Source: a virus. From it: a stretch of DNA of 64,000 bases. The notes beneath the pieces are model-generated. The model searched no databases, was not told the origin of the DNA, and saw only the letters and a list, made by a program, of their open reading frames with translations. Of this stretch, positions 1 to 64,000 are shown in pieces. Position numbers and translations under genes: made by a program. Within the stretch, counting starts at the first letter, position 1. Every line of letters begins with the position of its first letter. Where the stretch lies: positions 1-64,000 of the IMG/VR virus record IMGVR_UViG_3300025000_002059. One strand, written 5' to 3'.

Positions 1-82
1 ATGGAACAATACCTCCAAGCTATGAGATCATCGTGGAAAAGAAGGATGATGAAATCAAAGTCAAAGCAATAAGGAAAAGTCC

Positions 83-784
83 ATGAAGACATTAGCGATT
101 ATCCCGGCTAGAAGTGGATCAAAGAGACTGGTTCAGAAAAATATGAGAGAAATTAATGGGCAGAGTTTACTGGCCCATGCAATTGATACTGCTATCCAAA
201 GCGATGTGTTCTCAGAAATCGTTGTATCGAGCGATTCGAAAGATATATTGGAGAGCGTCCAACACTTTAATAAAATCGTTTACCATCTTAGGCCACCGAG
301 TCTGAGTGGAGACACGGCTAAACTGAAGACGCTTGTCAGATATCTCATGGAACTTTATGCAGCTGAAGAAAACAAGTTCGATATTGTCGCATTGATTATA
401 CCGACTTCACCACTTCGGAGATCCGAAGATTTGAGAACGGCAGCGGCACTCATGCGAAAGAACTATGACAAAATCAATGGAGTCATGAGTGTAGTAAACA
501 TGGATCACCCACCGCAGCATACTTTCAGAATTGATTATCAGGGATACATTCAGGCGATGTACCCAGAATTCATGGACACGCAATCCCAATTCTTAGAGCA
601 GACATACATACACGATGGCACAATTATCTTCGTAAAGACAGAAAGCTTTCTGAAATATGAAGATTTTTATATGCCAAATGTGATGCCTTATTATATCAAT
701 CCGGAAAGATCCATTGACATAAACACTGAATTTGATTTAAAAATAGCTGAATTTTTAATGGGGGGAAGGAAAAGTGGGAGATAA
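83..784 (+). CDS. neuA: Acylneuraminate (nonulosonate) cytidylyltransferase, NeuA/PseF-like
   Basis: N-terminal IIPARSGSKRL..KN motif, PTSPLR, and C-terminal SIDINTEFD are typical of CMP-NeuAc synthetases. Confidence 0.88.
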   Translation: MKTLAIIPARSGSKRLVQKNMREINGQSLLAHAIDTAIQSDVFSEIVVSSDSKDILESVQHFNKIVYHLRPPSLSGDTAKLKTLVRYLMELYAAEENKFDIVALIIPTSPLRRSEDLRTAAALMRKNYDKINGVMSVVNMDHPPQHTFRIDYQGYIQAMYPEFMDTQSQFLEQTYIHDGTIIFVKTESFLKYEDFYMPNVMPYYINPERSIDINTEFDLKIAEFLMGGRKSGR

Positions 785-1004
785 GTGGGATCGAAAGACC
801 GGATTCTGCTGTGCAACATGTGCATTCTATGCGCCTAAGACTTTAGAGATCGGACGATGCCGAAGAAACGCACCAACGATGAATGGCTATCCTGTTGTTT
901 ATGCAAACCACGATTGGTGTGGGGACCACAAACTAGACACCAATCCCAGTAGGGTAAGATTTGAAGAACAGCAGAAGGAAGTTCAGCCAGAATATAATAT
1001 TTGA
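774..1004 (+). CDS. Small Cys-rich phage protein
   Basis: CxxC..GRCRRNAP..P.V..DWCG pattern; overlaps both neighbouring genes, suggesting translational coupling. Confidence 0.6.
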   Translation: MGDKWDRKTGFCCATCAFYAPKTLEIGRCRRNAPTMNGYPVVYANHDWCGDHKLDTNPSRVRFEEQQKEVQPEYNI

Positions 1005-1729
1005 GTCTGGAAAGAAGTGGATATATGAGCAATATTCTAATTGTAGCTGCGCATCCAGACGACGAAATATTAGGATGCGGCGGAATGATGGCTAGGGTTA
1101 CGCGTTCTGATTCTCAAAGAGTATCAGTCGGATATTTGAGTTACGGACTGACATCGCGCCAAGAATCAGAAACACTAGCCGAATTCGAGAAGGAAAAAGT
1201 TAAGGACCGATCACGAAATGCCATGGAAGCATTGACCGGAATATCAAAACAGGAAATGAGAAAGCATCTTAAATTTGCCAATTTTCCAGACAATAAATTT
1301 GATACAGTGCCACTTCTTGACATAGTAAAGCAAATTGAGAAGTGGATACAGGAAATAAAACCAGATATTATATTCACGCATTCGCAGAAGGATCTAAATA
1401 TTGACCATTGTCTAACGCACCGAGCGGTCCTCACGGCAACACGACCAATTAAGGGAAACCACAGTGTCAAGACGATTTATTCTTTTTCAATTCCATCGAG
1501 CACAGAGTGGACATTTGGGGCATTCGGAGTATTCGCTCCAAATATCTTTGTAGACATTACCGGAATGACAGCAGCTAAAGCTAAAGCATTAAAATGCTAC
1601 GATACAGAGATTAGACAATTTCCACATCCACGATCGGAAGAATATATGCATTTCCAAGCTTTTTATATGGGTTCGATCGTTGGAATGGATGAAGCAGAAG
1701 GATATGAAATGGTTAGAGGGTTTATTTAA
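1001..1729 (+). CDS. PIG-L/LmbE family N-acetyl-sugar deacetylase
   Basis: AAHPDDE and DLNIDH motifs; likely start is MSNILIV at about 1025. Confidence 0.88.
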   Translation: MSLERSGYMSNILIVAAHPDDEILGCGGMMARVTRSDSQRVSVGYLSYGLTSRQESETLAEFEKEKVKDRSRNAMEALTGISKQEMRKHLKFANFPDNKFDTVPLLDIVKQIEKWIQEIKPDIIFTHSQKDLNIDHCLTHRAVLTATRPIKGNHSVKTIYSFSIPSSTEWTFGAFGVFAPNIFVDITGMTAAKAKALKCYDTEIRQFPHPRSEEYMHFQAFYMGSIVGMDEAEGYEMVRGFI

Positions 1730-1871
1730 AAATTTAGTGGGGGCGGTTCTAAAGGATCCACGAATAGCTTCCGCACTAGTTGGATTCTTGAGTGACGCTA
1801 GGGGGACTGCAGCGCAATAAGCCGGGCAGAGATGCGCACATTAAATCTTCTCAATTTGTGGAGATGAAATT

Positions 1872-3203
1872 TTGAGAAAATTAGTAGAGAAACTTAGATT
1901 GTTGAGTAGCAGGCAGAAAGAAGAGATTATAAAGAAATTATCAGACGAAGAAATCCTTGCTCTTTATTATGATTGGGAAGGAGTGTGGTCAAGACCTAGT
2001 CAAGTTGAGCCAGCTGGAGACTGGACATACTGGTTGATTCTTGCTGGTAGGGGATGGGGAAAGACCAAAACAGCAGCAGAATGGATTAGAAAAAGGGTTT
2101 GCACATTAGAGTCAAAACACATCGCACTCGTAGCACCAAGGGCATCGGACATTAGGGACATCATGATAGAGGGACCAAGCGGAATCCTTAATGTATTTCC
2201 ACCAAATCAAAGACCAAACTATGAGCCATCAAAAAGAAAGATCACATTCCATACCGGGGCAGTAGCCATAACATACTCCGGAGATGAGCCGGACCAATTG
2301 CGGGGACCAAATGTGGATACAGCATGGGTCGATGAATTAGCCAGTATCCCAAAACAAGAGCAAGTCCTAGATATGATTGCTTTCTGTTTGAGGATTGGTG
2401 TTAACCCAAGGTGTGTGATAACCACTACGCCAAGACCAACGAGAACGATCAAACGATTAATCCGGGAAGATAATACTTGCATAACGAGAGGGTCCACCTT
2501 TGAAAACAGAGATAACTTATCGACTGTTTTTTTTAGTTCAATCATTGAACGCTATAAAAATACTAGGATTGGAAAGCAAGAATTATATGGAGAAATTCTA
2601 GATGACAATCCAAAGGCTTTATGGAAAGAGAAAATAATCGAGGAATCACGAGTTATAAAGCATCCGGAATTAAGAAGGATTGTAATCGGAGTCGATCCAG
2701 CCGCCACAGCTAATAAAAATTCTGATGAAACAGGAATTATCGCGGTTGGAAAAGGGAATGATGGTCATTTTTATATCTTGGATGATAAGTCATTGAAGGA
2801 CAGTCCAGCCGGATGGGGGAAGGCTGTCGTTTCTGTTTATTATAAATACAAGGCAGATAGAGTCATAGGTGAAGTCAATCAAGGCGGGGATATGGTCGAA
2901 TATGTGCTCAAGACCATCGATAGATATGTGAGTTTCAAAGCAATCCATGCGTCAAGGGGAAAAAAGTTAAGAGCGGAGCCAATAGCAGCACTTTATGAGC
3001 AGCATAAATGCCATCATGTAGGTACATTTCCGGACCTCGAAACTCAAATGACAAACTGGGATCCGGAGAATGATGTAGAGTCACCTGATCGAGTCGATGC
3101 TTTGTGTTGGGCTATCTGGGAACTAATGGACGGTCCCAAGAAACTAAGCAAATACAATCCATCTGGAATCGAGGACTTTAAACGAGAGAGTCCTCATATT
3201 TAA
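1872..3203 (+). CDS. terL: Terminase large subunit
   Basis: Walker A AGRGWGKT, Walker B AWVDE, TTTP coupling motif, RNase H-like GVDPA..SDETG and SPDRVDA. Confidence 0.95.
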   Translation: MRKLVEKLRLLSSRQKEEIIKKLSDEEILALYYDWEGVWSRPSQVEPAGDWTYWLILAGRGWGKTKTAAEWIRKRVCTLESKHIALVAPRASDIRDIMIEGPSGILNVFPPNQRPNYEPSKRKITFHTGAVAITYSGDEPDQLRGPNVDTAWVDELASIPKQEQVLDMIAFCLRIGVNPRCVITTTPRPTRTIKRLIREDNTCITRGSTFENRDNLSTVFFSSIIERYKNTRIGKQELYGEILDDNPKALWKEKIIEESRVIKHPELRRIVIGVDPAATANKNSDETGIIAVGKGNDGHFYILDDKSLKDSPAGWGKAVVSVYYKYKADRVIGEVNQGGDMVEYVLKTIDRYVSFKAIHASRGKKLRAEPIAALYEQHKCHHVGTFPDLETQMTNWDPENDVESPDRVDALCWAIWELMDGPKKLSKYNPSGIEDFKRESPHI

Positions 3204-3247
3204 ATTTTGGGCAAAATTGAAAATGATTTACAAAAGGAGTTGAGGTA

Positions 3248-3457
3248 ATGGATAAGCTATTAGAACACTGGCAAGCCATGGCGGTTATAGTACTTGAGGA
3301 AAGACAGATAGAAAAAGAGTGTTTGCGAACCAACATTAAGATTGATGTTGTCAAGCGGATAGCCGATTCAACGTCATGGTCCTTAAGGAAATCATTTGAA
3401 TTTTGCCTTCGCGAGAAGGAGGGAAATCAAAGATGGCCCTGCCAAATGATCCTTTAA
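3248..3457 (+). CDS. Hypothetical protein
   Basis: ORF with GAGG RBS between terminase and portal. Confidence 0.4.
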   Translation: MDKLLEHWQAMAVIVLEERQIEKECLRTNIKIDVVKRIADSTSWSLRKSFEFCLREKEGNQRWPCQMIL

Positions 3458-4758
3458 ACAAAAACGTAGGTAATCAGAAGATCACGCCACAGATCGCCAC
3501 AAGGGAACTTGGCCGGACAGGACTTATTGAATATGATGGCTATGTTTATGAAGAACAATTAAGGCAGTTATCCAGCTTTGACGTAAGGGTCCGAGTTTAC
3601 CGGGAAATGTCTGAAAACGATAGTGTTATCGGAGCAATTTTATTTGTCATTGATATGCTTATTAGACAGGTAACATGGCGGGTTCAGGCCGGGGGTGGAA
3701 CTCCAGAGGATGAAGAAGCAAAGAAATTTCTGGAAAGTTGTTTACAGGATATGTCCTCGACATGGGAAGATACCATATCGGAGATCATGTCCTTTTTAGT
3801 TTATGGGTTTTCATACCATGAAATCGTTTACAAAAGGCGGCTGGGAGAAAATAAAGATCCAACTAAGAATAGTCGTTTTAATGATGGCCGGATAGGATGG
3901 AGAAAAATACCTATCAGAGCACAAGAAACTCTATGGCGCTGGCTATTTGATGATGAAGGCGGCATTCATGGGATGGTTCAGCTTCCACCACCGGATTATA
4001 GAATAAGAACCATACCCATTGAAAAAGCTTTATTATTCAGAACAGCCATCCATAAAAATAACCCAGAAGGACGATCAATCTTAAGAATTGCCTATCGCAC
4101 ATGGTATATAAAAAAGCGAATAGAAACATTTGAAGCCATCGGAATTGAGCGGGAATTGGCCGGATATCCAGTGGTTTATGTTCCGGTTGAATGGACGGAC
4201 ATTAATGCAACACAAGGTGAAAAAGATGCTTATGCCCAAATGAAAAAGCTCGTTACCAACATAAGACGCGATGAACAAGAAGGTGCCGTTCTTCCTGCGA
4301 TTTATGATGAGCAAAATAATCAGTTGGTGCGCTTGGAACTTTTAACGAGCGGCGGTCGAAGGAACTTTGATACAAGCCAAATTATAACAAGACTAGATCA
4401 ACGACTTGCCATGACTGTTATGGCAGATTTCATACTTTTGGGGACAGCAACACCGAATGGTAGCTTTGCACTGAGTGCAGATAAGACGCGACTCTTCAGT
4501 ATGGCATTGGGAACATGGCTGGATTCAATAGCCGCAACCTTCAATCGCTATGCAATCCCAAGACTATTCTCACTCAATAATTTCAAGTTAGAGAAACTTC
4601 CAACATTGGAACATGCCGATATTGATAATCCAGACCTTAAGGATCTTGGAGAGTATCTTGGTAAGCTGGCAGGGGCCGGAGCTCCTTTATTCCCAGATGA
4701 GGACCTAGAAGATTATCTCAGGGAAGTCGCTGGGATGCCACTTACTAAAAAGGAATGA
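3433..4758 (+). CDS. Portal protein (DUF935/Mu gp29-like)
   Basis: Position after TerL, size, and YGFSYHEIVY and NPEGRSILR motifs. Confidence 0.85.
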   Translation: MALPNDPLNKNVGNQKITPQIATRELGRTGLIEYDGYVYEEQLRQLSSFDVRVRVYREMSENDSVIGAILFVIDMLIRQVTWRVQAGGGTPEDEEAKKFLESCLQDMSSTWEDTISEIMSFLVYGFSYHEIVYKRRLGENKDPTKNSRFNDGRIGWRKIPIRAQETLWRWLFDDEGGIHGMVQLPPPDYRIRTIPIEKALLFRTAIHKNNPEGRSILRIAYRTWYIKKRIETFEAIGIERELAGYPVVYVPVEWTDINATQGEKDAYAQMKKLVTNIRRDEQEGAVLPAIYDEQNNQLVRLELLTSGGRRNFDTSQIITRLDQRLAMTVMADFILLGTATPNGSFALSADKTRLFSMALGTWLDSIAATFNRYAIPRLFSLNNFKLEKLPTLEHADIDNPDLKDLGEYLGKLAGAGAPLFPDEDLEDYLREVAGMPLTKKE

Positions 4759-5681
4759 CGGTCATGTTTATATTTAGAGAGCCGAAAATTATCGAGATTT
4801 ACAAAGAGCGAGCAGAAGATATTGAATGGAGATCATTGCATGGGATAGCGGATCAGGCAAAGCCGGAGATGATCGAAGCATTCCAAAAAGCCGTAGAGCG
4901 GACCAAAGCCGATATGAATCTTACTGAATTAGAGCAAGCAATGCTGATAGCTAATGTGGAAATTGCTCTTAATACTATTCCGTGGGAAACATTTATTTCT
5001 GAACTTGCCAGTATAGGGATAATTTATAAGACTATCTTTGATAGGGCGGGAAATAAATCAATCGATTATCTGCCGGATGATATAGAACTTAAGGCAAGTT
5101 TTAATACTTTAAATCCTAAATCCTTGGATTATATTAAAGATCACACAGGGGAATTAATTGTGGAAATAACTGAGCAAACCCAATTAGCAGTAAGAGCAAT
5201 AATCAATGATGCGTTTATTGAAGGGTTACATCCTTATCAGTCCGCAAGGGAAATCAAAAAAATTGTTGGACTTACTGAGCGCCAAGCAAAAGCGGTCAAC
5301 AATCTCCGAAAGAGTTTGATTATCCAGAAATTATCAGACAAAGTTATCGAACAAAGAACGAAGGCGTATGCTCGCAGATTGCTTATTTACAGATCAAATA
5401 ATATTGCGAGAACCGAGACAATCAATGCAGCAAATAGAGGGCAACAAGCGCTATGGGAACAAACTGAGGAACAAGGATTAATTAATAGGGCAACGGCAAG
5501 ACGCAAATGGATTACAACACCAGATGATCGTTTGTGTCAGTGGTGTAAGTCATTGGATGGAAAAATAGTGGGGTTAGGTGAAGAATTTGGAACACCAATC
5601 ATTTCAGGGATCAATTATACAGCGCTCACACCAACCTTACATCCGAGTTGTAGGTGTGCACTTGGCCTAGTTTTTATCTAA
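4755..5681 (+). CDS. Head morphogenesis protein (Mu gpF/SPP1 gp7 family)
   Basis: IARTET, KWITTPDDRLCQWC..LDG and HPSCRC motifs. Confidence 0.9.
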   Translation: MTVMFIFREPKIIEIYKERAEDIEWRSLHGIADQAKPEMIEAFQKAVERTKADMNLTELEQAMLIANVEIALNTIPWETFISELASIGIIYKTIFDRAGNKSIDYLPDDIELKASFNTLNPKSLDYIKDHTGELIVEITEQTQLAVRAIINDAFIEGLHPYQSAREIKKIVGLTERQAKAVNNLRKSLIIQKLSDKVIEQRTKAYARRLLIYRSNNIARTETINAANRGQQALWEQTEEQGLINRATARRKWITTPDDRLCQWCKSLDGKIVGLGEEFGTPIISGINYTALTPTLHPSCRCALGLVFI

Positions 5682-5721
5682 AATTAAAAAACCATATTTA
5701 TTTTAGGGGGGTAAAATTTTT

Positions 5722-5997
5722 ATGGGAACACAGGACCATATTCTAAAAAGAACGATTGCTGAAGCTCATTATATCATCGAGAATCGAGCAACCATACGTG
5801 AAACGGCAGCAGCTTTCAATGTTAGTAAGAGCACCGTCCACAGAGACGTTAAAAAATTTCTAGAGGAATTAGATCTTAATTTATATGGTAAAGTTATCCA
5901 TATTATAGACATCAATCTTTCAGAGCGACATATGCGAGGTGGGGAAGCAAACAAGCAGAAGTCGATTGAGCGTCATGCAAAGGCCGTTAATCGATGA
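5722..5997 (+). CDS. spoIIID: Sporulation transcription regulator SpoIIID homologue
   Basis: YIIENRATIRETAAAFNVSKSTVHRD and N.SERHMRGGEANK match the SpoIIID signature. Confidence 0.88.
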   Translation: MGTQDHILKRTIAEAHYIIENRATIRETAAAFNVSKSTVHRDVKKFLEELDLNLYGKVIHIIDINLSERHMRGGEANKQKSIERHAKAVNR

Positions 5998-6350
5998 AGT
6001 ATCCGCCAATTATTGCAGTGGATTTCGATGGGACGATTACCAAGGAAAATGACTTTCCAAACTTAGGTGAACTTATGCCGGGGGCTAAAGAAGTCATAAA
6101 CGAATTACATTCATACGGATGCATTATCATTTTATGGACCTGTAGAACTGACAGTTATCTTGAACAAGCCATAAACTATTGCAACCAATGTGGAATTCAT
6201 ATTGACTATGCGAATCAGAACTATCCATCCATTCAGGGATATGCATACCCCAAAATATATGCCGATTATTATATCGATGATCTAAATATCGGGGGATTCC
6301 CCGGATGGCACAATGTCCGAGAAACCATATTCCAACGAGAGGGGTTTTGA
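5994..6350 (+). CDS. HAD-superfamily phosphatase-like protein
   Basis: IIAVDFDGTI, ILWTCR and KIYADYYIDD motifs. Confidence 0.8.
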   Translation: MKYPPIIAVDFDGTITKENDFPNLGELMPGAKEVINELHSYGCIIILWTCRTDSYLEQAINYCNQCGIHIDYANQNYPSIQGYAYPKIYADYYIDDLNIGGFPGWHNVRETIFQREGF

Positions 6351-6612
6351 TGGGCAAATGAGCGCTCTTAAAGTAAGTGTGGTATGTAGTTCATCAATTA
6401 TTCTTGAGTCCAAGAACCAAGCGATTGTAGACGACCTACTGAGAAAACCCATTATTCACCCGAGCACCATAAATCTAAAAGCGGTTAGATGTCCATACTG
6501 TAATAATTTACTTGGATTTCTGGATGGAACTGCTCAAATAAAATGCTATAAATGTAAATTCATACACCTTGAGGAAACTAGAGTCGCGCCGACGACCAAC
6601 GCATTGATTTAA
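6313..6612 (+). CDS. Mu Com-like zinc-binding regulator
   Basis: VRCPYCNNLLG..IKCYKCK; true start uncertain. Confidence 0.55.
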   Translation: MSEKPYSNERGFDGQMSALKVSVVCSSSIILESKNQAIVDDLLRKPIIHPSTINLKAVRCPYCNNLLGFLDGTAQIKCYKCKFIHLEETRVAPTTNALI

Positions 6613-6616
6613 AAAA

Positions 6617-8125
6617 ATGTGTTTGGTTTGTCGGCGTATTTTTGTTTTAAGGAGGAAGAGAGAGTTGCACGTTAAAGATTATGTAGATGCGATATTTAAT
6701 TCATTAAGAAATCTTTTATCAGATGATGAGATCAGCAAAATTGACAAAACAGAATTAATAAAAGATGTGTTACTCAACATAGAAAAAAAAGTATTACCAT
6801 TCGGAGATTTGCCACTTGCTGATAGGGATAGAGAGTGGGATGGTTCAGGAGCTGAAAGTAATATTCGCGAATGGGCCGGAGGCAAAGATAATTTGGATTG
6901 GGCAAAATATGGCAAAGGATTCTTGTGGGTTAATGATGAGGACAGGGAAAAGTTTGGTAGTTATAAATTTCCGATTGCCGATGTGATCGATGGAAAATTG
7001 ATTGCTATACCGAGGGGAATATTTGCAGCTGCTGGTGTTTTGAGTGGTGCTAGGTTAGAAGGTGGCGTGGGCCAATTAAATGTGCCAAAGGAAGACATAC
7101 AGGGCTTAAAGGATCATGTCGATAAGTACTATGCCAAGATGAGGAAAGAATGGGATGACGATAAGTTAGTTAGTCCGTTCAAGGAAAAACAAGTATTGGA
7201 AAAATTGATTGATTATAATCCAATGGTTCCTAGTTTTGGGAAGGTTAATTGTGAGATTGCATTTGTGGGGGCATCTCCGGGTAAGATTGAGTCGATAAGA
7301 GGTGAACCTTTCGTTGGACCGTCCGGTGAGACATTTAATGAGTTGTATCTTGGGCCATTAGGATTAAAGCGTGACGATATATTCCTTACTAATGTTGTGC
7401 CAGATTTACTAGTTGACGATATGGGCAATGCGAGAGAACCAAATAATAGGGAAGTTAGTGCTTGGAGCGGGTGGCTTGATGGCGAGATAGAACGATCTAA
7501 TCCTAAAGTTATTGTTGCTCTAGGAAAAATCGCAAAGAAAGCTCTTGGTGAAGACGTTGATTTTGTTTTGCCACATCCGATAGCTATCCGGAAGTATAGT
7601 AATTCAGGAGAAGTTGGAAGGAAGATAAAGCAAATCAAGTTAAAACTTGATGAAATTAACAAAGGTTTGCCTAGTGTTAATGATGTTCATGTACAAAGTA
7701 CAAGTTGGAAAAGACCAAGAAGGACACAGAAATCAGATAATCATTATAAAGATTATGCCGATATATTTAAGGCTGATGATGAAAAGCACCTTATTTATGG
7801 TGTAGTCTTAGAACCCGGTAGTGTCGATGCCCAGAATGATACTATAAGTGCAGAAGAAATTGAACGAGTGGCGCATGTTTATCTCCAAAATTCTAGAATT
7901 GTTGGCAATGGCCATAGATCAAAGGCGAAAGCTGATGTGGTCGAAAGTTTTATAGCGCCGATAAACTATGAATTTGGAAATCAAAAAATTACTAAGGGAA
8001 CATGGGTTATGGTAGTTAAAGTCAATGATGATAAATTATGGGAAGGTGTTAAGGAAAAATTGTATACAGGGTTCTCTATTGGCGGCTTTTCAAAGAGGAT
8101 TCTGGTGAATGAGCCAGCCAATTAA
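6617..8125 (+). CDS. Prohead protease (XkdF-like C-terminal domain) fused to a uracil-DNA glycosylase family-4-like domain
   Basis: Central FVGASPG..E...GEPFVGPSG, FLTNVV, PKVIVALGKIA and LPHP; C-terminal YGVVLEP..DAQND, VVESFIAP, GTWV and TGFSIGG. Confidence 0.75.
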   Translation: MCLVCRRIFVLRRKRELHVKDYVDAIFNSLRNLLSDDEISKIDKTELIKDVLLNIEKKVLPFGDLPLADRDREWDGSGAESNIREWAGGKDNLDWAKYGKGFLWVNDEDREKFGSYKFPIADVIDGKLIAIPRGIFAAAGVLSGARLEGGVGQLNVPKEDIQGLKDHVDKYYAKMRKEWDDDKLVSPFKEKQVLEKLIDYNPMVPSFGKVNCEIAFVGASPGKIESIRGEPFVGPSGETFNELYLGPLGLKRDDIFLTNVVPDLLVDDMGNAREPNNREVSAWSGWLDGEIERSNPKVIVALGKIAKKALGEDVDFVLPHPIAIRKYSNSGEVGRKIKQIKLKLDEINKGLPSVNDVHVQSTSWKRPRRTQKSDNHYKDYADIFKADDEKHLIYGVVLEPGSVDAQNDTISAEEIERVAHVYLQNSRIVGNGHRSKAKADVVESFIAPINYEFGNQKITKGTWVMVVKVNDDKLWEGVKEKLYTGFSIGGFSKRILVNEPAN

Positions 8126-9056
8126 GGATGGTGAGCATCAAATGTTAATCAATGAATTAAAAGATCTCAACGTGGAAGAAGTTTCGCTTGTAGGAAAACC
8201 CGCAAATCAAAGAAAATTTCTTTTATTAAAAAATCAAGAAGAAGGGAGCTGTAATGCAGAAATGTTAAATGAAATTTTAAAGTCTCTTAGTGAATTGGAT
8301 ATTGATCTTGAAAATGAGGAATCGCTTGAGAAAACAATGAAGGCTATGAAGTTAGATACTAATGCCGTTAAGGCCGTTAAGGGTGCGCTGAAATTGATGG
8401 AGGCGTATAAAGAGCAGATTCCAAAAGGGATTTTGGATAAACTCATGTCGATGATGATGGAGTATGAAGAGGGAATGGATTATATGGAACATTCCCAAAA
8501 AGAAAAAATGGGGGCAGGAAAGGAGAAAGAGAAAGGTATGGGCATGAATCCAGAAAAGAAAATTAAAAAGGAAGATGGCTCATTGGATTTGAGTGCTATT
8601 CCAGAAGAATCCCGCGAATTGGTCCAGATGTTATGGAAAGAACAGGAGACAGCGGTTAAGAAAGCTCAGGAATTAGAAACGATTCTTAAAGCGGAACGCG
8701 AAATAAGGATTGCTAAAGAGTTCTTAGATCGTGGGATTGCCTTCCCGAATATTGGGACAGCAGAAGCTGTTGGATCGGTTCTCAGGAAAGCCTACGATGT
8801 TTCCGAGGATTATGGAAAGCAACTAGAAGGTATCCTGAAAGATGCAAATACCAAGATCGAAAAGTCCGAGCTTTTTGTTGAAAAAGGTTCAAATGCAAGA
8901 TCATCGGCAGATACAACTTGGGCCAAGATTGAAGAACTGGCCAAGGGAATTGTCATCAAGGGTGAAGGTCAAACTATGGCGCAGGCGATCGATAGAGTTC
9001 TGGCCGAAAATCCAAAACTCTATGATGAGTACACCAAAGAAAGGAGCGGAAAATAA
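8109..9056 (+). CDS. Capsid scaffolding protein
   Basis: N-terminal EVSLV.KPAN, acidic coiled coil, located between protease and capsid genes. Confidence 0.65.
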   Translation: MSQPIKDGEHQMLINELKDLNVEEVSLVGKPANQRKFLLLKNQEEGSCNAEMLNEILKSLSELDIDLENEESLEKTMKAMKLDTNAVKAVKGALKLMEAYKEQIPKGILDKLMSMMMEYEEGMDYMEHSQKEKMGAGKEKEKGMGMNPEKKIKKEDGSLDLSAIPEESRELVQMLWKEQETAVKKAQELETILKAEREIRIAKEFLDRGIAFPNIGTAEAVGSVLRKAYDVSEDYGKQLEGILKDANTKIEKSELFVEKGSNARSSADTTWAKIEELAKGIVIKGEGQTMAQAIDRVLAENPKLYDEYTKERSGK

Positions 9057-9442
9057 TGGGATACGATATCAAAAATTTGAGCTTTTCATTGATTGCATCT
9101 AGCAGTATGCAAAATCGGCAATATCAGGGTGTTAGAGCTTCGACAGCCGCAGATTATTTTGCTATTGGGGCAACAACTGCTGCAATTACGCCTGTTGGTA
9201 TTTTGCAGAATAATCCCCTCACTGGAGAAGCGGGTGAAATTTGGATACCGGGATGTATTTCCAAGATTGCATGTAGAAGTGCATTGAATCCGGGAAGTAA
9301 TTTCTGGATTGCAAACAATGGATTAGCTTATAGTACGGCTGCCATTCCTGCTAAAACATCAATGTATGGGCCTGTTCTTGTTGCTTCTGCATCTAGCGGA
9401 ATTGCTACTGTTGCTTTCTCGGCAGTAGGGATGACAACTTAA
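9056..9442 (+). CDS. Head decoration/cement protein
   Basis: 128 aa, Ala/Gly-rich, GILQNNP..GE motif, immediately upstream of the capsid gene. Confidence 0.65.
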   Translation: MGYDIKNLSFSLIASSSMQNRQYQGVRASTAADYFAIGATTAAITPVGILQNNPLTGEAGEIWIPGCISKIACRSALNPGSNFWIANNGLAYSTAAIPAKTSMYGPVLVASASSGIATVAFSAVGMTT

Positions 9443-9601
9443 TTCCGGTTTGATTTAAAAAATTTAATATTTTTGCACGGTCAAGGCTTTTGCCTAGATT
9501 ACTGAACCCCCCCAGTAAGACCGTGCTTTTTGTTTGCCAATTTTTCAACACAGGGGGTTTTTTATTATCCGATTTTAGTTAAGTAAACATGAACAGAAGG
9601 A

Positions 9602-10585
9602 GTGATTAATTTGCCGAATCCAACGCTTAGTGATGTGCACGTAGACCGTGCCTTAACCAACATTTCAGTAGCCTATATTCAAAATACAGAGAAAAATTTT
9701 ATTGCGAACAAGGTATTCCCGATCGTGCCAGTCAATAATCGTAGTGACAAATATTTCGTGTTTAGTCAAGCTGATTTTTTCCGTAATGAAGCTAAATTGA
9801 GGGCACCCGGAGCCGAAACTGCTGGTGGCGGCTATCGCTTGAGCACAGACAATTACTCTTGTGATGTACTCGGATTCCATGCGGATCTTGACGACCAAAC
9901 AAGAGCCAATGCTGATGAACCATTGCAACTTGAGAGAAGCCATACGATTTATGTGACACAGCAAATTCTTCTCAAACGTGAAGTTGACTGGGTTACCAAT
10001 TTCTTCACAACTGGCTTATGGACCGGATCCACCACTGGTACGGATTTAGTCGGAACTGTAGATTTTACGCAATGGGACAATATTGTCAGCACTCCAATTG
10101 AGGATATTACCCAACAATCTGACAGCATTTCTCAAAAGACTGGCTATCGGCCAAATACTCTTGTTTTAGGGCCAGAGGTCTATACCACACTTAAGAATCA
10201 TCCAGATATTCTAGACCGGGTTAAGTACAGCCAAAAAGGGATTATAACCGAAGATATTCTAGCTGTTCTTTTTGATGTGGAAAGAGTTCTTGTTCCAAGG
10301 GCAGTAAGGAATACGGCGGCAGAAGCTGCTACTGCAAGTTACAGTTTCCTCTACGGTAAAAATGCATTCCTCGGATATTCAGCACCAGCACCGGGATTAT
10401 ATCAACCATCGGCTGGATATCTATTCACATGGCAGGGTTTATTCGGAGCTGGGGCCGAAGGTGTGCGGATTAAGAATTTCCGGATGGAGCAAAATGCTGC
10501 AAATAGAATTGAGGGTGAATCTGCTTATAACATGAAAGTTGTTGGTGCGGATCTTGGATGTTTCTTCTCGGCAGCTATAGCTTAG
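9602..10585 (+). CDS. Major capsid protein
   Basis: HVDRALTNISVAY, FIA..VFP.VPV, PNTLVLG and PSAGY motifs; size and synteny. Confidence 0.88.
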   Translation: MINLPNPTLSDVHVDRALTNISVAYIQNTEKNFIANKVFPIVPVNNRSDKYFVFSQADFFRNEAKLRAPGAETAGGGYRLSTDNYSCDVLGFHADLDDQTRANADEPLQLERSHTIYVTQQILLKREVDWVTNFFTTGLWTGSTTGTDLVGTVDFTQWDNIVSTPIEDITQQSDSISQKTGYRPNTLVLGPEVYTTLKNHPDILDRVKYSQKGIITEDILAVLFDVERVLVPRAVRNTAAEAATASYSFLYGKNAFLGYSAPAPGLYQPSAGYLFTWQGLFGAGAEGVRIKNFRMEQNAANRIEGESAYNMKVVGADLGCFFSAAIA

Positions 10586-10690
10586 GCATATATATATTAA
10601 AGTTGAAATAAAAATGGCTTGTAACTTTAGTTGTTAGGGTCATTTTTATTTCGATGTTCATTTTCAATCTTAATGGAGGTGAAATTAAAA

Positions 10691-11077
10691 ATGGGATTCG
10701 AGAAAGAACAACGTCCATTTATGAAAACTTATGATGAGAGATATGCTATACAAGCTATTACTAGTACCGGAACAGCTATCACTGGTTATGGAATAACAAC
10801 TTTATCATCCACAAAAGCAGGAGCATTGACATTTAGGATTGATCCACCACTTTATGCAGGAGTGGATAAGACAGTTATTTGCTTAGTTCAATCTGGTTCA
10901 TCTTCTTCATATAAGATTATCCCAAATACAACTACAGTTCAGTTTGGCTCAACTGTATCCAGTACAGGAAGATCATTCAATTTAAGTGATGCAGGTGAAG
11001 TTGTCCAGTTTGTTGCAATTTCAGCAACCAAATACTTTGTCGTTTCCAATATAGGTTCGACATTCGGATCTAGTTAA
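10691..11077 (+). CDS. Ser/Thr-rich virion protein (possible head fibre)
   Basis: GGAGG RBS, beta-rich Ser/Thr composition, head module position. Confidence 0.5.
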   Translation: MGFEKEQRPFMKTYDERYAIQAITSTGTAITGYGITTLSSTKAGALTFRIDPPLYAGVDKTVICLVQSGSSSSYKIIPNTTTVQFGSTVSSTGRSFNLSDAGEVVQFVAISATKYFVVSNIGSTFGSS

Positions 11078-11120
11078 AAAAAAGATATAAGGGAGGACAG
11101 GGGCAATCCTTTGGGGGGAG

Positions 11121-12035
11121 ATGCCCACTAAATTTATGAATGAAATAGAAACAAATAACCCAATAGAAGTTAAAAATGTTGCCATTGAGCCACCATTAGA
11201 TTTAGAAAAAGTGACAAAGGTTAAAGATGATGTTCTGGAATTTAAACGATATTCAGATAGCGTTATGATCTTAGGATTTGCACCAGATAGTCTTAAATGG
11301 GCACCATTGGACGCTAAAAATATTGATATTTGGGGACTTAATGAACTTTATATGGATAAGCCAAAAATTGCGATTCGTGCGACTGCATGGTTTCAGCTCC
11401 ATGGATATGAGCCACCAACAGTGAGAGATGTTAATCAAGTTAGAAATTTATCATTCCTAAAATGCCCAGTGCTTATGTGGAGAAAACATCCCAATATCCA
11501 AAATTCAATTGAATATCCATTACAAGAAATCATGGAAGAATTTGACATCTATGGCGAAGACATGGCACTGGATCAACCTGATATTAGGCAGAGAGTTTAT
11601 TTCACCAATACGATTTCATGGATGATTGCACTAGCCATTAAAATGGGATACAAGGACATTCAAATTTATGGAGTCAATATGGCACAAGATCAGGAGTTCC
11701 AGCATCAAAGACCAAGCTGCGAATTTTTCCTTGGCTGGGCAAGAGGGAAAGGTATCAAGATATATAAGCCGCCAGTATCGGATTTGCTTTTATCGCCTTT
11801 CCTTTATGGATACGATGATGCAACGGCGTACATGCAGAAACTAGAAGCGCGAAGAAAGGAACTAATAGAGCGGGTCGAGAATACGCGCAGGCAAAGGATA
11901 GGCATGCAAGAGCAGGCTAATCAACAATTACAAGCAGAACAAAATCTATTAGGGGCACTTCATGATGTTGAATACATTATGAGACTTGGAAATCCTGTAA
12001 AGCCGGATAAGTTTTCTAAGCCAGCGAAAGGATGA
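11121..12035 (+). CDS. Sialyltransferase/MAF-fold-like glycosyltransferase candidate with C-terminal coiled coil
   Basis: VMILGFAP, IWGLN and TISWMIALAIKMGYKDIQIYGVNM resemble the GT42/GT29/Maf 'A..lGyk.I.l.G.D' motif. Confidence 0.5.
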   Translation: MPTKFMNEIETNNPIEVKNVAIEPPLDLEKVTKVKDDVLEFKRYSDSVMILGFAPDSLKWAPLDAKNIDIWGLNELYMDKPKIAIRATAWFQLHGYEPPTVRDVNQVRNLSFLKCPVLMWRKHPNIQNSIEYPLQEIMEEFDIYGEDMALDQPDIRQRVYFTNTISWMIALAIKMGYKDIQIYGVNMAQDQEFQHQRPSCEFFLGWARGKGIKIYKPPVSDLLLSPFLYGYDDATAYMQKLEARRKELIERVENTRRQRIGMQEQANQQLQAEQNLLGALHDVEYIMRLGNPVKPDKFSKPAKG

Positions 12036-12041
12036 GTTTAG

Positions 12042-12299
12042 ATGTGCGAGATCTTTTATTTGATCTTAAAAAATGGACATAGGTTTCATGACTCTTGTTT
12101 AGAAGCTGGGCAAATTTATTCATCCGAAGACTTCGAACATGTCCATGAACAGCGAAAAGCAGCTCTTGTTTTAAATAGGATTTTATACAGGGGCACAGAA
12201 TCCGAAGTTAGAGAAAAACGAGCTAAATTATTTGGCATTGAAAATAATAATGAACAAATGGTGGAATCTAAAAAGGAGAAACGTAAGGCGGCTAAATAG
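12042..12299 (+). CDS. Hypothetical protein
   Basis: ORF in late operon. Confidence 0.5.
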   Translation: MCEIFYLILKNGHRFHDSCLEAGQIYSSEDFEHVHEQRKAALVLNRILYRGTESEVREKRAKLFGIENNNEQMVESKKEKRKAAK

Positions 12300-12308
12300 C
12301 CGCCTTTT
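12285..12308 (+). terminator. Rho-independent terminator
   Basis: AAGGCGGCTA-AA-TAGCCGCCTTTT hairpin with U tract. Confidence 0.6.
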
Positions 12309-12333
12309 CCGTTAAGGAGGTGTTAGATTTCGC

Positions 12334-12774
12334 ATGACTTGGAGCTACGAAGGCTATCCCGCAGATAATACGAAAGATGAAGTCCGATTCCTAGTAAGGG
12401 ATACGGATATAACTGAACAATTATTAAGCGATGAGGAAATTTATTATTTACTTTCAGTCTTCCCGAATCCTATCGCTTCGGCAGCCATGGGATGCGAAAC
12501 ACTTTCTAGTAAATTTGCTAGAGATGCATCGGAAAAAACTGTGGGCGATCTTAAAATTAACCTAACTGAAAAAGCAAAATCATTTAGGGACCAAGCATCC
12601 AGACTGTGGGCTTTATCAAAACTATACCGTGGTAGGCCGCAAGTCTATGCGGGCGGAATTTCAGTTGCAGATAAGCAAACTCAGGTGGCTAATAGTGATC
12701 GGGTTAAACCGGATTTCTATAAACACATGAATGATTTTCCGGGGACTGGAACCGGATATGGTTCTTCGAGCTAA
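12334..12774 (+). CDS. Head-tail adaptor
   Basis: MTWSY..D.VRFLVRDTD....LLSDEEI motif; synteny. Confidence 0.75.
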   Translation: MTWSYEGYPADNTKDEVRFLVRDTDITEQLLSDEEIYYLLSVFPNPIASAAMGCETLSSKFARDASEKTVGDLKINLTEKAKSFRDQASRLWALSKLYRGRPQVYAGGISVADKQTQVANSDRVKPDFYKHMNDFPGTGTGYGSSS

Positions 12775-12794
12775 AGGGGGGTGTTGACTAGCCT

Positions 12795-13139
12795 ATGAGC
12801 TTTGAGCCTGAATTTCTAGAGTTCATGAAAGACACCATTATTAGGAATCAAATCACAGGATATACAGCCTATGGAGCGCCAACACATTCTACTGCATCAA
12901 CAAATTATTCATGCCGAATTGTTAGAGTTCACGACACTATTACAGGGGACGATGGCGCGGAAAAATTAATTGAGTCGATCGTGTATGTTGCATCGACTGG
13001 ATCTTTTGATGCACAGGATTTATTTACATTTCCAGATGGATCTAAACCCATCTTGCAAGCGATGGCTGCTTATCCTGACGAAGATGGACCATATCATCAT
13101 GTTCAATTGAAATTTGGCAATAGATCGGGGAGGGTTTAA
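12795..13139 (+). CDS. Head closure/stopper protein
   Basis: Size, YGAP motif and synteny. Confidence 0.6.
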   Translation: MSFEPEFLEFMKDTIIRNQITGYTAYGAPTHSTASTNYSCRIVRVHDTITGDDGAEKLIESIVYVASTGSFDAQDLFTFPDGSKPILQAMAAYPDEDGPYHHVQLKFGNRSGRV

Positions 13140-13528
13140 TGGATATTACCGTTACAGGTGTCTCGCGAACCATTAGAACTTTGAGCCGGATGGGCGAAGA
13201 TCTTCTGCCGATTATTGCAGCAGCATTAAACGAAGAGCATGAAAAGATTATGACATTAGCTAAAGAACGAACGCCAGTCGATACCGGGGCATTAAGGGCA
13301 TCCGGACATGTTGTTCCACCAAGAATAGTAGCTCGATCAATACAAAGTATTGGTGCCTTTGGGGGAACCGCAGCACCATATGCAATAGTTGTGCATGAAA
13401 ATCTTTCGGCATTCCACCGAGTCGGGCGATCAAAGTTTTATGAAAGCGCTGTTCAAGACCGAGTATCAAATATAGGCCCGGCAGTAAGAAATGCAGTTCG
13501 AGGATATCTCGTTACAGTTTCCAGATGA
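13139..13528 (+). CDS. HK97 gp10-like neck protein
   Basis: TPVDTGALRASG and PYAIVVHE motifs. Confidence 0.8.
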   Translation: MDITVTGVSRTIRTLSRMGEDLLPIIAAALNEEHEKIMTLAKERTPVDTGALRASGHVVPPRIVARSIQSIGAFGGTAAPYAIVVHENLSAFHRVGRSKFYESAVQDRVSNIGPAVRNAVRGYLVTVSR

Positions 13529-13547
13529 TAGGAGGTGTTTTATTAAA

Positions 13548-13964
13548 TTGTTATTAGACGAAGTCGCAAGACACCTTCAAGATGATTCAGTCGGGACAAT
13601 CGGAGTAAATATATTTAAGTCTTACTCACCAAATGCACCGGATACGACTCTTACCGTTTATGAAACAGGAGGTTTTCGACCGCAGGATACATTTGGATCG
13701 ACATGCGAAGTGGCGTGGGAAAATCCTTCGATTCAAATAGTATCAAGATCGACGGATTATGAGACTGCTAGAAGGACAGCGGAGAATGCCTACCGATCAC
13801 TTATAAGTGTTACAAATGAGACGTTAAAAGCTTCAAGTTCTGATGCCGGAAGTTTTTATTTGAGAATTTGGGCGGTACAGTCTCCATTTCGATTAGGCGT
13901 TGATGAAAATGAACGAAATCTGGTAGCCTGCAATTTTGATGTCATGAAAACTTTATCGACATAG
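13548..13964 (+). CDS. Tail terminator (minor capsid-like)
   Basis: VYETGG, PSIQIVSR and QSPFRLGVDENER motifs; TTG start after GGAGG. Confidence 0.75.
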   Translation: MLLDEVARHLQDDSVGTIGVNIFKSYSPNAPDTTLTVYETGGFRPQDTFGSTCEVAWENPSIQIVSRSTDYETARRTAENAYRSLISVTNETLKASSSDAGSFYLRIWAVQSPFRLGVDENERNLVACNFDVMKTLST

Positions 13965-13980
13965 AAAGGAGGGGAGGGAC

Positions 13981-14691
13981 TTGACTGGAACTCATGGTAA
14001 ACAGGCTAGAACTTACATCAATGGATACGACCTTAGCGCTTACCTAAATAGTTTCGGAGTAGCACAGACTGCGGATACCGTAGAGACTAGCGCATTTAGC
14101 TCTAGTGATAAAACATATGTGGTTGGATTGAGGGATGCAACAGTATCGGCAGAGGGATTTTTTGCAGGAAGTACAGTCGAAACCGATTATGTGTTTGATC
14201 AAGCATTAGGATCTACGGCGTTATGGTCATACTACCCGGCTGGCCCGGCACTTAGTAATGCTGGATATGGAGCCAAAACGATTGAAACATCTTATGAAAT
14301 TACTAGCCCGATTGATGGTGTCGTTTCTGTAACTGCTGAAGGACAGGCGATTCTTGGTGCTGATAGAATTTTATCGCATCATGATTTGATAGCTGAAACA
14401 ACTACTGGTGCAGAAACATCAATTGATGCTACTGCAGCTAGTACAAGGGGTGCTATAGGTTATTTGCAAGTAACGGGATTTACTTTAGGACAAACTGCTC
14501 AAATCACGATTGAAGACTCTTCAGCAGGGACGTCATGGGCGACACTAATATCATTTTCATCAGGTGGAACTATAGGTGCTCAGAGAGCCATTTCATCAAG
14601 TGGGACAGTTAAGCGATTCACTAGGGCAGCATGGACTATATCATCGAGCAGTGGTTCAGTGACATTTAATGTTGGCATGAAACGTAAATAG
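13981..14691 (+). CDS. Tail tube-like protein with C-terminal extension
   Basis: HGK..TADTVET..K.YV.GLRDAT shared with the next gene. Confidence 0.65.
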   Translation: MTGTHGKQARTYINGYDLSAYLNSFGVAQTADTVETSAFSSSDKTYVVGLRDATVSAEGFFAGSTVETDYVFDQALGSTALWSYYPAGPALSNAGYGAKTIETSYEITSPIDGVVSVTAEGQAILGADRILSHHDLIAETTTGAETSIDATAASTRGAIGYLQVTGFTLGQTAQITIEDSSAGTSWATLISFSSGGTIGAQRAISSSGTVKRFTRAAWTISSSSGSVTFNVGMKRK

Positions 14692-14708
14692 GAAAGGGGC
14701 TGGATAAA

Positions 14709-15122
14709 TTGGCCGTACATGGAAAGTCAGCGGGGTTTTCAATTACAGATACTGGAGGAACACCAAGATTATTGAATTGTTGGCTTACGAGTGTTTCATT
14801 CCCAAAAACTGCGGATACCGTAGAGGTATCAAATTTTTGTAGTTCTGCAAAAGAGTATGTTGCTGGTCTAAGGGATGCAACTATTTCAATTGAGGGTATA
14901 TGGGCAACGACACCGGACGCATATTTAAGTGGAATCCTTGGCACGTCAGCAGCCTTTGTTTATTATCCGGGGACCACAGCGCCAGTTGCAGGAAAATATG
15001 CGAAATATACTGGTGTGTGTTTTGAGACAAGTTATGAGGTTCCAACGGCCATTGATGCTGCCGCAACCTTTACGGCTGAATTTCAAGTAACTGGAACTGT
15101 TACAAGATCAACCGCAGCCTAA
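14709..15122 (+). CDS. Major tail tube protein
   Basis: TADTVEV..KEYVAGLRDATISIEG and FTAEFQVTG; precedes tail chaperone. Confidence 0.75.
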   Translation: MAVHGKSAGFSITDTGGTPRLLNCWLTSVSFPKTADTVEVSNFCSSAKEYVAGLRDATISIEGIWATTPDAYLSGILGTSAAFVYYPGTTAPVAGKYAKYTGVCFETSYEVPTAIDAAATFTAEFQVTGTVTRSTAA

Positions 15123-15164
15123 ACTATTTTTCTGAAAAAACAAATTTGTGGGGGGAAATTATTC

Positions 15165-15521
15165 ATGACTAAAGCTAAAAAGCGATTATCATCAGAAGAC
15201 ATTCTCAAAGCTTCAGTGCTTCAAGAAAAAGAAGTTCCAGTTGAGCAATGGGGCGGAACTGTTATGATCCGGGAATTTAGTAAAGCACGGCAACAGCAGA
15301 TCAGAAAAGAAGCCACAATGGCTGACGTTATTGATGTCGATAAGCTAGAATTGTTAATGTTTATCCATGGTGTCATTGATCCTGTATTTTCCGAGCAGGA
15401 TTATTTTTCTCTCAGAGAAAAATCAGCAATGGCGATCGATGTTGTGCTCAAAGAAATTATGGCTGTATCGGGACTAAATGAAACAGCCATAAAAGATGCG
15501 GAGAAGAAATTTCGCAATTGA
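15165..15521 (+). CDS. Tail assembly chaperone
   Basis: EVPVEQWGGTVMIR motif; lies between tube and tape measure genes. Confidence 0.75.
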   Translation: MTKAKKRLSSEDILKASVLQEKEVPVEQWGGTVMIREFSKARQQQIRKEATMADVIDVDKLELLMFIHGVIDPVFSEQDYFSLREKSAMAIDVVLKEIMAVSGLNETAIKDAEKKFRN

Positions 15522-15687
15522 TGGAGATTTTAGATTTCAATTTATACTAGCAAAAGATCTAGGTAAGACAGTAAGCGAAATAAAACAAATGGGAACGACC
15601 GAATTTTATGAATGGATGGCTTTCTATTCTTATCAAGAGAAGATGAGGAAAGCCGAAGAAGCAAAAGCAAAGTCCAAAAAACGATAA
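15496..15687 (+). CDS. Tail assembly chaperone extension (frameshift product)
   Basis: LAKDLGKTVSEI..M...EFYEWMAFY; overlaps the chaperone 3' end in the +1 frame. Confidence 0.65.
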   Translation: MRRRNFAIDGDFRFQFILAKDLGKTVSEIKQMGTTEFYEWMAFYSYQEKMRKAEEAKAKSKKR

Positions 15688-15765
15688 ACTCTTAGTCAAC
15701 TAAAGTTGACCGAGAGTTTATCTTTATTTTGACTAATTTTCCATTAAAGGAAGTTGGTGAAATAG

Positions 15766-18700
15766 ATGGCTCTTACCGTAGCTGATATACAGGTGATTTT
15801 GGGAGCTAATATTACAGCATTCCAGAACAACATGAATAGTGCAGTATCGACGGTACAACGATTACAAGGATTTATGACTGCGGCAGGAACGGCATTAACT
15901 GTTGGGTTAACTGTGCCTATAGTTGCTATGGGAAAGGCATCAGTCGATGCTGCAAGTAATTTTGACCAATCAATGGCTAACATTAGAGCTATTACTGGTG
16001 CGACCGGGTCTGAAATGCAAGCAATGTCAAAACTAGCATTACAGCTGGGTGCGGATACAACATTTTCGGCAACAGAATCAGCCGAAGCAATGCTCGAATT
16101 ATTGAAAGCCGGATTAAGTGTCGAACAAGTTATGGGCGGAGGATTAAAGGGTGCATTAGATCTAGCTGCGGCTGGTGGAATAGAGTTAAGTGACGCTGCT
16201 ATTGTGGCATCAACGGCACTTAATGCTTTCAGGAAAGATGGATTAAGTGTATCGGATGCAGCAGATATATTAGCTGGTGCAGCGAATGCTTCGGCAGCGT
16301 CTGTTAGTTCGCTTCAATTGGGATTATCCCAAGTATCGGCGATAGCATCGGGAGTAGGATTATCATTTGCAGATACTTCGGCAGCATTGGCTTTATTTGC
16401 TAATAATGGATTAAAAGGTAGTGATGCTGGAACATCACTCAAAACAATGTTTTTGAGGTTACAGCCAAGCACTAAAGAGCAAACTGCATTATTTAAAGAG
16501 TTGGGTCTAACAACAGCACAGGGGACTAGCGCATTTTTTGATCAAGAAGGTAAAGTTAAAAGCCTAGCGGAAATATCTGGGCTTCTTCAAAGATCGCTTT
16601 CTGGGATGACAGATGCACAAAGATTGTCAACATTAGAAACGTTATTTGGGTCGGATGCAATTAGGGCAGCTAATATTCTTTATAAGGAAGGCGAAGATGG
16701 CGTTAAAAAATTAAAGGAACAAATTGGTAAAGTTTCTGCAGAAGAAGTTGCTGCAGATAGAATGAATAGTTTTCAAGGCGCTATTGAAGAGATGAAGGGT
16801 TCAATAGAGACTGCCGCAATAGCAATTGGGCAGAAGCTTATCCCTATTATCTTAAAATTGGCTGGATTAATTGAGAATGTAGCGGATTGGTTTATTAAAT
16901 TAAATCCAAATGTACAAAATTTTATCTTAATAGCTCTTGGCGTATTTGCAGCCTTGGGACCAGTATTACTAATCTTGGGTGGAATAACGGCAGCAATGTC
17001 AGCCTTAGCGCCAGTTGCTTTGCTTTTAGGCACAACCGTTGGTGGTTTGGCAGCAGCATTTTTATTAGTTCCATTAGCTATTGCTGCGGTAATTTCAATT
17101 GGGCTTGCTTTAATTAAAAATTGGGATCAAATAAAGGAAAAGGCGGCAAAGGATTGGAGAGAAATAACTGATACCATCTCAACATTCCTATTTGGATCAA
17201 AAGAAGATATTGATACGTTTAGTAATGATTCAATGACAAGTTGGTCAAAGTGGCTAGAAAATCTAAAAAACAAGACGAGTACCGACTGGAAAGACGTAAA
17301 GACATCAATATCAAATGCATTAATTGCATCTGATACGGTGATCAACGATAACGTTAGATCTTGGGGCGAATCATTCACCAAATGGTTAAATGATACAGAT
17401 TCCAGTTTTGCCACAACTATGCCAAGGATTGGTGCTAGTATCCAAACGTTTATGACGAATTCAGATACAAATATTAATAACTTTGTAACTAAAGCGGGCG
17501 AATCATTCACCAAATGGTTAAATGATACAGATTCCAGTTTTGCTGATACATTGCCAAGGATTGGTGCTAGTGTCCAAAAATTCTTAACAGATTCAGATAC
17601 AAATATTAATAATTTCGTAATCAGAGCAGGGGATTACTTTTCAAATTTATGGAAGAGAATGTTTTCTGATTCATCGGAAGAATTACCAAAAACTGAACAA
17701 ACATTCAATGAATTCTTGTATCAATTAGGATTTAGGGCTGGTGAGACTGTAGGAACTGTTGTTAAGTTTTTCATGGAATTACCTGTTAAAATTGGAATCG
17801 AACTTCAAAAAACATGGCAAATAATTTCCGATAAATGGAGTGAAGTACAGACCAATACAGATGCATGGTGGGCTTCGATTGTCAAAAATGTTGGTGATTA
17901 TTTAAGTAAATTACCGGGGATAGTCGGTGAATGGCTTACGAATGCAGCAACTACCGCAGAGAACACAGCACGAAATATTTATTATGCTATCAATAACTGG
18001 ATTGCGAGAATTATTACGAGCGGAACCGAATGGATATCAAAACTTCCGGGTGTCATTGGAACTGCGGTGACGAATGCAGCAACTACCGCAGAGAACACAG
18101 CACGAAATATTTATTATGCTATCAATAACTGGATTGCGAGAACAATAACAAGTGGGAGAGAATGGATATCTCAATTACCAAAGATAATCGGGGATTATGT
18201 TAATAATGCTGCTGCCGCTGCTGCAAATACAGCAAGAGGAATCTATAACGGTGTTGTAAATGCTATTGCAGCAATACCGGGGCAATTTGTTAATATCTTT
18301 AATTCTATTTGGTCTTACATTTCAAGCCAATATAACAGATTGTATTATGCAGCAGCTAATATCGCGGCTGGATTTTGGGCGGGATTCAAGTCCAAATTAT
18401 TTGGATCGCCAAAAACAAAAATGGAATATGCATTTATAGCGATGAGCGAACAAGCTAAGCAAACTTTATCGGATATAGCTGGACTTACACCGGGATATGC
18501 TGCAGCAGGAAAAAAAATGATGGATTCATTTGGAGCGCCATCAACGGGCATGATGGGAGCACCAGCCTATGGTGTGGCGGGAGGAACATCAGGATTGAGC
18601 GTTCCAACAACGCCGATGAGTACAACGCCAATAGCGACACCAGAAGTAGACACGGGAGAAGGAACATGGGGTGGATTAAGTGTTTCTGTAGCTCAATTAG

Positions 18701-18789
18701 TTGTTAGAGAAGAAGCCGATGTCCTAAAAATAGCTCAACAATTATATCGACTTCAAAAAGATAGGACGAGAGGGAGGGGGCAGCGCTAA
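15766..18789 (+). CDS. Tape measure protein
   Basis: 1007 aa, TP901-type core (GADTTFSATESA, GLKGSDAGTSL), Trp-periodic repeats. Confidence 0.93.
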   Translation: MALTVADIQVILGANITAFQNNMNSAVSTVQRLQGFMTAAGTALTVGLTVPIVAMGKASVDAASNFDQSMANIRAITGATGSEMQAMSKLALQLGADTTFSATESAEAMLELLKAGLSVEQVMGGGLKGALDLAAAGGIELSDAAIVASTALNAFRKDGLSVSDAADILAGAANASAASVSSLQLGLSQVSAIASGVGLSFADTSAALALFANNGLKGSDAGTSLKTMFLRLQPSTKEQTALFKELGLTTAQGTSAFFDQEGKVKSLAEISGLLQRSLSGMTDAQRLSTLETLFGSDAIRAANILYKEGEDGVKKLKEQIGKVSAEEVAADRMNSFQGAIEEMKGSIETAAIAIGQKLIPIILKLAGLIENVADWFIKLNPNVQNFILIALGVFAALGPVLLILGGITAAMSALAPVALLLGTTVGGLAAAFLLVPLAIAAVISIGLALIKNWDQIKEKAAKDWREITDTISTFLFGSKEDIDTFSNDSMTSWSKWLENLKNKTSTDWKDVKTSISNALIASDTVINDNVRSWGESFTKWLNDTDSSFATTMPRIGASIQTFMTNSDTNINNFVTKAGESFTKWLNDTDSSFADTLPRIGASVQKFLTDSDTNINNFVIRAGDYFSNLWKRMFSDSSEELPKTEQTFNEFLYQLGFRAGETVGTVVKFFMELPVKIGIELQKTWQIISDKWSEVQTNTDAWWASIVKNVGDYLSKLPGIVGEWLTNAATTAENTARNIYYAINNWIARIITSGTEWISKLPGVIGTAVTNAATTAENTARNIYYAINNWIARTITSGREWISQLPKIIGDYVNNAAAAAANTARGIYNGVVNAIAAIPGQFVNIFNSIWSYISSQYNRLYYAAANIAAGFWAGFKSKLFGSPKTKMEYAFIAMSEQAKQTLSDIAGLTPGYAAAGKKMMDSFGAPSTGMMGAPAYGVAGGTSGLSVPTTPMSTTPIATPEVDTGEGTWGGLSVSVAQLVVREEADVLKIAQQLYRLQKDRTRGRGQR
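17938..18140 (+). repeat. Internal direct repeat of tape measure gene (about 70 bp, 132 bp period); a second pair lies at about 17365-17610
   Basis: ACGAATGCAGCAACTACCGCAGAGAACACAGC...GGATTGCGAGAA occurs twice. Confidence 0.85.
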
Positions 18790-20747
18790 TGGCGTTTTCA
18801 TTTATATATGGTGGAGTTAGATCAGAGTTTAAAAATATTATTGTAAATGATGTGCGCAGAAGTGTGCTTCCTCCCATTAGTGCTAGGACAATTGATGTCC
18901 CGGATAGAGATGGTATCTATTTTTTCAAAACAGATTTTAACCAAAGGATTATTGAAGTAGATATAACGCTAGTTGAAACATCCAAGGAAAGATTAAGAAG
19001 TAATATTGAAAACATATCAATTTATTTAGATCCTAGAAATGGAACCCAATCTCTAGTATTCGATGACGAAACAGATCGGACATATTTTGCTGTTTTATCT
19101 AATGATACTGATTTTTCACAATTGAGATCATGGGGAAAAACAACCTTAGTTTTCTTGGTTCCGGATGGATTCTCATATTCAAGTTTACCAATTATTCAAA
19201 ATATCAATGCCGCGCAGGATGCTATTTTAACTAGATCATCCGGTGCTTATACTTCAAGCGGGACTCTAGTCGGACCGAATATACCTAGATATGAAACTGG
19301 AGTATTTGGTACGGCTATTCATGTCGAAGAAGGAACAACGAATATGCTTACTGCAAACCAAAGTAGCGTAGAAACAAATTTGGTAGGCTTTACGGCAACG
19401 ACTGGTGCAACGATCGGTCAAGAATTCACCTATGCTCACGTTGGCATAACTGGATTAGTTATAGTCACACAGGGACAAGTGGTAGAGGAAGGTGTATCGT
19501 TAGATTTTGTTACAGTGGCGGCGGCAACAACCTATACATTTAGTGTTTATTTACTCGGTAGTGGTCGAGTAAAATTAAATATTGAGGAACAAACTGGTGG
19601 AGGCGTTTTTATCACTGATACAGATTCCGCAGAAATAGTGGCAACTTGGGATGAATTTGTAAGATATTCCCTTACAGTAACGACTTCAGGTACGACAGGG
19701 AGACTAATTCCAAAAATTTTAACTTCAGTCCAGATGTTTGTACAGATTTATGCAGATGCTTTTCAAGTTGAAGCAAAGGCGTATGCAACGAGTTGGCATT
19801 TAGGTGGTGCTTCAAGAGGGAATGAATTATTAAAAATAGCAACATCAACTCGATTATTCGGTCAGCAAGGCACTTTAGATTTTTTCTTCAAGAAGACAGG
19901 CACAGCTGGAGACTTCGGTGGAATGTTTGATTGGGGGTCATTTACGGCTGGATCAACAAAGGACCGGATAGCTATTTTTCATGGGACCATGATTGGATCA
20001 GGTGAAGACGATATTCAATTCAATATTGTTAACTCATCGCAAACACAAAGCAAAACAATTACTCTTAGTTTAACAACAGATTTGATTGTTGATCGAAGTT
20101 ATTATTTGGCAGTTAGGTGGTATTTGGATGGAACAAGTAACGGTGTCATGGCAATCACACTTGCTGATCTAGTAACTAATCAAGAATACAATACCATTGC
20201 ATCTGCGACCATAAACCCACCGACGATGACAGCATTTAGTACGGCATTTATCGGGAGTTTAAATGGTGGTAACTATTGGTCAAATTGTACCTATGATAGT
20301 TTTAGGTTATCAATTATCAATAGGACATCTGCAGATATTACGGAATCATGGGAATTCAGGCGACCACTTATCAAGGATCCGGATTCGAGTGTTAAATATT
20401 CATTTGCAGAAACTTTATCGGGTACATTATTAACTAATCTTGGTACAGCGCCAGCCGATCCTACAATCACACTCACGTTTTTATCCGCGACAACGGATCC
20501 AATTATAACTCAATATAAAGCAGGATCAACAGAAGTTCAGGCGTTGCAAGTTACAGGATCGTTTGCTTCCTTGGATCAAGTGGTTATTAATTCGGATACC
20601 CGCAAGGTGACATTTAATAATGCAGTCATTAATGACCAAGTAACACTAGCTAGTGAATTCCCAGTTTTATCAGGTGACCATTTTTATACCTTTGCACCAA
20701 CGACCAGCACAAATATCGATATTAATTACACTCCGAGGTGGTTATAA
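18789..20747 (+). CDS. Distal tail protein (evolved Dit with carbohydrate-binding insertions)
   Basis: Dit N-terminus (VPDRDG, LVFDDETDRTY), IHVEEGTTN and QVEAKAYATS CBM-like insert, C-terminal YTPRWL. Confidence 0.8.
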   Translation: MAFSFIYGGVRSEFKNIIVNDVRRSVLPPISARTIDVPDRDGIYFFKTDFNQRIIEVDITLVETSKERLRSNIENISIYLDPRNGTQSLVFDDETDRTYFAVLSNDTDFSQLRSWGKTTLVFLVPDGFSYSSLPIIQNINAAQDAILTRSSGAYTSSGTLVGPNIPRYETGVFGTAIHVEEGTTNMLTANQSSVETNLVGFTATTGATIGQEFTYAHVGITGLVIVTQGQVVEEGVSLDFVTVAAATTYTFSVYLLGSGRVKLNIEEQTGGGVFITDTDSAEIVATWDEFVRYSLTVTTSGTTGRLIPKILTSVQMFVQIYADAFQVEAKAYATSWHLGGASRGNELLKIATSTRLFGQQGTLDFFFKKTGTAGDFGGMFDWGSFTAGSTKDRIAIFHGTMIGSGEDDIQFNIVNSSQTQSKTITLSLTTDLIVDRSYYLAVRWYLDGTSNGVMAITLADLVTNQEYNTIASATINPPTMTAFSTAFIGSLNGGNYWSNCTYDSFRLSIINRTSADITESWEFRRPLIKDPDSSVKYSFAETLSGTLLTNLGTAPADPTITLTFLSATTDPIITQYKAGSTEVQALQVTGSFASLDQVVINSDTRKVTFNNAVINDQVTLASEFPVLSGDHFYTFAPTTSTNIDINYTPRWL

Positions 20748-22598
20748 ATGCAATTAAAGAAGACATCAAATACGATAGGCATTGATTGCTCATGCTTTAA
20801 TAGCACGATTAGTTGGGGCACGGTCGCTACCGATTCAAGGAATATTCAATTTGCATATCTTCGATGCTCAATGGGGACAAGTAACTTTGATACAAAGTTT
20901 GCTGTGAATGCAAATGGTGCAAGAGCTAATAATATTCTTGTGGGAGCATACCATTTCATGAGGCCGGATAATCCAGTATATTCTTCATCAAGAGCAATAG
21001 TTGAAGCAAATCACTTTGTTAACAGAATGCAGATAGGGTTAGGAAATGGTAAATTTGGTGATCTGTATCCAGTTGTTGACCTTGAATTCCCAAGTACGCC
21101 AGCTATTGCAAATGATCCGGGAGAAACAAGATTATTAATGGATTATTGTCAGACTTTCAGAAACCAAGTCGAACAACTTACCGGAAGAACAGTAATGGTT
21201 TATGCTGGTATAGATTATATTCAGAGTCCTTGGAACAATTTTAATTACCCGACATCTGCTGGTCCAATATCAGATATGCCGTTATGGGCAGCATATTGGC
21301 TTAGGCTTCACGTTGGTTCAAGCGCTCCACCAGATGCAGGGGGGTGGTCGCAATGGCGTGTGTGGCAGTATTCTGATACAGGCGTAGTGGCCGGGATAAC
21401 AACGGCTACAGATTTAAATTTTGGTCCTGATAATTTAAGATTACTTCAGGACAATACACCTGAATCTAAAGGATTGGCACCAGTTGGCCAACTTTATATT
21501 TTGAATTCGAATAGAGAATTGCAGGTTGTTTTAAGTAATGATAGTTCAGCTTGCCCGTTTTATAATTCGATACACCAAGAGCAAATAAATCAGGAAAATA
21601 AATTAACATTTAGTGTTCCAGCCGATCATCCGGATGCCAGTGATGTGATCGAAGGAAATCTTGTATTTTTTAGAGACTTCGATGATCCAACACTAATCCA
21701 ATTATTTGAGATATTGAGAGTTGAGGAAACTCATATAGGAAGCTTATACAAGGATGTTGTTTGCCAACACAAAGTATTTGAGCTTGTAGATGATTGGATC
21801 GATAGCCTAACTTTGACCAATGTAACCTGTGCATCTGCACTTAATTCTATTCTTACTGGAACTAAGTGGATTGTTGGCGTGACAGAACCTCTTGAAACAC
21901 ACTCATTTTCTTTTTCAAGGGTCACGGTCATGGAAGCGTTAAGAAGAATTATTATCGTATGTGGTGCTGAATGGAGATTTAGAGTTCAATTTGTTGGAGC
22001 GACTATCACCGCACAATACATCGATATCCTAAATCGAAGGGGAGAAGACCGGGGCCGACGATTTGAATACAGCAGAGATATGAAAAAGATTAAGCGTACC
22101 ATTGATAATTCTAGGTTGGTTACTAAGGCGTTTGGATATGGGGGAACTACTGCCATTACTTTTTCAACAGTTTCATGGGCAACGAGCTCTGGAGATCCAG
22201 CAGATAAGCCAGTGGGCCAGTTATATGTTGAAGATGTCGATGCAACAAGTACATGGGGACGATATCGCGGTTCAACGAATGTCTTACCTATTGAAAATTA
22301 TTTTACATCCACAACATCTAACCCAACAACATTACTAGACCAAACATGGGATTATATACAAGATAACAATAGTCCATGGATTGCCTATGAGGTTGACGTT
22401 GCCGATCTTGAAATTATCGCTGGAAGTCAGCACCAGAAAATAAGGTTAGGGGATACCGTTAAGGTTATCGACACATTATTTAATCCGGTCTTGAGATCTT
22501 GTACCAGAATACAAGAACTTGATAGATATCTTAGTGAGCCGGAAAAAAATCAAGCGGTAATTAGTAATATTCCACCGATTATTGTGGCAGATAGCTAA
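20748..22598 (+). CDS. GH25 muramidase fused to a Tal/tail-spike (prophage endopeptidase-type) domain
   Basis: GIDCS, GAYHF, VVDLE and WQYS (GH25) in the first ~230 aa; then RRGED.GRRFEY, I.RTID..LVT and IRLGDTVKVID (Tal). Confidence 0.8.
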   Translation: MQLKKTSNTIGIDCSCFNSTISWGTVATDSRNIQFAYLRCSMGTSNFDTKFAVNANGARANNILVGAYHFMRPDNPVYSSSRAIVEANHFVNRMQIGLGNGKFGDLYPVVDLEFPSTPAIANDPGETRLLMDYCQTFRNQVEQLTGRTVMVYAGIDYIQSPWNNFNYPTSAGPISDMPLWAAYWLRLHVGSSAPPDAGGWSQWRVWQYSDTGVVAGITTATDLNFGPDNLRLLQDNTPESKGLAPVGQLYILNSNRELQVVLSNDSSACPFYNSIHQEQINQENKLTFSVPADHPDASDVIEGNLVFFRDFDDPTLIQLFEILRVEETHIGSLYKDVVCQHKVFELVDDWIDSLTLTNVTCASALNSILTGTKWIVGVTEPLETHSFSFSRVTVMEALRRIIIVCGAEWRFRVQFVGATITAQYIDILNRRGEDRGRRFEYSRDMKKIKRTIDNSRLVTKAFGYGGTTAITFSTVSWATSSGDPADKPVGQLYVEDVDATSTWGRYRGSTNVLPIENYFTSTTSNPTTLLDQTWDYIQDNNSPWIAYEVDVADLEIIAGSQHQKIRLGDTVKVIDTLFNPVLRSCTRIQELDRYLSEPEKNQAVISNIPPIIVADS

Positions 22599-22623
22599 AG
22601 GTAAAATGAGGTGATCATTTAAA

Positions 22624-23871
22624 ATGTCAGCTTTTGTTCCTCCCCAAAATCACAGGAATTCAAATGAGCTCATATATGGGGGACAAACTCTTCGTGATGC
22701 TTCTAAAAAAGCACCAATGTATTCAGTATTTGGAGATACAATAACTGGGCTCAAGCAAGATGAGATATCTGTATCATTCCAATATGGAATATCGAATTTG
22801 GATGCAGTATCAACGGTTACTGGTGGAGGTGCTGTAACAGCCGTTATACCACAGGCTCAAGTCGCGAGTGGTGTCCCGGCTGCTGGAACGGCACAAGTAC
22901 AATCCCTCTATTCATCTGGTTATAGAGCGGGAAGAGAGGGTTATTCGTTCTTTACTTGTGAGTTCACAACTCAAGCGGGTGGAGTGTTAGGAATAGCTGA
23001 TTCAAATCAGCAAATAGGACTATTTGATGATCAGAACGGATTCTACGTTGGATTTACTGGCGTAGATTTTTGTATTGCCAAAAGAAAAGAAGGTGTAGAT
23101 ACAATTGTCACGCAAACAAATTTTAATCGTGACAAATTGGACGGAACTGGATATAGTGGATTTACGGCAGATTTATCCAAGAATAATGTTTTCAAAATCT
23201 CATTTGGTTATTTAGGGGCAGCAGTAGTCGTGTATGAAATATTGAGACAAGATGGAGTGTGGATCACGTTTCATGTTATTGAATATCCTAACAGTTCAAC
23301 TGGTACCCACATTTCAAATCCTGTTCTCCCGGTAACATGTCGAGTGGAGAAAACAGCAGGAGCAACAAACGTAATTCTGCGTACTTCAAGTTGGAGTGCT
23401 GGAACGATTGTAGGAGATGATTCGCTCGCAATTTCAAATCGTCCTTGGGCTATTAATAACAATAAGACATTAGTTGCTGGTAATAGAACGAGCATATTAA
23501 CATTAAAATGCAGCACAATGTTTGCGGGATTAACAAATCGCATTCCAATGCAAGTTGTATATGTAGCTGGTTCTGTAGATGCATCCAAAAATGGAAGTAT
23601 TCAACTTTTCAAAAATGCCACTGTATCTAATACGAGTTTCCATTATGTCAGTTCGGGAGATAGTGTTGCACAATATGATATAGTCGGTACTACTGTTACA
23701 GGTGGGACGTTGATGCTTCCTATTCATATCCCAAATGGTGGAGCAGTAACTCTAGGCACGGCAGATTTTAGATTATTAGTTTTACCGGGTGAGACTATAA
23801 CTTTTCAAGGACTGTCTACTCAAGTTAATACCACAATAAATGCTGGAACTCGTTGGTTAGATAAATTCTAA
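22624..23871 (+). CDS. Tail/baseplate protein
   Basis: YRAG, GLFDDQNGFY, Q.NFN.DKLDGTG.SG and YLGA pattern of phage structural proteins. Confidence 0.6.
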   Translation: MSAFVPPQNHRNSNELIYGGQTLRDASKKAPMYSVFGDTITGLKQDEISVSFQYGISNLDAVSTVTGGGAVTAVIPQAQVASGVPAAGTAQVQSLYSSGYRAGREGYSFFTCEFTTQAGGVLGIADSNQQIGLFDDQNGFYVGFTGVDFCIAKRKEGVDTIVTQTNFNRDKLDGTGYSGFTADLSKNNVFKISFGYLGAAVVVYEILRQDGVWITFHVIEYPNSSTGTHISNPVLPVTCRVEKTAGATNVILRTSSWSAGTIVGDDSLAISNRPWAINNNKTLVAGNRTSILTLKCSTMFAGLTNRIPMQVVYVAGSVDASKNGSIQLFKNATVSNTSFHYVSSGDSVAQYDIVGTTVTGGTLMLPIHIPNGGAVTLGTADFRLLVLPGETITFQGLSTQVNTTINAGTRWLDKF

Positions 23872-23891
23872 CAAAAAGGGAGGTTTTTACA

Positions 23892-24281
23892 ATGACATTC
23901 ACCCCGCCAGCTCCCGCGAATCATCGAAACAGTGGGATTCTCGTAGCGTCTACGAGTCTTACTGTAAATATTGCAGATTTATTAAATGCTAGTTGGGGAT
24001 CTGCAACAAAAATCGGGACAGTGACATTAGGATCAACATTCGTCACAGAATTAAAAGTTGGAACGACAGGATTAAGTGGCAGACATACATTATATCTAAC
24101 CAATGATTCATCACGTTTATTTTATGTCAAGAATACAACCAATTTGAATTCATCGGATGGGTTATTGGTCAACTCAGGTGTGGCTGCAACTATAAAATTA
24201 GATCCGGATCAGAATCAAAAAGTATATGGTATTACATTTACTGGATCGGCATCAATTAAAGTCATGGAGATGAAGAATTGA
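23892..24281 (+). CDS. Minor tail protein
   Basis: Shares N-terminal PP..NHRNS motif with the upstream gene. Confidence 0.5.
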   Translation: MTFTPPAPANHRNSGILVASTSLTVNIADLLNASWGSATKIGTVTLGSTFVTELKVGTTGLSGRHTLYLTNDSSRLFYVKNTTNLNSSDGLLVNSGVAATIKLDPDQNQKVYGITFTGSASIKVMEMKN

Positions 24282-24303
24282 TAAAGGAAGGAGATGGTTA
24301 ATT

Positions 24304-24789
24304 ATGGTCTTTGAACTAAATCAATTCAGAGAAACACCTTATGACCTTCAATTTGTGTTTGTTGGAAAAATGTATCAATGGCAATATAATACAACGTTTG
24401 GATCTGGCGTTACTAATTATCAAATTCATACTAGCTCAAACGTATTAACACACCTAACCAATAGAACAATCCGAACAGCAAGTACGAGTATTAATATCCA
24501 ATTTATTGAATTACCAGTATTTGTATCTACTGGTACAACACTCTTGCCAGCTTATGATGTTAACAGGATATCGGCAACGACTCCAACGCTTGCAATTTAT
24601 AGTAATCCAAGTGCAACAAGTGGTACTGTTATTGAAAATATTGATCTTATTGCAGGCGAGAAATGGAACCAAGTCGCTACTGAATTTATCTTGAATCAGG
24701 GAGCCGATTACCTTATCCGGGTCAGTAATACTGCATTAACGGCACAAAGTGTTGATTTTAATTATGTTTGGTACGAATCGAGTAATTAA
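24304..24789 (+). CDS. Minor structural protein, paralogue 1 of 3
   Basis: FRETPY...NR.S...E.IL...WYES. Confidence 0.55.
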   Translation: MVFELNQFRETPYDLQFVFVGKMYQWQYNTTFGSGVTNYQIHTSSNVLTHLTNRTIRTASTSINIQFIELPVFVSTGTTLLPAYDVNRISATTPTLAIYSNPSATSGTVIENIDLIAGEKWNQVATEFILNQGADYLIRVSNTALTAQSVDFNYVWYESSN

Positions 24790-24813
24790 AAAGAGAGGGG
24801 ATGCTTAAAAAAG

Positions 24814-25308
24814 ATGATCGCTCCATCAATGGAACTTAGATCTTTTCGGGATACACCTCTTAATACTCAAAAAATATTTGAATCTGAAGTATTTAAGACA
24901 ACTTATAGATTTACAACAGGCGGTGATATCGAATATGAGTTAATAACTGCTGCAAGTAAAGATGTTCATATCACAAATATGATTATTACAGCAGAGTCAA
25001 GTGTCACGACATTTTTGCTTGTCGAAAATGGGGCTGCTGTAGATGGGACAACAGTCGGTATACCAACTATTTATAACACAGATAGAACTTCGGCAACTAC
25101 CAATGGATCGAGAATCCTTGCAGCACCAACGACCGGGGCTGGAACTATTTTAATTGACGCTAATTTAATATCGTTTGATTCTTGGGAGAATGATTGGCCG
25201 GAACTTATACTTCCCAGAAATACAAAGTATGTTCTTAAGTATGTTCATACCGGAGTACAGGCGGCTTCCGTGACAACATCTTTAGTGTGGTATGAAACCG
25301 ACATGTGA
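24814..25308 (+). CDS. Minor structural protein, paralogue 2 of 3
   Basis: FRDTP...DRTS...ELIL...WYET. Confidence 0.55.
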   Translation: MIAPSMELRSFRDTPLNTQKIFESEVFKTTYRFTTGGDIEYELITAASKDVHITNMIITAESSVTTFLLVENGAAVDGTTVGIPTIYNTDRTSATTNGSRILAAPTTGAGTILIDANLISFDSWENDWPELILPRNTKYVLKYVHTGVQAASVTTSLVWYETDM

Positions 25309-25360
25309 AAACTTCTTTCATAAGAAAGGGGAGAGGGGAGAGGGGAGCTGAGATAAAACT

Positions 25361-25855
25361 TTGATTAATCCTATGATATTAAAAACATTTAGGGAAACGC
25401 CTTATAATTTACAATTTATTTTTGTCGGTAAGTATTTTAAGTTTCAACAAAAACTCACAGTTGCTCCTGTAACTAGAGTAAATATCGAAATCAAGACTGG
25501 GGCTACTCAAATTGTTCATTTTTTAGAAAGAAATGTGAGGATTATATCTTCCGTGTCAACTGTCTCAGTCGGATATGAACTTTACGAAAATTCTACTACC
25601 ACAACTGTTGCAAGTTACCCCATATTTAATGTGGATAGAACATCATCAAATGTATCGACAGTTAGTATCGCAACATGCACATTTACTGCCATAGGTAACA
25701 ATTTAGAAGCATATGTAATTAGGAATGGGCAGGCTCATCAAAGATCGAAGGAATTGATTTTAAAACCTAGTACAACATACATGATATCTTTTGTTACTGC
25801 CGCATCCACGGCACAAATTGATATCAATTATATTTGGTATGAATCTGATAATTAA
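25361..25855 (+). CDS. Minor structural protein, paralogue 3 of 3
   Basis: FRETPY...DRTS...ELIL...WYES. Confidence 0.55.
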   Translation: MINPMILKTFRETPYNLQFIFVGKYFKFQQKLTVAPVTRVNIEIKTGATQIVHFLERNVRIISSVSTVSVGYELYENSTTTTVASYPIFNVDRTSSNVSTVSIATCTFTAIGNNLEAYVIRNGQAHQRSKELILKPSTTYMISFVTAASTAQIDINYIWYESDN

Positions 25856-25881
25856 AAATTAAAAGTAAAGGAGTTTTCAAA

Positions 25882-26379
25882 ATGGCAAACACAGTATTTA
25901 ACACATTTAAAAAGTTTTCAGTTGGTTCGTCAAGTGGAGCATTTAAAAAAATCACGTTACTCACGGATACGATTAAAGTAGCATTGGTAACTTCTGGTTA
26001 TTCTGTTGATCCAGATGATAATCTTTTTTCAGATGGCACCACTTCAGATGCAGCATCCTATGAATTTAATAATTCGACTGGTGGGTATGCCGGGGGTATT
26101 GGCGGATCAACAGGTAGGAAAACGTTAGCATCTAAAACTATGACGCAAGACAACACCAATAATCGAGCTGTATTTGATGCCGCAGATATAACTTGGACAT
26201 CCATTAATGCTGGTACTGCTGGAGCAGCAATTTTGATCAGGGAAGGTGGAGCTGGGACAACTACGAGCGATACCGGAACAACTATGATTTGTTACATTGA
26301 TAGTGGATTCCCTGTTGTGACCAATGGTGGGGATTTAACTATTAGTTGGTCAACGGCAGGGATCGTTGATTTGACTTAG
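25882..26379 (+). CDS. Tail fibre-associated structural protein
   Basis: DTIKVAL, FDAADITWT and TNGGDLTISW pattern. Confidence 0.6.
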   Translation: MANTVFNTFKKFSVGSSSGAFKKITLLTDTIKVALVTSGYSVDPDDNLFSDGTTSDAASYEFNNSTGGYAGGIGGSTGRKTLASKTMTQDNTNNRAVFDAADITWTSINAGTAGAAILIREGGAGTTTSDTGTTMICYIDSGFPVVTNGGDLTISWSTAGIVDLT

Positions 26380-26432
26380 TTCTATTATTTAAAGCTATAC
26401 CCACAAGAACTCATCGCCGATTATAACCGACA

Positions 26433-26464
26433 AAAAAGAACCGTGGAATTATTTCCACGGTTCT
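26433..26464. terminator. Terminator-like hairpin
   Basis: AGAACCGTGGAA-TTAT-TTCCACGGTTCT with upstream A run. Confidence 0.45.
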
Positions 26465-26507
26465 AAGTATGCATAAATTGAAAAAATCCTTGAGAGAAGT
26501 TGATTAA

Positions 26508-26855
26508 ATGCTTTATTTCTCTATGTCTGAAATGATAGGCAAATCATCTTCAGAGTTCAATGAAATAGTTGAGAATCTTATGCCTGATTCATATATCGTC
26601 TTTGAACATACTGGATGCTATATGTGTAAAGGGTGTGATTTCTGTACGGTGAGTTCTCCATCTACGTCTATAGTGATGAGAAAATCAGAATGGAGATTAG
26701 TTTCAAAAAATATGTTCAATACTGAAGCGGAAGCTCAGGAGTATAGTGATCTTACTTCTAATGCAACACCTATGTTTACCTGTAATTCATTCACGTTTAT
26801 AAGATCAGGAAGCACAGAAATTCTTAATTGTGTTTCGATTTGGATGAAAAATTAA
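26508..26855 (+). CDS. Hypothetical Cys-containing protein
   Basis: ORF with CxxCxxCxxC. Confidence 0.4.
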   Translation: MLYFSMSEMIGKSSSEFNEIVENLMPDSYIVFEHTGCYMCKGCDFCTVSSPSTSIVMRKSEWRLVSKNMFNTEAEAQEYSDLTSNATPMFTCNSFTFIRSGSTEILNCVSIWMKN

Positions 26856-26903
26856 AACTCCATCCACCTTCCCAAAATATTGAAGAAAGGAGGTAATTCC
26901 TTT

Positions 26904-28514
26904 ATGAGCGATTTTCCTTTCGGAACTTATTTAGGATATAAATTCAATGGAGCTAATAGTTATGCACAGGTACCAGATAATGTAGCAATAGATCCAACTA
27001 CTTACATTACAATTGAATGTCGATTTGCGCTTACCGTTCCTCTTCCATCACAAAGTTTTAATGCTGTTGAACTTGTACAAAAGATGGATGTTACAGTTAC
27101 CACCAAAACTGGGTATGCAGTTTATTTAACAAAAGGCGGATCGTTAGTTTTTCTTCTCAAGGAATCAAATGATAGCACCTATAGGCAATTAGTATTTAGT
27201 GTTGGAACTACTTTCGATGATTTAAGATTACATGTTGTCACTTGTGTATACGATGGTTCCCATATCATAGCATATACCGATGGAGTCTTTGGGAGTCAAG
27301 TCGTTGCAACGGGATCAATCCAACAGGATACTGGTCAAAGTCTTAATATTGGTGGATTTAGAATAGGAACCAGTCCACCAAATACGAATTTCTTTAACGG
27401 TTTTATTGATGAAGTAAGAATATGGGATACGGCTAGGACACCAACGGAAATTAGTGATAATGCTTGGAATCAACTTACTGGTGCTGAATCTGGACTAGTT
27501 GGGTATTGGAAATTTAATGAAAATAGCGGTACAGTGGCAACGGATTCATCGCCATCGGGAAATGATGGAACACTTTCCAACACTAAGCGATTAGCCTTAA
27601 ATTATACTCCAGCAGTTGATGCTAATTTTTCAGCACAAAATCCTACATTAATTTTTGATCAGATCGTTTCACCAACTGCATCTGTATCAACTTTTATAGC
27701 TTCCAATCCTACATTAATTTTTGATCAGACTGTTTCGCCAACTGCATCAGTCGCAACTTTTTCTGCTCAAGATCCAATAATTAAAGAAACGATTCAGGCA
27801 AGTCCTGCATCGGCAACATTCTCCATCCCAAACGCAACGATAATTGCCGGAGCTGTTACGATTCAGGCAAGTCCTGCATCGGCAACATTCTCCATCCCAA
27901 ACGCAACGATAATTGCCGGAGCTGTTACGATTCAGGCAAATCCTGCCTTTGCAGCTTTTACGGCAAATTCAATTAAGGTAAATCTTGTTATCGAACCTAG
28001 CCCTTCAATAATAAATTTCGTCGTTGGAACTCCAACGATTAGATTAACTCAGCAAGCAATGCCAAGTGTCATAACTTTAGCGTTACCACCACCGACTATC
28101 ACAGTGGGAGCAGTAACGGTTCAAGCTACCCCAGCAGTAGCTACTTTTTCAGCCAATGCTATAACAACAACACTCACCATAAGCACTACCCCAGCAGTAG
28201 CTACTTTTTCAGCTAATTCACCAACTATCACAGTGGGAGTAGTAACGGTTCAAGCTACCCCAGCAGTAGCTACTTTTTCAGCTAATTCACCAACTATCAC
28301 AGTGGGAGCAGTAACGGTTCAAGCTACCCCAGCAGTAGCGCTATTTACATTGCCAACTCCAACTATATTAATGGATCAAATAGTATTTCCTGATCCAGCG
28401 ATAGCAACATTTAGTATTCCAACTCCCACAGTATTTGTTGTTAGAATTACGATCAGTTTCGGAGTTAAGATATTTAATGAGATCAATTACCATGTCATTA
28501 TCGAAAATAGTTGA
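26904..28514 (+). CDS. LamG/concanavalin-like receptor-binding fibre with Pro/Thr/Ala/Val repeat stalk
   Basis: FNGFIDEVRIWD.ART and GLVGYWKFNE (LamG), then TVQATPAVATFSANSPTITVG repeats. Confidence 0.75.
   Translation: MSDFPFGTYLGYKFNGANSYAQVPDNVAIDPTTYITIECRFALTVPLPSQSFNAVELVQKMDVTVTTKTGYAVYLTKGGSLVFLLKESNDSTYRQLVFSVGTTFDDLRLHVVTCVYDGSHIIAYTDGVFGSQVVATGSIQQDTGQSLNIGGFRIGTSPPNTNFFNGFIDEVRIWDTARTPTEISDNAWNQLTGAESGLVGYWKFNENSGTVATDSSPSGNDGTLSNTKRLALNYTPAVDANFSAQNPTLIFDQIVSPTASVSTFIASNPTLIFDQTVSPTASVATFSAQDPIIKETIQASPASATFSIPNATIIAGAVTIQASPASATFSIPNATIIAGAVTIQANPAFAAFTANSIKVNLVIEPSPSIINFVVGTPTIRLTQQAMPSVITLALPPPTITVGAVTVQATPAVATFSANAITTTLTISTTPAVATFSANSPTITVGVVTVQATPAVATFSANSPTITVGAVTVQATPAVALFTLPTPTILMDQIVFPDPAIATFSIPTPTVFVVRITISFGVKIFNEINYHVIIENS
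27788..28340 (+). repeat. Tandem coding repeats (57 bp unit) in the fibre gene
   Basis: ACGATTCAGGCAAGTCCTGCATCGGC... twice, and GCTACCCCAGCAGTAGC... four times. Confidence 0.85.
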
Positions 28515-28526
28515 GGTGATGAAAAT

Positions 28527-28823
28527 ATGAAAGTGGGGGACGTGGGAGCACTCTTGATTTTCACGATTACTGATCCATCGGATACAGTCGTTGATCTAAC
28601 AGGAGCAACAACGATTTCGTTATGTATCTATAATGGGCAATCGGTATCGAGTAATCCGATGATGTTTTATAATGCCACAGGGGGACAATTATCATATCTT
28701 GTGGTCGCTGGGGATCTTCCCACGACTGGTGTTTATAAATTTGAAGTTCATGTAGGATTTGCGGGAGGTAGTGAATTTACATCGAGCAGAACATTTGATG
28801 TTGTGCAGCCAACTCTTTGTTAA
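28527..28823 (+). CDS. BppU-like baseplate/fibre adaptor
   Basis: GD.G..L.FTI.D....VDLTGA and GQLSY...GDL...GVYKFEV. Confidence 0.6.
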   Translation: MKVGDVGALLIFTITDPSDTVVDLTGATTISLCIYNGQSVSSNPMMFYNATGGQLSYLVVAGDLPTTGVYKFEVHVGFAGGSEFTSSRTFDVVQPTLC

Positions 28824-28850
28824 AAAAAAAGAGAAGGAGGAAGATGTTCT

Positions 28851-29132
28851 ATGGATATCATTATTAATGCTAATGATTGGCAGCTTATTATATTTTTTGT
28901 CCCAATCATTGTGGCATTAACAGAAGTTTTCAAGAAAATGGGATTGGATAAAAAATATTTTCCGGTTTCAAATATCATCTTAGGGATATTGGCAGCCTAT
29001 TTCTTCGTTCCCACTGGCGAACAGGATATAGCATTAGCCGTTCTGATAGGAATAATAATCGGATTATCGGCTAGTGGCCTATATTCAAGTGGAAAATCTA
29101 CCATTGAGGAAGTCAAAAATGGCAAAAGTTAA
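28851..29132 (+). CDS. Holin
   Basis: Three hydrophobic segments; LTEVFK, KYFP and GLSASGLYS motifs. Confidence 0.85.
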   Translation: MDIIINANDWQLIIFFVPIIVALTEVFKKMGLDKKYFPVSNIILGILAAYFFVPTGEQDIALAVLIGIIIGLSASGLYSSGKSTIEEVKNGKS

Positions 29133-29156
29133 AGGCGGCATTTAGCCGCCTTTTTT
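29131..29156. terminator. Bidirectional terminator at convergent junction
   Basis: AAAGGCGGC-ATTTA-GCCGCCTTTTTT. Confidence 0.8.
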
Positions 29157-29172
29157 ATTTTTCAATGTTAAT

Positions 29173-29436
29173 TTATTCATTTGCTGCAGCGACTATATGG
29201 AATTGACGATTGGTAAAATATTGTTCTATTTTTTCATCACTAGTAGACATTTTTGATTCCATTCTCGAAAGGGTAAAACTTGTCTTATCATGATCAGCTT
29301 TATTAACCTCAGTCAAGTGCTCTAGAGTCTTCAATATTTGGGTATTTTCTTTAACTTGGGATTCCAAACTATCGAACCGGGAATTCATTTTTTCAAATTG
29401 AGCTAAGACCAGTTCCTGAAACTTTTCATTATCCAT
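29173..29436 (-). CDS. Coiled-coil protein, MDNEKFQ paralogue
   Basis: MDNEKFQELVL N-terminus and AGGAGG RBS. Confidence 0.65.
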   Translation of the reverse strand: MDNEKFQELVLAQFEKMNSRFDSLESQVKENTQILKTLEHLTEVNKADHDKTSFTLSRMESKMSTSDEKIEQYFTNRQFHIVAAANE

Positions 29437-29463
29437 TTTTTATCCTCCTGATTTGTTACAGCT

Positions 29464-29742
29464 TCAAAATGCAGATATGGATCTTTGTTTGCGTTTTACA
29501 ATTAAATCCACGACATCATTCTCGTTATCTATTAATTGTTTAGTCCGCAAAGCAATTATATCAATATTTCTATCAACATTATCAAATCTAATATCATGAT
29601 CGATTTGTTTTTCCTTTATGATACATAGATCATTTTCCATCTTCTCAAAGCGCTGGTCCATCTTTTTTTCCATCTTCTCAAAGCGCTGGTCAATCTTCTC
29701 AAATTGCTTTAAGACTAAATCCTGAAATTTTTCATTATCCAT
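29464..29742 (-). CDS. Coiled-coil protein, MDNEKFQ paralogue
   Basis: MDNEKFQDLVL and DQRFEKM repeats. Confidence 0.65.
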   Translation of the reverse strand: MDNEKFQDLVLKQFEKIDQRFEKMEKKMDQRFEKMENDLCIIKEKQIDHDIRFDNVDRNIDIIALRTKQLIDNENDVVDLIVKRKQRSISAF

Positions 29743-29780
29743 TTTTTTATCCTCCTATAATTTGATTTAGCTGCCTTTTT

Positions 29781-30077
29781 TTATTCCCCTTCCATGACAA
29801 GAGAGAATTTTTTCTTAGAAAAATAATTTGTAACATCATCCTTGTTAGGTTCTCTTTGTAATCCTCTAATCTGAATAGCAACGAGTTCAATTTCGTCATG
29901 ATGTTGCCTAGCGTGTTTGTCGAGTTTATCTAACTGATAAGAATTTGCAGAAAATTGTTGCTGTATTTCTCCGAAATGCCTTACTACTATTTCCTGAAAT
30001 TTTTCATTACTTTCCAGTTTTTTATCAATTTTATCAAGCCTTTCAAGAATCAGTTCCTGAAATTTTTCATTATCCAT
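29781..30077 (-). CDS. Coiled-coil protein, MDNEKFQ paralogue
   Basis: MDNEKFQELIL, with NEKFQE repeated internally. Confidence 0.65.
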   Translation of the reverse strand: MDNEKFQELILERLDKIDKKLESNEKFQEIVVRHFGEIQQQFSANSYQLDKLDKHARQHHDEIELVAIQIRGLQREPNKDDVTNYFSKKKFSLVMEGE

Positions 30078-30210
30078 CTTTTATCCTCCTATACTTTGTC
30101 CAATTATTATAGCATATTGAAGCGGGATATGTTGACCATGTGTGTTCCATATGCACTGCATTAGCCACGTCTACACACTCCGTCATTTTTCATATCCCGC
30201 GCTTCAACTA

Positions 30211-30254
30211 TATACAGTTTAACATTATTCTATGAATTATGCAATACATATATC
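30211..30254 (-). promoter_or_regulatory. Repeated early sigma-A promoter
   Basis: Minus strand TTGCAT-17-TAAACT. Confidence 0.7.
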
Positions 30255-30627
30255 AAGTACAATTACTTCCATTACGAGCTTTAAAATTACTTGATATCAT
30301 CCCAATTCTTGCCCGGCTAATTTCCTGAGCAGCAGCATCAATTTTAGTTATCATTTCTTCTCCCCTATTAATTTTAAGGCCACAGATTCTACAGTAATTT
30401 GCACCGGGACCGTGTTCTTCATTTCGGCACCGTGGGCATTCATGCACCAGCATGAAGGTACCTTCATTTATTTCTTTGTTCATATTGGTAAGGCGAGCAG
30501 CGATCCTTCTGTATAATTCCAACTTTTCCTGCAGCCCAGCCAGTAATGATTCATCCGGGGAGAAGGATATCTTAAATTCCAAATCTTCAATATAGGTTAG
30601 ATAACGAGCGATATCAACTTTCAGCAT
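30253..30627 (-). CDS. Hypothetical protein with zinc ribbon
   Basis: CPRC.NEEH...ANYCRICG. Confidence 0.55.
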   Translation of the reverse strand: MLKVDIARYLTYIEDLEFKISFSPDESLLAGLQEKLELYRRIAARLTNMNKEINEGTFMLVHECPRCRNEEHGPGANYCRICGLKINRGEEMITKIDAAAQEISRARIGMISSNFKARNGSNCT

Positions 30628-30652
30628 CTAAAATATCCCTCTACCTTTCAGA

Positions 30653-30853
30653 TTAATAGACTTTCATAATCCGGTACTTTTTATTGAATTTTATCAAGTC
30701 CCAGCTTTCGCTCTTTTCGCCGATCTTTAATGTTTGATTGTCATCATTGAATCCCAGAACTGGTTTAGTCCAGACTAAATCATGGTGATTATTTATTGCG
30801 TAAACTTCAAATTCAATCTTTAATGTTTTACGATTAACGGCTAATTCCATCAT
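30653..30853 (-). CDS. Hypothetical protein
   Basis: ORF in the leftward early cluster. Confidence 0.45.
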   Translation of the reverse strand: MMELAVNRKTLKIEFEVYAINNHHDLVWTKPVLGFNDDNQTLKIGEKSESWDLIKFNKKYRIMKVY

Positions 30854-31254
30854 TTGCGAGCCATCTCCTTATTCATTCCAATCTTCATCGATTTCGTTTT
30901 CATCACAATAATCGGTGTATTCATTTTTTATATCTTCCCAAACGGTAGAAATGTCTTCCTCCGAATGACCACGAACAATCATATTTTCTCTCATAAGTTG
31001 ATACGGATAATAGTTATTCTCGATTCGCCATTCCCTGAATCCCATTTTGTTTTCCTCCGTTCGTCATATACTTATTCGCTGATTGCATCAATCCGGATGA
31101 AGTTATCTTTATCTTGGAGTTTTGCGATGAATTTATCCAGCGCAGCCCGCGTTTTGAATTCCTTTTCTTTTCCGACCATTTGATCTTTGCGATTTATTTC
31201 AATCCATTTTATAGCTAACATTTTTCATTCCTGCCTTTCGTCCTGTCCCCTTCG

Positions 31255-31302
31255 ACATCTGTATATTAACATTATTCTATGATTTATGCAATACATATAT
31301 CA
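31255..31302 (-). promoter_or_regulatory. Repeated early sigma-A promoter
   Basis: Minus strand TTGCAT-17-TAATAT. Confidence 0.7.
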
Positions 31303-31389
31303 TTTAGTAATGATCTATTTTTTGGCTATTAATCTTTTTGTGCTTAAAAGCGGAGCGCCTGTGGTTCAGGAAGCTCCGCCTTATTTTGT

Positions 31390-32241
31390 TTAGCATGCTT
31401 TGATTTTTGCCATTTCGTCTGCGAGGATCCAGAGTGCCCGGTTTAGTTTTACATTGCCATCTATGGAGTTTACAGCCCTTGTCGTTGCCCTTCTTCCACT
31501 TGCGGACCGTCCACTTTGTCCACCACGAATTAGATTCTCTTGCACCACGTTAAACTTTGTCCATAAGTCTGATTGCCTATCTTCTTGGCGCTTTATTGCT
31601 AGTAACTGATTGGGAAGGATTGGTGCGCTACTTTCTCGCCATTGTCCTTCTTCGACTTCATCCTTGTCATATTTTAAGGCTAATGAAGCTTTAGCAAAGG
31701 CTTCCTGCTCTTTTACGCTCATAGGTATTTGCTTCATTCTTTCCATGCTTTCATTCGCTAGATCGAATTCATTCATGATACGGAAAGCACCTTCTACAAC
31801 ATTATCAACGATATTTCCCTTATGGAGAACTCTGATATCCTCTACAATATCGCCAGTGATCATTCCGTTTGAGCAAATGTGGCGGATCATTCCGGATACC
31901 ATTCTGTAGCTACTTGTTCCATCGTGTGAATTAATCAATACAATTTCATTCGATTCAGTCCTTGTGATTCCATCCATTTTACGGAACCGCATTAGATGCT
32001 TAGTAAATTCCGCCTTACCCTCGATTCTGCTTCTTCCCTGTGCTACAGCGAAGGGGAAAAATCCTTCTTTTCTAAGACCTTCTACGACTTCGATTGTGGG
32101 AATGTAAGTGTACCGTGCGGACCTTGATTCATGTTTTTCTACTGCGAAGATCGATGGCGCTACTCTGAAAAGTTGTTCATTGTCCATTGGTCTGTCCATT
32201 GTGATAATTCCTGCTCCACCCATTCTGGTTTGTATTGTCAT
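31390..32241 (-). CDS. DUF932 family protein (plasmid/ICE leading-region type)
   Basis: APSIFA..KHESRS.RY.YIPT, NSHDGTSSY, CSNG and DLWT.FNVVQEN. Confidence 0.85.
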   Translation of the reverse strand: MTIQTRMGGAGIITMDRPMDNEQLFRVAPSIFAVEKHESRSARYTYIPTIEVVEGLRKEGFFPFAVAQGRSRIEGKAEFTKHLMRFRKMDGITRTESNEIVLINSHDGTSSYRMVSGMIRHICSNGMITGDIVEDIRVLHKGNIVDNVVEGAFRIMNEFDLANESMERMKQIPMSVKEQEAFAKASLALKYDKDEVEEGQWRESSAPILPNQLLAIKRQEDRQSDLWTKFNVVQENLIRGGQSGRSASGRRATTRAVNSIDGNVKLNRALWILADEMAKIKAC

Positions 32242-32343
32242 TTTATTTTCCTCCTATTTATTTATATATTTTACTTTTTTTTCAACACCACATCTGTAGT
32301 ATACCATAATTGTTGACATTGTCAACAGTATTATAAAAAAAGT

Positions 32344-32598
32344 TTACAATCCAATTTTGGCCAAAATCAAATTTTCATAATCCGGACCATCTCCGGCACA
32401 AATAAAGGACTTCTTCTGGTAGAAATTATCCTTCAGCCAATAGATTTTCTTCTGGACCTCCCAACTAATATCGTTGTTCCCCGCCATGATCGCGAAAGCT
32501 TTATCAAAAGAATTTTTTGCAGCTATCTTATTATCATTTCGCATATGTCTGGATGAATTATTCAAGGCCCGGATTATCAAGATTTCATTTTTGTTCAT
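32344..32598 (-). CDS. Hypothetical protein
   Basis: ORF with GAGG RBS. Confidence 0.45.
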   Translation of the reverse strand: MNKNEILIIRALNNSSRHMRNDNKIAAKNSFDKAFAIMAGNNDISWEVQKKIYWLKDNFYQKKSFICAGDGPDYENLILAKIGL

Positions 32599-32621
32599 TT
32601 CAATCTACCTCGCTTTTGTTT

Positions 32622-32783
32622 TTATTTTCGCGACTTCGAATTTTTTCCCATTTCATATGCTTTTTCCAGCATTTCTTTGAGTGTCCATATCGATATTTCA
32701 TGGAAATCAAAGCTATCGGAATTTCTAGTTTCTAAGGTTTCAATTCCAGCAATTTTTGCGATTTCTAATAATTTATTTTCCAT
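32622..32783 (-). CDS. DUF6900-like small protein
   Basis: GIETLETRNSDSFDFHEISIW.LK.MLEKAYE.G. Confidence 0.7.
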   Translation of the reverse strand: MENKLLEIAKIAGIETLETRNSDSFDFHEISIWTLKEMLEKAYEMGKNSKSRK

Positions 32784-32817
32784 TTTTTTATTTCCCTCGC
32801 TTTTTGTTTTTTCTTGA

Positions 32818-32867
32818 CCACATGTGTATATTAACTCTAAAACATGATTATTGCAATACATATATCA
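32818..32867 (-). promoter_or_regulatory. Repeated early sigma-A promoter
   Basis: Minus strand TTGCAA-17-TAATAT-ACACATGTGG. Confidence 0.75.
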
Positions 32868-32928
32868 TGTTAATACTCATCCATATGTTGTCAATCGCAA
32901 CATGGAGAAAAAGAAAACAAAGAGATAT

Positions 32929-33162
32929 TTACTCTTTGTTTCCTTTGGCGCTGGTGGAGCCGTTTAATGATAACCACTGGAGGATTTGATTCTTAGTCCA
33001 GAATGGACGTTTACCAACATGGGTGGCGGGCTTTGGCAGCTTCCCGCGTTCTAGGTAGACTGATACTTTTCGACGGTCCCAGCCGATGAGTAGCCCGACT
33101 TCCGTGGTGCCCAATAGTTCAGGTAGTGCAGAAACTTCTTCCATGATTTTATCTTCGTTCAT
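32929..33162 (-). CDS. Helix-turn-helix DNA-binding protein
   Basis: LLGTTEVG.LIGWDRRKVSVY..RG.LPKP...RPFW. Confidence 0.7.
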   Translation of the reverse strand: MNEDKIMEEVSALPELLGTTEVGLLIGWDRRKVSVYLERGKLPKPATHVGKRPFWTKNQILQWLSLNGSTSAKGNKE

Positions 33163-33171
33163 TTATATCCC

Positions 33172-33414
33172 TCATTTAAATTTTATAAGATTTTTATCTT
33201 TCAAGGCAGAAACGATACGTTCACATTTTTCCTCGGTCGATAAACAGCATTCAAGATAAATTCCTATCTTTTGAAACTTCCAAAGATTTGCCCGGATTCG
33301 GTCAAGAAATTGATCGAGTGAAGCGAATTGTTCTGGGTCGAATGTGTTCTCCCAATAGGTTGTCATGATATCTATGGCTGGGGTGCCTTGCTCAAATTCA
33401 AGTGTTTCATCCAT
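33172..33414 (-). CDS. Hypothetical protein
   Basis: ORF downstream of amidoligase. Confidence 0.5.
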   Translation of the reverse strand: MDETLEFEQGTPAIDIMTTYWENTFDPEQFASLDQFLDRIRANLWKFQKIGIYLECCLSTEEKCERIVSALKDKNLIKFK

Positions 33415-33505
33415 TTCAAAATACCTTCTTTCTACTTCATAAGCTTAACATTTTTGTCGCGTTTGTCAACATGGAAAGAATGGGAAGGGTGAGCCAGAAG
33501 CCCGC

Positions 33506-34390
33506 CTAAGCGGGTCTTCTGCCACTCCGGAAGGAACTATCCCCTTCAAGGTTTTTCATCAAGTGGAGCCGCGCTGTGGCGAACTCTGGGCCAATCATCC
33601 CTAGACGGAGCAGCCAGCATCTGAATGAATATTTGGCATTTTCAGTTTGGCTTTTGCTGGCCTTGCTGGACTTTTGGCAGATTGCCTGAGCAGATACTGC
33701 GAGACAAAACTGAATATAAGATTTGATTTTTCCAGCATGGAGTGTTGCGTTGAAATAGCGGAACTCGACAGTCGAAGCATACCAGACATTGTGGAGATTT
33801 AGGCCATGATACCGAGTTGAATTATAATGGCCGGATGAATGTGTTCCTTCATACCAGATATTGCCGAGTGTTTCTAGGTCGTTGGGTTTGATTTGATTAA
33901 TGCCATTTACCAGATTTTGTTCAACTGGCTTACAATAGGAGATTTTACGATTGTAGTTTACGCCAAAAGCTTCGAATATGAGGTCTTCTTTTGAGTAGAC
34001 GATGTTTATAAGATTGCGGAGCGTTTTAGCATTGTGGGCATCTTTGCCAACATGGATATGAATTCCGCATGAATTATTTACGACTGCGCCACCTTTGCGA
34101 AGGAGACGAACAATTTCTTGTAGGGTTTCGATATCGCCATAGTTCAGGATTGGAGTAACTAATTCGCAAGAATAATCCCGGCTGGCTGCTGCGCCACTTT
34201 TCAGCATTGTGGCGATTGAGCCATCGGAGACAATTTTCCATGTTCGACCTGAGTTATCGCGGGCATTCGTTCCCATCGTTCCATTTCCAAAATATTGACC
34301 AATTATATTAGCTGCCTGCTGGCGTGTGATTCCGGTAAATTCAATTTCAACTCCAAATGTTTGATTTTTAATTACTGCTAAATTTTCCAT
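33506..34390 (-). CDS. Putative amidoligase (COOH-NH2 ligase) family protein
   Basis: FGVEIE, DGSI, ELVTP, CGIHIHV, RYHGLN and TVEFR motifs. Confidence 0.88.
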   Translation of the reverse strand: MENLAVIKNQTFGVEIEFTGITRQQAANIIGQYFGNGTMGTNARDNSGRTWKIVSDGSIATMLKSGAAASRDYSCELVTPILNYGDIETLQEIVRLLRKGGAVVNNSCGIHIHVGKDAHNAKTLRNLINIVYSKEDLIFEAFGVNYNRKISYCKPVEQNLVNGINQIKPNDLETLGNIWYEGTHSSGHYNSTRYHGLNLHNVWYASTVEFRYFNATLHAGKIKSYIQFCLAVSAQAICQKSSKASKSQTENAKYSFRCWLLRLGMIGPEFATARLHLMKNLEGDSSFRSGRRPA

Positions 34391-34430
34391 TTTTATGTCC
34401 ACTCCCTGCTGTTTTTTGTTGTGTGCCTTG

Positions 34431-34480
34431 CCACATCTGTATATTAACTCTAAAACATGATTTATGCAATACATAAATCA
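34431..34480 (-). promoter_or_regulatory. Repeated early sigma-A promoter
   Basis: Minus strand TTGCAT-17-TAATAT-ACAGATGTGG. Confidence 0.75.
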
Positions 34481-34564
34481 AAGTAGTGTGCATCCAATTT
34501 GTTGCAAAAAAAGAAGGCTTTTTCAGCCTTCAGATGGAATACCCTATTTTGATTTATTTATTTT

Positions 34565-35128
34565 CTACAGTGATTCGTAAGCTTTCATTTGAAGATTATA
34601 TTCAAACTGGACCATCTGGAAGTCATTGTCCCACTTGGAGATTGCCCTGACCAGAGTATCATGTTTAACTTTTGAGTCAATCTTGATCCCCTTCAGCGCA
34701 ACGTAAGCTTTTGTCTGAAGATCAGTTTCAAACTTAATCATCTGGTAGTCAGTACCCCATTTTCCTGTTGCGGCACTCTTGATAACAGCTGTAACATTAT
34801 TTGCATCCATTTCTGATACAGGATTAGTGTATGTCGGGGATGATTCTGCTACTGGGGCCGGGTCCGGAGCCGGAACTGGAGCCGGAACTGGAGTAGGAGC
34901 CGGAACTGGAGTAGGAGCCGGAGTAGGAGCCGGAGCATTGTCTACAACTTTTGTTTCGTTATTCGGTGTCTTTGTTTCCTGATTTTCATTGGAACCAATC
35001 GATATCAAAGTTAGGAGACAAATAAATAATACACCAAGTGCCTGTTTCCTGTTTTTTATTTTATAGAATTTACCTCGAATTAAGGATACCATACCAACTA
35101 TGAATGTTATTACTGCTAAAAATCCCAT
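34565..35128 (-). CDS. Membrane-anchored protein with Pro-Ala linker
   Basis: Two N-terminal TM segments, PAPTPVPAP repeat, duplicated KW..D.QM..FE..LQ.KAY domain. Confidence 0.65.
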   Translation of the reverse strand: MGFLAVITFIVGMVSLIRGKFYKIKNRKQALGVLFICLLTLISIGSNENQETKTPNNETKVVDNAPAPTPAPTPVPAPTPVPAPVPAPDPAPVAESSPTYTNPVSEMDANNVTAVIKSAATGKWGTDYQMIKFETDLQTKAYVALKGIKIDSKVKHDTLVRAISKWDNDFQMVQFEYNLQMKAYESL

Positions 35129-35510
35129 TATTTTTTCCCCCTTAAATTTTTACTCTTTTATCTTCCATTATCTTTTCTCATTTTAGCCCACTTTCTCAAT
35201 TACGATACCTATAAATTTCATACGATTCTCCCACGGCATCACACATTTTCTGAAGTTCATCCCTTGTGACTTTCACTTGAAATATCCCTCGTCTTTTATG
35301 AAGTCCCGGCAATTGATCCCGCCATACTTTTCCTCTTCGCAAGCAGCGCTGCAGCCGTACTGGTATCCCCAGAGACATCCGGAGCACTTCGGGACCAGAT
35401 GATATTTCTTCGAACTTTTTACCAATTTCATATTTACCATTTCCTTTCATAGTTGCCATTGTCAACATGTGGGCACAAATATTGAATATTTCAGTTTGTT
35501 TTCCCTTCGT

Positions 35511-35553
35511 CCACATTTACAGTTTAGCTCTAAATAATGAATGTTGCAACACG
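35511..35553 (-). promoter_or_regulatory. Repeated early sigma-A promoter
   Basis: Minus strand TTGCAA-17-TAAACT-GTAAATGTGG. Confidence 0.7.
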
Positions 35554-35604
35554 TTTTTCATAGTAGTTTGCATCCAATTTGTTGCATTTTGATTCTCAAA
35601 TTTC

Positions 35605-35805
35605 TCAACCCCACATTCCACATGATGAATTGAATCTTTCCTCGGCTTCCTCTAGTGTTTCAGCCCCATACTTTCCCCAATAATAACCAATTTCATTCAT
35701 AGATTCAGCACATACAAGATAAGGGTAATTACCTTCTACTTGGAATATATATTTTTTGCATTTTCCCTCGACTTCTTCTTTAATTATTTTCATCTTATTT
35801 TCCAC
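35605..35805 (-). CDS. Hypothetical protein
   Basis: ORF in the leftward early cluster. Confidence 0.45.
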   Translation of the reverse strand: MENKMKIIKEEVEGKCKKYIFQVEGNYPYLVCAESMNEIGYYWGKYGAETLEEAEERFNSSCGMWG

Positions 35806-36237
35806 CTTTCTAATTAAAACAAATTTTGATGTTCTTTAAGGATGGCATTCATTTCTGACTTGATCTTGAATAATTTTATTTCGTTGGCATTGAAGGAAGC
35901 AACGTCCCCAGAATATCTAGCCATGAATCCTTTGAGTGAGGGTTTCGCGCTGCCCATTTCCTTTTTGTAGCTTTTGCCAACCAAGGCCCTATATTTTGCG
36001 ATTCTTTCTAAATCGAATTTATCCATTTTTACATTTCCTCCTTTACTTCTTCGCAAGAAATTATTTTGTAACCAGAAGATCCAGCGCATGGCTTTCTGCA
36101 AATGAAACCAACTTCAAACTTGACTGATGTTGTTTCGGTGTAGAGTTTTCCCTTAAGGGTTCCACTTGTAAATTCTCTCGTTACGATATATTTCATTTTT
36201 TTATTTACCACCTTTGCGTTTTTTTGTTTTCCCTTGT

Positions 36238-36287
36238 CCACATCTGTATATTAACATTATTATATGAATTACGCAATACATTATTCA
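36238..36287 (-). promoter_or_regulatory. Repeated early sigma-A promoter
   Basis: Minus strand TTGCGT-17-TAATAT-ACAGATGTGG. Confidence 0.7.
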
Positions 36288-36424
36288 ATAATAATAAGAC
36301 TTAAATTCTTCCATATAAAAAGGGTCTTTTGTAATTTATTGTTGGTTAAGTGACAACTAAAAGAACCCGTTGATCTACATTCAACGGGTTAAATACATAA
36401 AATCCTTAAGTGAGAAACTAAAAA

Positions 36425-36631
36425 TTATTGTTTTGTCCGATTATTGATTCTGTTTAAATGTTTTTCATGTAAGCCATTTCCAAAACCATTATTCTCATCT
36501 TTCCAAGTGTACCAGAACCCATGTTCAGTATTTTTTATCCCCATAATAACATGTGTTGTTACGTGACCTCCTGCCCAATTAGCATTCACAGTTTCTCCAA
36601 TTTTATATTTTGCCGTTTTATTATTATCCAT
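36425..36631 (-). CDS. Hypothetical protein
   Basis: Overlaps the end of the GGCT gene. Confidence 0.45.
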   Translation of the reverse strand: MDNNKTAKYKIGETVNANWAGGHVTTHVIMGIKNTEHGFWYTWKDENNGFGNGLHEKHLNRINNRTKQ

Positions 36632-37139
36632 TTACTTTCTCTCCTTCACGTTCCCAAGCTTGGAACCAAGAATTTATGGATCGCTCGGAAGCGCCAACAC
36701 AAAGCAGCGTTTCCTTCAAGCCATCGAGACGGATACCAAAATCTTTATAGCCTTGGACAATGGAGTTTAAGTAGCTGGCACCGATCGGATCCACCTTCAT
36801 CCCTTTCTTTACAATCCAGTAGGTTATAGCTCGCCGGGCATGACCATTCTCGTCAACGACTTCCACGATTCCCCGGTCATAAAGTCGCGGGTAGCCTTCA
36901 TACTTATCAAGCGCCTTCAGGCATTCCGGTGTGATTAACCAAAGCCCACCTTCCACGCCAAGAGTAGCGGAACCTTGCTCCGGGAAGATAGTAGCTACTC
37001 CACCAAGGAAGCCAAGCTCGGCACCTCCTAGCGAAGCTGAACAGAGTTTCCTTGCAGCCGGGCAGCGCTTCTTCATTTGAGCGACATTAAGGTTTGATCC
37101 ATAACTAAAGTAAAGCATATTATCTTTGGATATTTTCAT
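36624..37139 (-). CDS. Gamma-glutamylcyclotransferase (AIG2-like) family protein
   Basis: YFSYGSNL..QMK.RCP and LDKYEGYPRLY. Confidence 0.88.
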   Translation of the reverse strand: MKISKDNMLYFSYGSNLNVAQMKKRCPAARKLCSASLGGAELGFLGGVATIFPEQGSATLGVEGGLWLITPECLKALDKYEGYPRLYDRGIVEVVDENGHARRAITYWIVKKGMKVDPIGASYLNSIVQGYKDFGIRLDGLKETLLCVGASERSINSWFQAWEREGEKVNG

Positions 37140-37162
37140 TTTTATTTACCAACTTTCTTAAT

Positions 37163-37456
37163 TTATATTTCCTGAATCCAATCCATATCATCGAAGCTTG
37201 TGAATCCGCCAGCCTTTAGGATTTCCTGCAGCGCCTTTTTCCCGCCAACTGGGATATAAGGAATGAAGGTTTCGTCGCTTTCAAATTTAAGATAGCCCAG
37301 TCTTGGAACAAAGAATGCAAAGCCTTTTGAGATTTCAGTGTATCCTCCCGGACAAGTAAACTTTTTGCCTTTCACGTTGACTATTTGGATTGTATTTTTA
37401 ATTTCTGCTGTTGTCATTTTCAATTTCCACCTTTCAGCTTGTTTTCCCCTTGCCAC
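37163..37456 (-). CDS. Hypothetical protein
   Basis: ORF after a repeated promoter; true start probably MTTAEIK. Confidence 0.5.
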   Translation of the reverse strand: MARGKQAERWKLKMTTAEIKNTIQIVNVKGKKFTCPGGYTEISKGFAFFVPRLGYLKFESDETFIPYIPVGGKKALQEILKAGGFTSFDDMDWIQEI

Positions 37457-37502
37457 ATTTACAGTTTAACTCTGAATGATGATTATTGCAATACATATAT
37501 CA
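37453..37502 (-). promoter_or_regulatory. Repeated early sigma-A promoter
   Basis: Minus strand TTGCAA-17-TAAACT-GTAAATGTGG. Confidence 0.75.
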
Positions 37503-37580
37503 AATAAAATATTATCCAATTATGAACATTGCCGTACTAGATGTAGTACGATATAATAGAAGCAGGGGAGGGACAACAAC

Positions 37581-37820
37581 ATGAGGATTTGCATTGATAA
37601 TACGGATGTTGAGTACAACCTTACCATTGGAAAGGAATACGAGGGAATTGATGACGATGGGCAATTAGTTAATGTCATAGACGATACAGGATTCATGGAG
37701 ACTTATGTCGTAGAACGATTTGAGAAAAAGGGAAAGAACGATTTTATAAAAGGGGATGTTAAAAATAGAAATCACAGAAAAACACCTGAGAACAGTTTGC
37801 AAAATAGGACAAGAACATGA
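37581..37820 (+). CDS. Hypothetical protein (SH3-like)
   Basis: C.DN....LT.GK.YE...V.VIDDTG...Y...RF; preceded by TATAAT and an RBS. Confidence 0.55.
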   Translation: MRICIDNTDVEYNLTIGKEYEGIDDDGQLVNVIDDTGFMETYVVERFEKKGKNDFIKGDVKNRNHRKTPENSLQNRTRT

Positions 37821-37974
37821 CTGTTGCCGATATCTTGTAGTCGGATCGAAAGGATTTGAGTGTGTTAAACACACCAGAATAGCAACGGAGCTAGACTATC
37901 GGGTAAGAGAAAACAAAATGGTCGCTCAAGGTGATAATTGCGTAGGCTATATAATCGTAGGAGGTGATCAATAA
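37756..37974 (+). CDS. Hypothetical Cys-rich protein
   Basis: CKIGQ..CCRYL..GFEC.K..M.A.GDNC. Confidence 0.5.
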   Translation: MLKIEITEKHLRTVCKIGQEHDCCRYLVVGSKGFECVKHTRIATELDYRVRENKMVAQGDNCVGYIIVGGDQ

Positions 37975-37976
37975 AT

Positions 37977-38237
37977 ATGAAAGTAATACCGATATCAAGA
38001 GCGAGAGATAACATCTACCAAATCGTAGAAGAAGCCGTGAAGTTTAGCGAGCCAGTCGAAATCAGCTCGAAGAAAGGTGATGTGGTTATAGTTTCAAAAG
38101 CGGACTGGGGAAGCATTCAGGAAACTTTATACTTGATGTCATTTCCAAAGCTGTGGCAGGACATCGTGGATGCTCACAATACACCACTAGACGAACTTTT
38201 CACCTTGGAGGACTTGGGATGGAATTTGGATGAGTAA
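37977..38237 (+). CDS. yefM: Phd/YefM antitoxin
   Basis: ISRARDNIY..PVEI..KGDVVIVS..DW.SIQETLYL. Confidence 0.9.
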   Translation: MKVIPISRARDNIYQIVEEAVKFSEPVEISSKKGDVVIVSKADWGSIQETLYLMSFPKLWQDIVDAHNTPLDELFTLEDLGWNLDE

Positions 38238-38487
38238 CTATGAAGTAAGATTCAGCAACAGAGCAAAAAAAGATGCTCTAAAATTAGAGCAATCCAATCT
38301 TGACGATAAAGCTAAGGAGTTAGTAAAAATAATTAAAAGTAACCCCTACCAAAACCCGCCACCGTTTGAAAAGCTGGCAGGCGGGGATTATTCTAGAAGA
38401 ATTAATATTCAGCATCGCTTAGTTTATTATGTTTTGAGGGAAGAACGAATAATTGTTGTGACATCGATGTGGACGCATTATGAATGA
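38230..38487 (+). CDS. yoeB: Txe/YoeB mRNA interferase toxin
   Basis: NPYQNPPPFEKL.G..SRRINIQHRLVY and MWTHYE. Confidence 0.92.
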   Translation: MSNYEVRFSNRAKKDALKLEQSNLDDKAKELVKIIKSNPYQNPPPFEKLAGGDYSRRINIQHRLVYYVLREERIIVVTSMWTHYE

Positions 38488-38502
38488 AAGAAGGATTAAG
38501 GA

Positions 38503-38976
38503 ATGAATAGACACCAGCTAGAAAAAATATACGAGGTCAATGGTCTAAAAGATTACAAGCTAAAGCACCCCACGGACCTGATAAGGACCCATGGGATTGA
38601 TTATATTGCGGTCGACGGATTCGACCGACTCGACGAAGCGAACAAGCTTTTATATGCAGAGTTTATCGTTAATTTTTTTAACTGTTTGGGCATGGAGAGC
38701 CGGGCAACGCTGGTGCCCAAGGGTATCTACTACGTCGAGGACGTGGACTTTTCAGTCAAAGAAAACCCGGATGACGAATACCGCATTGCGTCAGGTGGCC
38801 GCGTGATGGCCATCGATCGCAACGGACTTAAAACAGTGCACCGCACATGGACTGACCCAGACTACGCACACCTTGACGCGACAGAGAGCAAGCCTAAACA
38901 ATACCTTAGATTCGAGTATGAGAACGAAGGCCGGGAAGTATGGCAGCATATTATAGATCCCAAAACGTGGTACTAA
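38503..38976 (+). CDS. Hypothetical protein
   Basis: Intact ORF with RBS; higher GC than its neighbours. Confidence 0.55.
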   Translation: MNRHQLEKIYEVNGLKDYKLKHPTDLIRTHGIDYIAVDGFDRLDEANKLLYAEFIVNFFNCLGMESRATLVPKGIYYVEDVDFSVKENPDDEYRIASGGRVMAIDRNGLKTVHRTWTDPDYAHLDATESKPKQYLRFEYENEGREVWQHIIDPKTWY

Positions 38977-38980
38977 AACA

Positions 38981-39026
38981 AAAAAAGCATTCCTGCGCCA
39001 TTCAATCGGCTAAGGAATGCTTTTTT
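38981..39026. terminator. Bidirectional terminator
   Basis: AAAAAAAGCATTCCT...AGGAATGCTTTTTT. Confidence 0.7.
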
Positions 39027-39299
39027 AATGGAAAAGACTAGGTATATTATTACCAACTACTTGTCCGAAACATGTGATATAATGGCGGAAAGAAGAATAA
39101 AGCGAAAACCTCCAAGGACGGTAATCCTTGAAGGCTTTCTGGTCGAAGCATTGCCACCAGCAACGCTAAGATTTCAATATGGGAAATTGATACTTTTATT
39201 ATATCATTTCATGGTACAAAGTATCAAGGTAAATATTTGGAATTTTAAGCTGTCTGGCGAATGCGTTAGATAGCTTTTTATATTTGGAGGAAAGATGAG

Positions 39300-39575
39300 A
39301 TGTTGATGAAAATATCCAAGGATCAAAATTTAAGCATAGAAGCAAAGGGATTATATTTATATTTCTATTCATTTACGAAAAGTGGTCATGATGAATTTCC
39401 TTATGTAGGAGAGATACTTGAGGATTTAGGGATAAGCAAAACTAGATATTATAAGCATTTAAAATTATTGATTAATTCAGGGTATTTGAGACTAGGGCAA
39501 GATAAATTATCTGGAAAATATATAAGTAATTTTTATGAAGTTGTAATGAAGTATTCATTGGAGGGTAACAGATAA
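39300..39575 (+). CDS. Replication-initiator-type winged HTH protein
   Basis: LSIEAKGLY.Y...FP....I..DLGIS..RYYKHLK.L...GYL. Confidence 0.7.
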   Translation: MLMKISKDQNLSIEAKGLYLYFYSFTKSGHDEFPYVGEILEDLGISKTRYYKHLKLLINSGYLRLGQDKLSGKYISNFYEVVMKYSLEGNR

Positions 39576-39967
39576 TGTTTAGATTACCCAAACCGCAGAA
39601 AAATTATACAGAGGTGCCCAATGTAGTTTTTGATTTAGTAATTCCAAATATAACAAATCTTTCTGCATTGAAATGTTATCTTATTCTCATAAGAAAAACT
39701 TGGGGATGGGGTAAAATTGGTGATTGGATTTCAATGTCGCAAATAGTTAAATTAACAAAACTTGCACGGTCTAGTGCTGTTGTAGGAATGAAATGGTTAG
39801 AAGATAATGGATACATCTGGTCAGCAAAAGCTGGAATTCCGGGAAAAGAAAAAATTATGTATTTCTTGTGTTCAGAGGAAAATGAACTCATGGAAAGATC
39901 AGTTAAAGAAGGAATAATAAAGCCGGATAAATTATTTGAGCTTATGATGAAAGAACGAAAAGAATGA
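39575..39967 (+). CDS. Replication protein (lambda O-like N-terminal domain)
   Basis: NYTEVPN, LIRKTWGW.K..DWIS.SQ motifs. Confidence 0.75.
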   Translation: MFRLPKPQKNYTEVPNVVFDLVIPNITNLSALKCYLILIRKTWGWGKIGDWISMSQIVKLTKLARSSAVVGMKWLEDNGYIWSAKAGIPGKEKIMYFLCSEENELMERSVKEGIIKPDKLFELMMKERKE

Positions 39968-39968
39968 G

Positions 39969-40056
39969 TTATCCACAACCAGTCCGGAATTCGGATAGGT
40001 ATACTTATCCACAACCAGTCCGAATTCAATACCCCCCCAGTCCGGAATTCGGACAC
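39969..40056 (+). repeat. Putative replication origin: two DnaA boxes and three iterons
   Basis: TTATCCACA at 39969 and 40005; CCAGTCC(G)GAATTC three times. Confidence 0.7.
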
Positions 40057-40123
40057 ACAAAAGAAACCTATACAAGGTTTATACATCCTAATAATAATGA
40101 GAAAAAACTAAGGAGAAAAATTA

Positions 40124-40513
40124 ATGGAACCATACACAAAGGAAATGATCACATGGGCACGGCACTTGGATGTGGTCAAGCTGAGAAAGAGAATCGGATA
40201 CTTGCCCGGATACGTTGTGCTTAGGCTATACCAAAACTTAACTGAAGATGAGAAGGAAGAAGTGAGAATCAATGTAGGTTTCTCCAAGGACCGCAAGCGA
40301 TTTTACATAAGAGTAATCGAGAGAGGTGTTAAACTTTCAGAAGTTGGTGACGGAAGGGGAAGGATGGCAAAAACATTCTGTCTTCAGGCGATAAGGCGTC
40401 AATTTGGAGATGAGATCATCGGAGAGTACAAACTGCTCGAAGAAGCCGGATTTGACGATGATAAAATCCTAGCTTTTGAAAAAATAGAAGAGTCGGAATT
40501 AGACGAAATATAG
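40124..40513 (+). CDS. Hypothetical protein
   Basis: AGGAG RBS and intact ORF. Confidence 0.5.
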   Translation: MEPYTKEMITWARHLDVVKLRKRIGYLPGYVVLRLYQNLTEDEKEEVRINVGFSKDRKRFYIRVIERGVKLSEVGDGRGRMAKTFCLQAIRRQFGDEIIGEYKLLEEAGFDDDKILAFEKIEESELDEI

Positions 40514-40599
40514 GAGATAATGAAAATAATTTCCGTTGATGAAAATTCTTACACATGGTATACTAGGACAAGATACAGAATTGAAAGGAAGTTGAATTA

Positions 40600-41004
40600 A
40601 TGTCAAAATTTGAAGGCTTGGATAGTTTGTTCGAATTAATTAGTAATTCAATAACAGATTCGCAGTATGACAAGGTGACAATCGGTAAGATTTCAGAAAA
40701 TCTTAGGGTTCGATTTGCTAAGATGGGCAAGGAAAAAGAAATGATCGCAAGGGAAATGAAGACTAGAAAAGAAATACTCGAAGCGGAAATGGAGCTGAAA
40801 CTATTCAAGGAATTCAGTGAACGAATAGAAGCGCACAGTGACGAAAAGGATGCTTGCTGGCTGGCGGCATCTAGGGAACTAAATATTCCAGAGGAAGGAC
40901 GTTATTCTTGTAATTTCAAAGACGGAACGATTAGCGAGAAAGTGACCAAAAAAGATGTGCCAGATAATCCATTCACGAATCCAAATAAGAAGAAAAGATG
41001 GTAA
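40600..41004 (+). CDS. Hypothetical coiled-coil protein
   Basis: Intact ORF. Confidence 0.5.
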   Translation: MSKFEGLDSLFELISNSITDSQYDKVTIGKISENLRVRFAKMGKEKEMIAREMKTRKEILEAEMELKLFKEFSERIEAHSDEKDACWLAASRELNIPEEGRYSCNFKDGTISEKVTKKDVPDNPFTNPNKKKRW

Positions 41005-41007
41005 AAC

Positions 41008-41205
41008 ATGATCAATATGATGCTTGCGAGAAGAAGGAGTAAGCTAACCCAGAAGCAACTAGCTAAAAAAGTGGGGATAAGCAACATCCAAATAAGCCGA
41101 TTCGAGACTGGAATATCGAGTCCAAAAGCGGATTTGCTACAGAAAATAGCGGTTGAGCTTGGAGTTAGTCTGGATTACCTAATGCAAGGGAGAAATGAAG
41201 AATGA
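41008..41205 (+). CDS. Xre-family HTH regulator
   Basis: LTQKQLAKKVGIS..QISRFETG..SP...LGVSLDYL. Confidence 0.9.
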   Translation: MINMMLARRRSKLTQKQLAKKVGISNIQISRFETGISSPKADLLQKIAVELGVSLDYLMQGRNEE

Positions 41206-41501
41206 TGCTAGTTAATGGAACTCCGGCTATTGCAGATATTAAGAGTCAGTGTTCAATTATTCCCGGATTTGAATTTAACTACATCGCTTACAAGGGGAAA
41301 GTATTGTGGAGCACGGTATCGGCATCGCTTGATGATTATTTCATTTATCTTTATGACGGACCAAATTATAAAAATGGGTGGGATCCATATACGGTAGCCT
41401 GCGTAGATGAACACGGTGATCTGTTTTACTACGGTCGCTGGACGAAATTAAAAAATGCACTTGCATGGCTTGCGGATCCAAACATGCCAGAAAGGGACTA
41501 A
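41202..41501 (+). CDS. Hypothetical protein
   Basis: Translationally coupled ORF. Confidence 0.45.
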   Translation: MMLVNGTPAIADIKSQCSIIPGFEFNYIAYKGKVLWSTVSASLDDYFIYLYDGPNYKNGWDPYTVACVDEHGDLFYYGRWTKLKNALAWLADPNMPERD

Positions 41502-41506
41502 AGCAA

Positions 41507-42268
41507 TTGGAGACACTAGCGGTAATAAACCAAAAGGGCGGCGTAGCCAAAACTACAACGAGCGTGAATATGGCGGCCATAATAGCCGCCATGGGATTCA
41601 AGACATTACTTATTGATGTGGATCCGCAAGCTAATCTTTCCCAATCCTTGGGCATTGTTGCCTTTGATATGGGAACACCTAATCTTTTCGAGGATCCGAA
41701 AATAACACTTAGCAAGTGCGTTAATGAAACAAGCATAACGAAATTATCCATTATTCCATCGGACCTATCACTAGCACAAGTTGAATGGGAACTTTTGAAA
41801 ACATTTAAAGGCACCAATACTTCTATTCTGCGAGACAAGATCAAGGCAAGTGAGGAAGAATTTGATTATTGCATTATCGACTGCCCGCCAAGCTTAGGAA
41901 TTTTCAGCCTTAATGCGCTCATTGCAGCGGACCGTGTGCTTATCCCGGTTGGTCTTGATCCGTTCGGATTGATTGGAATAAAGTATCTAGTGAGCACGAT
42001 CACTGATATCAGAATGAGTATAAACAAGCATCTCAAAATTCTGGGCATTGCACGGACCATGTGGGATATGCGGCAGAGACTTGGACGAGAAATCAGCGAA
42101 AGTATGGAAAAGGATTATCCGGGAAAAGTCCTTGAGACGATTATAAAAATGAATGTAAGCGTCAAGGAAAGTGCTGTTGCCCAAATGCCACTGGTCATTT
42201 ATGAGCCAAATGCTCCGGCTGCGCTGCAATACATTCAATTAACGAATGAAGTGTTACAGAGATGGTGA
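41507..42268 (+). CDS. parA: ParA/Soj partition ATPase
   Basis: NQKGGVAKTT, LLIDVDPQANL and IIDCPPSLG. Confidence 0.93.
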   Translation: METLAVINQKGGVAKTTTSVNMAAIIAAMGFKTLLIDVDPQANLSQSLGIVAFDMGTPNLFEDPKITLSKCVNETSITKLSIIPSDLSLAQVEWELLKTFKGTNTSILRDKIKASEEEFDYCIIDCPPSLGIFSLNALIAADRVLIPVGLDPFGLIGIKYLVSTITDIRMSINKHLKILGIARTMWDMRQRLGREISESMEKDYPGKVLETIIKMNVSVKESAVAQMPLVIYEPNAPAALQYIQLTNEVLQRW

Positions 42269-42543
42269 GAAAACAGGGTAGGCCAAATATTCAAGCAATG
42301 CTGGAAGGAATCGATCTGGATAATAAGGAAGTACAGGAAGAAAAGCCAGATAAGTCAGAGGTAGAAGCGATAGCTGAACCGGACTTAAATGAAAAACTAA
42401 AGCGATGCTATGTAGTAACAGGATTTCATCTTGAAAAAATAATGCTTCTAAAGACCAAAAAATACAGAAAATATGATATGAGCGAAATTGTCTGTATGGC
42501 GATTGATTCATTTTTTGAAAAAGAAATGAACGGAGAGAAGTAA
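42262..42543 (+). CDS. Small partition adaptor (type Ib ParG/omega-like)
   Basis: 93 aa overlapping parA; disordered N-terminus and C-terminal RHH-like MSEIV.MAID.FF. Confidence 0.6.
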   Translation: MVRKQGRPNIQAMLEGIDLDNKEVQEEKPDKSEVEAIAEPDLNEKLKRCYVVTGFHLEKIMLLKTKKYRKYDMSEIVCMAIDSFFEKEMNGEK

Positions 42544-42549
42544 TACAAT

Positions 42550-43308
42550 ATGATTGAAGAAATAGATGACCAAATATTTACCATGACAAGTGATCTCTCG
42601 GATGAAGAACTGGTCGATTTTGCAGCTGGGATATTTAAGAGCAATTGGAAAACATCATACGATTACCAGAAAACGGATCCTATTATATTTCAAAGCTTGC
42701 CGATCGATGGGAAAATACTTAAGCATACCGATTTTTTGTCTTCGGCTGTTTATATATCAGAACTAACACAAAAGGCATTATCCTATAGATGGAATGAGAT
42801 AGGAGGTCTAGCCGGGAAAGAACTGAAGGAGTGGGATGCCAATGGCGGCCTTTGTATTTATCTATCCATTTTGCATTTTTGTTTACTGCTGGAAAGCAAA
42901 GCCGTAAAAGAGAATGAACTATGCTTAGTCCAAGGATTTTATAGGCATCCAACACACGGAATACTCAGTATATTCTCAAATCTGGGAACTCAATGCGGAG
43001 TTCATGCCTTTATAAGCGTTCAGGGAGCGGTTGTTGATTTTTCGATACAGCAAGAAGCATCAACGTTCGAATTTGGAGAAAAAGAATTCATTATTGGCGA
43101 TATCCCAGATGAGATGGAGATGGTCGGCTGGACAGAAGGAAAGCATTTAGTCAAGCAATATGCGCGTGAGATAGCCCGGAGCAGCGGACTTAATTATTTT
43201 GAATGGATTGAACAGCACAAAATCAATTCATATAAACTTGCAAGCAAAGAACTTAACAAAGAGCTTGTAAGGCTTAAAAGATTATATAAAAGTTTGGAGG
43301 ATGAATGA
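42550..43308 (+). CDS. Hypothetical protein (possible papain/transglutaminase-like fold)
   Basis: GLC, VHAF and VVD could form a Cys-His-Asp triad; 3 bp upstream of the tas-like gene. Confidence 0.4.
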   Translation: MIEEIDDQIFTMTSDLSDEELVDFAAGIFKSNWKTSYDYQKTDPIIFQSLPIDGKILKHTDFLSSAVYISELTQKALSYRWNEIGGLAGKELKEWDANGGLCIYLSILHFCLLLESKAVKENELCLVQGFYRHPTHGILSIFSNLGTQCGVHAFISVQGAVVDFSIQQEASTFEFGEKEFIIGDIPDEMEMVGWTEGKHLVKQYAREIARSSGLNYFEWIEQHKINSYKLASKELNKELVRLKRLYKSLEDE

Positions 43309-43311
43309 GCG

Positions 43312-44367
43312 ATGGCTAGGAAAAAGAATGAAGAAGAAGTCACCCTAACCAATCAGGAAATGATTCAAAAAGAAGAGCGCCATAGAAAAGATTTAGAAAA
43401 TAAACTAAAGGCATCGGAAGCATCAGCGGAAGATCAGAAACAATTTACTCCCTTGGTCAAACTTACTAAGGATTTAAGAAGCGCAAGCCGGACATTGAAT
43501 CCACAAGAAGCCCGGTATCTAGTGGACAGGTACTACCAAATCCAACAATACCGGACCAGCGCCAAGAATCAGATTAGAGCATCGGAAAGCGAAGAACCAA
43601 ATGAAGTTATTGTCTGGTTTGCAGAGAACTTTGAGGAACTGGAGAAGAACATAAAAAAGGCGCTGGATGCTTATACGAGTAGTCATCCGGTCGGAGCTTG
43701 GGCCAAATCGGTGATCGGCGTAGGTCCGACATTCGCAGCCGGGCTTCTAGCGCACATTGATGCGAAGAAAGCACCAACAGCCGGAGCCGTGTGGAGTTAC
43801 GCAGGATATAATCCAAGTGTTGAATGGTTAAAAGGTCAGAAGCGTCCATGGAATGCTGATTTAAAAAAACTATGTTATCTCATAGGTGAATCATTTGTAA
43901 AGGTTTCCAATAATCCTAAAGATATCTATGGTAAATTATATCGCCAAAGAAAAGATCAGGAGATAGCGAAGAATATAGCGGGAGAATTTGCGGAACAAGC
44001 AATATCAAAGCTGGAGAAATTCAAGATAGGTAAAGATACTGATGCTTACATATGGTATGCAGGATGTCTGACTGAAGATAAAGCCAGAGCAATTCTTCTG
44101 GGTGAAAAATCCGGATCAGCCAAAAGTCTAGCGGGAGAAAAGGATTCTGGGATTCGTATGCTTCCACCAGCACATATCAACGAGCGGTCCAAGCGATATG
44201 CTGTTAAAATATTCCTAGCCCATTTTCATGAGGTCTTATTTGAATATGAATTTGGGACCAAGCCACCAAATCCATATGCTATCTCAATCCTGGGACATGC
44301 ACATAAGCTGGAAGTTCCAAACTATGAAGTATTTAAAAAAGCGATGGAAGAAGATCCGTCACTATAG
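43312..44367 (+). CDS. TasA-like Nop-domain RNA-binding protein (IS110 C-terminal-related; no RuvC or HNH domain)
   Basis: Coiled coil, then SVIGVGP..AAGLLA.I, AVWSYAGY, WN..LK, YGKLY..RK and H...RSKRYAVKIFL; no DEDD domain; TIGR-like array begins at its stop codon. Confidence 0.8.
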   Translation: MARKKNEEEVTLTNQEMIQKEERHRKDLENKLKASEASAEDQKQFTPLVKLTKDLRSASRTLNPQEARYLVDRYYQIQQYRTSAKNQIRASESEEPNEVIVWFAENFEELEKNIKKALDAYTSSHPVGAWAKSVIGVGPTFAAGLLAHIDAKKAPTAGAVWSYAGYNPSVEWLKGQKRPWNADLKKLCYLIGESFVKVSNNPKDIYGKLYRQRKDQEIAKNIAGEFAEQAISKLEKFKIGKDTDAYIWYAGCLTEDKARAILLGEKSGSAKSLAGEKDSGIRMLPPAHINERSKRYAVKIFLAHFHEVLFEYEFGTKPPNPYAISILGHAHKLEVPNYEVFKKAMEEDPSL

Positions 44368-45107
44368 CCAAGTTACTTTGATTTTAAACAAAGCCATTGA
44401 GCGAACCATCAGACAAGAGAGTATCAACAATAGAAGAGTGAGCCAACAAGCGTGAGCTAATTGCATCCCATAAAAGCGAGCCACTAACCATGAATTATGC
44501 AACGAAAGAAAGCGAGCCATAGCAACAGATTACCCCATCTCGACGAGAGCGAGCCAATGGTCTATGAAAGCAGAATTGACCATCAAACAAGAGTGAACCG
44601 TGTGCAAAGATTGTATCAATTAGGAGAAGTGAGTCATTAGATTAGAATAGCACCATATCCGCAAAGCGAGCCGTTAGATCAGAAATTTATTTTATTCATT
44701 CCCATTGAGTGAGCCAAGAGCCAAGGTATACGAAAGCACCAACAACAACGAGCGAGTCATCCGATATGAAATTAGATACAAATGCGTTGAGCGATCCAAA
44801 ATGAATTGTAGCGAAACAAAGCGAACCATGGGTATGGAGAAATACCATTTATCTCCGAGTGAACCAAAAAATTAGAATAAATCGCCAAAGTAGAGTGAGC
44901 CATATGAAATAGATTAAATCACACTCTAAGAGCGAGCCAAGCTAACTTAATATAAAATGAACGAACCAGAATGCTTGATTGGGACAAAAATAACGAGTGA
45001 GCCACTAAAGGGAATTATAATATTTAATCAAAAAATGCAATGAGCGAAACAAAATATTTTGATCGAACCATTATAAAGGAGATATTCCGGGGATAACGAG
45101 TGAGTCA
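44366..45107 (+). ncRNA. TIGR-like dual-repeat array, block 1a (about 20 units)
   Basis: Example: AACCA-tcagacaa-GAGAGTATCA-acaatagaa-GAGTG|AGCCA-acaagcgt-GAGCTAATTGCA-tcccataa-AAGCG|AGCCA; period about 36 nt. Confidence 0.85.
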
Positions 45108-45118
45108 TGCAGGAAAGC

Positions 45119-45402
45119 GTGATGGGATGTTGGCTTAGAAGCAGCCATGGCTGGAAGGCTGATTGCTTTATGCAATCCATCTAAGGAGTGGGGCGATGGC
45201 TATTTGTGACTTGATTGTTTTTCCACATTATTAGCAATCTGAACCCGATGAGGGAAAATGAATGTGGTAGTGTTACGATGATACCGATGCATTTGTAGTG
45301 ACAAGGTAACATAAAAGCTGCAAATGAAGGAAAGCGTATAGCTTGGGAGTTGCTTTAGAGTTACACTTGGTTATCCCTTTTGGCGTAATAGCACACCATC
45401 AC
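45119..45402 (+). ncRNA. Structured RNA mimicking 23S rRNA H43/H44 (L11-binding GTPase centre)
   Basis: GGATGTTGGCTTAGAAGCAGCCA (45125-45147), CATCTAAGGAGT (45178-45189) and GCGTAATAGCACAC (45383-45396), closed by GTGATGG/CCATCAC. Confidence 0.7.
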
Positions 45403-45404
45403 AT

Positions 45405-46251
45405 GAGTCATGCGGAATGATTGAACGAAATAGTGAGTGAACCATCAATAATGACCGGAACATTGTGTCAGAGTGAGCCACGATATAAGAATAGCAACAT
45501 TAATAGTTGGAGCGAACCAATCAAGCCGAAAATTAACATTCCCTATGAGTGAGTCAGGTATATTTATGAAAAATATGAACGAGTCGAAGGAAGTAAGGGT
45601 ACCAATCTCATAGAGCGAGCCATAAGGAATAATGGCAACATCACAGGAAAGCGAACCACTAATAGCGAGTTACATCATTATACGAGAGTGAACCGTCAGA
45701 AGCGAAACTAAGTATCATATATTCAGAGTGAATCGGGATATTGGAGAGCACCACACATACTGAGTGAATCAGGACTATGGAAAGCAGCAGATAAGCCGAG
45801 TGAGCCGAATAATGGGATAGCACCACGCTGGTTAAGCGAGCCATTGAAGGAAATAGGATCAGAAATGCAGAGCGAGCCGCAGGATGTAAAAGCACAATAA
45901 AAAGAGAGCGAGCCAGACCAACCGAAAGCAGTATTGAGCGAGAGCGAGCCAGAGGAAAAAGATTAATTCATTGCAGGACAACGAGCCATAACTACAGATT
46001 AACGACAAGATTATAAGAGCGAACCAAAATCACGCTTAAATAAAATTGAAACATTAGCGAGTGAGTCATAGGACTTGATTGAATCACCCCATCGGAGCGA
46101 TCCATATTAAGCGAGAATAACCAGCGTAGGTTGAGTGAGCCAAATGGAAGCGAGAGTACCAATTGCATAGAGTGAGCCAGAACTGGTGATTAAAATCATT
46201 AATGCGAGAGCGAACCATGGCAAGAGAGGACCACAAATATAGAGTGATTCA
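45405..46251 (+). ncRNA. TIGR-like array, block 1b (about 23 units by length)
   Basis: Example: AGCCA-aatggaagc-GAGAGTACCA-attgcata-GAGTG|AGCCA. Confidence 0.85.
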
Positions 46252-46268
46252 AAAGCGAGGAATTATCG

Positions 46269-46553
46269 ATGAGAGATTTAATCAGTTATGATGAGATGCT
46301 AGAAAACAAGGATAAGCTAAAAACCATATTCCTCGATTTCAAGGCACGGTATTATGCTTTGGGCAAGAAGCAGAATGGAAAATTTAAAACGAGTGATCTT
46401 GACCGATTAATCCGGGAGACGATCGCAGAATTAAAAGGCAAAGAAAAACTTATTGCCGAAGGATTTCTGGAATTCGTGCTGGGATTTTTATTCAACAGCT
46501 CGTGGGATTCTACGAAGGCTTTTAATTCTGTAGATAAAATGTTTAACTGGTAG
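46269..46553 (+). CDS. Hypothetical protein embedded between array blocks
   Basis: GAGG RBS; flanked by TIGR-like repeats. Confidence 0.6.
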   Translation: MRDLISYDEMLENKDKLKTIFLDFKARYYALGKKQNGKFKTSDLDRLIRETIAELKGKEKLIAEGFLEFVLGFLFNSSWDSTKAFNSVDKMFNW

Positions 46554-46561
46554 ATAAATTT

Positions 46562-46992
46562 AGCCAAAACAGATGATAGTATCACGGCATCCAAGCGAAC
46601 CATTGACTATCGCCGGAAAGCGAGCCAATTCACACGACTAAAAACAAGATACTGAAGCGAACCAGAGGAAAAGACTATTTCATTACAGGAAAGTGAGCCG
46701 GACCAATTGATAAATACATTAAATGAGAGTGAGCCACGGTTAGGGACAATTTCAATTATTAGAAGCGAGTCAAACAGATAAGATTTCCATTTAAAGAGAG
46801 CGATCCATTTCAGATGACAGTAACAGCCTTTACGAGTGAGCCAGAAAATAGGATAGCATCATTATGCGAAAGCGAGCCAAGTGCATGAAGATATAAACCA
46901 TTAAACGAGATCGAACCAGTAGACAAGGAAAGTATCATGATCATAAAGTGAGCCAAACACCATGATTAGTAACATTATGGACAAGCGGACTA
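46562..46992 (+). ncRNA. TIGR-like array, block 2 (about 12 units)
   Basis: Same edge and loop repeats, e.g. AGCCA-aaacagat-GATAGTATCA-cggcatcc-AAGCG|AACCA. Confidence 0.85.
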
Positions 46993-47016
46993 ATACACCC
47001 TTGGGAGGTGGAACGA

Positions 47017-47454
47017 TTGGACCACGAAATATCATACCCAGAAAAGAAATGTCCCGGATGCGGAAATGATAATCTACTGGATGGACCGCGAGGTGGACTA
47101 TCTCAAAATGTCTTATGCCCGGAATGCCAAAGAGAATGGAACTATGGACCATTTGGGTATGAAGAAATCAGCCCGGCACGAACATACTTATACCGAGTTG
47201 TGTCTCCAAAACTTGATCTGCGGATCATCCCAGTAGGATGCAAGCCGGGATGCTGTGGGGAAACATATCCATGCATTGATGAGGTAGCCATGATTATAGA
47301 ACAGGGCAATCTTGCCTTTATGATTCACGGCGAGCACGTTAAGGAGCAGTTAGAGAAACTAGAATACAGAATTGATGTAACGAGTCATAACAACATACCG
47401 ATTGGAATGTATATATCTGAAAAGGGATCAAAAAGCGTGTACGAAAGATTTTAG
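47017..47454 (+). CDS. Zinc-ribbon protein embedded between array blocks
   Basis: CPGCG..LLDGPRGGLSQNVLCPEC; GGAGG RBS. Confidence 0.6.
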   Translation: MDHEISYPEKKCPGCGNDNLLDGPRGGLSQNVLCPECQREWNYGPFGYEEISPARTYLYRVVSPKLDLRIIPVGCKPGCCGETYPCIDEVAMIIEQGNLAFMIHGEHVKEQLEKLEYRIDVTSHNNIPIGMYISEKGSKSVYERF

Positions 47455-47672
47455 CCAGCACATGAGAAAATCCAGAGATCGTGAGCGAATCAATTGATGA
47501 AAAAAGCAACATTACTCCGGAGTGAACCGATTGAAATGATGATCCATTGACCAAGAGTGAGCCAATATCTATGAGCCACCCAATTTAAAGTAGCGAGCCA
47601 TCCCAAAGGATTTTTCAATTCCACGGAAGCGAGCCATTATAAGGCGATATTTCAGTCCACGGGAGCGATCCA
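47453..47672 (+). ncRNA. TIGR-like array, block 3 (about 6 units)
   Basis: Starts at the TAG of the upstream ORF; same repeats. Confidence 0.8.
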
Positions 47673-47711
47673 ATTCACCAGTCTAATATTTCTTGGAGTG
47701 AAAATATTTTT

Positions 47712-48086
47712 ATGGATAGACTGCGAAATGAGCGAAAGGCCAACGGTTTATGTGCTCAATGTGGAACTAAACTTGATAGGATTGGGAGATATTGCAAAAA
47801 ATGCAATACTTCAGGGAATATTAATAAGCACAAACGTTGCCTAAAGCTTTATGCAATCGGTTTATGTACTACTTGCGCTGAGCCATTAGACAGAGATGGT
47901 TGGTTTTGCTCAAGGTGTGCAAACAACTTAAAACTTAGGGCAAGAGTTAGAGACACAGAAAGAAGATTAAAAGGATTATGCGTTCAGTGTGGCGCTTGGG
48001 CAGATGGGTATTCCTATTGCCAACGCTGCAGGGATATGAGGATGGAGAGATATCACTCAAAGAAAAGGTCCATTCACCAAGAGTGA
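47712..48086 (+). CDS. Multi zinc-finger protein embedded between array blocks
   Basis: Three repeats of GLCxxC...CxxC. Confidence 0.7.
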   Translation: MDRLRNERKANGLCAQCGTKLDRIGRYCKKCNTSGNINKHKRCLKLYAIGLCTTCAEPLDRDGWFCSRCANNLKLRARVRDTERRLKGLCVQCGAWADGYSYCQRCRDMRMERYHSKKRSIHQE

Positions 48087-48310
48087 GTGAGCCAATATTG
48101 GATTTTTACATTAGAGAAAGAGCGAATCAAACAGATATTATTTTTCAGATACCAAGAGTGAGCCAATTATGATGACAGAAACAACCCAAGAAAGCGAGTC
48201 AATGAATACGAACTTTATCAACAGATATGAAGCGAGCCATAACAATGAAGTATAACCATCATCCAAGAGCGAGCCTAAGCAATTGATCACCCCACACTCA
48301 CTGAGCGATT
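48085..48310 (+). ncRNA. TIGR-like array, block 4 (about 6 units)
   Basis: Same edge and loop repeats. Confidence 0.8.
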
Positions 48311-48651
48311 GAAGGAGTAAAATAAAATGGATGCCCTACTATTCCTGATGGCTTTAGGGAATTTCATAGCATTTCATAGAGCAATGAACGAGCGCGAACT
48401 TAACCTTACATATTTATTTTCAGCTCTAGTATTCTTCATGCTACTTATAATTTAAGGAGGTGATGATACTTGGGATGGCTAAAAACGAAAACTCATAGAG
48501 ATGGGAGCGTAAGTTATTTCAGCGACCAAGAAAATAAATGGATTGAGTATGTTAGGGAAATCCCCCAGAAGGAATTAAGTAAGATGACAAAGGAAGAGCA
48601 GCAGAGAATGCTCAAATTCTTAAGTAAACACAACTGAATGGAAGAAGGTAT

Positions 48652-48930
48652 TTGATGGCGAAATACTTCAGACATGAAAACGGAATTACCGTCAGCGAAT
48701 TTCAAATGTTAATCATTTTCTTAAACCGGAGCTGCGATTATCAGATTGCACTCCGGATCGTTCGTGATGAATTAAGCGCCAAGAAGGAAAAGAATCGATA
48801 CTGGATTGTTGGCCATGAGCAAGCATGGAATTATTTTCATATAAATTTAAGCGAATCATTGAAGAGAAGAAACATCGGCAGTATGGATGAATTACTGGAG
48901 AGCGCAAAAGAAAACTTAAGGAAGCGATAA
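48652..48930 (+). CDS. Hypothetical protein
   Basis: Intact ORF. Confidence 0.45.
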   Translation: MMAKYFRHENGITVSEFQMLIIFLNRSCDYQIALRIVRDELSAKKEKNRYWIVGHEQAWNYFHINLSESLKRRNIGSMDELLESAKENLRKR

Positions 48931-48944
48931 GGAGAAAGATAAAA

Positions 48945-49289
48945 ATGTTTTTTAAGCTTTGCAATCATAGAGAAATTGATCCAGATGAAAGACTTAGTGT
49001 TATTATTGGAAGTGGATCGGATGATGAATTTGAAACTCACAATCCTTTAAATTTATTTGGGGCAATTATTAATGATTATGATCCGGATTCAGGTGTTCCG
49101 ATTATTCCTCTTGTCGTTGGACAAATTAGTCCGGGAATGTTGATGTCTTATCTATCGGCCATGACAACAATTGCTGTCGAGATGTTAAAGGATACAGATA
49201 TACCGAGAGAAGTATTAAAGGAATTATTGCAAAGAGCTGTTGATGAAGGACTGAATGGAAAAATTGTTCCGTGCAAGTGCCAGAACTAG
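48945..49289 (+). CDS. Hypothetical protein
   Basis: AGGAG RBS and intact ORF. Confidence 0.5.
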   Translation: MFFKLCNHREIDPDERLSVIIGSGSDDEFETHNPLNLFGAIINDYDPDSGVPIIPLVVGQISPGMLMSYLSAMTTIAVEMLKDTDIPREVLKELLQRAVDEGLNGKIVPCKCQN

Positions 49290-49480
49290 CCGATAGAGAT
49301 ATCGGCTTTTATTTTGTTCAAATATGAATGTAACAAAATATGTGAATTGTTACATTGGGGGCTTAAACATGGATGTGGCAAGGATGGTAATAATTGAATG
49401 TAACTTAGGGCGTAGAAATGATACATGGAATGTAGTATAATGAAGGACAAGCTTAATAAAAAGAGAGGAATTAAAAATTC

Positions 49481-50023
49481 ATGAATGTTCAACCAATTAG
49501 AGATATTTCCAAAATAGAAGAATTAAAAAATGAACTCCTTAAGATCAGTTACCGAGATTATATGATTTTCTCATTTGGAATAAATACTGGATTAAGAATA
49601 AGTGATATCTTGAAGTTAAAAGTAAATGATATTAAGGGCAAAAGCCATGTTTCTATCAAGGAACAAAAAACGGGCAAAACAAAAAAGTTTAAAATACAAA
49701 GTCAATTTAAACCGGAAGTTGATAGGTACATACATGGAATGAAAATGACTAATTATTTATTTAGAAGTAGAAAAGGAGTAAATAAACCAATTAGTAGGAT
49801 TCAGTATTATAGGGTGTTAAGGAACGCTGCTGCGCCAATTGGGATTACAGAAATTGGAACACATACATTGAGAAAAACATTTGGATATTTTCATTATAAG
49901 AAAAACAAGGATGTTGCTATGCTGCAAGAAATATTTAATCATTCTGGACCGAGTGTGACCTTGAGATATATAGGGATAAACCAAGAGGAAATAGATGAGT
50001 CGATGGAAGGTATGTATTTATGA
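49481..50023 (+). CDS. Small tyrosine recombinase (catalytic domain only; resolvase-like)
   Basis: GINTGLRISD, EQKT.K, HTLRKTFGY and FNHS...TLRYIG give the R-K-H-R-H-Y set. Confidence 0.92.
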   Translation: MNVQPIRDISKIEELKNELLKISYRDYMIFSFGINTGLRISDILKLKVNDIKGKSHVSIKEQKTGKTKKFKIQSQFKPEVDRYIHGMKMTNYLFRSRKGVNKPISRIQYYRVLRNAAAPIGITEIGTHTLRKTFGYFHYKKNKDVAMLQEIFNHSGPSVTLRYIGINQEEIDESMEGMYL

Positions 50024-50340
50024 AGGAGGATATTATGAGAAATTTATGGATACCAACAGCGATAGGAAAACCTACCAATGCAAAAGTTGTTAGGGGACGT
50101 GAAAATGTTCCTGCTGGGGATAATTTTGCGTGGTGGAGTTGTCATTTTGAGTATAGAAGTAAGGATATATGTGAAGCATTTATATTTGAACAATTACAAG
50201 AGAAATATAGTCTTGGATTCGGACAACAAGAATTATGGAATATTATTGAACGTGATTATACTGCTGAAGAAGTCTATGTTAAAAATGTAAATCATCCTAA
50301 TTATAACGAAGAATCAGATGATATCGTATTTGAAGATTAA
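50020..50340 (+). CDS. Hypothetical protein
   Basis: Coupled to the recombinase gene. Confidence 0.5.
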   Translation: MKEDIMRNLWIPTAIGKPTNAKVVRGRENVPAGDNFAWWSCHFEYRSKDICEAFIFEQLQEKYSLGFGQQELWNIIERDYTAEEVYVKNVNHPNYNEESDDIVFED

Positions 50341-50364
50341 GACACATTAGGAGATGAGATAAAT

Positions 50365-50586
50365 ATGCAAAACAGAATCAAGCCGGAGCTAGATAGATTA
50401 CGGAGCACTTGGTGTGATCTTCCGGATTATATCTACACAGAAAAATATGAACAAGCACTAACGGAATGGATCATGAAACATGTGGCCAACGGCAGAACGG
50501 ATATTGAAACACTTATCCTGTATGCGCTGCATCACGAAACCGGGGATAAGCTGCCTTACTTTCCATTCGATCGAACAGAGGTGTAG
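50365..50586 (+). CDS. Hypothetical protein
   Basis: Intact ORF with RBS. Confidence 0.45.
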   Translation: MQNRIKPELDRLRSTWCDLPDYIYTEKYEQALTEWIMKHVANGRTDIETLILYALHHETGDKLPYFPFDRTEV

Positions 50587-50589
50587 CAC

Positions 50590-51012
50590 TTGGAAACCAT
50601 GTATCAAGCAATTAAGAGAACGCGCGAAAAATACAGGGACTGTGAAATCGAAGTGGATCCGATCTATAAAGAGCACACCATAAATCGCGTTTATCCAAAA
50701 GGATGCTTCGAGAAAAGCTGGGAATACATTTCAATGAAAATTCATTTACCAGAAGTTAAATTAATCCATGGTTCCTGCTTGGCTATTGATCGGATCCGGA
50801 TCCATCATGCATGGATAGAGATCGGGCCTGACATTTTATTTGAGGGTGTATTCCAGAGATTCTACGATCGCGAGAAATATTATGTCGCTAGAAGCTTGAT
50901 TAAGCATTTTGAGTATGATTTTGCTGAGACAATGAAATGGTCTTTGGAATCCAAACACAAAGGACCATGGCAATTCCCGGAGCAGGAATCATGCTTTGAT
51001 TTTTTATTATAA
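50590..51012 (+). CDS. Hypothetical protein (possible Cys-His hydrolase fold)
   Basis: GCFE, LIHG and HAWIE motifs. Confidence 0.5.
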   Translation: METMYQAIKRTREKYRDCEIEVDPIYKEHTINRVYPKGCFEKSWEYISMKIHLPEVKLIHGSCLAIDRIRIHHAWIEIGPDILFEGVFQRFYDREKYYVARSLIKHFEYDFAETMKWSLESKHKGPWQFPEQESCFDFLL

Positions 51013-51023
51013 CAGGGGAGGAA

Positions 51024-51227
51024 ATGAAGATGGAAAAGGGCGATTATATCAAGACACCTAGATTTTTGACAGTAAAAATTGCAGATGTATTTGAGGACAT
51101 TAAAACAGCTAGGGAGCAGGGTTATAAAGAACCGACTTATTACGACGATGAAAATTATGAAATCTCAGGAAAACATATCGGAACTAACAGGATGATTTTT
51201 GCAGCAATAAAAAAACCCGGCAAATAA
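51024..51227 (+). CDS. Hypothetical protein
   Basis: GGAGG RBS; KTPRFLTVKI...GYKEPT. Confidence 0.55.
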   Translation: MKMEKGDYIKTPRFLTVKIADVFEDIKTAREQGYKEPTYYDDENYEISGKHIGTNRMIFAAIKKPGK

Positions 51228-51977
51228 TCACCGAGTCAGAACGTCCCTATATTTACCGCTGATATTATCTTCCAGTCCACATTTATTGCAATCTCCAATT
51301 TTCAGGGATTTTATATTATCAAATAATATTTTAGGATTATCTCTCACTGTCCCGATCTGGAAGCATTCGTCAGTTTCACCAATATGAACCCCACCGTTAA
51401 TATCTATGGAAGGTATACAAAATTTTTGAAGTTTAAATTCATAAAATTCCATAAGATCTTGAAAACTTGTAATGTGTCCAGATCGTATGATACTCCGCGC
51501 ATTAAAGCATTTTGGGTAAGTAATTTTAATTTCCATATCATCCATACACAGGTTATTTGTTACTGCTCTGCCGATTGGAAATAAATGATTTATTTCAGTT
51601 ATATAGCATAGATTCTCATGTTCGATCACTGGGACACCTTGAGGATAGAACCTTTTATCATTCGTAATCTGGATCATGATGCCCAAGCTGAGTATTTCTT
51701 TTGCATACTGTTTATTGTGTAGAAACATGCCATTACTTGCTATTATCAATAATTCTGGACGTTCCATTTTTCTTTTTAACAATTCAACTATCTCGATGAA
51801 CTGCGGGTGCTCGCTTGGTTCGCCACCAGTCAGAAGAATCATTTTTGCACCTGTTTTTGGAATAAACTTAAGAGAATCCCGGAAATTATCAAAATCCATA
51901 TGTTTCCCGTTCGGGGAAGCATTATCAAAACAATGCGTACAGTTCATATTGCATTTATTGGTTATTCGTAGAATCAA
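51228..51977 (-). CDS. Radical SAM protein with C-terminal Cys cluster
   Basis: ITNKCNMNCTHC, TGGEP and SNG; C-terminal C..C. Confidence 0.88.
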   Translation of the reverse strand: MILRITNKCNMNCTHCFDNASPNGKHMDFDNFRDSLKFIPKTGAKMILLTGGEPSEHPQFIEIVELLKRKMERPELLIIASNGMFLHNKQYAKEILSLGIMIQITNDKRFYPQGVPVIEHENLCYITEINHLFPIGRAVTNNLCMDDMEIKITYPKCFNARSIIRSGHITSFQDLMEFYEFKLQKFCIPSIDINGGVHIGETDECFQIGTVRDNPKILFDNIKSLKIGDCNKCGLEDNISGKYRDVLTR

Positions 51978-52001
51978 TTAAGGAACCTCCTTTTATTATT
52001 A

Positions 52002-52035
52002 ATAAGTCCTAGCTAAAAAAATAGCTAGGACTTTA
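52002..52035. terminator. Terminator-like inverted repeat
   Basis: ATAAGTCCTAGCTA-AAAAAA-TAGCTAGGACTTTAT. Confidence 0.6.
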
Positions 52036-52283
52036 TTTCGACATTCTAACAGAATTTATTAATCTTACAAACTGGGACAAAGAGGAATATAATAGGAGTA
52101 CACTTCGTCAGCCTTCGAGAATAAAACGTAGGAGGTATTGCCCATTGGGAACGGAAATAACAGTAAATGAATTACGAATTATGTTATCTGATAGCGAGCT
52201 AATGAAAGACCTTCCAATCTCAAAAGAAATGATCGATTTCATAGTTGAGCTGATAAAAAATAAAGCGGAGATGGAATCTACGA

Positions 52284-52646
52284 CTACTTAGATGATTTGA
52301 TTTTGGTTAAGACGGAGATGTACTCGATGAGTGTATCTACCGTTTTTTTATCAATTGTGTCATTGGGCCTTACTAGACCAGATTCCCGCAGCTTAATCAA
52401 GAGATAGTCAATAGCTTCTTCTTCCTGCCTGAATCCAGAAACACCCATAAGGTAATCAACTGATACTTTGAACAGTTTAGCGATCTTACTTACCATATCC
52501 AGACTTGGTTCTCTTGATCCGGCTTCCCAGTGACCGACCGCACCTTTTGAAACTCCTAGCACCTTCGCTAAGTCCGGCTGCGTTATGTCCGATTCTCGCC
52601 GGAGCGCCTTTAAGCGTTTCATAAAATATGTATTACGATTTTCCAC
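52284..52646 (-). CDS. CI-like Xre repressor
   Basis: RLKALR..ITQ.DLAK.LGVSK.AVGHWE.G.REP; divergent from the Cro-like gene. Confidence 0.88.
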   Translation of the reverse strand: MENRNTYFMKRLKALRRESDITQPDLAKVLGVSKGAVGHWEAGSREPSLDMVSKIAKLFKVSVDYLMGVSGFRQEEEAIDYLLIKLRESGLVRPNDTIDKKTVDTLIEYISVLTKIKSSK

Positions 52647-52902
52647 TGTTCTCTTCTGCCTTTCCGTTTTTAATTTCTATGTGAGTTTCTTACAGAATAG
52701 AAGAACTATTCTTCGTTATTATATGACAAAAATAGAAATAGGACAAGACTACTAATAGGACTAATTTACTATAAATTATAGGTAATATTTCCTATTAATG
52801 TTATTTAAGTATACATTCTGTATTCTTATCTGGTCGATAAACGTCATATTTGGTTGATATTCTTCCATTTTGGTGGTATAATCACATTAAGGAGGTGAGG
52901 AA

Positions 52903-53175
52903 ATGCTTATAAACGAACAAGAGTTCAAGGCGCGAATCGAGTATGCAAGAGCATTATCAAACTACAGTAAGACGGAATTAGCAAGCAAAATCAACATGCC
53001 GCCAAGCACATTTAGGCGCAAAATGGATAAGCCATCACGATTAACGCTCGAAGAATTTTTTATTCTGACGGAAGCGCTACCAAACGGAGTTTTAATTGAA
53101 TATCTCAAAGAAGAAATAGGAATTAAGGCATTAAAAAAAGTCCCCAAAAAAGGGACTAGAAAAGAAGTTTCATAA
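52903..53175 (+). CDS. Cro-like HTH protein
   Basis: SKTELASKINM..STF.RK...P..LTLEE; TGGTATAAT promoter and AGGAGG RBS. Confidence 0.7.
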   Translation: MLINEQEFKARIEYARALSNYSKTELASKINMPPSTFRRKMDKPSRLTLEEFFILTEALPNGVLIEYLKEEIGIKALKKVPKKGTRKEVS

Positions 53176-53245
53176 AATTATTATATCACAGCATGTCCAG
53201 CATGGTTAAAGAGAAGTAATGAGAAATTTATGGGAGGATAATATA

Positions 53246-54196
53246 ATGGCGGCAATTTCATTGGCATCAACTAGGAACATGACGAGAGAGCAATGGTTGG
53301 AGGTCCGGAAACTTGGGATTGGTGGCTCGGACGTTTCTGCTATCGCCGGAATGAATCGATGGAAAAGCCCAATCGAGGTCTGGATGGAAAAGACCGGGCA
53401 ACTTGAATCTAAAGAACTTGGCGAAGCGGCCTATTGGGGAACCATGCTCGAAGATGTTGTGGCAAGAGAATACGCAAAGAGATCTGGGCTCAGAGTACAG
53501 AAGCGAAATGCGATTCTCCAGCATCCAAAGCACACCTTCATGCTTGCTAACGTCGACCGGATAATTCACGACAAGGATCGCGGACGTGGAATCCTTGAAT
53601 GTAAAACGACGAACGAGTACAAAAAAGGAGAATGGGAAGAAGAAAAAATTCCCGAAGAATACGCGATTCAGGTCCATCATTACCTAGCCGTTACCGGATT
53701 ACAATTTGCTAGAATTGCGGTCCTGATCGGGGGGAACAAATTCGAGATTAAAGATATCGAGCGGGATGAAGAGATCATTGATTATCTGGTGAAGATCGAG
53801 AGCGACTTCTGGCAGATGGTCCAGAGCAATACCCCGCCAGAGATGGACGGATCAAACTCAGCCACAGAACTTTTAAAATACCTTTACCCGAACTCTAACC
53901 AATCATCAATTGAACTTCCACAAGCCGGAAGCATGGTCGAAGAATTCCTGATGCTGCAAGAAATGGAGAAGACCATAGGCACCAAGAAGGATTCAATCGC
54001 CAATCAAATTAAACAAATGATGGGAGAGAATGAGACAGCCTACACGCTCACCCACAAGATCGGATGGAAATCATTAATCACCAACAGATTTGATACTAAC
54101 AGATTTAAAACAGCGCACAAAGACTTGTACAAAGAATTTGTGAACGAGACACCATCGCGAAGATTCACAGTCGGAGATATTAAAAAATTGAAATAG
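53246..54196 (+). CDS. yqaJ: YqaJ-like viral exonuclease
   Basis: WL..RK.GIGGSD, WG..LE, ANVDR, LECKT and Y..QV.HY. Confidence 0.93.
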   Translation: MAAISLASTRNMTREQWLEVRKLGIGGSDVSAIAGMNRWKSPIEVWMEKTGQLESKELGEAAYWGTMLEDVVAREYAKRSGLRVQKRNAILQHPKHTFMLANVDRIIHDKDRGRGILECKTTNEYKKGEWEEEKIPEEYAIQVHHYLAVTGLQFARIAVLIGGNKFEIKDIERDEEIIDYLVKIESDFWQMVQSNTPPEMDGSNSATELLKYLYPNSNQSSIELPQAGSMVEEFLMLQEMEKTIGTKKDSIANQIKQMMGENETAYTLTHKIGWKSLITNRFDTNRFKTAHKDLYKEFVNETPSRRFTVGDIKKLK

Positions 54197-54209
54197 GGGG
54201 ATTTGAGCA

Positions 54210-55151
54210 ATGGCAGGATTGAAAGGAAAACTAGCCGATAAGGCAAATGGGACCAGTGTGGTAAAGAAGGAACTACCAAAGGCAACATTCAGTAACTTCC
54301 TAGCCCAAGATGGGGTAAAGGCGAAGATCAACCAGATCGTCGGCGGTAAAGACGGTCAGAGATTCATCACAGCGATTCTTTCAGCGGTCAGCACGAACCC
54401 GTTACTCGCCGACTGCGACCATGGAACCATACTAAGCTGCGCATTGCTGGGAGAGAGCCTAAAGCTTTCACCCAGCCCGCAACTTGGGCAATACTACATG
54501 GTGCCATTTGACGATAATAAGAATAATAGAAAAACAGCCCAGTTTATAATTGGGTATAAGGGCATGGTGCAACTTGCCGTGCGATCTGGATACTACAAGA
54601 AAATAAATGTTATCGCCATTAAAGAGGGAGAATTACAGCACTTCGATCCACTCAATGAAGAAATTTCCTGCCTTTTGATTGATGATGAGGATGCCCGCGA
54701 ACGAGCCAAGACCATCGGATACTACGCGATGTTCGAATACATGAATGGATTTAGGAAAGTCATGTACTGGAGCAAGGCTAAGATGGAGGCCCATGCACTA
54801 CAATACTCAGCCGGATTCCGAGCGGACCGGAAGAAGGGAAACTCATACACCTTCTGGAGTAAAGACTTTGATGGGATGGCCTTTAAAACAATGTTGAGAC
54901 AACTCTTGTCCAAATGGGGTATAATGTCAATAGACTTACAGACAGCCTACGAAAGAGACATGGGGACTATAAGAGAAGATGGGACCGTCGAATTTGTGGA
55001 TAACGTAGAGGACATAGAATCAAACGAGACAAAGCCAGAACAGCAGCAAGAGCAGGCGGACCAAGCAGGGCAGCCGGAGACAGGGCAGGATGGGCAGCAG
55101 GCGGAACAACCGGATATTAGCCGGGAGCAGGACCAGACACCCGCAGAGTAA
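54210..55151 (+). CDS. recT: RecT family ssDNA annealing recombinase
   Basis: LSPSPQLGQYYMVPF, AQF.IGYKG..QLA.RSG and FDGMA.KT.LR. Confidence 0.93.
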   Translation: MAGLKGKLADKANGTSVVKKELPKATFSNFLAQDGVKAKINQIVGGKDGQRFITAILSAVSTNPLLADCDHGTILSCALLGESLKLSPSPQLGQYYMVPFDDNKNNRKTAQFIIGYKGMVQLAVRSGYYKKINVIAIKEGELQHFDPLNEEISCLLIDDEDARERAKTIGYYAMFEYMNGFRKVMYWSKAKMEAHALQYSAGFRADRKKGNSYTFWSKDFDGMAFKTMLRQLLSKWGIMSIDLQTAYERDMGTIREDGTVEFVDNVEDIESNETKPEQQQEQADQAGQPETGQDGQQAEQPDISREQDQTPAE

Positions 55152-55439
55152 GGAGATCGAGAAATGTTCATGACCGTAGATATTATCCTTCAGGAGTTGG
55201 AGATCAGGATCAATAAATTGAAAGAATTCGAAACTGAAGCTTTAGAAATAAAAGATGTTGATCTTTACCGATTCACTAAGACAAGGCGGACCGAGTATGA
55301 ATCATTCAAAAACTGGATAGAAGCGAGGAATAATTAATTAAAAAAAGAAAAATGCCCATTAGATTTATAAATTAAATCCTTGGGCATTTTTTGTATTATA
55401 ATTCTAATTGGACAAAGTTAAGAAGGGCGGGCCAAAGGA

Positions 55440-55769
55440 ATGAAACAAAAATGCGATCCACATAAATGTATTGGAAATTTTGAATGTGAAAAATGCCCAG
55501 CTAGATGGACACCGAAGGATCCGGACTGTAAAGATTCGTTAATGTATAACTGTGATAATTATAAATCTTGTGATGAGTGTTATGGTAATAAACCTAATAC
55601 TTGGCCGCGCAAGGATAATATTAACATATTACTTAACTTATCAACCAAAGAAAAGGTTATGGCATTTGATTCGATGGTTAAAAGATACGTTTCGGCAAAA
55701 AATCACCTTGATATGGAAATTTGGATAGCGAATGTGCTTAGTTTTTACATCAAGAAATACTTAAAATAG
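55440..55769 (+). CDS. Hypothetical Cys-rich protein
   Basis: Intact ORF with upstream TATAAT. Confidence 0.45.
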   Translation: MKQKCDPHKCIGNFECEKCPARWTPKDPDCKDSLMYNCDNYKSCDECYGNKPNTWPRKDNINILLNLSTKEKVMAFDSMVKRYVSAKNHLDMEIWIANVLSFYIKKYLK

Positions 55770-55774
55770 AAACT

Positions 55775-55957
55775 TTATTGAAGAGATTTCATTCTTACAT
55801 AATCAGAGGGATTTGTTTTTTCAAGACTTGCACGTTCAGTAATTAATTCCCACTCTTTATCGCTAAACCGGATGGGATGTGTAAGGCGAGGTTCATTAAC
55901 TCTTTTACGACCAGCGCCAATCCGTCTACCACCGCGAGTTTTTAGAGTTTCAGACAT
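55775..55957 (-). CDS. Ribbon-helix-helix/CopG-like DNA-binding protein
   Basis: RGG.R.GAGRK, IRFSDKEW..I and S.YVR. Confidence 0.65.
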   Translation of the reverse strand: MSETLKTRGGRRIGAGRKRVNEPRLTHPIRFSDKEWELITERASLEKTNPSDYVRMKSLQ

Positions 55958-56073
55958 AATGTTGTCCCTCCCTTTTTATGTTTATTGTAATGCATAATTC
56001 AACATAAAGCAAGAGACAAAATAAGGTGCCCAGATGGCAAGTCTAGGCACCAGAGAAAAAGGAGGAATGAGCA

Positions 56074-56607
56074 ATGACTATAAAAGTACCACGGCAATGG
56101 CTTTGTATGGGGAAAACTCAGATATTGAATAATATGTTTGAGCCGATTCAAAATAGACCAGATGCGGTCCTAAAACCATATGGCGGGCTTTGGGTATCTC
56201 CATATGTACGGAATGGGAAATATAAAAGTCACTGGCACGAATGGTGTGAACAGAATAAATTTATGACAAGCACCGAAGGAACGATAATAAGACTCCAAGA
56301 TAATCTAAATGTCTATATAATAAATTCGCAAATTGACTTAATGAAACTTATAGAAGAAGTTGGAGAATATAATCCATTTCTGGGATTAGGCTTTGAGCCA
56401 TGGAAAACGATAGATTTTGAAGAAGCAGCCAAACGATATGATCTGATTTATTTAACAAGGCAAGGATTAAATTGCACTAGACTTCCATTTATGAATCAGA
56501 AATTTAACTTATATACATGGGATGTATCTTGCGCGATTTTATTTCATTTTGGGTGCATAAAAGGGCAATTCCCTACGAAGGTACGCGCTCCTGAAGAGTT
56601 AGACTAA
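56074..56607 (+). CDS. Hypothetical protein
   Basis: KPYGGLW.S...W.EWC..IDFE..YD.I.LT..WDV; AGGAGG RBS. Confidence 0.6.
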   Translation: MTIKVPRQWLCMGKTQILNNMFEPIQNRPDAVLKPYGGLWVSPYVRNGKYKSHWHEWCEQNKFMTSTEGTIIRLQDNLNVYIINSQIDLMKLIEEVGEYNPFLGLGFEPWKTIDFEEAAKRYDLIYLTRQGLNCTRLPFMNQKFNLYTWDVSCAILFHFGCIKGQFPTKVRAPEELD

Positions 56608-57625
56608 TCTCAAAATCACTTTCTTGGCCTTCAACAAATAATTCCAAGCGCGTGAAAAGAGATTTAATCTGGTCTGCTCTATAAATATTTTTAAGAGATA
56701 TTCTGAGTAATTCAATTTCAGGTTTTTTGACTTCAACCAAAGTTAATTGACTTGGAGGAATTTCTTCTTGATCCATCTTATCAACTACTTCCTCTTTTTT
56801 CACTATTGCATTTTCATTGCTTGGTGGAACTAGGGGAACCACTTTCTTTACACGTTCCTTGTATTTACGTTTAGGAGGTGTAGTTTCTGAATTAGCAGCA
56901 GCACCTTGGCCTTCAGCAGAGTCAGCAGCTGCTTTATCATTATCCCTTTTCGTCTGTGCTTGATTCAGTCTATTGTCTCTAAAATTACGCAATACATCTA
57001 AAGCATCATCACCAACTAAAATTTGCTTTCCTTTCCGGGCAACTTTAAAATTCCATGATAGTTCTGATAATTGAGCGGGAGCACAATCAAGACCTTTGAG
57101 TATTTCAGTCGTTGTATGAAGTCTCCTTAATTCAGCGTAGATCTTTTGACCTTCTTTATATTCAATAGCGTTGAGTTCGGAGACTTTTATCCATTCTCCA
57201 TATTGTATCCTTTTCATCCAATCCAAATTAAAAATACAAGATAATTCTAATATTTGCTCTAAAGAACAGTCTAATGCATTTTGTAATTCAACTATGTCAT
57301 ATATTTTCCTGAGTTCATTATAAACTTGAGCACCATCTTGAATAGGTAATTCTTTAAGTTCATCAATCGTAATTTGTTCTCTACTTTTTACCTTCTCCAT
57401 TAATTCCAACAATTTCATCTCCCTTAGAGTTGTGATAAAACAAGGACCAGCACCCATAATTAATCGTCTTTGAAATTTATCAGGTTCCTGTTCGGATGGC
57501 ATTTTGACGGATTCATGTTTACGGAGCCGGGCGGCCCTACCGTGAATACCATTTCCAGTCTTTTTCTTTTCCCTGACATCCTGATTAAAAATCCATTCAA
57601 CATCTTCGTTATAGATCCCAATCAC
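56573..57625 (-). CDS. Hypothetical protein with duplicated helical domain
   Basis: G.Q/K.Y.ELR.....E....LDC occurs twice. Confidence 0.55.
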   Translation of the reverse strand: MIGIYNEDVEWIFNQDVREKKKTGNGIHGRAARLRKHESVKMPSEQEPDKFQRRLIMGAGPCFITTLREMKLLELMEKVKSREQITIDELKELPIQDGAQVYNELRKIYDIVELQNALDCSLEQILELSCIFNLDWMKRIQYGEWIKVSELNAIEYKEGQKIYAELRRLHTTTEILKGLDCAPAQLSELSWNFKVARKGKQILVGDDALDVLRNFRDNRLNQAQTKRDNDKAAADSAEGQGAAANSETTPPKRKYKERVKKVVPLVPPSNENAIVKKEEVVDKMDQEEIPPSQLTLVEVKKPEIELLRISLKNIYRADQIKSLFTRLELFVEGQESDFEISLTLQERVPS

Positions 57626-57782
57626 ATCCTGTCAAATTCGACATTTCATTTCTTACATTTTAAATATACTTCAATTTATAGACCATGTCCACATTTTGTA
57701 TATTTCATAATATGACAAATTATTTTGTTTTATTTTTATGCTATACTTGGGACAAGTTTATTTATATTTGAGGTGGTTATGA

Positions 57783-57989
57783 ATGGCTTTGACACTTTGG
57801 TCCGGCAGAGGAACATGGGAAGGCTGGAAAATACGGAAGCAATATCAAGGCTGCAAATTTGGAGAGTCCGTCCTTGTGGATCCCGATGGAGTGCCATACA
57901 GTCCCAGCGATATACTAGCGAGCAGAAATTCTGCAAATCTTTCTGAAAAAGAGAAAATTAATAAAAGCAATAAATCGATAAAGGAATAA
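57783..57989 (+). CDS. DUF3653-like small phage protein
   Basis: G.WEGWKI...LVDPDG..YSP.DI; GAGG RBS. Confidence 0.45.
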   Translation: MALTLWSGRGTWEGWKIRKQYQGCKFGESVLVDPDGVPYSPSDILASRNSANLSEKEKINKSNKSIKE

Positions 57990-58525
57990 ATCCATAAATC
58001 CATATAAGAATATATCGATACATCCATAAAGGAATATTTGCTGAAGATTCTATTTAATAGACAGAATGAAAGAATTGGATTTTGTTTATAAGTTTAGGAT
58101 TTTATGTAAATATTCCATTTTTTAGTGATTGCGTATCGATATCCATATATCAATATATCCATATATCCATACGGAGCATAATTATCGTAAGAATCAATTC
58201 CTGATCGCGACGAGTAGCCTAACATTTTCTGTCAAATTGTCTAAGAGTGTATTCCTATCCATATATCAATACATCCATATATCAATACAAGAGGGACTTA
58301 TGGACCAAATATGTAATTTAATGGATTCTTTCAAATTGTAGGCAAACAGAATATTCTCAAATCTATACATCAATAAATCCATATTTCCATAAATCAATAT
58401 ATCGATAAATCAATACAGACCATTTTCGTGAGATCACGAAAATGATAAAAATATAACCATATAAGTTATAAACGGCAATTATAACTCATACGGTTATATT
58501 TTCGATTTTATGGATATTTATGGAA
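57963..58525. repeat. Clusters of tandem 8-bp repeats (TA[A/T/C]ATC[C/G/A]A), candidate parS centromere
   Basis: e.g. TATCGATATCCATATATCAATATATCCATATATCCATA at about 58133-58170; similar at 57970-58030, 58255-58290 and 58362-58415. Confidence 0.55.
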
Positions 58526-58709
58526 ATTATCAGGGGTAATAATTAGAACATCGCTGGCAGACTTCCTCATCAAAATTTTCCCGGTAACAGAATTTATCTT
58601 GGTTATATCGACAAACGAGAAAAAATTCTTTTCCAGTTAAGCAGAGTGGGGATCCGCAGCCAAGCGGAAAATCATCGCACCCATCGCACATTTCATTTTC
58701 ACATCCCTA

Positions 58710-58718
58710 TGCTATAAT
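58710..58718 (+). promoter_or_regulatory. Extended -10 promoter for array block 5
   Basis: TGCTATAAT 20 nt upstream of the first repeat. Confidence 0.6.
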
Positions 58719-59403
58719 AATTACATAGGACAAGTATAAGCCATGAACTGCGATTAAATCAATTATTGTAAGCGAGCCAAGAATAGAGATTTTACAGAAT
58801 TTTGAGCGAGTCAACTAGGTAGATTTTTTCAAATGTCCAAAGCGAACCAAAGCGCTTGAGAGCGCCAAAATTGGCAAGTGAACCATCAGTAGCAATAGTG
58901 CCAAACTATCAGAGTGAGCCAAAGTATTTGAGTTAAAATCATAAAAAGGTAAGTGAGTCATCGAACCAGATTATAAACATTGAAGAATAGCGAACCATTT
59001 TTGATTAAGAGAGTGAGTCAAAGTTTCCGATCGTACCTAAGTAAGGGAGCGAGTCCAAAGGTTTTTCAGTGTACCAGAAAGAGGGAGCGAGTCATACCAA
59101 ACAGAAAAAAGAACGAACCACGAACATAGACTTATTCATTTTACGAGAGTGAGCTAATAATGCCGATAGCAACAAAAACAGTGAACGAGCCAAGAATACT
59201 GAGAGTACCATATTTCGAGAGCGAGCCAGTAAGATGGGTATTTCCAAAAAAGAGAAGCGAGCCAAGAACTCTGATATCCCAGACCAAGCAAGCGAGTCAA
59301 GGTTTCCGACCATACCCAAACGTAAGGGATCGAGTCAAGGTTTCCGAGTGCACCGAAATTAGGGATCGAGACATGATAGCTGATTTAATCGTAAATAATG
59401 ATC

Positions 59404-59436
59404 GTTTCAATCCACGCACCAGAAATGAGGTGCGAC
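59404..59436 (-). CRISPR. Solitary type I-C-like CRISPR repeat (not an array)
   Basis: Minus strand GTCGCACCTCATTTCTGGTGCGTGGATTGAAAC; stem CGCACC/GGTGCG; ATTGAAAC end. Confidence 0.75.
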
Positions 59437-59839
59437 AATAAATATAAGTGAGCCAGCTGCATTGAGATTACCAATGTAGAGAAGCGAACCAACGAATGTG
59501 ATTAGTTTACAATTGAAGAGTGAACCACACGATAAGATGTCACCGTATGTTTGGAGTGAGCCAAAGAATTAAAAAAACATTATATGCAAGCGAACCAAAA
59601 ACCTTAGACAATATCAAACCCCAAGAGTGAGTCAAGCTTTCCGAGAGGTCCAGAACGGATGAACGAATCATGTTTCGTGAGAGCACCAGAAACATGGAGT
59701 GAGCCAAGAACACTGAGATACCAATTGCGAGAGAGCGAGCCAATAACTACGATCGATCACTGAAAAGAAGCGAACCAGTGTTGCTGGATTTGAGCAAAGT
59801 CTCTGAGTGAGTCATGGAGACAGGATAAGATCCAAATAT

Positions 59840-59874
59840 GTCATGACTTTCTATTAGTCGTGTGGGATTGAAAC
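59840..59874 (+). CRISPR. Solitary CRISPR-like repeat (not an array)
   Basis: GTCATGACTTTCTATTAGTCGTGTGGGATTGAAAC; stem CATGACT/AGTCGTG; ATTGAAAC end. Confidence 0.65.
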
Positions 59875-61283
59875 ATAGCTGCTAAACGAGCCAAAATATA
59901 GAATAGCAACATTAATAGTGGAGCGAACCATGGCGAATGATAATGACAATTTCCATTGAGTGAACCATTAGGAATGAGAGAACCAGTTAAATGAGTGAAC
60001 CATGTATCGTGAAAAATTTCAAGCGTTACGAGTGAGCCAACAGAGTTAATCATTACAATTGTTCAGAGCGAATCATTAAACTTGATTGTATCAGAGGTTA
60101 GAAGTGAATCAATGGGACGGAGAGTACCACAAACCATTAGTGAGCCATTCAATCGGAGAGCACCGTAAAGAACGAATCATAAGCGGCGAAAGAATCAGAA
60201 CCTCGAAGTGAACCATGTATTGTGATATTTCATAATCTGTGAAGTGAGCCATCATTAGGGATTGTTTCAATTATTAGGAGTGAACCACTTTTTGTGAGAA
60301 ACACAGCGATATAAGGGTGAGCCAAGAACACCGACAGTCAACAAAGCCACAAAGCGAACCAATGTTGGAGAGAGCACCGTGCCATTCGAGTGAACCGATG
60401 TCGCACCATTTTTAAACAGAGCGAGCCAATGACGATGGAGAGCACCATGATCACGGAGCGAACCACCATTAGGGATAGTAACATATTTTTGGAGTGAGCC
60501 GAGGATACTGACATTTAAACCAGATGGAAAGAGTGAGCCAAAGTATCCGAATACAACAACCTTCTAGAGCGAGTCACCCCACAAGAGCACACCCATGTCC
60601 GTTAAGCGATCCATCAAGGCATAGAGCACCATCAAGCATGAGTGAATCGACATTCGTGAGATACCCAATACTTGTGAGTGAGCCAGCATATCTGAATATT
60701 TCAATAGTCGTGAGTGAGCCACTGCCGCAAGATAATACCATGTCCATAGAGCGATCCACTACGCAAGATAGCACCACAACTGTAGAGTGAACCATCGGGG
60801 AGAATTAATCATCGGTTAGAAGTGAGTCATTAAACTTGATAGCACCATATCCGCAAATCGAGCCAATCATGCTGAATATTTCAATGAGCCAGAGTGATCC
60901 AATTATTTAGATCGAATCAATAAATCTGAGTGACCAAAAATGAACAAAGAAGTCTTACAATATGGCAACATATGTGATAATGTATGGATAAGCCAACGCT
61001 GCTGGCGAACTTGACTAGAGTACCAGATGCCAGCAAAACGAGTCGACAATGATGAGTGACCAACAATAATGAGCGTAAAAATTGAACAAAAAAATGACCT
61101 TCGCGGAGTTTGCACCTCCCGAAAGTCGTGGCTAAAGACCAAACTCTTTAGACTTGAAATTTAAATCTAAGGACGGAACCCTTAGACTTAAGTACTTAAT
61201 TTGGATTAAGTATAACAAAGGATACTCAACGAATCAAGGGGGACAAGGGTAGTATCATTTGTAATATTTTCAAATAAAAGTAA

Positions 61284-61320
61284 AGTCGGGTCAGTATCTT
61301 TAGCTGGCCCGGCTTTTTTT
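61284..61320 (+). terminator. Rho-independent terminator
   Basis: AGTCGGGTCAG...CTGGCCCGGCTTTTTTT. Confidence 0.65.
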
Positions 61321-61434
61321 GTTTCCCAAAAATTACAAGGTGAAAGAATTGGAGGGACAATAGTTTTCTATCTATCGAGCGTCCGTCAGATTGTATATAA
61401 TTTAGTTACTCACCTAAAAAATGGGGGGAGAGTC

Positions 61435-61683
61435 ATGGAGGTTTCAGTAAGAGCCAAAGAAATATATAAATTTATCGAAAATTTTAATGGCCACCCAATT
61501 TTTATAGACATCATGACCATCGATCTGGGAGATAGGGGGACGGTTAGGTTTGCATTGTGTGAATTAATAGATGTTGGATCCGTAAAACCTGTAAGGGCTA
61601 AAAATAAATTTGATAATATTTACCAAGTCGAGTATCACATTATCAATAACAATGATCCAACAAGTGAATCATTCTGGAAATAA
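61435..61683 (+). CDS. Hypothetical protein (possible winged HTH)
   Basis: Intact ORF with RBS and upstream TATAAT. Confidence 0.45.
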   Translation: MEVSVRAKEIYKFIENFNGHPIFIDIMTIDLGDRGTVRFALCELIDVGSVKPVRAKNKFDNIYQVEYHIINNNDPTSESFWK

Positions 61684-61701
61684 ATATGGGGAGGGGAATT
61701 T

Positions 61702-62043
61702 ATGATTAATGAATTGGAATTACTTTCAAAGAAAGAATTTTTAGAATTGGATATCGAAGATTTTAAATCATTATGGAGGGAACTAAAGGGTGAGATCTTG
61801 GATAAGAGGGACTTATATCAAAGATGCGATCCAGAGAAGTATGAAAGAGAATTGCATATTCTCCAATCCGTATTAAAGGCAATGGATCTAGCTGTGTCAG
61901 TTAAGATAACTGAAAGAAGAATAAAGGATAAAGTTTGCCAGTTTTGCAGAAATACAGAACTTGACACCAGAGGATATGGTACCTTGTGTACAAATTGTTT
62001 TAATGAGTATGAAGAGAGAATGGGCAGGAGGATTGTAAAATGA
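61702..62043 (+). CDS. Hypothetical protein with C-terminal zinc finger
   Basis: CQFC...LCTNC. Confidence 0.55.
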   Translation: MINELELLSKKEFLELDIEDFKSLWRELKGEILDKRDLYQRCDPEKYERELHILQSVLKAMDLAVSVKITERRIKDKVCQFCRNTELDTRGYGTLCTNCFNEYEERMGRRIVK

Positions 62044-62870
62044 ATGATGTCACTTCAACATTTCGACCAGCAGTATTTCCGGCAGACATAATGTATGACG
62101 AAAATCTTACCTCAAGTCAGAGACTAATACTGATTGTTTTATTCACTTACACGAACGCACATACTAATACAGCTTTTCCAAGTTATCAAACGATAGCCGA
62201 ACGGTCTGGATTTGAAAGGAGGACATGTATAAAATTAGTCGATGAATTAATAACTAAGGGATACATCGAAAAGCAAGAAAATTACACAAAAACAAAAGGT
62301 GGAAAACCTAATCAGACATCAAATTTATACACGCTACACTTTAAGGAGAGACAAGTAGGTAGTGATTTTAAATCACTAGGGGGTAGTGATTTAAAATCAC
62401 TAGGGGTAGTGAACGACGATCACCGGGGTAGTGATTTAAAATCACCCAAACTATCCATAGGAACTATCCATTGTGATCTTAATAATAATGATGAGGAAAA
62501 AATCGAAAACGAAGACTTTAAAAAATCGGTTCATCTCTGGGAAAATATCATGGGTAATGCAATTTCAGGAGTCGAAAATGATTATATCGACGAATGGATA
62601 TCACAATTTAATATGCCATTCGAAATGGTGAAGGAAGCAGTTGATCGCATGATTGCGTTGAATATAAGACCAAGGAATATCAGATATGTCGATTCAATAA
62701 CAAGAGGATGGCATAAGTCCGGGATCAAAACATTACAAGCGGCAAAAGAGGAAGTTCTTGATCGTGAAGCTAGTAAATTAAAAAAGAGACAAGGGAATAA
62801 GCCATTAAAACAGGGAGAGCAGAAGCCAGTAGAGCCATCTAGCTCAAAATACGATAAGTTTTACCTTTAA
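62040..62870 (+). CDS. Phage replication initiator (HTH plus DnaD/DnaB_2 domain)
   Basis: AFPSYQTIAE..G..R.T, SNLY, and C-terminal YVDSI..GW...GIKT. Confidence 0.88.
   Translation: MNDVTSTFRPAVFPADIMYDENLTSSQRLILIVLFTYTNAHTNTAFPSYQTIAERSGFERRTCIKLVDELITKGYIEKQENYTKTKGGKPNQTSNLYTLHFKERQVGSDFKSLGGSDLKSLGVVNDDHRGSDLKSPKLSIGTIHCDLNNNDEEKIENEDFKKSVHLWENIMGNAISGVENDYIDEWISQFNMPFEMVKEAVDRMIALNIRPRNIRYVDSITRGWHKSGIKTLQAAKEEVLDREASKLKKRQGNKPLKQGEQKPVEPSSSKYDKFYL
62358..62447. repeat. Palindromic iterons inside the initiator gene (lytic origin)
   Basis: GGTAGTGATTT(T/A)AAATCAC three times plus one degenerate copy. Confidence 0.8.
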
Positions 62871-62890
62871 ACGAAGGGCCGTGATTAGCA

Positions 62891-63661
62891 TTGACTAACG
62901 GTTTTGAACGAATCATTGAGAACTTAAGACTAAAGCATGAAGCATTTAAGGCAAGCAATACACAGCCCATGGAGCCGATAAACTACGAGTGCTCGATTTG
63001 TGAGGACCGGGAAATCGTTTTGATCGAGCAGGAAGATGGTTCAGTTTCAGCACGAAACTGTCAATGCAAAGCACAGAAGATCCAGCGACGAATGTTCAAA
63101 GCATCGGGACTGACCGAAGAACAAGCTTTGATGACGATAGATGACTATAACGTTTCACCAGATACCATGAAGATGTACCAGATGACGAAAAATTATTTAT
63201 GCGGACAATCATGGCGGGAAGGCAAAGGATTTGCACTGGTCGGAAGTGTGGGAGCAGGCAAGACGATGCTGGCACAGATCATCGCAAGCGAGATCATGCG
63301 CGACATGAAGACCGTGATCTTTATCCCAACGACAAGCCTGATGGCTGAACTTTTGGCAGCCCAATTTTCAAATGACAAATCAGAATTTGAGCAGCGTATA
63401 GACAAGTTAATCAAAGCTGATGTTGTTATTTTTGACGATATAGGAAAAGAGAAACCTACGGAATGGGTCCAGAATCAATATTTTAGAATCATCGACGGTC
63501 GCTACAACAACCGGAGAGCAACCGGATATACATCGAATTATGATTTTGATCGATTAGCAGATCGGTTTTCTGAATTTGGGGATGCGATCATATCCCGGAT
63601 CATAGCGATGACGCGAGATTATGTAGTCAATGTTAAGGCCAAGGATTACAGATTGAAATAA
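62891..63661 (+). CDS. dnaC: DnaC/IstB-like helicase loader ATPase
   Basis: CxxC..CxC zinc site, GSVGAGKT, IFDDIGKE and TSN...SRI. Confidence 0.9.
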   Translation: MTNGFERIIENLRLKHEAFKASNTQPMEPINYECSICEDREIVLIEQEDGSVSARNCQCKAQKIQRRMFKASGLTEEQALMTIDDYNVSPDTMKMYQMTKNYLCGQSWREGKGFALVGSVGAGKTMLAQIIASEIMRDMKTVIFIPTTSLMAELLAAQFSNDKSEFEQRIDKLIKADVVIFDDIGKEKPTEWVQNQYFRIIDGRYNNRRATGYTSNYDFDRLADRFSEFGDAIISRIIAMTRDYVVNVKAKDYRLK

Positions 63662-64000
63662 GGGAGCGGATCACATGTCAGAAATTGAACAAAAAAAAGC
63701 CAGCACACACTAATAATGTACTGACAAAGGGAAGAAAAACGACAGACCACGATACCATCAACAATATTCAGTCATATATGGGATTCCGCAATGCCATATA
63801 GACAAGCATAATGATACCAATAATTTGAAATTTTGTCCAACTAAAAATATTCCATTTGTAGTAATATAAAGGTAGGACAAAATAATAAATTCTAAGGGCA
63901 CATATTAACGGTACAAGCGTTCAGGATTAATGATTAGGGGGAAAGGTAATGAGGACATTCATTGAGAACAAAGAGCGGGCAGACATGGATATTATTGTCG

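Follow-up and report, generated by a model that had tools for sequence, protein, structure and literature searches.

One of the ~58 units in the TIGR array of an 88-kb groundwater phage carries, between its loop repeat and spacer B, an inserted CRISPR-like repeat with the architecture of type I-C; the repeat is solitary and has no accompanying cas genes. We name this element R2. Its array is an orphan, and lies in the 64,000-nucleotide stretch of viral DNA analysed here (the window). Together, two related phages carry four CRISPR-like repeats (R1 to R4), each in a different unit and three of them in the sense orientation; the original prediction had counted two such captures. It is possible, if not quite probable, that R2 is a solitary repeat of the Racr type that is expressed on the pre-tigRNA.

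Results

Anatomy of R2

Read from 5' to 3', R2 consists of a GU overhang, a 7-bp stem, a 7-nt loop, UGG and then GAUUGAAAC (Table 1). The stem is formed by 59842-59848 paired with 59856-59862 and includes one G-U pair; folding of the isolated element (-7.2 kcal/mol) thus bears out the 7-bp stem that had been predicted. The stability of this fold is unremarkable when compared with shuffled sequences (z -1.57; equalled or bettered in 16 of 200), and in the minimum-energy structure predicted for the 88-nt unit context the I-C hairpin does not form, the palindromic 5' arm of R2, GUCAUGAC, being paired instead with the upstream edge. The 3' tail comprises TGG (59863-59865) and, one base further on, ATTGAAAC (59867-59874); going by the cleavage site described for Cas5c (PMC8524198), this tail would be the start of a Cas5c-type product.

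The substrates of Cas5c are described as having a 2-nt 5' overhang, a 7-nt stem and an 11-nt 3' overhang; the enzyme recognises mainly U22-G23-G24 together with the base of the stem, and is tolerant towards the loop and the 5' overhang (PMC8524198, a study whose Cas5c enzymes include those of B. halodurans and S. mutans). R2 keeps the parts that Cas5c reads, and shares them with the type I-C repeats of that study: the GU overhang, the 7-bp stem, the U-G-G after the putative cleavage site, and the final AUUGAAAC (the end given for the family being AUUGAAAC/U). It differs from those repeats in its 12-nt rather than 11-nt 3' overhang, its 7-nt loop, its own stem sequence (CAUGACU/AGUCGUG instead of the canonical CGCACCC/GGGUGCG), and the absence of both spacers and cas genes. 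Tandem copies at a spacer distance of ~33-35 nt, next to cas genes, mark a conventional array; R2 is present as one copy only.

Table 1. Positions of R2, its array and associated features (window coordinates; those of R3 and R4 refer to the related phage G003)
Feature	Position	Strand	Description
tasA	43312-44367	+	Nop/IS110-C-type, nuclease-less Tas protein; 14 kb upstream of the orphan array
Extended -10	58710-58718	+	TGCTATAAT; just 5' of the array; by sequence inspection
Orphan dual-repeat TIGR array	58735-60940	+	About 58-60 units, 36-nt period
R1 segment	59401-59446	+	46 nt: ATC, reverse complement of R1, AATAAATATA
R1	59404-59436	-	Canonical type I-C repeat, 33 nt; antisense to array
Enlarged TIGR unit with next edge repeat	59806-59893	+	Unit of 79 nt (usual length 36)
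Edge of R2 unit	59806-59814	+	AGTGAGTCA; from unit layout
Spacer A of R2 unit	59815-59823	+	From unit layout
Loop repeat of R2 unit	59824-59834	+	GATAAGATCCA; from unit layout
Insert of ~41 nt	59835-59875	+	AATAT, R2, A; relative to the homologous unit of phage G002 (MAFFT, BLAST)
R2	59840-59874	+	Solitary type I-C-like CRISPR repeat, 35 nt; letters as originally read
3' tail of R2	59863-59874	+	UGGGAUUGAAAC; 12 nt, the canonical 11 plus one G
Next edge repeat	59885-59893	+	From unit layout
Terminator-like hairpin (intrinsic)	61282-61316	+	14 pairs and a T run; 3' of the array
R3 (G003)	13849-13880	sense to array	Canonical I-C
R4 (G003)	15070-15102	sense to array	After loop repeat with spacer B kept, as R2

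Chance resemblance

The exact 10-mer GGATTGAAAC occurs twice in the 64-kb window, in R2 and at 59404-59413 on the minus strand; shuffled sequences give an expectation of 0.13 per window, and two occurrences were reached in only one of 100 shuffles. The five related phage genomes contain 15 GGATTGAAA sites on both strands. We scored as I-C anatomy a GT, a stem of at least 5 bp, a loop of 4-9 nt and 1-2 nt directly upstream of GGATTGAAA: this arrangement is found at four of the 15 sites, all four in syntenic TIGR arrays, and at none of the other 11. The random expectation for each GGATTGAAA site is 0.0032 for stems of at least 5 bp and 0.00031 for stems of at least 7 bp.

That TIGR sequence has come to resemble a CRISPR repeat by chance is very unlikely, and we give this idea almost no credence. 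The loop repeats of the array (GA..TTTCA) do by themselves yield antisense ATTGAAA words, and R2 fails both Rfam and covariance-model searches (see below). These points are opposed by the probability of the 7-bp architecture given the 9-mer (P ~3e-4), by the rarity of the exact 10-mer, by the status of R2 as an insertion relative to phage G002, and by the presence of three further copies in the same syntenic array. As for TIGR spacers that might target an I-C repeat, the 8-mers common to the arrays and R1, R2 or R3 were, among the matches listed, at chance level.

The TIGR array and the position of R2 within it

The array has the hallmarks of a dual-repeat TIGR array: alternating edge and loop repeats that end in CCA, 9-nt spacers, a 36-nt period, and a Tas (Nop) protein encoded in the same genome. 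Its layout (edge, 9-nt spacer A, loop, 9-nt spacer B) and its Nop-type TasA are those of the dual-repeat TIGR-TasA systems of Faure et al. (2025, PMC12045711); the arrays described in the text of that paper hold 5-15 units beside tas, whereas the present one has ~58, is separated from tasA by 14 kb and contains foreign CRISPR repeats. We assign the array to the plus strand because its repeats end in CCA (a published rule), because tasA and all of the arrays in the genome are on that strand, and because of the extended -10 and terminator. The extended -10 was not listed by a consensus scan, owing to its weak -35.

TasA presumably both processes the arrays and acts as their effector. In a search of PDB sequences, the tasA product matches 9mty (E 1.4e-12; deposited as 'Transposase IS116/IS110/IS902 C-terminal domain-containing protein') and TasH (E 7.1e-8), and 3286 tasA homologues were counted; Pfam Nop gave no match to the tasA of this genome, although the PDB sequence search detects TasA. 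No Pfam, PDB or PHROG match was obtained for a 350-aa ORF upstream of the array (56573-57625, minus), which does not encode a Tas protein.

Two units of the window's array are oversized, and both hold CRISPR-like repeats. Between the loop repeat and the next edge, the R2 unit reads AATAT, R2, ATAGCTGCTA; R2 is thus at the loop/spacer-B junction, in keeping with the spacer-B position that had been proposed. The edges on either side are each at most one mismatch from AGYGARYCA, and under the processing rule for TIGR edges (PMC12045711; preprint 10.64898/2026.09.09.750476), Tas-type cleavage would free a ~79-nt RNA that holds R2.

This location could also be read as an expanded loop element of a working tigRNA, the hairpin serving the TasA ribonucleoprotein (in its stability, or in partner recruitment), a role that we consider decidedly improbable. 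In its favour, R2 and R4 each follow the loop repeat and leave both spacers in place, and spacer B is again immediately preceded by CA or CCA; furthermore, TasR is described as making no sequence-specific contacts with the middle of the loop repeat (PMC12045711), and extended hairpins in the loop region are reported for some TIGR clades (preprint 10.64898/2026.09.09.750476). Such a role nevertheless leaves unexplained the exact CRISPR I-C tail, GGATTGAAA, and the replacement of the whole interior of their units by R1 and R3.

Insertions seen against related phages

Alignment with phage G002 identifies R2 as an insertion: the homologous unit of G002 runs from edge to spacer A to loop and then directly into TAGCAGCTA, without the ~41 bases present here. 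This TAGCAGCTA corresponds to a spacer B of TAGCTGCTA in the R2 unit. The phage is present in groundwater and sediment samples (runs X1-X6). Contigs from the runs of two other studies cover the site, and R2 is therefore not an assembly artefact. One of them (X5, 59803-60073) has seven differences and one gap in 271 nt, with the two of the seven differences that are listed both falling outside R2; the other (X6, 59599-59849) reaches only the first 10 bases of R2.

R1 lies 403 nt from R2 in the opposite orientation (a distance of about 400 nt had been estimated); it runs against the one promoter that is evident, while R2 is sense to the array. The description of R2 as a second, different CRISPR-type repeat also holds, in that its stem differs from that of R1. 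The R1 segment stands where G002 and G003 have an ordinary 36-nt unit (MAFFT alignment); in run X1, a minor contig that occurs alongside likewise has an ordinary unit at this position. The absence of such repeats from homologous arrays had been set beforehand as a possible refutation; a survey of the related arrays found that they do hold them, as R3 and R4 in G003, at units other than those of R1 and R2.

No CRISPR-like repeat was found in the other three of the five related phages. GenBank phages gave no megablast match to 55000-64000, and a search of viral contigs for relatives by way of a DnaD-like neighbour gene found none. The canonical I-C family was likewise absent from 75 more distant TasA loci within 10 kb either side of tasA, a span that would miss an orphan array like the present one. 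In seven distant TasA loci, Rfam at gathering thresholds reported a hammerhead II only.

The main rival to a functional interpretation is that these repeats are neutral scars: a recombining, hypervariable array would have taken up, by recombination or by whatever process diversifies it, repeat-sized pieces of host CRISPR arrays that are functionless and decaying. We regard this as somewhat unlikely. Several observations favour it. The repeats are found in only two of five related phages and at non-homologous units, and a co-occurring strain is without R1; the stems of R1 (6 bp) and R3 (5 bp) are shorter than those of 57 natural consensus repeats, one copy is antisense, and R2 combines a tail of unusual length with the lack of a cognate array in the collections searched. 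In phage G004, the homologue of the R4 unit contains an extra, unrelated-looking segment, which may be what is left of a decayed repeat. Also of relevance is that the I-C stem arm GCACC(A) matches the end of the array's loop repeat, a microhomology that could favour accidental capture.

Other features are harder to reconcile with neutral capture. Each insert comprises a single full repeat cut close to its ends, with at most 11 flanking bases per side, no partial repeat and no spacer DNA, and the foreign inserts in the window's array are CRISPR-like repeats in two cases out of two. The Cas5c determinants (tail and stem base) are intact in all four copies, with differences located in the loop and inner stem; moreover, the stems of R2 and R4 differ completely in sequence yet still pair. 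Three of the four copies are in the sense orientation. Selection, as invoked by the original prediction, is suggested by the recurrence of the repeats and by the whole-repeat size of the inserts.

The natural type I-C family

The canonical family to which R1 and R3 belong is present at at least 120 array loci in genomes. At both of the two loci examined, by a scan of ORFs of at least 150 aa, cas genes adjoin the array (cas5c-cas8c-cas7c-cas4-cas1c in one, cas8c-cas7c-cas4-cas1c in the other). The family also occurs in 89 viral stretches, these being a sample, many of them as single copies; the check for TIGR edges covered those viral loci at which the canonical family has one or two matches. 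Among the 57 aligned natural consensus repeats, we read the stems as mostly 7-8 bp.

R2 itself has no such relatives in the collections searched. An exact search of viral contigs found it in no natural array, and relaxed patterns gave no hits in genome contigs from 185,579 species or in JGI metagenomes; at up to three mismatches it was found in none of five and none of 401 genomes, by pattern searches that can miss variants. The 18-nt 3' half of R2 occurs in metagenomes as 15 single copies, none in an array. Rfam CRISPR-DR models returned nothing for R2 at E up to 10, and a covariance model that we built on 57 natural I-C repeats together with R1, R3 and R4 gave a non-significant score of 13.7 bits (E 2.9) that derives from the tail only; R1 scored 45.9 bits in the same model, of whose training set it is part. 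SRUFinder is described as applying a similarity threshold of at least 90% coverage and a bit score of at least 41.1 (PMC10651486); with the Rfam and covariance-model searches as proxies, these scores suggest that R2 would fail this threshold and that R1 would pass.

No Cas5c or Cas7c genes were found in the five phage records, so any Cas partner must be that of the host. Viral solitary repeats of the Racr kind often neighbour acr genes. No acr genes were recognised near the array, where none of nine neighbouring ORFs matches an annotated PHROG (most acr genes have no family), and at gathering thresholds Rfam reported nothing in the window or in the first 20 kb of four relatives. When 2,448 spacers, taken from the sampled I-C arrays, were compared with the five phages, there was no convincing match; the best, at 22 of 23 bases, is at chance level.

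The sequence downstream of R2

The 20 nt that follow R2 match the uninserted unit of G002 at 18 of 20 positions, with mismatches at positions 6 and 12. In type I complexes, every sixth position is generally unpaired. The match in G002 is preceded by TTC, which is a reported I-C PAM (PMC8406640). These coincidences raise the prospect that the R2 handle and the next 20-35 nt form a crRNA-like guide that recruits host type I-C Cascade to a target of benefit to the phage, for example to the uninserted allele of the R2 unit in competing relatives or to a host promoter; there are precedents in phage crRNA-like regulatory RNAs and mini-arrays (10.1101/2024.10.29.618823, PMC11656645), in which, as here, a phage repeat is followed by a short, partly complementary sequence. 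We nonetheless consider a guide of this type improbable. Unlike the described mini-arrays, R2 has no second repeat (not even a degenerate one was found at spacer distance) and no identified host target; the complementarity ends after 20 nt, and the sequences downstream of R1, R3 and R4 have no PAM-flanked matches in the five genomes.

Discussion

Solitary repeats are common in viruses, with 2,103 reported, and one of them, the type I-C repeat RacrIC1, inhibits the I-C system and is transcribed as a segment of a longer RNA (Camara-Wilpert et al. 2023, PMC10651486); it was examined by plaque assay with a type I-C system that targets a laboratory phage. R2 resembles this group in being solitary, non-coding, on a mobile element and unlinked to cas genes. 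It further resembles RacrIC1 in its I-C-style hairpin and tail, and RacrIC1 is made within a longer transcript, as we propose for R2. There are also differences from the Racr units described in that paper: whereas those units have a promoter of their own or a neighbouring acr gene, R2 is embedded in a TIGR guide array; it has no close known repeat, and the arrays concerned hold several different copies, one of them antisense.

Our tentative reading of R2 as a Racr-like repeat carried by the pre-tigRNA would operate as follows. R2 would be transcribed within a long pre-tigRNA that starts at the putative promoter (~58.71 kb) and ends at the terminator (61.3 kb), and TasA may then release it by cutting both of the intact edge repeats on either side. 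Host Cas5c would bind the R2 hairpin and the UGG...AUUGAAAC tail, possibly cutting after 59862, to give a crRNA-type handle followed by TIGR sequence. With no proper 3' repeat, this product would consequently tie up Cas5c and Cascade subunits in non-productive complexes, the mode of action of the known RNA anti-CRISPRs (Racr). In this manner the orphan array would also serve as a carrier of several decoys, R2 in our phage and R3 with R4 in G003; the antisense R1 may act differently from the sense copies.

A broader proposal is that phage TIGR arrays are launch pads for RNA anti-CRISPRs, a scheme that we think unlikely. The array would provide transcription, and TasA cuts at the edges would free each embedded repeat as a small RNA; sense R2, R3 and R4 would trap host Cas5c and Cascade; R2 and R4, being in the loop, would stay in a working tigRNA and so couple the TasA complex to a Cas5c-binding hairpin; and antisense R1 would give rise to an anti-repeat RNA that pairs with the handles of host crRNAs.

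Both TIGR-Tas arrays and solitary CRISPR repeats with an RNA anti-CRISPR role are already known. In our literature search we found no paper that links TIGR arrays with solitary CRISPR repeats or with anti-CRISPR, although the supplementary data of PMC10651486 may list R1 or R3. The terms 'anti-CRISPR' and 'CRISPR repeat' do not occur in PMC12045711, the supplementary figures of which may show arrays with inserts; nor do 'anti-CRISPR', 'Racr', 'CRISPR repeat' or 'solitary' occur in the TIGRFinder preprint (10.64898/2026.09.09.750476).

Even as scars, the embedded repeats would remain a record of how TIGR arrays take up foreign DNA. If they are functional, phage TIGR arrays would be multi-purpose RNA factories, and counter-defence would be part of what TIGR-TasA does naturally in phages. 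A cargo of ~40 nt would, moreover, prove to be tolerated at the loop position of a tigRNA, a property useful for engineering, and the divergent stems and conserved tails of R2 and R4 would map what a Cas5c decoy needs. Should the launch-pad proposal prove true, two RNA-guided systems, one from each side of the conflict between phage and host, would be directly linked in function.

Insertion of a CRISPR-like repeat into a TIGR unit

Four related phages (G001-G004; 82-88 kb), reached through TasA (77-79% identical), were compared whole. Each has a syntenic orphan TIGR array with the same flanking genes. In G002, the homologue of the unit that contains the CRISPR-like repeat R2 (aligned segments AGTGAGTCA, GTAGGACAG, GATTATTTCA and TAGCAGCTA) is without ~41 nt, namely AATAT, R2 and an A, and its spacer B differs by one base; this alignment indicates that R2 is an insertion into a TIGR unit. 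The reading of R2 as a loop element internal to the TIGR system is very unlikely. The site of the other repeat in the array, R1, is occupied in G002 and G003 by an ordinary 36-nt unit (start ATCGAGCCA/ATCGAACCA), which is also found in a minor contig of the metagenome run X1; in this phage the interior of the unit has been replaced.

Coordinates and properties of the array and its repeats (window positions unless G003 is named)
Feature	Position	Strand	Description
tasA (351-aa protein)	43312-44367	+	matches to solved chains
Extended -10, TGCTATAAT	58710-58718	+	directly upstream of array
Orphan TIGR array	~58735-60940	+	~58-60 units, 36-nt period
R1 segment	59401-59446	+	46 nt, contains R1
R1	59404-59436	-	33-nt repeat, form GTCGCACC...GGTGCGTGGATTGAAAC
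R2 unit	59806-59884	+	79 nt
R2	59840-59874	+	35-nt element
Terminator, 14-pair	61282-61316	+	downstream of array
R3, GTCGCACCATTGATTAGTGCGTGGATTGAAAT	G003 13849-13880	sense to array	occupies interior of 49-nt unit
R4, GTCGTTCCCCATCGTGGGAGCGTGGATTGAAAA	G003 15070-15102	sense to array	placed after loop repeat

The phage and its TIGR components

The IMG/VR record is 87,959 bp long, with direct terminal repeats, and the window is its first 64 kb; the region is present in public groundwater and sediment metagenome runs from three studies. Phage-typical genes lie near the finding: YqaJ and RecT recombination genes, a DnaD-like initiator and an IstB/DnaC-like ATPase. Dense AT-rich repeats of 8-nt period (ATAAATCC/ATATCCAT blocks; 57948-58430) lie upstream of the array and adjoin the DnaD/DnaC-like genes; our guess is an iteron-type origin region.

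The 351-aa protein matches 9mty, an entry deposited under the name IS116/IS110/IS902 C-terminal domain protein (E 1.4e-12), as well as TasH chains (E 7.1e-8), and 3,286 homologues were found; we name it TasA because it has no nuclease domain match. One distant TasA-bearing viral contig (L009) has a hammerhead type II ribozyme match (1643-1709, +; 40.2 bits, above the gathering score). This phage (45099-45431) and G003 (86964-87313, L048) share a conserved non-TIGR insert of ~330-350 nt in their tasA-proximal arrays.

The + strand is common to tasA and every array of the genome. No tas gene was found adjoining the orphan array, from which tasA is 14 kb away. In each unit one 9-nt spacer follows an edge repeat (AGYGARYCA) and a second follows a looser loop repeat (GA...CCA); this is the dual-repeat layout described in PMC12045711, where both repeats have CCA ends. 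Only two units are oversized: the R1 segment and the R2 unit.

Anatomy of R2 and its resemblance to type I-C repeats

The R2 unit runs in the order edge, spacer A, loop repeat GATAAGATCCA, AATAT, R2, ATAGCTGCTA, next edge. The original prediction had described R2 as a sense-strand repeat in the spacer-B position, ~400 nt from R1 and opposite to it in orientation, and our reading of both units agrees on distance, orientations and position. Folded alone, R2 has a 2-nt GU 5' overhang and a 7-bp stem (one G-U) that closes a 7-nt loop; its tail, UGGGAUUGAAAC, is 12 nt. The 5' arm of R2 (GUCAUGAC/GTCATGAC) is a perfect 8-nt palindrome (within 59806-59852); in the predicted lowest-energy fold of the 88-nt unit this arm is taken up by pairing to the edge repeat and spacer A upstream (GAGUCAUGG/GAGTCATGG), and the I-C hairpin is not formed. 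This modelled pairing calls for caution over the hairpin in its unit context.

Type I-C repeats are reported to be built alike, with a 7-nt stem between a 2-nt 5' overhang and an 11-nt 3' overhang; the B. halodurans enzyme is described as recognizing U22-G23-G24, right after the cut, together with the stem base, and as tolerating changes in the loop and 5' overhang (PMC8524198). The overhang, 7-bp stem, UGG and AUUGAAAC are all present in R2, which differs from those repeats by one extra G between UGG and AUUGAAAC; its cut is predicted after 59862.

The canonical pattern GTCGCAC-N9-10-GTGCGTGGATTGAAA occurs in at least 120 prokaryote genome stretches; among the matches listed, the majority show tens of tandem copies, and Bacillota account for many. 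Type I-C genes adjoin the arrays in both loci examined, above curated cut-offs: cas5c, cas8c, cas7c, cas4 and cas1c at L113, and cas8c, cas7c, cas4 and cas1c at L067 (scan of ORFs of at least 150 aa only). R1 and R3 are each four edits from the nearest natural consensus, all in the loop or inner stem, a comparison that is biased because the search pattern fixed the outer positions. In viral contigs the pattern occurs in 89 stretches, many single-copy; among stretches with at most two copies, TIGR edges surround the repeat at the G003 locus only. A covariance model trained on R1, R3, R4 and 57 natural repeats matched the tail alone of R2 (13.7 bits, E 2.9). Rfam gave no match for R2 and a sub-threshold one for R1 (16.4 bits), and arrays of an R2-type repeat were not found in the viral contigs, prokaryote genomes or metagenomes searched. 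Compared by sequence, R2 is distinct from the canonical I-C family of R1 and R3.

That the resemblance arose by chance is scarcely credible. GGATTGAAAC, a 10-mer with an expected count of 0.13, has exactly two occurrences in the window. At every one of the 15 GGATTGAAA sites that this phage and its four relatives have on either strand, we looked directly upstream for GT, a stem of at least 5 bp (at most one G-U), a loop of 4-9 and 1-2 nt: such a hairpin is found at four sites, all inside the syntenic TIGR arrays, and at none of the other 11. Random sequence passes at rates of 0.0032 (at least 5 bp) and 0.00031 (at least 7 bp); thermodynamic z-scores are unremarkable (R2, -1.57). A weak promoter-like site overlaps the repeat (59868-59897, +; tail TTGAAA, with CAAAAT 18 nt downstream; score 9/12), and with 15 such sites in the region against 8.5 expected it is thus near chance.

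Recurrent capture

Surveying related phage arrays for embedded repeats, as had been suggested, brought out two more in G003, R3 and R4, both sense. R4 folds with a 7-bp stem (one G-U; -10.6 kcal/mol), and its unit retains the original spacer B, ATAGTCGTG, behind a new CCA; the same spacer is in the window unit at 60677. There are therefore four captures, in four different units and two of the five phages: R2 and R4 are in-loop insertions with both spacers retained, and R1 and R3 are unit-interior replacements. No such repeats were found in G001, G002 and G004 (31 near-matches to the tail inspected; model search), nor, for the canonical family within 10 kb either side of tasA, at seven distant TasA loci or at 75 further ones (1.08 Mb).

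The homologue of the R4 unit in G004 (~7404-7467, -, L059; spacer B ATAGTCGTG) extends over 64 nt and has a different extra segment, an AT-rich hairpin with ..TTGATTGCCCA ahead of spacer B, which may have arisen by decay of a repeat or by a separate insertion. The syntenic orphan array of G004 also contains a 392-nt non-TIGR insert (~8076-8467, -); Rfam at gathering thresholds gave no match at this locus.

It is possible, if doubtful, that the repeats are neutral scars of capture. Such an origin fits their patchy distribution, the antisense copy (R1) and the fact that R1 and R3 have shortened stems, and microhomology of the I-C stem arm GCACC(A) with the loop repeat GAGAGCACCA is in keeping with it; it does not fit inserts that are all the size of a whole repeat, or the intact tails. 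The stem arm, as in R1, equals the 3' end of that loop repeat (e.g. 60370-60379), and this microhomology could aid capture. The first nine bases of R3 (L044 13849-13857) stand in place of a loop repeat, and a loop-like GATGTCGCACCA occurs in window unit 60389-60419.

A proposed RNA decoy

Genes for cas5c and cas7c are absent from all five phages, and therefore any partner would be the host's. An unlikely reading is guide hijack, in which the sequence 3' of R2 would serve as a guide: the 20 nt there (59875-59894) match 18 of 20 bases of the uninserted G002 unit (3906-3887; mismatches at positions 6 and 12), preceded in G002 by TTC, a reported I-C PAM (PMC8406640).

Solitary repeats and TIGR arrays are each already in print; we found no paper linking them, and the solitary repeats of supplementary lists, which were outside the search, may include R1 or R3. 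That viral solitary repeats can act as RNA anti-CRISPRs is known: RacrIC1 is reported to inhibit type I-C and to share a bicistronic RNA with acrIC5 (PMC10651486). No acr-like neighbour of the array was recognised among nine neighbouring ORFs compared with annotated PHROG families. For dual-repeat Tas proteins, cuts are reported to fall within edge repeats (PMC12045711; preprint 10.64898/2026.09.09.750476). From the anti-CRISPR precedent and this cutting pattern we therefore propose R2 as a decoy: it would be carried on the pre-tigRNA, TasA would free an RNA of ~79 nt containing it, and this RNA may then titrate Cas5c and Cascade.
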